Origin: a virus
Taxonomy: Duplodnaviria; Heunggongvirae; Uroviricota; Caudoviricetes
DNA: 12,040 bases
IMG/VR virus record: IMGVR_UViG_2751185968_000006
Strand: one strand, 5' to 3'
Part shown: positions 1 to 12,040 of the stretch, piece after piece
How the letters are laid out: every line of letters begins with the position of its first letter
Numbering within the stretch: the stretch's first letter is position 1
Made by a program: the position numbers and the translations under genes
The notes under the pieces: model-generated
The model's database searches: none
What the model was told of the DNA's origin: nothing
Seen by the model: the letters and a program-made list of their open reading frames with translations, nothing else

Positions 1-188
1 CCATTCATGGCCATATCAATGATTTTCTGGTGCGTACCGGGCTGAGAGGCGGTGTAAGTGAACTGTAGTTGCCATGTTTTACGGCAATGAGAGCAGAGAT
101 AGCGCTGATGTCCGGCAGTGCTTTTGCCGTTACGCACCACGCCTTCAGTAGCGGAGCAGGAAGGACATCTGATGGAAATGGAAGCCAC
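1..188 (-). CDS. insA: IS1 InsA transposition protein, N-terminal part (gene runs off the window edge)
   Basis: Minus-strand translation from GTG at 188-186 gives [62 protein letters not shown], near-identical to canonical InsA as recalled. The supplied 5..217 ORF is a different frame. Confidence 0.8.
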
Positions 189-243
189 GCAAGCACCTTA
201 AAATCACCATCATACACTAAATCAGTAAGTTGGCAGCATTACC
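1..243 (-). mobile_element. IS1-family insertion sequence, partial; continues beyond the left window edge, terminal inverted repeat ends at 243
   Basis: Reverse complement of 232-243 is GGTAATGCTGCC, followed by AACTTACTGATTTAGTGTATGATGGTG, matching the IS1 left terminal repeat as recalled. The insA reading frame follows on the minus strand. Confidence 0.85.
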
Positions 244-2605
244 AATTAACGGAGGGTATCAGTACATTGAAATGAATGGTACCGCAGAATACTCAGTATT
301 AAATGACGGTTATCAAATTGTTCAAATGGGTGGCGCGGCAAACCAGACTACCCTCAATAATGGTGTGCTACAGGTTTATGGCGCAGCGAATGATCCCACG
401 ATTAAAGGCGGGCGCTTAATCGTTGAAAAAGATGGGATTACCGTCCTTGCCGCTATCGAAAAGGGAGGATTACTGGAGGTTAAAGAGGGGGGATTAGCGA
501 TTGCGGTAGATCAGAAAGCAGGCGGTGCTATTAAAGCAAGCACGCGGGTCATGGAGGCATTCGGAATAAACCGTCTCGGTCAGTTCGAAATCAAGAATGG
601 TATTGCTAACAATATGCTGTTGGAAAACGGCGGAAGTTTGCGAGTTGAAGAAAATGACTTCGCTTATAATACTACTGTAGATAGTGGCGGCTTACTGGAG
701 GTTATGGATGGCGGGACTGCAACTGGCGTTGATAAAAAAGCAGGCGGAAAATTAATTGTCTCAACGAATGCGCTGGAAGTGAGTGGTACAAACAGTAAAG
801 GCCAATTTAGTATAAAAGATGGTGTGTCAAAAAATTATGAACTGGATGATGGTTCCGGGCTCATTGTTATGGAGGACACGCAGGCCATTGATACTATCCT
901 TGATGAGCATGCCACTATGCAATCGCTGGGAAAGGATACTGGTACGAAAGTGCAGGCAAATGCGGTATATGATCTCGGTCGATCAGACCAGAATGGAAGT
1001 ATCACGTATTCCTCTAAAGCCATCTCTGAAAATATGGTTATCAACAATGGCCGCGCTAATGTCTGGGCTGGCACAATGGTTAACGTGTCAGTCAGAGGGA
1101 ATGATGGCATTCTTGAGGTCATGAAGCCGCAAATAAATTATGCACCCGCTATGTTGGTGGGTAAGGTAGTGGTTTCTGAGGGCGCTTCTTTTAGAACGCA
1201 TGGTGCCGTGGATACCAGCAAAGCGGACGTTTCGCTCGAAAATAGCGTATGGGCCATCATTGCCGATATCACTACGACGAACCAAAACACCCTCCTCAAC
1301 TTAGCCAACCTTGCGATGTCTGACGCAAATGTGATTATGATGGATGAGCCAGTGACTCGTTCATCAGTGACGGCAAGTGCGGAAAATTTCATTACGTTGA
1401 CCACCAATACCCTGTCGGGAAACGGCAATTTTTATATGCGTACCGATATGGCTAATCATCAGAGCGATCAGCTCAACGTCACCGGTCAGGCAACAGGTGA
1501 TTTCAAAATATTCGTGACGGACACCGGTGCCAGCCCGGCAGCAGGAGATAGCCTTACACTGGTAACAACGGGCGGCGGTGATGCTGCATTTACGTTGGGC
1601 AATGCCGGAGGCGTTGTTGATATCGGTACGTATGAATATACCTTGCTGGATAATGGCAACCATAGCTGGAGTTTGGCAGAGAATCGCGCGCAAATTACCC
1701 CTTCAACCACTGATGTGCTGAATATGGCGGCCGCACAACCGCTGGTATTTGATGCAGAACTGGACACCGTGCGTGAGCGTCTTGGTAGCGTAAAAAGCGT
1801 TAGTTACGATACGGCGATGTGGAGTTCGGCAATTAACACCCGCAACAACGTGACCACTGATGCGGGAGCTGGTTTTGAGCAAACATTGACGGGCCTGACG
1901 CTCGGTATCGATAGCCGTTTCTCCCGTGAAGAAAGCAGTACAATTCGCGGCTTGTTCTTTGGTTACTCTCATTCTGATATTGGTTTTGATCGCGGCGGAA
2001 AAGGTAATATCGATAGCTATACCCTGGGGGCTTATGCCGGTTGGGAGCATCAGAACGGTGCCTATGTTGATGGGGTGGTGAAAGTTGACCGTTTTGCCAA
2101 CACCATCCATGGCAAGATGAGTAATGGGGCAACAGCGTTTGGCGATTACAATAGTAACGGCGCGGGTGCTCATGTTGAGAGCGGGTTCCGTTGGGTTGAC
2201 GGATTGTGGAGTGTTAGACCCTATCTGGCCTTTACCGGCTTTACCACAGATGGTCAGGACTACACGTTATCAAACGGCATGCGCGCTGATGTGGGAAATA
2301 CCCGGATATTACGCGCTGAAGCGGGAACGGCGGTAAGCTATCACATGGACCTGCAAAATGGTACGACGCTGGAACCCTGGCTGAAAGCCGCCGTACGTCA
2401 GGAATACGCCGATTCTAACCATGTGAAAGTTAATGACGATGGCAAATTTAATAATGATGTGGCTGGAACCCCTGGCGTTTATCAGGCTGGGATAAGGTCA
2501 TCGTTTACCCCGACGTTAAGCGGTCATTTGTCAGTCAGCTATGGCAATGGCGCAGGGGTAGAATCGCCGTGGAATACTCAGGCGGGAGTGGTCTGGACGT
2601 TCTGA
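230..2605 (+). CDS. AIDA-I/Ag43-type autotransporter adhesin, 5'-truncated by IS1 (probable pseudogene: no signal peptide, no credible start)
   Basis: 791-aa ORF with repetitive GG-x-L-x-V passenger-type repeats and a C-terminal beta-barrel-like domain ending in aromatic residues (VVWTF). The frame runs into the IS1 terminal repeat; the only start is a TTG at 230 inside IS1, with an in-frame stop at 218-220. Confidence 0.75.
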   Translation: MAALPINGGYQYIEMNGTAEYSVLNDGYQIVQMGGAANQTTLNNGVLQVYGAANDPTIKGGRLIVEKDGITVLAAIEKGGLLEVKEGGLAIAVDQKAGGAIKASTRVMEAFGINRLGQFEIKNGIANNMLLENGGSLRVEENDFAYNTTVDSGGLLEVMDGGTATGVDKKAGGKLIVSTNALEVSGTNSKGQFSIKDGVSKNYELDDGSGLIVMEDTQAIDTILDEHATMQSLGKDTGTKVQANAVYDLGRSDQNGSITYSSKAISENMVINNGRANVWAGTMVNVSVRGNDGILEVMKPQINYAPAMLVGKVVVSEGASFRTHGAVDTSKADVSLENSVWAIIADITTTNQNTLLNLANLAMSDANVIMMDEPVTRSSVTASAENFITLTTNTLSGNGNFYMRTDMANHQSDQLNVTGQATGDFKIFVTDTGASPAAGDSLTLVTTGGGDAAFTLGNAGGVVDIGTYEYTLLDNGNHSWSLAENRAQITPSTTDVLNMAAAQPLVFDAELDTVRERLGSVKSVSYDTAMWSSAINTRNNVTTDAGAGFEQTLTGLTLGIDSRFSREESSTIRGLFFGYSHSDIGFDRGGKGNIDSYTLGAYAGWEHQNGAYVDGVVKVDRFANTIHGKMSNGATAFGDYNSNGAGAHVESGFRWVDGLWSVRPYLAFTGFTTDGQDYTLSNGMRADVGNTRILRAEAGTAVSYHMDLQNGTTLEPWLKAAVRQEYADSNHVKVNDDGKFNNDVAGTPGVYQAGIRSSFTPTLSGHLSVSYGNGAGVESPWNTQAGVVWTF

Positions 2606-2665
2606 TAACAGAAAATAAACAGGCTGTGATGTGTCACGGTCTGTTTATCAAATTAATTGCAGATA

Positions 2666-2698
2666 TAAAAAAACCAACCGTAAAGGTTGGTTTTTTCT
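2666..2698. terminator. Rho-independent terminator hairpin downstream of the autotransporter, potentially bidirectional
   Basis: Stem AACCAACC (2672-2679) / GGTTGGTT (2685-2692), loop GTAAA, flanked by an A-run upstream and T6 (2691-2696) downstream. Confidence 0.55.
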
Positions 2699-3109
2699 TG
2701 GGATTCACGAGAGTAGTTTAATTGAGCGTGTAACTTCATGATTTAAAATAATGTATATGATTCAACTTTTAAACCGTATAACCAAACGTATAACTAAAAT
2801 GATTTGCTGAAAAAATGCACAATTCAGGGTCGGATTTTCCCGGATGTTTAATTTATAAAAACGAAGCTGGTGGATGATCTGCGTGGTGATTTCCACCATT
2901 CAGAGCAGGGGCGGTCATCATGCCCATGCCATAACAAAAACCCCATATTCGTGGTTTTTCTGTGTTGTGGCTATTCTGCCGTTGCCGTGCTGGTGGATAT
3001 TTCCGTTATGGGGATCACCATATCGGCATCATGCCCACCAGCCAGCGCAATTTTGCGCTTTGCTTTAAGTTCAGCAAGTTACCGCGCCGGATTACGCCAA
3101 TGGCTGTTT

Positions 3110-3287
3110 CCGAAAGAATCAACGGGTTAGGCCTTAATGGGCTGCGTGGTAATTATCAGCATCCAGAATATGACGGGTTATGTTTCCGACCTCCTCAATT
3201 TGAGGTTCCCGAAAATATCAACGGGTTAGGCTGGTTTCCCCGATGTTCGCCGCTGGCGAATTTCGAAAATATCAACCAGTTACCGCC
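3110..3287 (+). repeat. Three direct copies of a ~22-bp motif (consensus near CGAAAATATCAACGGGTTAGGC) in a non-coding stretch at the element boundary
   Basis: Copies at 3110-3133 (CCGAAAGAATCAACGGGTTAGGCC), 3208-3232 (CCCGAAAATATCAACGGGTTAGGCT) and 3262-3287 (TTCGAAAATATCAACCAGTTACCGCC). A palindrome CCTCAATTTGAGG lies at 3193-3205. Confidence 0.5.
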
Positions 3288-3561
3288 GCAACCGCTCCGG
3301 CTTCTTCCAGTGGTATGTAATTTTCTCCGTTTCCCGATACAGTGCCACGCGGCGATTGTAGGCCAGCATTTCAAGAACGCGGATCCGTATGTTGCGCATA
3401 TCCACATCATTAAGCTGGATACCATCACGGCGCATCACCTCAGCAACAACACGCGCATAATTTTCGGCTGTCACGCTGTCCGGCTGCGTGGCCTGTTCGT
3501 CAGTCTGCTGGCTGATTCCACCAGCACGGCGGATTAATCCCAGTATTTCGGCTTCTGTCAT
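3280..3561 (-). CDS. Hypothetical protein (93 aa), last gene of the satellite-like element
   Basis: ORF with ATG at 3561 preceded by an AGGTG Shine-Dalgarno 4 nt upstream. No recognisable family. Confidence 0.5.
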   Translation of the reverse strand: MTEAEILGLIRRAGGISQQTDEQATQPDSVTAENYARVVAEVMRRDGIQLNDVDMRNIRIRVLEMLAYNRRVALYRETEKITYHWKKPERLRR

Positions 3562-3595
3562 TGTGCACCTATCGTTCTGATTGTCTGGTGTCGTC

Positions 3596-3780
3596 GGGTC
3601 CTTCCTGGAATTATGGACCCGTTACGGGGCGGCGACCTCGCGCGTTTTCACTATTTATGAAAATTTTTCGGGATCCATGTCCGGTTTCTCTACAAGTTAA
3701 CCATATGAAAAATATAAAAACATGCTTTCCATGAACCGGACATGCGCAAAAAACAGACACTAAAACCGGACATCGAACCA
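3596..3780 (+). other. Lambda-type cos site, copy A (plus orientation): cosQ-like flank, cosN, and cosB-like region with three ACCGGACAT repeats
   Basis: GTTACG at 3621-3626 then GGGCGGCGACCT at 3627-3638 (the 12-nt lambda cohesive-end sequence), then CGCGCGTTTTCACTATTTATGAAAATTTT resembling the lambda left end as recalled. Repeats: CATGTCCGG 3676-3684 (inverted), ACCGGACAT 3735-3743 and 3765-3773. Confidence 0.6.
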
Positions 3781-3841
3781 GTTAACCGAAAGTGTGCACA
3801 AATCACATGCATTGCTGCGAGTGATTAACAAGTTATCGGCT

Positions 3842-4276
3842 TTACTGTTCTGTATCGGCTGATTGCTCCATGCTGGCACGGCGAACGCTTACGGCATGAC
3901 GCCACCCAGCCAGAAAGCCAGCCATTTTATTTCGTGCCTTGCTCACATCTTCCGGTGAATAGCCGTAAATCTGCAAACCTTCATCAAATCGATGTTCTGT
4001 TTCTTCACTGGAGTACTCGTCACGCTCAGATGAAAGCAGCCTGGCAAACATAATTTTTTCCAGCGCACTGGTTTCTACGTGATATCTGATGGCCTCAAGA
4101 CGGCTTTTACCTGAAGACCAAAGCAATGTATGCCCGATGTGATAACCGCCAGACTTTCCGCGATCCGCATTAAGATACGGCATCCCCTGTTTGGTCCATG
4201 CGCGAATAGTGGTTCTGTTAACCTTGAAATGTTCAGCTATTTCCTGCTGACTTACAAAACAAGCTTTATCAATCAT
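3842..4276 (-). CDS. Terminase small subunit-like protein (lambda Nu1-type N-terminal HTH), 144 aa; candidate packaging-redirecting (Rpp-like) protein
   Basis: N-terminus QQEIAEHFKVNRTTIRAWTKQGMPY resembles lambda Nu1 KKQLADIFGASIRTIQNWQEQGMPV (from memory). It is shorter than Nu1, sits about 90 bp downstream of cos copy B on the same strand, and no large terminase gene is present. Confidence 0.7.
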   Translation of the reverse strand: MIDKACFVSQQEIAEHFKVNRTTIRAWTKQGMPYLNADRGKSGGYHIGHTLLWSSGKSRLEAIRYHVETSALEKIMFARLLSSERDEYSSEETEHRFDEGLQIYGYSPEDVSKARNKMAGFLAGWRHAVSVRRASMEQSADTEQ

Positions 4277-4343
4277 AATGTTACCTTAACTGCATGGTTA
4301 AATATTAATCAAGTGGTGGTGGTGTCACCTTCACGGAAAAACG

Positions 4344-4407
4344 TCATAAATAGCGAAAACCCGCGAGGTCGCCGCCCCGTAACGGGCCATAATTCCAGGA
4401 AGGACCC
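4344..4407 (-). other. Lambda-type cos site, copy B (minus orientation), immediately upstream of the TerS-like gene; inverted relative to copy A
   Basis: Minus-strand reading is GGGTCCTTCCTGGAATTATGGCCCGTTACG-GGGCGGCGACCT-CGCGGGTTTTCGCTATTTATGA; cosN lies at 4366-4377. About 64 bp are near-identical to copy A (3596-3660) in inverted orientation. Confidence 0.65.
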
Positions 4408-4409
4408 GC

Positions 4410-4431
4410 AAAAAAGCCGGATTTCTCCGGC
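4410..4431 (-). terminator. Rho-independent terminator-like hairpin after the 137-aa gene; copy 1 of a thrice-repeated hairpin
   Basis: Plus strand AAAAAA-GCCGGA-TTTC-TCCGGC (stem 4416-4421 / 4426-4431). On the minus strand the hairpin is followed by T6. Confidence 0.45.
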
Positions 4432-4437
4432 CTTGTC

Positions 4438-4851
4438 TCAGATGGTTTTCAGTATGCGATCGATGTCGCCGTCATCGCCTGGGTTTCTGCCATCGTATGC
4501 CATGCCAGCTGATACGGTTTGTGGGCTGTGCATGTCCATAAAGTTTTCAAAGGCTGCGGTAAGCTCTGGTGCAACCTTCGGGCGTTCCTGCTCTATGGTC
4601 ATGTTCAGGATGTTTTTAGCCGTATCAACATCGATACAAGGCACGTTTGCCATTGCACGCAACAGCGGCTGATAGTCTTTATGCTCATGAAGCGCCATAA
4701 TCGCATCAGCGCGCGGCTTGTCCTGCTCTTCCAGTTTGTTGAGTTGATATACGGCCTCGTAGGTTGATAAACCTCTGTCAGCCATTGCCCGCGCTTCGGC
4801 TTTAAATTTACTCGCCAGCGGTAGCGCCATGATGCTTTCATTCGTTGCCAT
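4438..4851 (-). CDS. Hypothetical protein (137 aa) between decoration-like gene and cos; possible head or packaging accessory protein
   Basis: ORF with ATG at 4851 and a GGGGGA Shine-Dalgarno sequence. Position matches a capsid/packaging module; no family recognised. Confidence 0.5.
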   Translation of the reverse strand: MATNESIMALPLASKFKAEARAMADRGLSTYEAVYQLNKLEEQDKPRADAIMALHEHKDYQPLLRAMANVPCIDVDTAKNILNMTIEQERPKVAPELTAAFENFMDMHSPQTVSAGMAYDGRNPGDDGDIDRILKTI

Positions 4852-4863
4852 CGTTCCCCCTGC

Positions 4864-5167
4864 TTATCGGGCCAGCGGCTGAACGGATACGCCAGAACCC
4901 GCAAAGGCGGCGCATTTTTTCGCATCGGTGTCGACGCTCTCAGGCCAGTTAACGGCGGCAATATTGAATATCCCCGTCTTGTAACACTGTGCTGATTTCT
5001 GCTTTGACGTGTCCACGAGGTACGAAGTCAGATAAACAGCCTTGCCAGATTCCTGACCATCCCACGGCTTAAACTCGCCATTGTCCACCAGCATCAGCGG
5101 CAAAATGTACCAGTGTCGTTGATACCTGCTGACTGCCTGCAAATAACTCAATATATGGAGTGTCCAT
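4864..5167 (-). CDS. Head decoration protein, lambda gpD-like; possibly frameshifted
   Basis: The C-terminal frame (supplied ORF 4864-5151) reads PLMLVD...WDGQ...YKTGIF...WPESVD...KKCAAFAGSG, paralleling lambda gpD PLMLD...WDG...YKSGTF...WPEA...KKRTAFAG (from memory). The only ATG with a good RBS (GGGGGA) is at 5167 in another frame, which stops at 5069. Confidence 0.55.
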
Positions 5168-5178
5168 ATAATCCCCCG

Positions 5179-6234
5179 TTAACCAATTTTGACGGTAACA
5201 AATTTGCGAATATCTGCCGGAACCGGCTGCGGTGCGCTGTGTGTCTGCACGTACTCAATCGCCGGATCGCCGTCCTCAATCCAGTTTTTCGGGTAGTACA
5301 TGTTTTGCGTTGCGCCCGTTCTTACCGCTTCCTGATCCATAATCGCACCATAGGCCACCAGCCCTTTATTGTTGGTGTTGCCCAGGACCAGCAAATCAGG
5401 CTCAAGGAAATATTTTTCGGTGCCGTCGCTGTCAGTGTATTTGCCGGAATAGACAATAAGAGCAATATCGCCCAGATAGCCTTTAAAGCTCACCACTTCG
5501 CCCAGGTTTTTACAGGCCATTTCTGCGGCGGATTCTGAACCACGGGAAAGATCGTACAGTTCACGGAATTTTTTAAAGCTGCGTAACGTGCGCCATACCT
5601 CAGCGCCCATAATCATGACGTTGGCGGGGCAACCTGCCTGATCTGCGTATAGTTCGATGTCATAGATTGGATCGTAAATATCTTTATCATGCTCGGACCA
5701 TTTTTTGCCGTCGGACTGCTCTATGATGTTTTTTTCCGGTATCTTCCAGTCGATTTCATAGCGTTCTATGCCTTCGCCCTCAATGATGTTTTTTCCGGTC
5801 GTTACCGCATTCACCGCCAGCCATTCCACGCGTGCCTTAATGGCGTTTATCTGGCGGCGCATGTTGCCAGTAATCAGGCGCATACGGCGATAGGTAGGGT
5901 CGTTAAGCTGTGCCGGATCTTCTCCAGCCATGCGCATGATGGTTTTCGTTGGATCGATTTCGTGCTTTGGCTTCATGTAGCCAGGTTTGATTGTGCTGGT
6001 TTCGTACCCTTTATCGCGCTGAACCTGGCTACCCACCATAGGCGAACAAAACGCCGACATGGTGACTTCTTCAATGTCCAGGGTATCCAGCATGATGTTT
6101 TGCGTGCTGAATGTCGCCACGTTCGGGAAAAACAGCGTGGTAAACAGAGGGCTGAATTTAAAATCCGCAATATCCCCGCGATTCAGGTACATAAAAAGCT
6201 GGTTAGTGTTAAGTGCCGTTGCTTTGCCTGCCAT
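5179..6234 (-). CDS. Major capsid protein, lambda gpE family (351 aa)
   Basis: Collinear similarity to lambda gpE as recalled: FKFSPLFTTLFF vs FKFDPLFLRLFF, PGYMKPKHEIDP vs PGYVKPKHEVNP, DPTYRRMRLITGNMR vs DPAYRRRRIIMQNMR, YKGYLGDIALIVYSG vs YKGMYGDVAIVVYSG, YPKNWIEDGDPA vs YPKNWVTTGDPA. Confidence 0.9.
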   Translation of the reverse strand: MAGKATALNTNQLFMYLNRGDIADFKFSPLFTTLFFPNVATFSTQNIMLDTLDIEEVTMSAFCSPMVGSQVQRDKGYETSTIKPGYMKPKHEIDPTKTIMRMAGEDPAQLNDPTYRRMRLITGNMRRQINAIKARVEWLAVNAVTTGKNIIEGEGIERYEIDWKIPEKNIIEQSDGKKWSEHDKDIYDPIYDIELYADQAGCPANVMIMGAEVWRTLRSFKKFRELYDLSRGSESAAEMACKNLGEVVSFKGYLGDIALIVYSGKYTDSDGTEKYFLEPDLLVLGNTNNKGLVAYGAIMDQEAVRTGATQNMYYPKNWIEDGDPAIEYVQTHSAPQPVPADIRKFVTVKIG

Positions 6235-6440
6235 TATTCACCCCCATAATTTTTATGCATCCCAAGCGCCGCAAGTAAATAAGAGCGTACAAGTGAACCT
6301 ATCGACGGCTCCGGCGTCATCAGCGGATCCAGTCCAGCCGCCACGCCAGCCTCATAGTTTTTTTTGTGGCGCTGCTTGAGCACCTCCACGATTTCGGGGC
6401 TTATGTACACCGAAACACCGCCTTTTTTCTCTTCAGCCAT
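6234..6440 (-). CDS. Hypothetical small protein (about 68 aa), translationally coupled to the major capsid gene
   Basis: Likely start at ATG 6440 (MAEEKKGG...) with AAGAGGAA upstream; the supplied ORF extends to 6473 without an RBS. Its stop overlaps the capsid start as TAATG at 6232-6236. Confidence 0.45.
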   Translation of the reverse strand: MAEEKKGGVSVYISPEIVEVLKQRHKKNYEAGVAAGLDPLMTPEPSIGSLVRSYLLAALGMHKNYGGE

Positions 6441-6493
6441 AGTAAGAAATTCCTCTTCGACTAAAAAAATCATAACTGGATGTTTATCCAGTC

Positions 6494-6524
6494 CTGATTA
6501 TAATCAGAATTGCATTTTATGCAA
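6494..6524 (-). promoter_or_regulatory. Putative sigma70-type promoter for the capsid module, with both hexamers inside palindromes
   Basis: Minus strand: -35 TTGCAT (plus 6519-6524), 16-bp spacer, -10 TATAAT (plus 6497-6502). The -10 lies in the palindrome CTGATTATAATCAG (6494-6507) and the -35 in TTGCATTTTATGCAA (6510-6524). Confidence 0.4.
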
Positions 6525-6604
6525 TAATATTGAGTTATGTTGCAAATTATGAAATGATTATCCCGATCACGAACGCCAGTGCATCCAAAAACCTCATATG
6601 CAAA

Positions 6605-6642
6605 AGCCCGATAAGAACCCTCTGACCTTATCGGGCTTTTTT
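6605..6642 (+). terminator. Terminator-like hairpin with T6 tail on the plus strand
   Basis: Stem AGCCCGATAAG (6605-6615) / CTTATCGGGCT (6627-6637), followed by TTTTTT (6637-6642). No obvious plus-strand gene lies upstream. Confidence 0.4.
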
Positions 6643-6648
6643 GGGCGC

Positions 6649-6670
6649 AAAAAAGCCGGATTGCTCCGGC
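6649..6670 (-). terminator. Rho-independent terminator-like hairpin after the 74-aa gene; copy 2 of the repeated hairpin
   Basis: Plus strand AAAAAA-GCCGGA-TTGC-TCCGGC (stem 6655-6660 / 6665-6670); T6 follows on the minus strand. Confidence 0.45.
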
Positions 6671-6690
6671 TATGTGTGCTGTGTGCTGGA

Positions 6691-6915
6691 TCAGTCTCTG
6701 ATCTCTTTCAGAAATTCTATCAATGCATCTATCTGTTCAGGATTTACCGCCAGCATTTCACCGGATAGAGCACATCTCACAAAACCATGCTGATCCTTTT
6801 CAATCAGTGCGCCCGTCTCCAGGAATGCGCGGTAATCATTGATGCTCATCGTCTCCATGTTGTCAGCATGGTATTTATCACGCTGTTTTAATATCTCATC
6901 AAATTTCATCGGCAT
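6691..6915 (-). CDS. Hypothetical protein (74 aa), stand-alone cassette
   Basis: ATG at 6915 with an AGAGGAAA Shine-Dalgarno sequence. Bracketed by terminator hairpins at 7012-7033 (upstream) and 6649-6670 (downstream). Confidence 0.5.
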   Translation of the reverse strand: MPMKFDEILKQRDKYHADNMETMSINDYRAFLETGALIEKDQHGFVRCALSGEMLAVNPEQIDALIEFLKEIRD

Positions 6916-7011
6916 TGTTTTTTTCCTCTGTTGTGTCTGTTTGTTTCAGATAGTAACTATGCCTGACCGTGACGAAAACCCGGTAATGCGCCATACCGTT
7001 TCAACTGGTGC

Positions 7012-7033
7012 AAAAAAGCCGGATTTCTCCGGC
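7012..7033 (-). terminator. Rho-independent terminator-like hairpin after the PerC-like gene; copy 3 of the repeated hairpin
   Basis: Plus strand AAAAAA-GCCGGA-TTTC-TCCGGC (stem 7018-7023 / 7028-7033); T6 follows on the minus strand. Confidence 0.45.
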
Positions 7034-7040
7034 TGTTTGA

Positions 7041-7313
7041 TTAGCTGTCCTGGTAATTGCGCCATATTTCATCACCAGCACCATCTATACCCATTTCGGC
7101 ATAAGTGCGATCGACTGCCTTTTTCAGGTCTCCGAAATTATCCGGCGGCTCCGGTGCCCTCTGTGCCTTCCTTGAACATTCCAGCCGTCGCATCGTGATG
7201 TGATGCCGTTCCTTGTCTGTCTCCACCAGCTGCATGACTTCACCCCATCGCGCCGCCGCCCTCCGGTAAAAGCCTTTCGCCTCCAGTTCCTCCGCTATGC
7301 GGTCATGTACCAT
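7041..7313 (-). CDS. PerC-family-like transcriptional regulator (about 90 aa)
   Basis: Likely start at ATG 7313 with a strong GAGGGGGTG RBS. The protein MVHDRIAEELEAKGFYRRAAARWGEVMQLVETDKERHHITMRRLEC fits the PerC/Pch pattern (LE..G.WRRAA.RW...TD.ER) as recalled. Confidence 0.45.
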   Translation of the reverse strand: MVHDRIAEELEAKGFYRRAAARWGEVMQLVETDKERHHITMRRLECSRKAQRAPEPPDNFGDLKKAVDRTYAEMGIDGAGDEIWRNYQDS

Positions 7314-7323
7314 CGTCACCCCC

Positions 7324-7734
7324 TCAGAACGAAATATCATCACCGTAAGGGTCATCGCCTCCCGCTGGTGGCTGATTACCCTGTGTGCCTGTGGTTTTGC
7401 GTCTGTTCCCGCCTGGACGTGCCGCGCGGGCACTGATTACGCTGTCTGCGATAACCTGCCAGCCCTGCCGCGTTTCTCCGTTCTGTCCGGTCCACTGGCT
7501 TACCTGCATCGTGCCGGATACGCTGGCAACATCGCCTTTTTGATGTTTAGCCAGGAAGTCGGCCTGTTTGCCAAATGCGATGACCGATAACCATAACGTC
7601 GCCTGTCCGTCCTGTGCCTGGCTGCATGGCAAAGATACCGCCATACGCGCCAGCGTCATCGGTGTGCCCTTGCTGGTCTGTTTTACCTGCGGGTCGTCCA
7701 CCAGCCGCCCGTAAGCGGCTATCTGTGCCGTCAT
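7324..7734 (-). CDS. Single-stranded DNA-binding protein (SSB)-like, 136 aa
   Basis: N-terminus IAAYGRLVDDPQVK resembles the SSB OB-fold start (VILVGNLGQDPEVR), and the C-terminal acidic tip PYGDDISF resembles DDDIPF. The start overlaps the upstream stop as ATGA. Confidence 0.65.
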   Translation of the reverse strand: MTAQIAAYGRLVDDPQVKQTSKGTPMTLARMAVSLPCSQAQDGQATLWLSVIAFGKQADFLAKHQKGDVASVSGTMQVSQWTGQNGETRQGWQVIADSVISARAARPGGNRRKTTGTQGNQPPAGGDDPYGDDISF

Positions 7735-7982
7735 AATTCCACCTCTCCGGTTTTAACGTTGATGGTTGTTACCTGTTCCGCTTCGGCAATCTCCCGTTCT
7801 GTCAGCGTGGCAAAGTTTGCCGCCGCCGTGGTCATGAATGCGCTTATCAGGTCGGGATGTTCCTTCGCGTATCCTTCCCGCGTGTGGCGGTCTATCGTTC
7901 TGATTGCCACCTTTAAGGTGTGCTCAGTCATGTCTAACGCTTTATATTTTGGCTCTGTTCTGTCTCTGCGTTTTTGGGTCAT
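7731..7982 (-). CDS. Hypothetical protein (83 aa from ATG 7982; the supplied ORF extends to a GTG at 8012)
   Basis: ORF translationally coupled to the SSB-like gene. The upstream extension overlaps the iteron array, so the ATG at 7982 is the more likely start. Confidence 0.45.
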   Translation of the reverse strand: MTQKRRDRTEPKYKALDMTEHTLKVAIRTIDRHTREGYAKEHPDLISAFMTTAAANFATLTEREIAEAEQVTTINVKTGEVEL

Positions 7983-7993
7983 TTCTCGCAACC

Positions 7994-8181
7994 TCTCACT
8001 TTTTCGCCTCACTTTTTCAAGCGTCTCACTTCGTCGCAGTTGGGATTTTCGGTTTTTCTATGTGTGTGTTTTATAAGTATTTTTTTACCCCTCACTTTTG
8101 AGGATGTATACAGGTCGAAAAGTGAGGGAGAGCGGGCTAATTTTGGCCCTCTTTCTATCCCCCTCGCTTTTGCTCCTCACT
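7994..8181. repeat. Iteron array and AT-rich region: putative satellite origin of replication, immediately downstream of the replication gene
   Basis: Seven copies of CCTCACTTTT-like motifs: CTCACT at 7995-8000, 8008-8013, 8025-8030, 8091-8096 and 8176-8181, an inverted copy at 8118-8127, and a variant CTCGCT at 8163-8168. An AT-rich stretch lies at 8041-8087; copies 4 and 5 form 12-bp inverted arms 16 bp apart. Confidence 0.5.
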
Positions 8182-8182
8182 T

Positions 8183-8530
8183 TTATAGCGGCGCTACATC
8201 ATCCCCATCGATACTAATAACCCCATCTTTTTCCAGCTTGTACAGCCAGCGCCGGAAGTTTTTCATTTCATACCCCAGCTTTTTCATGTCATCACGTAAC
8301 AGCGGGATCGTGCACTTGTCGCCGTTCTGTGTGCGTGAACGGATGCACCCCCATAGCGCGGTATGGTTTTCCGTCTTGTTCCCTGCCTCCTCGATGCGCT
8401 CCAGTTCAACAGGAGGGCGCGGATCATCCACCACCACCAGCGACGTGATTAATTCACCGTCAGCGTCGGTAAAAAGCTCCACCACGCGTAAGTCATATGC
8501 GGCTTCTTTGAGTTCCTCCGCGTCCTTCAT
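8183..8530 (-). CDS. Replication protein, C-terminal fragment (second piece of a frameshifted primase/helicase-type gene)
   Basis: This frame stays open upstream of the annotated ATG to about 8638 and there encodes DESARGSSAFRASLDAEY, the expected continuation after the HHSGKD motif of RecA-like replication ATPases. Confidence 0.6.
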   Translation of the reverse strand: MKDAEELKEAAYDLRVVELFTDADGELITSLVVVDDPRPPVELERIEEAGNKTENHTALWGCIRSRTQNGDKCTIPLLRDDMKKLGYEMKNFRRWLYKLEKDGVISIDGDDVAPL

Positions 8531-9582
8531 TTTGGTGCATGAGATAACCAGCGCTTTGCTTCCTGCGTCCTCCCTGCGTATCCGGTATTCAGCATCCAGC
8601 GAAGCACGAAATGCACTGGAACCGCGCGCGCTTTCGTCTCATCCTTGCCGGAATGGTGAACCACCAGCACCGTGGCCCCTGTGCGTCGTTTCAGTTCGTC
8701 ACAACCACGGATAAACGCCCCCATATCACGGGAATCATTTTCATCATTCCCACCAAAGCAACGCGCCAGCGTATCCAGAATAATCATGCGTACAGGTTTA
8801 CCCGTTTCCCGCTCCACCTGACGGGCAGCGATAACCATTTCATCAACATCAAGCGGGGCAGCCGGAAAGATGGGGCGGTTTACCAGATACAGATTTTTCA
8901 CCTGCTCATCGTGCACAACCTCCCAGGCTTTTACACGACGCGGAACGCCGATACCGCCTTCACCAACCACATAGAGAACCGCACCATGTGCAACCCTGCG
9001 GCCTCCCCACTGGCGACCAGTGGCAACATGGCACGCCCACGATCCGGCAAGGAATGATTTATAGGACCCGCTAGCCCCGTATATGCTGCATAGCGATACC
9101 GCCGGAATAATCCCCTTAACCACGTAATCCAGTTGCGTGTCGTATCCGGTAGATCCAACGCTCATCGGTAGCGTGGTTTTTCGCTGGTGGTTTTTTTCTT
9201 CCACCGGCTCTTTCCCGCGCACCCGTTCCAGGTATTCGCGCCAGTTCTCCCGCATATGGCTGTGCATCCCTTCGGGGTAATAATTCGCATCAGTTACACC
9301 CGCCGCCGCCAGCTTGTGCGCAATGGCATTAATATTTGATGGCCTGATGTGGCCTGCCTTGTACAGCCGGACACAATAGCGCCCCTCGTCGATGATTCTC
9401 AGGTCTGCCAGTTCATCCAGTTGATCATCAGCCAGCACAACGGGAGGCACATTATCGCCAGCCAGTCGCCCGTCCTGTTCCTGCCACTGTTTTGCATGTG
9501 CCCAGGCATCACTACCCGCAAAAATAATGACTTCGGTCATCTTGTCGTAAGGCTGTTTTTTTAAGTTCGGTGCGCTTTTCAT
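8527..9582 (-). CDS. Primase/helicase-type replication protein (RepA-like P-loop ATPase), N-terminal fragment ending prematurely after a frameshift
   Basis: Walker A GASGSYKS, Walker B MIILDTLARCF, then VLVVHHSGKDE typical of RepA-like helicases. The frame then reads TKARAVPVHF... to a stop at 8527, just downstream of a (CG)4 tract at 8623-8631. Confidence 0.75.
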   Translation of the reverse strand: MKSAPNLKKQPYDKMTEVIIFAGSDAWAHAKQWQEQDGRLAGDNVPPVVLADDQLDELADLRIIDEGRYCVRLYKAGHIRPSNINAIAHKLAAAGVTDANYYPEGMHSHMRENWREYLERVRGKEPVEEKNHQRKTTLPMSVGSTGYDTQLDYVVKGIIPAVSLCSIYGASGSYKSFLAGSWACHVATGRQWGGRRVAHGAVLYVVGEGGIGVPRRVKAWEVVHDEQVKNLYLVNRPIFPAAPLDVDEMVIAARQVERETGKPVRMIILDTLARCFGGNDENDSRDMGAFIRGCDELKRRTGATVLVVHHSGKDETKARAVPVHFVLRWMLNTGYAGRTQEAKRWLSHAPK

Positions 9583-9878
9583 TTCTTGCCCCTGAATCCG
9601 TTAATCATGGTTTTCAGCTTCTGGATGTTTGCCCGTGCCCTGGCGTTGCTGGTGGGCACGTTATGCGGCGCGGTCTGTACCAGAGAAAAATCACGCCGGA
9701 ACTGATAAACAGGCATCACGCAATCATATTCGTAACCTTCACGGCGGTAGGTTACACGCCGTTCTTCCACGCCCTTAATCATTACCGTGCCGCCGTACTG
9801 GTCGCGGTAAATATCACCGCGCGTAAATTTAGGGTGAGTGTTGCCACTGGCAGTTAAGCCAGAATATTTAAGTTTCAT
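9579..9878 (-). CDS. Hypothetical protein (99 aa), coupled to the replication gene
   Basis: ORF in the tiled minus-strand operon; its stop overlaps the replication gene start (ATGA). Overlapping plus-strand ORFs have junk-like composition. Confidence 0.45.
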   Translation of the reverse strand: MKLKYSGLTASGNTHPKFTRGDIYRDQYGGTVMIKGVEERRVTYRREGYEYDCVMPVYQFRRDFSLVQTAPHNVPTSNARARANIQKLKTMINGFRGKK

Positions 9879-9883
9879 TATTT

Positions 9884-10117
9884 TTATTCTCCGGTGTGCT
9901 GTTCTTTATATCTGTCGTGCAATAGATCTATTTCTTGCAGTTCCATTATTACAGGCTCAAGAAGCGTTATTAATGCCGTGGCAATTCTTGATTTTTGTTT
10001 GTCGCGTTCATTGTCGCCAAGTGTTTCAAGCCATATGCGCAATATTTCCAGCATGTTTTCACTGTGAGAAAGTGCAAGAAATGCGCGGTCTATTGTTTCG
10101 TGGTAAATATCACGCAT
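9884..10117 (-). CDS. Hypothetical protein (77 aa)
   Basis: ORF in the tiled minus-strand operon with protein-like, charged composition; no family recognised. Confidence 0.45.
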   Translation of the reverse strand: MRDIYHETIDRAFLALSHSENMLEILRIWLETLGDNERDKQKSRIATALITLLEPVIMELQEIDLLHDRYKEQHTGE

Positions 10118-10343
10118 GGCTTACATCCTCAGGAAATTTTCTTCTGTAACGCGCCTCTGCCACATATTCCGCATAATCGGCGGCGATATTCAGTACATCA
10201 AGCCCCGTTGATTTATATTCTCTCGTGGAAAGTAAGAAAAAAGCCGCTCTAATAAGTTCTGGCATTGACGAAAGCGCATCAGCCGCATCATCAGGAACGC
10301 CGGGAAATTCCTGTTTCAGGGAATTAAAACGATCATCACGCAT
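10110..10343 (-). CDS. Hypothetical protein (77 aa from ATG 10343; the supplied ORF extends to 10391)
   Basis: ATG at 10343 is preceded by a G7 Shine-Dalgarno run and overlaps the upstream stop codon (ATGCGTGA). Confidence 0.45.
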   Translation of the reverse strand: MRDDRFNSLKQEFPGVPDDAADALSSMPELIRAAFFLLSTREYKSTGLDVLNIAADYAEYVAEARYRRKFPEDVSHA

Positions 10344-10557
10344 AACCCCCCCCATTTTCACAATCAGCAACAAGAATATTTTTAGCGTCATTCAGCGACC
10401 GCGTTGCGATGTATCGGATACATTCCAGGGCGAACTGTGTCCGGTCTTTCTGTTCTTCTCCCTGCGCAAGCTCTGCAGTGCATTCAATATCAATAAGCGC
10501 GTGCATCAGCGTAGTGAGTGCGGCGGCTGCTGCGTTCGGTGTGGTTTTATTGTGCAT
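10336..10557 (-). CDS. Hypothetical protein (73 aa from ATG 10557; the supplied ORF extends to 10599)
   Basis: ATG at 10557 is preceded by AGGGGGAAA. No family recognised. Confidence 0.45.
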   Translation of the reverse strand: MHNKTTPNAAAAALTTLMHALIDIECTAELAQGEEQKDRTQFALECIRYIATRSLNDAKNILVADCENGGGYA

Positions 10558-10747
10558 AGGTTTCCCCCTGACGAATACGGGCGGCGAATACAGCAACACA
10601 ACCGGACGGGCAACGGCTACGCGCTTCGCGTTCCGTCCAGGCGGTTACGTGGATGATTTGAGATTCTCCGGCACTCAGGGCCAGAAAACGCCACACAAAG
10701 GCCGTTTGTGTGTGTACAAGGTGTGGTATATGATTTACGGCAACCAT
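10547..10747 (-). CDS. Hypothetical small protein (66 aa), likely first gene of the leftward operon
   Basis: ATG at 10747 is preceded by TAGGAG with a 5-nt spacer. A structured leader hairpin (10779-10809) lies upstream. Confidence 0.35.
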   Translation of the reverse strand: MVAVNHIPHLVHTQTAFVWRFLALSAGESQIIHVTAWTEREARSRCPSGCVAVFAARIRQGETYAQ

Positions 10748-10836
10748 AACGGCTCCTAGTTTACGTTGTTGGTTAGAAGCCCTGCGAGTGGTAATGACAC
10801 TTGCGGGGCTTTGCTTTTTTAAGTGCTCTTGTGTTA

Positions 10837-10883
10837 AGGTGGCCACCTAACAATGGAAAGGCTAATTCAATAGGTGACCACTT
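10837..10883. promoter_or_regulatory. Divergent control region with two related operator-like sites and a consensus -35 hexamer
   Basis: Perfect 12-bp palindrome AGGTGGCCACCT (10837-10848) and a related half-palindromic site AGGTGACCACTT (10872-10883), about 35 bp apart. TTGACA reads on the minus strand at 10888-10883. Confidence 0.35.
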
Positions 10884-10941
10884 GTCAATAATCAAACGCG
10901 ATAAAAGCCCTAAAGGGGACGGGCAATCCCCACAATTCAGA

Positions 10942-11073
10942 ATGCGAATTTCTCCAGAGCTAAAAGAGCAATTCGACAAAGAAGCACAGAGCGACGGCAT
11001 AAGCCTAGCCAACTGGCTTAAAGAGTTGGGGCGCACTGAACTAAAGCGGCGCGGCATAGAACCCAAAGGATAA
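10942..11073 (+). CDS. Small ribbon-helix-helix (Arc/CopG-like) DNA-binding protein, 43 aa; candidate repressor
   Basis: MRISPELKEQFDKEAQSDGISLANWLKELGRTELKRRG fits the RHH pattern of a short N-terminal beta-strand followed by two helices. It is divergent from the main operon and next to the operator-like palindromes; its RBS is weak. Confidence 0.45.
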   Translation: MRISPELKEQFDKEAQSDGISLANWLKELGRTELKRRGIEPKG

Positions 11074-11130
11074 AAACTATCAGCGCCGTGGTGTGAGGTA
11101 TTACGGCGCATTGCTATGCAGGACAACACA

Positions 11131-11304
11131 ATGACCGATAAAGAATTGACCAAAACATTATCACCGGCACGGAAAAGACGGCGCAGAAAGATAGAGCATG
11201 AATCAGAAAGATTCGCACCATGTGCTTTTGCCCTTGAGCAATTCCTTAAAGAGTATAGGGAAAAGCGCTCATTGCAGGTATGGCAACGAACTGAACCAGA
11301 CTGA
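11131..11304 (+). CDS. Hypothetical small basic protein (57 aa), second gene of the rightward pair
   Basis: ATG at 11131 is preceded by AGGA with a 7-nt spacer. It has an arginine/lysine-rich N-terminus (ARKRRRRK) and is followed by a plus-strand terminator. Confidence 0.35.
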   Translation: MTDKELTKTLSPARKRRRRKIEHESERFAPCAFALEQFLKEYREKRSLQVWQRTEPD

Positions 11305-11398
11305 TTGCATTGCCCACCAGCCTGATAGCGGCTATCATCCCCGTGCTTATGTTTGGGATCATATACACATAAGGCGCAGCGGGTTAATTGTTCAGAAA

Positions 11399-11426
11399 GG
11401 CGGCTCCATATCGGGGCCGCTTTTTT
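11399..11426 (+). terminator. Rho-independent terminator of the rightward RHH operon, convergent with alpA
   Basis: Stem GCGGCTCC (11400-11407) / GGGGCCGC (11413-11420) with one G-U pair, loop ATATC, followed by T6 (11421-11426). Confidence 0.5.
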
Positions 11427-11452
11427 CGTGTTTGTCATATCTGTGATACCCG

Positions 11453-11659
11453 TTAAGCAGCCGTTCCGCGTGCTTCCTGTTCGCGTTCTTTCTGCCAGGC
11501 CAACACATCATCCTCATACCATCCGCGACGGCGTAAACCAACGCGAAAACCCTGCGGAAATTCTCCGGCGTTGATCATGCTTTGCAGCGTGCTGTCTGCC
11601 TTGATGTGGATAATTTTTTTTACTTCCTGGCGAAAGATAATTTTTCTGATTGCTTCCAT
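11453..11659 (-). CDS. alpA: AlpA-family (phage excisionase/regulator-like) DNA-binding protein, 68 aa
   Basis: KADSTLQSMINAGEFPQGFRVGLRRRGWYEDDVLAWQ matches the AlpA/Xis-type pattern (...FP.P.K.G.R...W...EV..W) as recalled. Confidence 0.7.
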   Translation of the reverse strand: MEAIRKIIFRQEVKKIIHIKADSTLQSMINAGEFPQGFRVGLRRRGWYEDDVLAWQKEREQEARGTAA

Positions 11660-11764
11660 CGTGATTTACCTTGTGAATCCGGTGTATTCCGGTGACAAAT
11701 ACGGTAAATCATCGGATATGGGTAAAAACAGTTCCCACCGTTTTTAAACGGTATACACCGTTTT

Positions 11765-12040
11765 GGTAATGACTCCAACTTACTGATAGTGTTTTATGTT
11801 CAGATAATGCCCGATGACCTTGTCATGCAGCTCCACCGATTTTGAGAACGACAGTGACTTCCGTCCCAGCCTTGCCAGATGTTGTCTCAGATTCAGATTA
11901 TGTCGCTCAATGCGCTGAGTGTAACGCTTGCTGATAACGTGCAGCTTTCCCTTCAGGCGTGATTCATACAGCGGCCAGCCATCCGTCATCCATACCACGA
12001 CCTCAAAGGCCGACAGCAGGCTCAGAAGACGCTCCAGTGT
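11765..12040 (-). mobile_element. IS1-family insertion sequence, partial; right terminal repeat at 11765, continues beyond the right window edge
   Basis: GGTAATGACTCCAACTTACTGATAGTGTTTTATGTTCAGATAATGCCCGATGAC from 11765 matches the IS1 right terminal repeat as recalled. The insB frame follows on the minus strand. Confidence 0.9.
11780..12040 (-). CDS. insB: IS1 InsB transposase, C-terminal part (gene runs off the window edge)
   Basis: Minus-strand translation [86 protein letters not shown] matches the InsB C-terminus as recalled; it is in frame to the window edge. Confidence 0.85.

Follow-up and report, generated by a model that had tools for sequence, protein, structure and literature searches.

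In the immI operon of phage P1, which comprises the c4 antisense RNA, icd and ant1/2, icd is the first cistron. The product, Icd, is an inhibitor of cell division (PMC8198154). In the P1 record, c4 target sites are marked over the start of icd, an overlap of icd with ant1 is annotated, and icd carries the remark 'apparently required for expression of ant'. The immI region of phage P22 contains mnt, arc, ant and the sar antisense RNA. Among phage satellites, the closest described relatives are the Gram-negative PICIs EcCICFT073 and EcCIED1a, whose early region is ordered int-alpA-(small ORFs)-pri/rep. In EcCICFT073, the gene that follows alpA is activated by AlpA, on which induction depends. 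Every E. coli PICI analysed encodes RgdR, and how PICIs stay silent is described as unclear (PMC6092414). On Gram-negative PICI maps, the block from alpA to the replicase gene is drawn as 'hypothetical'. RgdR (ECs1581) comes from the E. coli O157:H7 Sakai element Sp7, also known as OI-51 or CP-933C and studied as the cf-PICI EcCIEDL933; its counterpart in EcCICFT073 is C1493. It is a pleiotropic LEE1 activator and motility repressor with non-specific DNA binding, and its R20C variant is inactive on T3S (PMC3378721). The C-terminal Tudor-like, RNA-polymerase-interacting domains of CarD and UvrD/PcrA also count among the closest known systems.

The window, a stretch of 12,040 nucleotides, is 99.9% identical to the corresponding locus of CP000036.1. 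It carries a phage satellite of the PICI type beside yejO. The satellite has yejO on one side and tRNA-Pro/yejM on the other, in a Shigella boydii-like chromosome. The gene order of Gram-negative PICIs is present, with an alpA-type regulator followed by RgdR and pri/rep on one strand. According to the ORF list and the annotation of relatives, tail and lysis genes are absent and the size is about 10-15 kb, as in PICIs. Genes annotated in related islands are int, alpA, RepA, SSB, PerC, Phage_cap_E capsid, HDPD and Nu1 TerS. Like EcCICFT073 and EcCIED1a, the island has an AlpA-like regulator; its replicase gene is immediately preceded by RgdR and followed downstream by SSB and PerC. Unlike these two PICIs, it has a morphogenesis module with a lambda E-like capsid protein, an HDPD decoration protein and a Nu1-type TerS. 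The full cf-PICI head module (portal, protease, major capsid, adaptors, TerS, TerL), complete in Sakai Sp7, is lacking in relatives of the same layout, whose head genes are only Phage_cap_E, HDPD and Nu1 TerS. In the phage collection, almost nothing resembles the region at the DNA or protein level. The overall picture is an ordinary one: an early operon from a familiar type of mobile element that E. coli and Shigella genomes carry by the thousand.

The copy in the window also differs from EcCICFT073 and EcCIED1a by a frameshifted rep and by an IS1 at the int-proximal end, where it takes the place of the sequence beyond alpA. The window contains no integrase because this IS1 begins at position 11765. 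In the near-identical CP000036.1 locus the integrase adjoins a sulfatase-family (yejM-like) gene, and in another relative, L001, it adjoins tRNA-Pro and yejM. The replicase has 351 aa here as compared with 465-466 aa in relatives; comparison with CP000036.1 locates the cause, a 1-nt deletion, at position 8631. This copy of the island therefore looks defective, and the small genes may be out of use in this strain.

Five tiled minus-strand ORFs of 66, 73, 77, 77 and 99 aa (ORF1 to ORF5) run into the replicase gene, just as the original prediction described. The stop-start overlaps that it reported, ATGA and ATGCGTGA, are also present. ORF1 and ORF2 overlap by 11 nt (ATGCACAATAA), ORF2/ORF3 and ORF3/ORF4 by 8 nt each (ATGCGTGA), a spacer of 5 nt separates ORF4 from ORF5, and ORF5 is joined to rep by ATGA. 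The claim of ribosome-binding sites holds too, since a purine-rich SD-like motif precedes every start (AGGAG, GGGGA, G8, GAGGA and GGAG from ORF1 to ORF5, and AGGGG before rep). Each ORF has homologues in 103 to 135 of the 137 related loci, and the spacing ORF3(-8 or +1)ORF4(+5)ORF5(-4)rep is repeated in most of them. Pooled dN/dS against the window is 0.29 for ORF1, 0.46 for ORF2, 0.27 for ORF3, 0.32 for ORF4 and 0.33 for ORF5, and third-position changes are in excess in the comparison of all ORFs with the window. The ORFs are real coding genes of the satellite, located upstream of the replication gene and coupled to it. A lack of conservation across related islands had been named as the outcome that would speak against them; the frames are instead kept, under purifying selection.

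Other parts of the original prediction have to be amended. Five ORFs are present here, whereas many relatives have four genes, ORF2 and ORF3 being there a single gene of 144-155 aa. The view that none of the ORFs matches a recognised family is wrong for ORF1 (NF033153, P1 Icd) and for ORF5 (DUF4222, RgdR). With these two in known families, to call the region the least characterised part of the element was an overstatement. Remote homology searches, proposed at that time, assigned ORF1 and ORF5 and left ORF2-ORF4 with no homology-based function. Structure prediction, proposed likewise, yielded a barrel fold for ORF5 and a poor model of the fused ORF2-3 protein. Two genes of the 'hypothetical' block between alpA and the replicase are now placed in families with experimental precedent.

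Our overall reading, to which we give a probability of about 0.65, is that the region belongs to a PICI early operon with an Icd-like gated leader, a split ORF2/ORF3 gene, an orphan (ORF4) and RgdR together with the replicase. The region would be the promoter-proximal part of the satellite's early (replication) operon, its cistrons being read leftwards. As the cistrons are chained by stop/start overlaps, ribosomes can travel from ORF1 through to the replicase gene. The features are listed in Table 1.

Table 1 Positions of the features discussed, in window coordinates
Feature	Positions	Strand	Evidence
Displaced C-terminal part of the frameshifted replicase	8183..8530	-	matches C-terminus of the 465-aa RepA of L001
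Replicase, RepA-type AAA_25 helicase, ATGA-coupled to ORF5, truncated	8527..9582	-	AAA_25 1.6e-43
ORF5, 99 aa, RgdR orthologue by similarity (DUF4222), RGD at residues 20-22	9579..9878	-	PF13973, ECs1581
ORF4, 77-aa orphan protein, predicted helical	9884..10117	-	phrog_2196 8e-42
ORF3, 77 aa, forms the C-terminal half of the split gene, model all-helical with low confidence	10110..10343	-	phrog_2512, phrog_24341
Poly-G tract (G8) at ORF2/ORF3 boundary, likely also the ORF3 SD	10346..10353	-	length comparison
ORF2, 73 aa, N-terminal half of split gene, predicted helical hairpin	10336..10557	-	phrog_2512, AF2
ORF1, 66 aa, Icd-like, first cistron	10547..10747	-	NF033153, P1 Icd similarity
-10-like box TATGAT within ORF1 codons 5-7, candidate promoter	10729..10734	+	conserved
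Terminator-like hairpin (10776-10812) and T-rich tail, just upstream of the ORF1 SD	10776..10822	+	fold, covariation
Divergent ribbon-helix-helix (RHH; Arc/HicB-like) gene	10882..11073	+	phrog_228 Arc-like repressor 1.4e-6
Basic ORF (62 aa), downstream of RHH	11116..11304	+	present in 79 loci, dN/dS 0.38
AlpA-like HTH regulator	11453..11659	-	phrog_66 5.5e-7

ORF1 matches the NCBIfam Icd-like family NF033153 with 64.6 bits (cut-off 25, E 6e-18), and P1 Icd itself reaches 52.6 bits. A direct comparison of ORF1 with P1 Icd gives 41% identity over 46 aa (E 1e-7), and ORF1 is 95% identical to ECs1577 of Sakai Sp7. By sequence, ORF1 is homologous to Icd of phage P1, with the likeness limited to about 46 residues. 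As in P1 immI, the Icd homologue is the first cistron and overlaps the start of the next gene. In contrast to P1, no Ant is found downstream of ORF1, and its place is taken by small orphans, RgdR and the replicase. By analogy with P1, ORF1 may block host cell division on island induction. Its translation as a leader cistron probably licenses expression of all downstream genes.

A candidate antisense element lies over the ORF1 start. On the + strand, the hairpin has 15 pairs followed by TTTTTT. Folding on this strand was equal or better in 40 of 40 variants. Compensatory changes are seen at 8 of the 18 pairs, many pairs being G-U. In three divergent ORF1 5' variants, the T, A, T and the final T of the TATGAT box are invariant; since the box is within coding sequence, its conservation could reflect protein constraint. 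A sigma-70 consensus scan found no passing promoter for the antisense RNA or for the operon. The covarying opposite-strand terminator hairpin and the conserved -10-like box suggest a cis-antisense RNA of about 80 nt that would gate the operon in a manner analogous to P1 c4-icd-ant. This short opposite-strand RNA would pair with the ORF1 ribosome-binding site, thereby shutting the operon in the quiescent island. The block of leader translation would then silence RgdR and the replicase by polarity.

The likeness to P1 immI extends to the RNA element, putative here, which is aimed at the icd/ORF1 translation-initiation region. A C4/CI-type RNA was considered and rejected; Rfam gave no C4 match, whether at the gathering threshold or with E allowed up to 10, and the window has no C4-family RNA, unlike P1 immI. 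Moreover, the P1 RNA is processed from the same strand whereas the putative RNA here would be a true cis-antisense RNA from the opposite strand. With P22 immI the locus shares an RHH (Arc-like) gene and a putative short antisense RNA that covers a ribosome-binding site, in a region of the immunity type. It differs from P22 by the lack of an Ant homologue, by an RHH protein with only weak similarity to Arc and by another arrangement and other targets. If the gate exists, it would be the immI-like logic of c4-icd-ant rebuilt with a true antisense RNA, and it would supply the missing negative control of PICIs, for which the antisense element is a directly testable candidate.

ORF5 matches Pfam DUF4222 (PF13973) with 85.7 bits (cut-off 27); its identity with RgdR/ECs1581 is 81% over 99/99 aa. 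On these similarities, we assign ORF5 as an RgdR orthologue. Both proteins have 99 aa, the RGD motif at residues 20-22, a DUF4222 core at residues 20-68, the same position and an ATGA overlap with the primase/replicase gene. In the motif context of ORF5, KFT-R20-G21-D22-IYR, G21 and D22 are invariant in 53 homologues and R20 varies. In contrast to Sakai Sp7, ORF5 is followed by a RepA-type helicase and not by a 710-aa primase, and the host chromosome is Shigella-like. A LEE target is not expected in such a chromosome. The model of ORF5 shows a Tudor/SH3-like barrel and a basic C-terminal helix. A BFVD fold search with ORF5 returned only uncharacterised and DUF1653 proteins. The scan of genome contigs with ORF5 found 2 loci only. 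In one phage match, a frame resembling DUF4222 immediately precedes a gene for replication protein O.

In every case RgdR is coupled to a replicase, Sakai Sp7 included. Four replicase types are found, with a common N-terminal domain of about 120 aa. Because of this constant coupling to the satellite replicase, the native role of RgdR is most likely in satellite transcription or replication initiation. Against this, its published phenotypes concern host genes and not the satellite cycle. The predicted fold bears on an EHEC virulence regulator that is also the fixed partner of the satellite replicase. To go further and propose that Gram-negative PICIs are silenced by a cis-antisense translational gate of about 80 nt, with RgdR as a Tudor-fold, CarD-like RNA-polymerase-binding factor, is tentative, and we consider this combined proposal unlikely.

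ORF4 has 528 matches, nearly all of 77 aa, in E. coli. An exhaustive search gave 9 representatives among 1.84 billion proteins, hence no distant annotated relative. With ECs1580, at the equivalent position, it shares 26% identity (E 3e-7). These searches define ORF4 as a narrow Escherichia/Shigella orphan. It would be a lineage-restricted helical protein of the early operon. ORF2, ORF3 and ORF4 have no match in Pfam, NCBIfam or PADLOC. Their PHROGs families (phrog_2196 for ORF4) are without known function, and PDB sequence and profile searches with the three were empty or insignificant. The idea that ORF4 is a paralogue of ORF2-3 was discarded after profile-profile comparison (probability 0.4%).

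ORF2 matches positions 1-76 of the 154 positions of phrog_2512 and ORF3 matches positions 77-154. Fused homologues of 144-155 aa are abundant. The two ORFs are the halves of a single gene that is divided at the poly-G tract. Over 137 loci the tract varies from G7 to G11, a range also seen in complete E. coli genomes, and a fused ORF is found only at G7 and G10. Fused and split states both persist in nature, and ORF2 and ORF3 alleles reassort across the tract. The AF2 model of the fused protein, whose overall pLDDT of 55 is too low for a fold search, has two modules and a disordered Gly linker; in it, residues 9-67 form two helices (pLDDT about 70). The tract would encode the Gly linker and double as the ORF3 SD, its length joining or separating the modules. 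Two genes of the block are one modular gene toggled by a poly-G tract. We take ORF2 and ORF3 to be accessory proteins of the satellite life cycle. Programmed frameshifting at the tract is not favoured, since ORF3 comes with an ATG and an SD of its own, and alleles that are in frame occur at chance frequency.

Could the gene in truth always be fused, the split being either a homopolymer error of sequencing or assembly or the sign of a dead pseudogene? Homopolymers are error-prone, PGAP calls one relative 'frameshifted' and fused proteins are common. However, G8 is the commonest tract state, seen in 66 of the 137 loci. At an identity of at least 99%, the G8 query matches 208 complete E. coli genomes, with Nissle 1917 and ATCC 25922 among them. 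The CP000036.1 locus carries matching gene calls of 73 and 93 aa. The tract state is also consistent within lineages, all sampled O157:H7 genomes (at least 15) having a span of G7 length. The in-frame share of loci, only 28%, is close to the third that a lack of constraint would give, and in out-of-frame loci ORF3 is intact from its own ATG (58 of the 66 G8 loci, 26 of the 30 G9 loci). Taken separately, ORF2 and ORF3 keep the dN/dS values given above. We consider an error or a pseudogene very improbable. A fast phase-variation (contingency) switch between fused and split protein within a population is a less remote idea. Tract lengths differ between loci with identical 250-nt flanks on both sides (one group contains G7 four times, G8 once and G9 once), elsewhere G or C runs of at least 8 are seldom found (19 across 1.23 Mb of related loci), and the length polymorphism shifts the frame in 72% of loci. 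Against this, the uniform length in sampled O157:H7 points to slow switching on the scale of epidemiological time, mismatch repair operates in E. coli, and no phenotype is known. We therefore rate fast switching as quite unlikely.

What the genes do together can also be read otherwise. According to the original prediction, this position would hold regulators of induction and helper-interference factors. The regulatory half finds an echo in ORF5, whose counterpart RgdR is a published regulator (PMC3378721). In addition, the 5' modules are allelically diverse and reassorting, with median identities among related loci of 54% for ORF1 and 51% for ORF2, as would be expected if the proteins face variable phage partners. 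Evidence for interference was not found; PADLOC defence models gave no match for ORF1, fused ORF2-3, ORF4, ORF5, the RHH gene or the 62-aa ORF, nor did other defence or interference families. Published E. coli PICI interference is not mapped to these small genes (PMC6092414). Induction of EcCICFT073 maps to alpA, and the accessory genes tested did not account for interference. ORF3-ORF5 are highly conserved (85-96% identity) and not diversifying, and their constant coupling to the replicase argues for replication or early functions. That the ORFs are mainly regulators and interference factors is accordingly unlikely. Less probable still is that ORF1 and the antisense RNA stabilise the island as an addiction module resembling a type I toxin-antitoxin pair and do not gate the operon. 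ORF1 is small and, as an Icd homologue, potentially toxic, and a terminator-bearing cis-antisense element, conserved with covariation, overlaps its SD and ATG. Yet ORF1 is not a hydrophobic membrane peptide, unlike typical type I toxins, and the element matches no Rfam family, antitoxin families included. Moreover, ORF1 heads a tightly overlapping operon, as does P1 icd, which controls downstream expression.

In the early-operon reading that we prefer, control would also come from the flank. The AlpA-like activator may switch on the operon promoter when a helper phage is active. Its gene product scores below the cut-off of Pfam Phage_AlpA (0.0035, 17.6 bits for a cut-off of 21). A 221-aa minus-strand ORF at 10773-11438 (ECs1576 in Sakai), considered as a sixth operon gene, is probably a shadow frame. 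Its dN/dS is 0.58-1.10 outside the overlap with the + strand genes and, inside the overlap, exceeds theirs, which is a weak test. The 62-aa ORF has no family match. The RHH frame has a dN/dS of 0.24, reaches Pfam HicB below cut-off (9e-4) and is annotated on the same strand in L001. A palindrome lies at 10835-10849. Finally, a + strand terminator follows the 62-aa ORF at 11394-11426.

The five small ORFs tiled ahead of the replicase gene (rep) are real genes. Their coordinates, all on the minus strand, agree exactly with the original prediction. ORF1 and ORF2 meet at ATGCACAATAA, and the ORF2/ORF3 and ORF3/ORF4 junctions are both ATGCGTGA. ORF4 and ORF5 are separated by a 5-nt spacer and the junction between ORF5 and the replicase is ATGA. 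A purine-rich SD-like motif precedes all five starts. Using tblastn, each ORF was found in 103-135 of 137 related loci drawn from viral and metagenome contigs. The dominant architecture in these loci is ORF3(-8 or +1)ORF4(+5)ORF5(-4)rep. A check for constraint on the reading frames across related islands, suggested with the original prediction, was run with the window as reference. Pooled dN/dS is 0.29 for ORF1, 0.46 for ORF2, 0.27 for ORF3, 0.32 for ORF4 and 0.33 for ORF5, and third-position changes are clearly in excess. The range of 0.27-0.46, the homologues in related loci and the recurring chain thus argue against frames free of constraint.

Features of the five-ORF block and of the surrounding island (window positions)
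Feature	Position	Strand	Remark
Autotransporter ORF	230-2605	+	791 aa; corresponds to yejO; adjoins island
144-aa ORF	3842-4276		relatives have a 180-aa Nu1-type small terminase in this position
Lambda E-like major capsid protein	5179-6234		in morphogenesis block 3842-6473
1-nt deletions vs CP000036.1	8631, 7115, 6642		from alignment
PerC-family regulator	7041-7433		PF06069, 1.2e-42; downstream of rep
SSB	7324-7734		PF00436; downstream of rep
Replicase gene (rep)	8527-9582		RgdR gene always precedes it (loci L001, L002, L006, L011 compared)
ORF5	9878-9579	-	99 aa
ORF4	10117-9884	-	77 aa
ORF3	10343-10110	-	77 aa
ORF2	10557-10336	-	73 aa
Poly-G tract (G8)	10346-10353		ORF2/ORF3 boundary; sets ORF3 one base out of frame
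ORF1	10747-10547	-	66 aa
TAT..T box	10729-10734	+	within ORF1 codons 5-7, ~40 nt upstream of hairpin
Hairpin	10776-10812	+	15 pairs; upstream of ORF1; followed by GCTTTTTT
Near-palindrome	10835-10849		TAAGGTGGCCACCTA; between ORF1 and RHH gene
RHH gene (Arc/HicB-like)	10882-11073	+	phrog Arc-like 1.4e-6; dN/dS 0.24
Basic ORF	11116-11304	+	62 aa; downstream of RHH gene
Strong terminator	11394-11426	+	after 62-aa ORF
AlpA-like gene	11659-11453	-	
IS1-like sequence	11765-12040		InsB fragment ORF 11780-11998

The block belongs to the known early region of phage-inducible chromosomal islands (PICIs). Two of its genes fall into named families, and for one of them there is experimental work. The evidence best supports an early operon in which translation is chained from cistron to cistron, beginning with an Icd-like leader, ORF1, and ending with the replicase. 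An AlpA-type activator would turn this operon on during helper phage activity; such activation with an active helper phage was shown for EcCICFT073 (PMC6092414). Antisense pairing at the ribosome-binding site of the leader would keep it off. The analysis shows the genes and their family assignments, how the operon is laid out, the ORF2/ORF3 split and the conservation of the antisense hairpin. We infer expression, polarity along the chain and the native roles of ORF2-ORF5. New here are the recognition that ORF2/ORF3 form a modular gene, either split or fused, a candidate cis-antisense regulator over ORF1, and the fold of RgdR (ORF5) together with its fixed pairing to the replicase.

The five ORFs had at first been said to match no recognised family. 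This holds for ORF4 and has to be revised for ORF1 (Icd-like) and ORF5 (DUF4222/RgdR). ORF1 scores 64.6 bits with the NCBIfam Icd-like model (cut-off 25), which P1 Icd itself also matches. It shares 41% identity over 46 residues with the characterised Icd of phage P1 (E 1e-7) and 95% with ECs1577 of Sp7, the O157 Sakai element. As the first cistron of the c4-icd-ant operon of P1, icd shares an ATGA overlap with ant1 (P1 record annotation; PMC8198154). According to the record annotation, icd is apparently needed for ant expression. C4 RNA binds sites over the icd start, thereby repressing icd and ant translation (P1 record; PMC8198154). By analogy with c4-icd-ant, antisense pairing at the leader ribosome-binding site probably keeps the operon described here silent. 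A statement in PMC8198154, citing Riedel 1993, is that P1 Icd blocks host cell division; ORF1 may likewise be a host division inhibitor.

A search anchored on the conserved TCTAACC flank located a hairpin ahead of ORF1, in 40 variants, in 106 of 130 loci having enough upstream sequence. All 40 variants fold equally well or better on the plus strand. The gain, usually 3-11 kcal/mol, arises because G-U pairs there correspond to C-A mismatches on the other, operon strand. RNAalifold identified compensatory changes in 8 of 18 pairs. The box pattern TAT..T is invariant (TATGAT, TATAAT or TATGCT) and common to three otherwise different ORF1 5' ends. Box and terminator hairpin with T tail (10729-10822, plus strand, opposite to the operon) bracket the start codon and SD of ORF1. 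From sequence, they predict a candidate cis-antisense RNA of ~80 nt, perfectly complementary to this start codon and SD. An Rfam search with this candidate gave no family match, and a literature search found no description of it.

Further right, the RHH (ribbon-helix-helix) gene, the 62-aa ORF and the terminator form a two-gene unit divergent from the operon (region 10835-11426). Together with the near-palindrome, this unit could represent a repressor and its operator, a component undescribed for Gram-negative PICIs. A 221-aa ORF (10773-11438, minus strand) spans the gap between alpA and ORF1, antisense to the RHH unit; its Sakai equivalent is annotated as ECs1576. This frame is open in diverged relatives and is probably a shadow frame, since its dN/dS is 0.58-1.10 outside overlaps.

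A fused ORF2-ORF3 query retrieved 456 proteins, and those listed have 144-155 residues with 94-100% query coverage. The junction in fused homologues is CENGGVMRDD or CENGGGVMRDD. Scanning two collections gave 136 junction loci, with tracts of G7 (n=33), G8 (n=65), G9 (n=30), G10 (n=6) and G11 (n=2). Insertions follow the run in two G8 loci (TGG) and in one G10 locus (AG). Counted over 137 loci, and also in complete E. coli genomes, tract length varies from G7 to G11. The frames are fused only by G7 and G10 (28% of loci), and the tract decides between one protein of 144-155 aa and two of about 75 aa. This variation is not noise: an 88-nt G8 query matched 208 complete E. coli genomes, including Nissle 1917 and ATCC 25922, with at least 99% identity. 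In 42 full-length matches, sampled at even spacing, the subject sequence spanned 87 nt (n=17), 88 nt (n=13), 89 nt (n=11) or 90 nt (n=1). RefSeq annotation is consistent, with one gene for spans 87 and 90 and two for span 88. The span is 87 nt in all O157:H7 genomes sampled, and the gene calls in CP000036.1 are split as in the window. Even so, tract length differs between loci with identical 250-nt flanks.

Starting at its own ATG, ORF3 reaches full length in 58 of the 66 loci with G8 and in 26 of the 30 with G9. The alleles flanking the tract on its left and right are seen in all four pairings (43, 39, 30 and 17 loci). Because they reassort freely, the conserved junction is also a module boundary. 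AF2 modelled the fused protein poorly as a whole (pLDDT 55): the ORF2 part is a helical hairpin (pLDDT about 70), the tract falls in a disordered Gly linker, and the ORF3 part is helical at low confidence. G or C runs of at least 8 are otherwise rare (19 in 1.23 Mb of related loci). We conclude that ORF2 and ORF3 are two modules of one protein, working joined or separate, and that the poly-G tract probably also serves as the SD of ORF3.

ORF4 has hundreds of near-identical 77-aa counterparts in E. coli and only 9 representatives in a library of 1.84 billion proteins. Family, structure and paralogy searches all gave no match for it. Its positional counterpart in Sp7, ECs1580, is distantly related (26% identity, E 3e-7).

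ORF5 matches Pfam DUF4222 (1.6e-24) and is 81% identical to ECs1581, the published regulator RgdR, across all 99 residues, with R20-G21-D22 present. RgdR (99 aa, pI 10), encoded in OI-51/CP-933C, activates both the LEE1 promoter and type III secretion, and it is a repressor of motility. Its DNA binding is weak and non-specific. Its RGD motif (residues 20-22) is required, R20C making the protein inactive, and orthologues are known in UPEC (C1493) and Shigella (Flockhart et al., PMC3378721). All analysed E. coli PICIs encode RgdR (Fillol-Salom et al., PMC6092414). ORF5 overlaps the replicase start in every locus with enough flank, as does the RgdR gene of Sakai Sp7. In a lambdoid phage, a DUF4222-like frame lies directly upstream of the replication protein O gene. 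The replicase has four forms: an AAA_25 helicase (465-471 aa), two primase-helicase types (582-604 aa) and a 707-710 aa type. It is modular, with a conserved N-terminal domain of ~120 aa common to all and at least 4 different C-terminal engines. The constant replicase overlap, Sp7 and the lambdoid neighbour make a native role of ORF5 in satellite replication or early transcription likely.

Region 3614-11764 aligns at 99.9-100% identity with CP000036.1, which we take to be Shigella boydii Sb227. The two sequences differ by two adjacent substitutions and three 1-nt deletions; the deletions could be genuine decay or sequencing errors. At 8631, the deletion shifts the frame of the RepA-type replicase, leaving 351 aa and a displaced 115-aa ORF in place of 466 aa. 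The deletion at 7115 falls within a 130-aa PerC-family ORF, upstream of its PerC domain. Homology to CP000036.1 and E. coli islands stops where the IS1-like sequence starts (11765). IS1 abuts alpA and stands between it and the expected integrase end. With its replicase truncated by the 8631 deletion and IS1 beside alpA, the element is probably defective in this strain.

The layout is that of a Gram-negative PICI (PMC6092414). In L001, the best relative from E. coli, the element is located between yejO and integrase/tRNA-Pro/yejM. It encodes int, an HTH regulator, Icd-like genes, DUF4222, RepA helicase, SSB, PerC, major capsid, head decoration and small terminase. In further E. coli strains the inner block of this element occurs elsewhere, beside roxA, and both integrase and AlpA differ. 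Lacking portal, protease and TerL, the window element is not a capsid-forming PICI; Sakai Sp7, in contrast, has all three. PICI-borne PerC/Pch homologues are reported to activate LEE (PMC6092414). In the morphogenesis block, small ORFs occupy the position of the relatives' head-decoration gene. In L001, yejO is a pseudogene by annotation, having an internal stop.

Follow-up and report, generated by a model that had tools for sequence, protein, structure and literature searches.

The window, the whole stretch of 12,040 nucleotides that we analysed, probably carries the early-control ('immunity') region of an E. coli capsid-forming PICI-like satellite located between yejM/tRNA-Pro and yejO. In the explanation that accounts best for the data, to which we assign as a whole a probability of roughly 0.7, an Arc-like repressor switch, with predicted promoters and start sites, is combined with an antisense RNA and an eta-like read-through, and the 57-aa gene that follows the repressor gene is co-expressed with it as the cargo of a variable slot.

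The comparison set comprised about 50 related loci, with subsets of 35, 38, 40 or 41 loci entering the individual counts. The region is present in roughly 1,700 E. coli genomes; strain MS 21-1, for example, has the island, and O55:H7/O157 strains contain a version that is 98-99% identical. In searches with the switch region, the nearest relative found was L001, which is ~99.5% identical there and 90-97% identical across the remaining window. At tRNA-Pro, L001 carries int, HTH (AlpA-like), Icd-like, RepA helicase, SSB and PerC genes, and it also encodes a major capsid protein, a head decoration protein and TerS. On the basis of L001, the island has the co-oriented int, alpA, primase/helicase, capsid and terS genes and the tRNA site of the Gram-negative, capsid-forming PICIs. 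The window itself is without int. Considering that its helicase gene is frameshifted and that an IS1 extends from 11780 onward, on the integrase side, the island may be defective. A search of a phage collection returned just three weak 230-bp matches, the annotation of which was of no use. For Gram-negative PICIs, the activator AlpA has been described and no repressor has been identified so far; in the only one studied experimentally, induction proceeds via helper-dependent AlpA expression (PMC6092414). The zone from alpA to the replication genes is regarded as a variable 'Bro zone', which in some cases holds P4-like immunity RNAs (PMC10111431). Two leftward genes flank the switch:

10547-10747, minus strand: Icd/Kil-like gene, 66 aa, which opens the leftward operon (NCBIfam NF033153 match, 6.1e-18)
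11453-11659, minus strand: AlpA/Vis-like HTH gene, 5' of the switch as read leftward (phrog_66, 5.5e-7)

The product of the former is named 'host cell division inhibitor Icd-like' by PGAP, and the gene, with an SD AGGAG 5 nt 5' of its ATG, would be controlled by both the switch and the predicted antisense RNA. P4 Kil matches the same NCBIfam model (NF033153, 1.6e-21). The link to P4 Kil came through this model alone; a tblastn search of the Icd-like protein and of the 221-aa ORF considered below against P4 gave nothing significant. The AlpA-like protein matched Pfam Phage_AlpA at E = 0.0035, under the family cut-off, and is called an HTH regulator by PGAP.

The first gene of the rightward unit is the following, as supported by homologues, codon rates, the Arc profile and AlphaFold2:

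10882-11073, plus strand: Arc-like RHH repressor gene, 63 aa, TTG start

A preliminary description of this DNA had proposed a 43-aa RHH gene at 10942-11073. This ORF exists, but it represents the C-terminal two thirds of the 63-aa gene starting at TTG 10882. Homologues of 63-64 aa are found in many Enterobacterales, with S2, R6, D7, G12, G14, P17, F19 and R22 of the N-terminal part invariant. The RHH genes of several other loci also start with TTG, and between the window and L005, both TTG-started, 5 of the 6 differences in the first 20 codons are synonymous. The substitution rates at codon positions 1, 2 and 3 were 0.29, 0.23 and 0.60, position 2 being the slowest on the plus strand, and in 713 of 740 pairs conservation was higher in the plus frame than in the antisense frame. 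A profile built from 32 homologues matched the whole of P22 Arc (1b28/1myl) with E = 1.2e-3, in an alignment spanning Arc residues 2-49, PQF-x-R strand included. This sequence similarity across the beta-alpha-alpha core places the protein in the Arc-like branch of the Ribbon-helix-helix (Arc/MetJ) superfamily. The match to PHROG 228 'Arc-like repressor' was 3.1e-4; in Pfam the protein stayed below the cut-offs (Arc 0.12, HicB E = 0.0035), and the RelB match was also weak. The AlphaFold2 monomer presented helices at residues 25-37 and 42-56 with pLDDT >90 and no strand, as expected of a monomer, and its best Foldseek matches were Arc structures with TM values of 0.69-0.86 (target-normalised), at weak E-values of at least 0.1. 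Judged from these comparisons, the 63-aa protein is a homologue of P22 Arc, distributed Enterobacterales-wide. It very probably binds two matched sites and silences the main leftward operon. Literature searches on an RHH/Arc-like repressor in PICIs, or on YlcI/YnfO function, found nothing pertinent. An annotation correction follows from the gene assignment: in databases the 63-aa repressor appears as a HicB antitoxin or as the 43-aa fragment, and in the island of the window and its closest relative the plus-strand genes are displaced by one minus-strand 'hypothetical protein'.

The putative operators and the two promoters of the switch overlap each other at the 5' side of the repressor gene:

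10837-10848, both strands: predicted operator O1, perfect 12-bp palindrome AGGTGGCCACCT, which shares bases with the repressor promoter (-10/+1) and with the leftward transcript (+5 to +16)
10872-10883, both strands: predicted operator O2, AGGTGACCACTT, within the leftward promoter spacer, also covering the repressor SD and start codon
10859-10888, minus strand: predicted leftward promoter, TTGACA-N18-TAGCCT, start ~10852, analogue of P4 PLE
10832-10840, plus strand: predicted repressor promoter, extended -10 TG-T-TAAGGT, start ~10847, with a -35-like TTGCTT at 10811-10816

The palindrome, the related site 35 bp off and the consensus TTGACA on the leftward strand had all been pointed out in the preliminary description, and all are present, as is every other feature that it listed, at the coordinates given or close to them; the related loci indicate that the majority of these features are functional. 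The TTGACA is the reverse complement of 10883-10888 and overlaps the repressor start codon; at the other end of the 18-nt spacer, the -10 TAGCCT is the reverse complement of 10859-10864. This -10 hexamer is weak. In the 12 kb window, AGGTGGCCACCT and AGGTGACCACTT are the sole matches at two mismatches or fewer (0.36 expected), and at least two matches were obtained in 11 of 200 shuffles. The rightward unit had been thought to diverge from the leftward operon; instead, the promoters are face-to-face and overlapping, and with predicted starts about 5 bp apart they should exclude each other.

This arrangement is conserved. Across the related loci O1 and O2 recur as a matched pair, about 32-35 bp or ~three helical turns apart, and in 36 of 38 loci the spacer of the TTGACA promoter contains O2. 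The TTGACA is exact in 36/38 and is followed after 17-18 nt by TAnnnT in 32/38, and a TGnTAnnGT motif is found 47-51 nt (mostly 51) 5' of the repressor start codon in 34 of 38 distinct loci. A simple promoter scan flagged none of the three promoters proposed in this work, that of the antisense RNA included, because each contains one weak hexamer.

When 41 loci from more than 10 genera were compared, O1 and O2 were similar inside a locus and different among loci. Within the same locus they are alike at 8-11 of 11 positions (at least 9 in 40/41), and the operator class tracks the beta-strand residues of the repressor, at positions 18, 20 and neighbours. Five classes are spelled out here; further classes exist, at least nine overall:

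GGTG(A/G)CCACC, operator class found with beta-strand residues QFR/KMR
GGTGTACACC, operator class found with beta-strand residues PFHMR
GGTGTGTACC, operator class found with beta-strand residues AFQI/VR
TACGTACGTA, operator class found with beta-strand residues L/WSPTFQIR
GGTATAGACC, operator class found with beta-strand residues M/LFNVR

L003 and L004 represent a natural module swap, in which alpA (97%) and the second rightward gene (100%) are kept, and the first rightward gene and the operators are wholly different. Some of the co-variation between operator and repressor is due to linkage, since the two are physically adjacent. The earlier proposal of a repressor-operator switch is borne out by the locus comparison as far as an RHH repressor with two operators on the leftward-operon promoter is concerned; its further statement, that the switch controls island induction, is unproven, and it is more likely that the switch sets the quiescence or immunity of the internal promoter rather than induction, as PLE does in P4.

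The rightward unit is completed by a second gene and a terminator:

11131-11304, plus strand: optional Arg-rich gene (ORF2), 57 aa, phrog_21027 (1.6e-15), SD AGGA 7 nt 5'
11394-11426, plus strand: intrinsic terminator of the rightward unit, 14 pairs then T6, convergent with alpA

Both ORFs of the two-gene unit described previously do exist, but the 57-aa gene is an optional passenger, missing from about 28 of 40 related switches. Its core reads SPARKRRRRKI..EHESERFAPCAFALE and its family is nearly confined to Escherichia/Shigella. PGAP calls the gene on the plus strand in L070, L071, L073 and L074; the codon-position test, with six distinct sequences only, did not tell plus-strand from antisense coding. 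PADLOC assigned no defence family to the RHH protein, ORF2 or the Icd-like protein, and gave just weak matches for the SWIM and membrane proteins encoded by relatives. The strong terminator said to face the AlpA-like gene is a true plus-strand terminator, with alpA converging on it from the minus strand: it folds at -21.7 kcal/mol (z = -5.3) on the plus strand against -14.0 on the minus strand, and only on the plus strand does it have two G·U pairs and a T-run. In relatives, this place is occupied by at least two unrelated types of terminator hairpin.

On the other side of the operators, the elements of a small rightward RNA were recognized:

10729-10734, plus strand: predicted -10 box TATGAT of the rightward antisense RNA, with a weak -35 TTGTGT at 10706-10711
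10741-10820, plus strand: predicted ~80-nt cis-antisense RNA, composed of SL1, the linker GUUGGUUAGA, SL2 and a U-run
10742-10774, plus strand: SL1 of the predicted RNA, opposite the icd-like SD and AUG
10776-10812, plus strand: SL2, intrinsic terminator of the predicted RNA, 15 pairs, U-run at 10813-10820

A stable hairpin had been noticed at 10779-10809 and ascribed to the leftward leader. The hairpin is present (10776-10812), but its T-run and its G·U pairs are on the plus strand. The 82-nt plus strand of 10741-10822 folds at -35.5 kcal/mol with z = -5.28, compared to -21.5 and z -2.33 for the minus strand, and the composition-controlled z is -4.96 for the plus strand vs -2.64 for the minus strand. 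The plus strand was the more stable one in 35/35 loci for the whole RNA and in 34/35 for the terminator stem-loop. In the same 35 loci, a hairpin contains 1-6 G·U pairs (mostly 2-5) on the plus strand and 0-1 on the minus strand; in the covariation analysis, about 16% of the paired cells are G·U on the plus strand, and such cells would be A·C mismatches on the minus strand. RNA covariation gave 93.8% of cells paired, with compensatory changes in 19 of 22 pairs, and none of 500 shuffles was as good. The linker GUUGGUUAGA between SL1 and SL2 is conserved.

All related loci examined have a TAnnnT hexamer at the same place 5' of the icd-like start. Its interior varies (TATGAT, TACACT, TAGACT, TATGCT, TATATT, TACAAT, TAGAAT and others), the Icd N-terminal codons around it vary among loci, and the frames differ; we infer that this box is the promoter of the antisense RNA. 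In terms of a cis-antisense RNA, the terminator and the structure are strongly supported on the plus strand, a conserved TAnnnT lies at the right distance, the complementarity is given by the geometry, and the transcript is predicted. Among the first leftward genes scanned in 7 relatives, which the RNA would guard, 5 are Icd-like and one (L042) encodes a SymE toxin. Rfam, at gathering and permissive thresholds, returned nothing relevant, with terminator look-alikes only, e.g. rnk_pseudo at E = 0.07. From these results, the hairpin at 10776-10812 most likely terminates an antisense RNA directed at the Icd/Kil-like gene.

The switch is further overlaid by a long leftward frame, which the preliminary description had missed:

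10773-11438, minus strand: eta-like ORF of 221 codons that runs antisense to the two rightward genes and shares their third codon positions

This ORF begins 14 nt past the alpA stop, and its terminal TAA lies 25 nt before the icd-like ATG. It is a 'hypothetical protein' for PGAP, with no family match among the NCBIfam and PHROG profiles. Its amino-acid sequence resembles antisense noise. In relatives, the same minus frame is open over 0.5-1.5 kb, frequently continuing in frame into the Icd-like gene. In the 135 nt 5' of the repressor gene of 38 loci, the eta-like frame contains 31 stops, 22 loci being without any; for the other frames the count is 133-165 in three of them and 48 in the plus frame that is in phase with the eta-like frame. 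A motif-based check placed the eta-like frame in frame with the Icd-like gene in 11 of the 20 scorable loci, and it is broken in the window; a general in-frame eta-like/Icd-like fusion was dropped at this count. The 221-aa ORF appears to resemble P4 eta, for which a nested eta/kil arrangement is the precedent (PMC10111431), and the read-through frame appears to add a layer of control.

Other explanations were weighed for each part of the locus. The rightward pair could be a type II toxin-antitoxin system, in which the RHH protein neutralises the 57-aa protein and the palindromes only autoregulate the pair. The gene order is indeed antitoxin-like, with the RHH gene first and a small basic protein second, and the weak HicB and RelB matches go along with NCBI names of the 'HicB family antitoxin' type for the homologues. 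Nevertheless, the 63-aa protein corresponds to the RHH part only, with no HicB N-terminal domain and no HicA nearby; the RHH gene is alone in about 28/40 loci, and in other loci the second gene is unrelated, coding for a SWIM zinc-finger protein, a membrane protein or a 395-aa protein. As ORF2 matches no toxin family in Pfam, NCBIfam or PADLOC, and O2 sits in the spacer of the leftward promoter, we consider this very unlikely and rejected it. It is highly improbable that a different protein, for example AlpA, the Icd-like product or one from a helper phage, recognizes O1 and O2 and that the RHH protein regulates something else. Adjacency by itself yields some co-variation, and AlpA is the sole regulator shown experimentally for a Gram-negative PICI; however, with AlpA 97% identical and leaders near-identical, the operators differ whenever the first rightward gene differs, and a palindrome with a second copy ~three turns away, placed in a promoter spacer, is an arrangement classic for Arc/Mnt.

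The same weighing applies to the hairpin and to the long frame. The hairpin at 10776-10812 lies inside the predicted 105-nt leader, ~25 nt 5' of the icd-like ATG, and might stabilise or attenuate the transcript there, or be processed into an immunity RNA of the P4 CI / P1 C4 type, given that P4 and P1 have same-strand immunity RNAs in the equivalent leader and that C4/isrK homologues occur in some Gram-negative PICIs (PMC10111431). The T-run, the G·U pairs and the stability, composition control included, all favour the plus strand, and the Rfam C4 and isrK models gave no match at the gathering threshold nor at E up to 10. A leader structure selected on the opposite strand is not a P4-type CI/C4 RNA of a left operon, and this possibility, which we hold to be unlikely, was rejected. 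Barely credible is that the interval is the plain coding sequence of the 221-aa leftward protein of PGAP, the rightward ORFs, palindromes and hairpins being incidental. The 666-nt open frame right after alpA and its depletion of stops in relatives would fit, but the conservation of the RHH plus frame over the antisense frame, with position 2 slowest, points the other way, as does the lack of a family match. Moreover, the module boundaries of relatives follow the rightward genes, so that the minus-strand ORF is called a pseudogene in most annotated relatives, and the operator, promoter and RNA features co-vary as nucleic-acid elements. A single 221-aa protein was rejected on these grounds.

For the Arc-like repressor switch that we favour, the core mechanism is well supported by the comparison of loci. 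The 63-aa protein would occupy O1 and O2, ~three helical turns apart, and thereby control the leftward operon. O2 would lie between the -35 and -10 of the near-consensus promoter for the icd/kil-like, replication and capsid genes, and O1 on the extended -10 promoter of the repressor gene itself, at its -10/+1; from these positions, occupancy would silence the leftward operon and autoregulate the repressor. In a second layer, supported by structure and conservation and with a transcript that is itself predicted, an ~80-nt plus-strand RNA would start at the icd-like start codon and end at the hairpin 10776-10812. With full complementarity to the SD and AUG and to 73 nt of the leftward leader, this RNA would keep the toxic first gene untranslated and might also induce termination, on the pattern of SymR/SymE or P22 sar/ant. 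As a third layer, proposed by analogy with P4, transcripts from the helper-activated alpA promoter upstream may cross the switch, and ribosomes on the eta-like ORF would then pass the operators and the leader, so that both controls would be bypassed and repressor synthesis disturbed.

A bolder version, which we advance tentatively and hold to be doubtful, is a three-layer, two-strand switch of a kind undescribed for satellites, in which the repressor gene lies wholly antisense within a translated eta-like ORF. Helper-triggered AlpA-driven transcription and translation would silence repressor synthesis by collision, and the same passage would overrun the operators and unmask the antisense-RNA-guarded kil/icd gene. 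If so, operator/repressor classes would be immunity groups among enterobacterial PICI- and P4-like satellites, and the 'missing repressor' gap of Gram-negative PICIs would be filled. More broadly, the locus and its about 50 relatives point to a widespread protein-based immunity module of Enterobacterales with at least nine specificity classes, in which matched operators and a conserved promoter pair accompany an Arc-like or YlcI/YnfO-like repressor.

Among known systems, Stl (Rpr) of the SaPIs/PICIs of Gram-positive cocci is similarly a repressor whose gene is transcribed away from the main operon of the satellite and which keeps this operon quiescent, as proposed here. However, Stl is a large HTH protein of unrelated fold, and its derepression by helper proteins has been demonstrated. 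SymR, as described by Kawano et al. in 2007, is reportedly about 77-80 nt long, with a promoter at the toxin start codon and complementarity to the toxin 5' UTR and start. The geometry of the RNA predicted here is the same as in this SymR-SymE type I toxin-antitoxin system of E. coli, and L042 has its SymE toxin at this exact position; the RNA sequences are nevertheless unrelated, the toxin here is Icd-like, and the module stands within a satellite repressor switch.

In P1 immI (c4 RNA-icd-ant), as here, a cell-division inhibitor of the Icd family comes first in the operon and a small RNA masks its ribosome-binding site, the latter being a prediction in our case. C4 is trans-acting and cut from the same transcript, in contrast with the predicted cis-antisense RNA with its own promoter, and the present locus has no ant gene. 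P4 (Vis, PLL/PLE, CI RNA, nested eta/kil) shares the order int, AlpA/Vis, long ORF over the internal promoter, Icd/Kil-like gene and primase/helicase, its Kil belongs to the same Icd-like family, and the long frame starts beside the AlpA/Vis stop, often in frame with Kil. The two differ in the immunity factor, which in P4 is a processed CI RNA of the same strand acting by seqA/seqC pairing and here is predicted to be a protein encoded on the opposite strand, inside the eta-like frame; likewise, Rfam detected no C4/isrK-type RNA here, the small RNA being predicted as antisense.

With P22 immI (Arc, Mnt, Pant/Pmnt, sar RNA), there are again clear differences. Here one repressor gene opposes the regulated operon, whereas in P22 arc is inside the operon and mnt is separate; two palindromes 32-35 bp apart replace the single 21-bp operator; the protein carries a conserved 10-residue N-terminal extension compared with P22 Arc; and the guarded gene is icd/kil-like instead of ant, in an element that is a satellite. 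As to similarities, the repressor resembles Arc in sequence and fold, one operator is placed in the -35/-10 spacer of the promoter for a harmful early gene, at the same position as the Arc operator in P22 Pant, and a small cis-antisense RNA, predicted in our case, covers the ribosome-binding site of that gene. The locus may be viewed as a variant of the P22 immI and P4-type immunity regions, and its repressor as a candidate for the missing repressor of the Gram-negative PICIs.

The window holds a phage satellite from E. coli that belongs to the capsid-forming PICI type. A search with the switch region (10300-11750) gave as closest complete relative strain MS 21-1 (L001), which shares 99.5% identity over that region and carries on one strand an integrase, a small ORF, an HTH (AlpA-like) gene, a 221-aa 'hypothetical protein', an Icd-like gene, small ORFs, a RepA helicase, SSB, PerC, the major capsid protein, a decoration protein and TerS, the set sitting between tRNA-Pro/yejM and yejO. 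In the window, IS1 (InsB-like) occupies 11780-12040, where relatives hold the small ORF and the integrase; the left end of the island (int, att) falls outside this stretch and has perhaps been displaced. Compared with L001, where the gene is intact at 469 aa, the RepA/AAA_25 helicase gene (8183-9582) has a 1-bp deletion around 8631 that splits it into a 351-aa and a 115-aa ORF. The split helicase and the missing integrase suggest that this island copy is defective or the sequence in error. The switch region contains the following features.

10547-10747, minus strand: Icd-like gene (NCBIfam NF033153, 6e-18), one boundary of the switch interval
10729-10734: TAnnnT box, TATGAT
10773-11438, minus strand: eta-like ORF (named after P4 eta), 221 codons, called as a protein by PGAP
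10832-10840, plus strand: predicted repressor promoter, TGTTAAGGT, predicted start near 10847
Predicted start near 10852, minus strand: predicted leftward promoter, TTGACA-N18-TAGCCT
10882-11073, plus strand: ribbon-helix-helix (RHH) repressor gene, 63 aa, TTG start at 10882 preceded by AGGTGA
11131-11304, plus strand: second gene (ORF2), 57 aa, with a Shine-Dalgarno sequence (SD), conserved core SPARKRRRRKI..EHESERFAPCAFALE, a PHROG family
11453-11659, minus strand: AlpA-like gene, the other boundary

Both rightward ORFs of the preliminary description exist in the window. The RHH gene had been read as 43 aa (10942-11073); its plus-strand frame stands, but the annotation of relatives and conservation extend it to 63 aa from the TTG at 10882. 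The annotated 63-64-aa protein of relatives reads MST(I)IKRDK.PKG.G..P.F..RI.PELKEQ...GIEPKG, and the window has the same frame with a TTG start. A database search gave 44 homologues, nearly all of 63-64 aa, from Providencia, Erwinia, Xenorhabdus, Dickeya, Pantoea, Morganella, Proteus, Edwardsiella, Serratia and other genera; S2, R6, D7, G12, G14, P17, F19 and R22 are invariant in their N-terminal part, and several have a non-ATG start codon. The window and the related locus L005, both starting with TTG, differ at 6 places within codons 1-20, and 5 of these differences are synonymous. In a set of 39 distinct coding sequences, codon positions 1/2/3 had substitution rates of 0.29/0.23/0.60, and in 713 of 740 pairs the plus-strand frame was better conserved than its antisense counterpart. 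The family profile matches P22 Arc over the full Arc length (E = 1.2e-3), with KGMSKMPQFNLRWPREV... opposite kGdGksPqFkmRitpeL..., and the predicted structure presents two RHH helices with pLDDT above 90, its best fold matches being Arc structures. The strand that reads the DNA would be missing from the 43-aa ORF. NCBI's label 'HicB family antitoxin' is based on weak similarity, and a HicAB identity was rejected, neither a HicA gene nor a HicB N-terminal domain being present in Pfam/NCBIfam family searches.

The 12-bp palindrome described earlier, AGGTGGCCACCT at 10837-10848 (O1), and the related site AGGTGACCACTT at 10872-10883 (O2) are both present, the latter being the only other match to the palindrome at ≤2 mismatches within the 12 kb window. 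For the operator comparison, 59 loci encoding relatives were taken from one genome per species, and E. coli loci were added to these. In 41 loci, O2 (11 bases before the start codon) is repeated about 32 bp upstream as O1, mostly in inverted orientation, with 8-11/11 identity within a locus (9 or more in 40/41). The sites differ from locus to locus, and their classes go with the residues of the recognition strand.

Recognition strand and operator core, by class
QSPQF(R/K)MR: GGTG(A/G)CCACC
K(A/S)PPFHMR: GGTGTACACC
KAP(A/T)FQ(I/V)R: GGTGTGTACC / GGTACA(C/T)AC
(L/W)SPTFQIR: TACGTACGTA
KSPTFQIR: AAGGTACGTACCTT
K.P(M/L)FNVR: GGTATAGACC
KSPIFSVR: GGTCCATAC
KSPMLPIR: GGCATATAC

Linkage alone is insufficient to account for this pattern, because loci L003 and L004 keep AlpA (97% identical) and an identical second gene, yet their first rightward gene differs (a YlcI/YnfO-family protein or an RHH allele at 46% identity) and their repeated sites are entirely different. 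Judged from sequence, O1 and O2 are very probably real operators and the predicted targets of the repressor.

In many E. coli relatives (L002, L003, L008, L070-L074) a YlcI/YnfO-family protein, probably also RHH, replaces the Arc-like gene; these loci have their own set of three repeated sites (e.g. GGTGTCAGCCAC three times), with leader, hairpin and Icd-like gene unchanged. Repressor and operators appear to be exchanged as a unit. Pantoea and Erwinia (L043-L060) encode a more distant RHH homologue, MPKTKDRTPKGEGRS.AFQLRIHPE, in a different genomic context conserved across species; directly 5' of it lies a hairpin with a T-run, whose loop GTGTTGGTAGC is that of several satellite hairpins.

The leftward-strand TTGACA reported before is found as the reverse complement of 10883-10888. 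It is exact in 36/38 distinct loci, overlaps the repressor start codon and is followed after 17-18 nt by TAnnnT in 32/38; O2 fills the spacer of this predicted promoter, the same position that the Arc operator occupies in P22 Pant. On the plus strand, 34/38 loci have an extended -10 (TGnTAnnGT) that precedes the start codon by 47-51 nt, mostly 51, and O1 covers the -10/+1 of this predicted repressor promoter. From the placement of these elements, the predicted promoters face each other with overlapping footprints. A generic promoter scan flagged neither, because one hexamer of each is weak. The simplest reading is repression of the leftward operon together with negative autoregulation, and we give a probability of roughly 0.7-0.8 that the Arc-like repressor acts on O1/O2 at these face-to-face promoters.

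The hairpin once assigned to the leftward leader is present at 10776-10812, but its T-run, stability, G·U pairs and covariation favour the plus strand. With the terminator at 11394-11426 it forms the two best terminator-like sites of the region, both on the plus strand, and the T-run follows the stem on that strand only. For 10741-10822 the folding energy is -35.5 kcal/mol (z -5.3) on the plus strand vs -21.5 (z -2.3) on its complement. Over 35 loci, the plus strand is the more stable in 34 for the terminator stem-loop (mean -22.2 vs -15.6) and in all 35 for the whole stretch (-34.0 vs -21.6), a gap that holds under shuffling controls (mean z -4.96 vs -2.64; 34/35 loci); each hairpin has 1-6 G·U pairs (mostly 2-5) on the plus strand vs 0-1 on the minus. 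RNAalifold and pair counting on the plus strand gave 93.8% of cells paired, compensatory changes in 19/22 pairs, and a covariation score of 0.56 vs 0.23 in shuffles (0/500) and 0.09-0.15 with slid partners. Co-variation is also seen in a second small stem-loop (10742-10774), which lies opposite the icd-like SD. A TAnnnT hexamer of variable interior has a fixed place upstream of the hairpin in every locus; the Icd N-terminal codons around it vary among loci, as does the frame in which they are read. Together, the plus-strand stem-loops, covariation, T-run and TAnnnT box lead us to predict an RNA of ~80 nt that would start at the icd-like start codon and be complementary to the icd-like SD, AUG and most of the 105-nt leader. 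It would probably, though with less assurance than the repressor circuit, act as a cis-antisense RNA against icd/kil. Rfam has no family for it, C4 and isrK giving no match, and immunity of the C4/CI RNA type was rejected since its defining RNA is absent.

Among the first leftward genes scanned in relatives, 5/7 were Icd-like, the family to which P4 Kil belongs, and one was a SymE toxin. The latter, at L042:2240-2365 (a MAG, Enterobacteriaceae), encodes a type I toxin of the SymE family (Pfam PF08845, 2.6e-13) and replaces the Icd-like gene within the same repressor, operator and leader architecture. Within the first 20 Icd-like codons, the minus strand holds a terminator-like hairpin (10692-10712; CACACAAACGGCCTTTGTGTG then GCGTTTTCTG), whose position recalls the P4 leader immunity terminator. 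Some relatives (L003, L004, L007) have an additional pseudogene of the 'ash family' between leader and operon, together with a second copy of the Icd-like gene, a pattern that suggests that the leader region has undergone duplication or recombination.

Third codon positions of the eta-like ORF coincide with those of both rightward genes; the ORF is conserved less than the RHH frame and had no match in family searches. In E. coli relatives the frame is open over 0.5-1.3 kb, from the alpA end across the rightward genes, operators and hairpin, commonly in frame into Icd-like, and many other genera have the same pattern. Across the 135 'non-coding' bases that precede the repressor gene, it has 31 stops over 38 loci (none in 22) vs 133-165 in three other frames and 48 in the plus frame in phase with it. 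These counts indicate that the ORF is not simply noise. The frame is in frame with the icd-like ATG in 11/20 scorable loci only, and in the window it stops at a TAA 25 nt before that ATG; support for an eta/kil-like arrangement is partial.

The codon-position test did not distinguish plus from antisense coding of ORF2. Its family is almost entirely from Escherichia and Shigella and comes after either the Arc-like or the YlcI/YnfO-like repressor, and in most loci ORF2 is absent or replaced by unrelated genes. We treat it as putative cargo in a slot that would be expressed with the repressor. Unrelated genes fill this slot in L005, L006, L007, L035 and L040: depending on the element, they encode a SWIM zinc-finger protein (118-119 aa), a protein of 144-147 aa predicted to lie in the membrane, or one of 395 aa. 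The slot is reminiscent of moron or defence slots that are expressed during quiescence. The proposed terminator of the rightward unit is present (11394-11426) and plus-strand specific by folding; at least two unrelated hairpin types occupy this place in relatives, which argues that it is functional. Just after the ORF2 stop lies a motif, ATTGCCCACCAGCC, conserved in six loci, and about 55 nt upstream of the terminator a plus-strand promoter-like site, TTGCCC-N17-TATCAT (11310-11338); 11305-11393 could hold a second small plus-strand RNA or a regulatory site.

A literature search found no description of this repressor/operator/RNA module. The region would function as a cross between P22 immI and the early region of P4. 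With immI it would have in common that an Arc-type repressor acts within a promoter spacer and that, as predicted here, an antisense RNA covers the ribosome-binding site of the next gene, an arrangement that resembles both SymR/SymE and P22 sar/ant. With P4 it shares AlpA/Vis, Kil and a long ORF that spans an internal promoter. In P4, immunity-specific termination is prevented when the long ORF is translated from the late promoter upstream (PMC10111431). By analogy, eta-like read-through from the alpA promoter might serve as the bypass during helper-driven induction, a step that we propose tentatively; the arrangement of the eta-like ORF and the Icd-like gene partly matches that of eta/kil in the P4 sequence.

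Follow-up and report, generated by a model that had tools for sequence, protein, structure and literature searches.

The locus described here raises a simple question: why is alpA in this satellite bordered by an IS1 element rather than by an integrase gene? The window (the whole stretch of DNA that was analyzed, 12,040 nucleotides) carries alpA at 11453-11659 on the minus strand, encoding a 68-aa PICI activator and excisionase-family regulator, and ends within an IS1. The alpA call draws on PHROG ("excisionase and transcriptional regulator", E=5.5e-7), on a sub-threshold Pfam match to Phage_AlpA (17.6 bits against the 21-bit cut-off), and on the RefSeq name given to identical genes; the identical AlpA protein is found beside int in thousands of assemblies. 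PICI transfer requires int and alpA each, and AlpA autoactivates and is induced by helper phage (PMC6092414; bioRxiv 10.1101/2022.09.08.507074). We conclude, with a probability of roughly 80%, that a decaying PICI has received an IS1 insertion in its alpA leader, just where intact relatives begin their integrase module.

The initial annotation had reported that the window holds no integrase-like open reading frame, and our searches agree: tblastn with two proteins of the closest intact relative, the 413-aa integrase and the product of the 76-aa ORF, returned nothing above noise in the window (best E=0.27), and no integrase domain was detected by Pfam or PHROG in the ORFs tested. Its further statement that an integrase normally sits beside alpA also holds. 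Every intact relative that we fetched encodes a 413-aa integrase (PF13356/PF22022/PF00589) upstream of alpA on the same strand, and none of the relatives examined was an intact island lacking an integrase next to alpA. These relatives comprise E. coli islands, S. boydii Sb227, CP011511, and islands with alpA leaders 78-91% identical to this one. In more than 35 related loci (S. boydii Sb227 among them, and a genome that matches window 1-11764 without mismatches), the region upstream of alpA consists of a terminator, a 76-aa ORF, the 413-aa tyrosine integrase, and tRNA-Pro/yejM; int and alpA are usually separated by the 76-aa ORF (orf76), which most loci have annotated, together with its terminator. 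Beyond the annotated E. coli examples, exact-protein look-ups yielded more than 25 loci of identical layout, Sb227 being one of them. Thus, the IS1 sits exactly where the int/orf76/terminator module begins.

Apart from its IS1 ends, the window matches a family of islands found between yejO and tRNA-Pro/yejM in E. coli. The annotated E. coli order is yejO, the capsid/cos/terS genes, SSB with RepA or a primase, small ORFs, and alpA, followed by a 61-76-aa ORF (orf76, in most loci), the 413-aa integrase, tRNA-Pro(GGG), and yejM. The island of S. boydii serotype 4 Sb227 (CP000036.1; strain identity from PMC8767353) is 99.9% identical to the window. The closest relative, CP011511.1 (loci L018 and L025), aligns with window 1-11764 without a mismatch, differing by three small indels, and also has the left IS1 in yejO. 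We conclude that the host context is a Shigella boydii-clade chromosome and that the site is the tRNA-Pro (proL) site between yejM and yejO. Adjacency and common orientation of alpA with a tyrosine integrase at one end, by which PICIs are recognized, are absent from the window but present in all intact relatives; the window copy is a truncated or interrupted member of the PICIs.

The junction itself can be read directly from the letters (...CCCACCGTTTTTAAACGGTATACACCGTTTT|GGTAATGACTCCAACTTACTGATAG...). The IRR end of IS1 (GGTAATGACTCC...) begins at 11765, and the match to intact islands ends at 11764, so that the break falls exactly on the first base of the IS1 terminal repeat. The insertion point could thus be placed by comparison with intact islands, as had been proposed: homology breaks at 11764, where the CP011511 locus continues. 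With alpA starting at 11659, the intervening sequence (11660-11764) is 105 bp long; the position earlier given for the IS1 end was correct, and the distance, given as 106 bp, was one too many. The right IS1 copy (11765-12040, minus strand) was assigned by identity to an annotated IS1 and by Pfam, and is the IRR-proximal 276 bp with the 3' end of insB. It is 100% identical to L025 9205-9480, the corresponding part of a complete, annotated 768-bp IS1 of S. boydii, with which it shares the InsB C-terminus (ORF 11780-11998, minus strand; PF03400, E=3.4e-38). The terminal inverted repeat GGTAATGACTCCAACTTACTGAT is common to the window copy and IS1 (768 bp, IS1 family, expanded in Shigella). The terminal repeats at 11765-11787 and 221-243 pair over 25 nt with 88% complementarity, in keeping with the ~23-bp imperfect inverted repeats starting GGT(A/G)ATG that mark IS1, and both InsA and InsB (DDE_Tnp_IS1) are represented, only part of each copy lying inside the window: compared to the full 768-bp element, 276 bp of the right copy and 243 bp of the left. 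The right-copy insAB genes lie on the alpA strand, with transcription directed at alpA.

Could the junction be a product of assembly, a repeat-induced misjoin that set an IS1 end beside alpA? By megablast the junction had no match in 5,426 complete E. coli genomes or among plasmids, and by exact search it was not found in GTDB representative genomes or metagenome contigs, all of which would fit a misjoin. Against this, AMJZ01000059.1 (L031; draft assembly GCA_000815685.1) equals window 1-11803 with 0 mismatches and ends 39 bp inside the right IS1. The identical junction thus occurs in an independent assembly and is therefore real; moreover, a break at the first base of the terminal repeat is what true transposition predicts. 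We consider a misjoin highly improbable. In the same contig the left IS1 runs on into narP and ccm, placing the segment at its native chromosomal locus, and a plasmid or phage origin of the IS1-flanked segment was rejected on this flank. Exact look-ups of AlpA, the 221-aa ORF, the truncated YejO-777, and the 95-aa head-decoration variant found int intact wherever the DNA extends past alpA, with the exception of the L031 contig, which ended in IS1. Contigs of 10-20 kb were the dominant class among the blocks recovered (49/74 for the 95-aa head-decoration variant and 79/147 for truncated YejO-777); from this excess, an IS1-to-IS1 contig of ~11.5 kb may be common in one sub-lineage.

Upstream of alpA, the leader alignment revealed two tandem 20-bp operator-like palindromes (11725-11764, minus strand). 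Reading toward alpA, from 11764 down to 11725, they have the form AAAACGGT-N4-ACCGTTTa followed by AAAACGGT-N4-ACTGTTTT (in the alpA sense, AAAACGGT-gtat-ACCGTTTa, then AAAACGGT-ggga-ACTGTTTT). They are followed by TTTACCGTATTT, a tandem CACCGGAATA repeat, the Shine-Dalgarno sequence, and the ATG. In the alignment, the palindrome block is conserved across leaders that are only 78-91% identical overall. The arms ACCGTTT (11737-43), AAACGGT (11746-52), and ACCGTTTT (11757-64), which the initial annotation had placed exactly, are three of the four palindrome half-sites. Counting both strands, the window has 5 copies of ACCGTTT, compared to 1.66 expected, and three of them fall within 28 bp.

These arms had been read as a possible remnant of a terminator or recombination site, left damaged by IS1, a reading that does not survive comparison and that we regard as having almost nothing to recommend it. 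It has in its favor a weak hairpin with a T-run pattern on the plus strand of the intact locus (7 pairs, 3 G-C). However, the arms are complete; intact islands hold all of them unchanged, with only the trailing T-run shortened by the insertion, and they are conserved in diverged islands. Their folding is also unexceptional, the arms being weak as RNA or DNA hairpins (z -1.1 to -2.7), and the real terminator and the att and arm sites lie elsewhere and have different sequences. The genuine terminator lies ~30 bp past the insertion point, outside the window (z -4.0). Across that point the L025 locus reads ...CACCGTTTT|TATATTGATGATTTG..., then terminator, orf76, and int; in the longer context of CP011511.1 it reads ...AAACGGTATACACCGTTTT|TATATTGATGATTTGAAATGG..., followed by the strong alpA-strand terminator (z=-4.0; GGAAGCGGCAGAAATGCCGCTTTTTTT on the alpA-sense strand), orf76, and int.

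The att and arm sites were located at the island ends. The att core CTCTCGTG derives from the 3' end of tRNA-Pro; the distal end of the island (attR, 2706-2799) has this core in common with the tRNA (CACGAGAG, 2706-2713) and holds two integrase arm-type repeats (CCGTATAACCAAACGTATAACTAAAA, 2774-2799). In intact islands four copies of the arm-type motif sit beside int; in L018 these are four CGTATAACTAA copies between tRNA-Pro and int. The arm-type consensus is CGTATAAC(T/C)AA, and neither it nor the att core is related to ACCGTTT. We also asked whether ACCGTTT might be an integrase arm-type site and decided against it: the arm sites at both island ends are CGTATAACTAA. Next to the attR core, a T-run (2701-2706) varies in length among otherwise identical islands and is 3-4 T shorter in the window compared to CP011511 and Sb227.

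Closer to alpA, the leader alignment showed a tandem CACCGGA-N3-CACCGGA (11678-11694, minus strand), 19-35 bp upstream of the ATG. The leader holds two CACCGGAATA repeat units in the window and three in the relative L040. Most intact islands carry the tandem CACCGGA at only three sites, one of them in the alpA leader and the other two in the stretch from tRNA-Pro to int (in L018, at 7832-7848 and 7916-7932). This distribution fits CACCGGA as a candidate AlpA/Xis binding site, through which an AlpA/Xis-type protein could act on its own promoter and on attL; the PICI literature that we searched makes no mention of AlpA binding sites.

How, then, would the insertion have changed the locus? Intact islands are arranged as yejM, tRNA-Pro/attL, int, orf76, the terminator, a leader of ~135 bp, alpA, the replication genes, the capsid/cos genes, attR, and yejO. 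IS1 has a preference for AT-rich targets, generally produces a 9-bp duplication, and is able to delete neighboring sequence; the target site here is AT-rich intergenic DNA. The IRR of the element is joined to the leader at a point 105 bp upstream of alpA, bordering the two palindromes on their outer side. We propose that this join arose when the element transposed into the AT-rich target ...CACCGTTTT|TATATTGAT, which lies between the orf76 terminator and the operators of alpA. Because the IS1 lies flush against the outer side of the distal palindrome, every conserved leader motif stays with alpA; lost to the far side of IS1 are ~30 bp of leader (...TTTCAAATCATCAATATA) together with the orf76 terminator. 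The insertion in this way parts the remaining island, alpA included, from the 30-bp distal leader, the orf76 terminator, orf76, int, and attL, and the alpA leader has also lost its insulation from transcription leaving IS1.

In neither allele, with IS1 or intact, did the alpA strand show a consensus-like sigma-70 promoter (at least 9/12 consensus positions), which is how an activator-dependent promoter would be expected to look. As a matter of speculation, a TATAAA may be split by the junction. Any effect of the insertion on alpA expression is conjecture, and could be either silencing or exposure to IS1 read-through. One reading takes the second course further and holds that the insertion re-wired alpA at its operator array, with read-through from IS1 or a hybrid promoter driving AlpA, which would act in trans. 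We think this very unlikely. The array, not described before, would comprise the two tandem 20-bp palindromes together with the CACCGGA repeats, the latter recurring in the attL arm. If true, the insertion would have done more than break the island: AlpA could still act on other PICIs or prophages in the cell, and this might explain why a Shigella sub-lineage has kept the insertion.

What lies beyond the IS1 is then the remaining part of the question. By somewhat better than even odds, we favor a simple insertion, under which the duplicated CACCGTTTT, orf76, and an intact int would follow just past the 768-bp IS1 (on its far side, CACCGTTTT and then TATATTGATG, orf76, and int). A deletion of adjacent DNA mediated by IS1 during or after insertion, with loss of orf76, int, and possibly attL/tRNA-Pro and with the island permanently fixed, is possible but rather less probable. 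IS1 classically makes adjacent deletions, no int fragment remains on the near side, and the left IS1 at the same locus replaced 372 bp without a target duplication. However, simple insertions are the commoner outcome of IS1 transposition, and the extent of a deletion would be limited by the presence of tRNA-Pro(GGG) and yejM within 2 kb, loss of yejM being probably deleterious.

The left IS1 bears on this alternative. It is the IRL-proximal 243 bp (1-243, minus strand, with the 5' part of insA), assigned by identity to L025 9730-9972, the end of a 768-bp element with InsA/InsB Pfam domains, and is oriented as the right copy. Beside it lies yejO' (244-2605, plus strand), an autotransporter gene that is truncated at its 5' end by the left IS1 and matches yejO from nucleotide 231; the same truncation occurs in several S. 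boydii genomes. Comparison of window 1-252, L025 9175-10000, and L001 4629-5000 showed that the left IS1 replaces 372 bp, namely the yejO promoter and first 230 nt, and that its flanks (CTTCTCATC and AATTAACGG) contain no target-site duplication. We conclude that the left IS1 is an IS1-associated deletion; deletions therefore do happen at this locus.

Homologous recombination between IS1 copies, which by inversion or translocation would have moved the int-attL side away and split the island while perhaps leaving int intact, seems to us unlikely. Shigella chromosomes hold very many IS1 copies and have known IS-mediated rearrangements, and the AMJZ assembly passes through the left IS1 but breaks at the right one. 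A novel repeat copy would explain that contig break equally, however, and the window is fully collinear with intact islands over 244-11764.

Returning to the insertion as the preferred reading, the remainder of the window identifies the element that was interrupted and shows signs of its decay independent of int. The distal end and body of a ~9-kb phage satellite occupy 2606-11764, with genes on the minus strand; within this, the satellite (PICI-type) body lacking its int end spans 2714-11764 (minus strand; Pfam, PHROG, and relatives). From the distal end toward alpA, the minus-strand genes include a terS-like HTH gene (144 aa; phrog_57; 3842-4276), a lambda D-like head-decoration gene (phrog_49; 4864-5151) with a 32-bp deletion, a lambda E-like capsid gene (PF03864; 5179-6234), SSB (7324-7734), a RepA helicase gene frameshifted at ~8631 (8527-9582 and 8183-8530), a DUF4222 gene (9579-9878), and a 221-aa ORF (10773-11438).

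The RepA/AAA_25 helicase (E=1.6e-43) is split by the frameshift into 351-aa and 115-aa pieces. The shift lies in a short CG-rich run at 8624-8632 (CGCGCGCGCC when intact) and amounts to -1 in the window; in GCA_000815685.1 it is -2, and CP011511 and Sb227 both retain an unbroken gene. In exact-protein look-ups the RepA C-fragment was found only in GCA_000815685.1, and the frameshifted N-fragment matched no record. The (CG)n run is either a slippage hot spot or a hard-to-sequence stretch, and the frameshift could be partly a sequencing error, since the window and L031 differ there by one base. In the head-decoration gene, a deletion of 32 bp between 13-bp direct repeats (~5088-5151) leaves a 95-aa ORF with a TTG start; this deletion is common to CP011511, PSSU01, and other assemblies, and is not present in Sb227. 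Because RepA is frameshifted, the head-decoration gene is short by 32 bp, and the alpA leader is altered (shortened by the IS1), the element is, to judge by its sequence, probably defective and no longer a working satellite.

By gene content, the island belongs to the Gram-negative PICIs, and to a type that E. coli 042 and many others share. It carries the packaging genes expected of a PICI: the terS-like HTH (phrog_57), the PF03864 capsid, the phrog_49 decoration protein, and a lambda-type cos sequence. The island family shares with the E. coli PICIs (EcCICFT073 / EcCI042 type; PMC6092414) the int-alpA-replication-packaging order on one strand and integration at a tRNA site, and is ~11 kb when intact; its AlpA recurs unchanged in the islands of thousands of E. 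coli assemblies, and the terS-like gene and lambda-type cos are present. The window copy departs from this type in three ways: its int end is missing within the window, its alpA leader is joined to an IS1, and its RepA and head-decoration genes carry inactivating lesions. Gram-negative PICIs are characterized by induction, excision, and high-frequency transfer by a helper phage.

The int/alpA module is also shared with the cf-PICI EcCIEDL933 (bioRxiv 10.1101/2022.09.08.507074), and L005 (EDL933-like), a true cf-PICI, encodes an identical AlpA. Like the cf-PICIs, the window island encodes capsid-related proteins (the lambda E-like major capsid and the D-like decoration protein). A cf-PICI has a major capsid, protease, portal, connectors, TerS, and TerL and no tail; neither the island ORFs nor the Pfam labels of identical sister islands include a portal, protease, large terminase, or head-tail connectors, and the island therefore falls outside that definition. 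With the P4-like satellites and CP4-57 (the source of the AlpA/Vis name), the island family shares a small AlpA/Vis HTH protein beside a P4-type Arm-DNA-bind_3 integrase, and some sister islands have a P4 alpha-like primase (D5_N/DUF5906). Unlike P4, the window island has a RepA-type helicase (AAA_25) as its replication gene. No sid, psu, delta, or cnr-type genes were found by Pfam/PHROG or in the RefSeq annotation of relatives, and P4-like identity was rejected on the absence of sid, psu, and delta genes.

What the locus records is ordinary IS-driven decay of a Shigella-type satellite. The missing integrase reflects where the window ends, or IS1 activity, and does not mark an unusual integrase-less satellite. 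The value of the locus is mainly for annotation, as a further stage in the decay of a mobile element through IS activity; of more use for the study of PICI regulation may be the conserved operator-like palindromes and the CACCGGA repeats common to the alpA leader and the attL arm.

Several further features of the island were noted. The 221-aa ORF (10773-11438, minus strand) had no Pfam or PHROG match. Two plus-strand ORFs lie within it, one encoding an Arc-like repressor (10801-11073; E=1.4e-6) and the other matching phrog_21027 (11116-11304; E=1.6e-15), and a strong plus-strand terminator (11394-11426) follows them; these plus-strand genes, and not the 221-aa minus-strand ORF, may be the real ones. 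The terS-like gene is flanked by inverted arms of ~80 nt (3595-3673 and 4331-4408) that are 88-96% complementary. Each arm holds a lambda-type cos sequence (...ACGGGGCGGCGACCTCGCG...TTTATGAAAATTTT...), and the island therefore carries two oppositely oriented cos-like sites; the sequence with GGGCGGCGACCT, at 3618-3673 and 4331-4386, we take to be cosN. Phage matches fall on window ~3619-3773. Finally, a 33-nt hairpin-containing repeat (GCAAAAAAGCCGGATTTCTCCGGC...) occurs three times between island genes (4405-4437, 6644-6676, and 7007-7039), and these copies are probably reused terminator modules.
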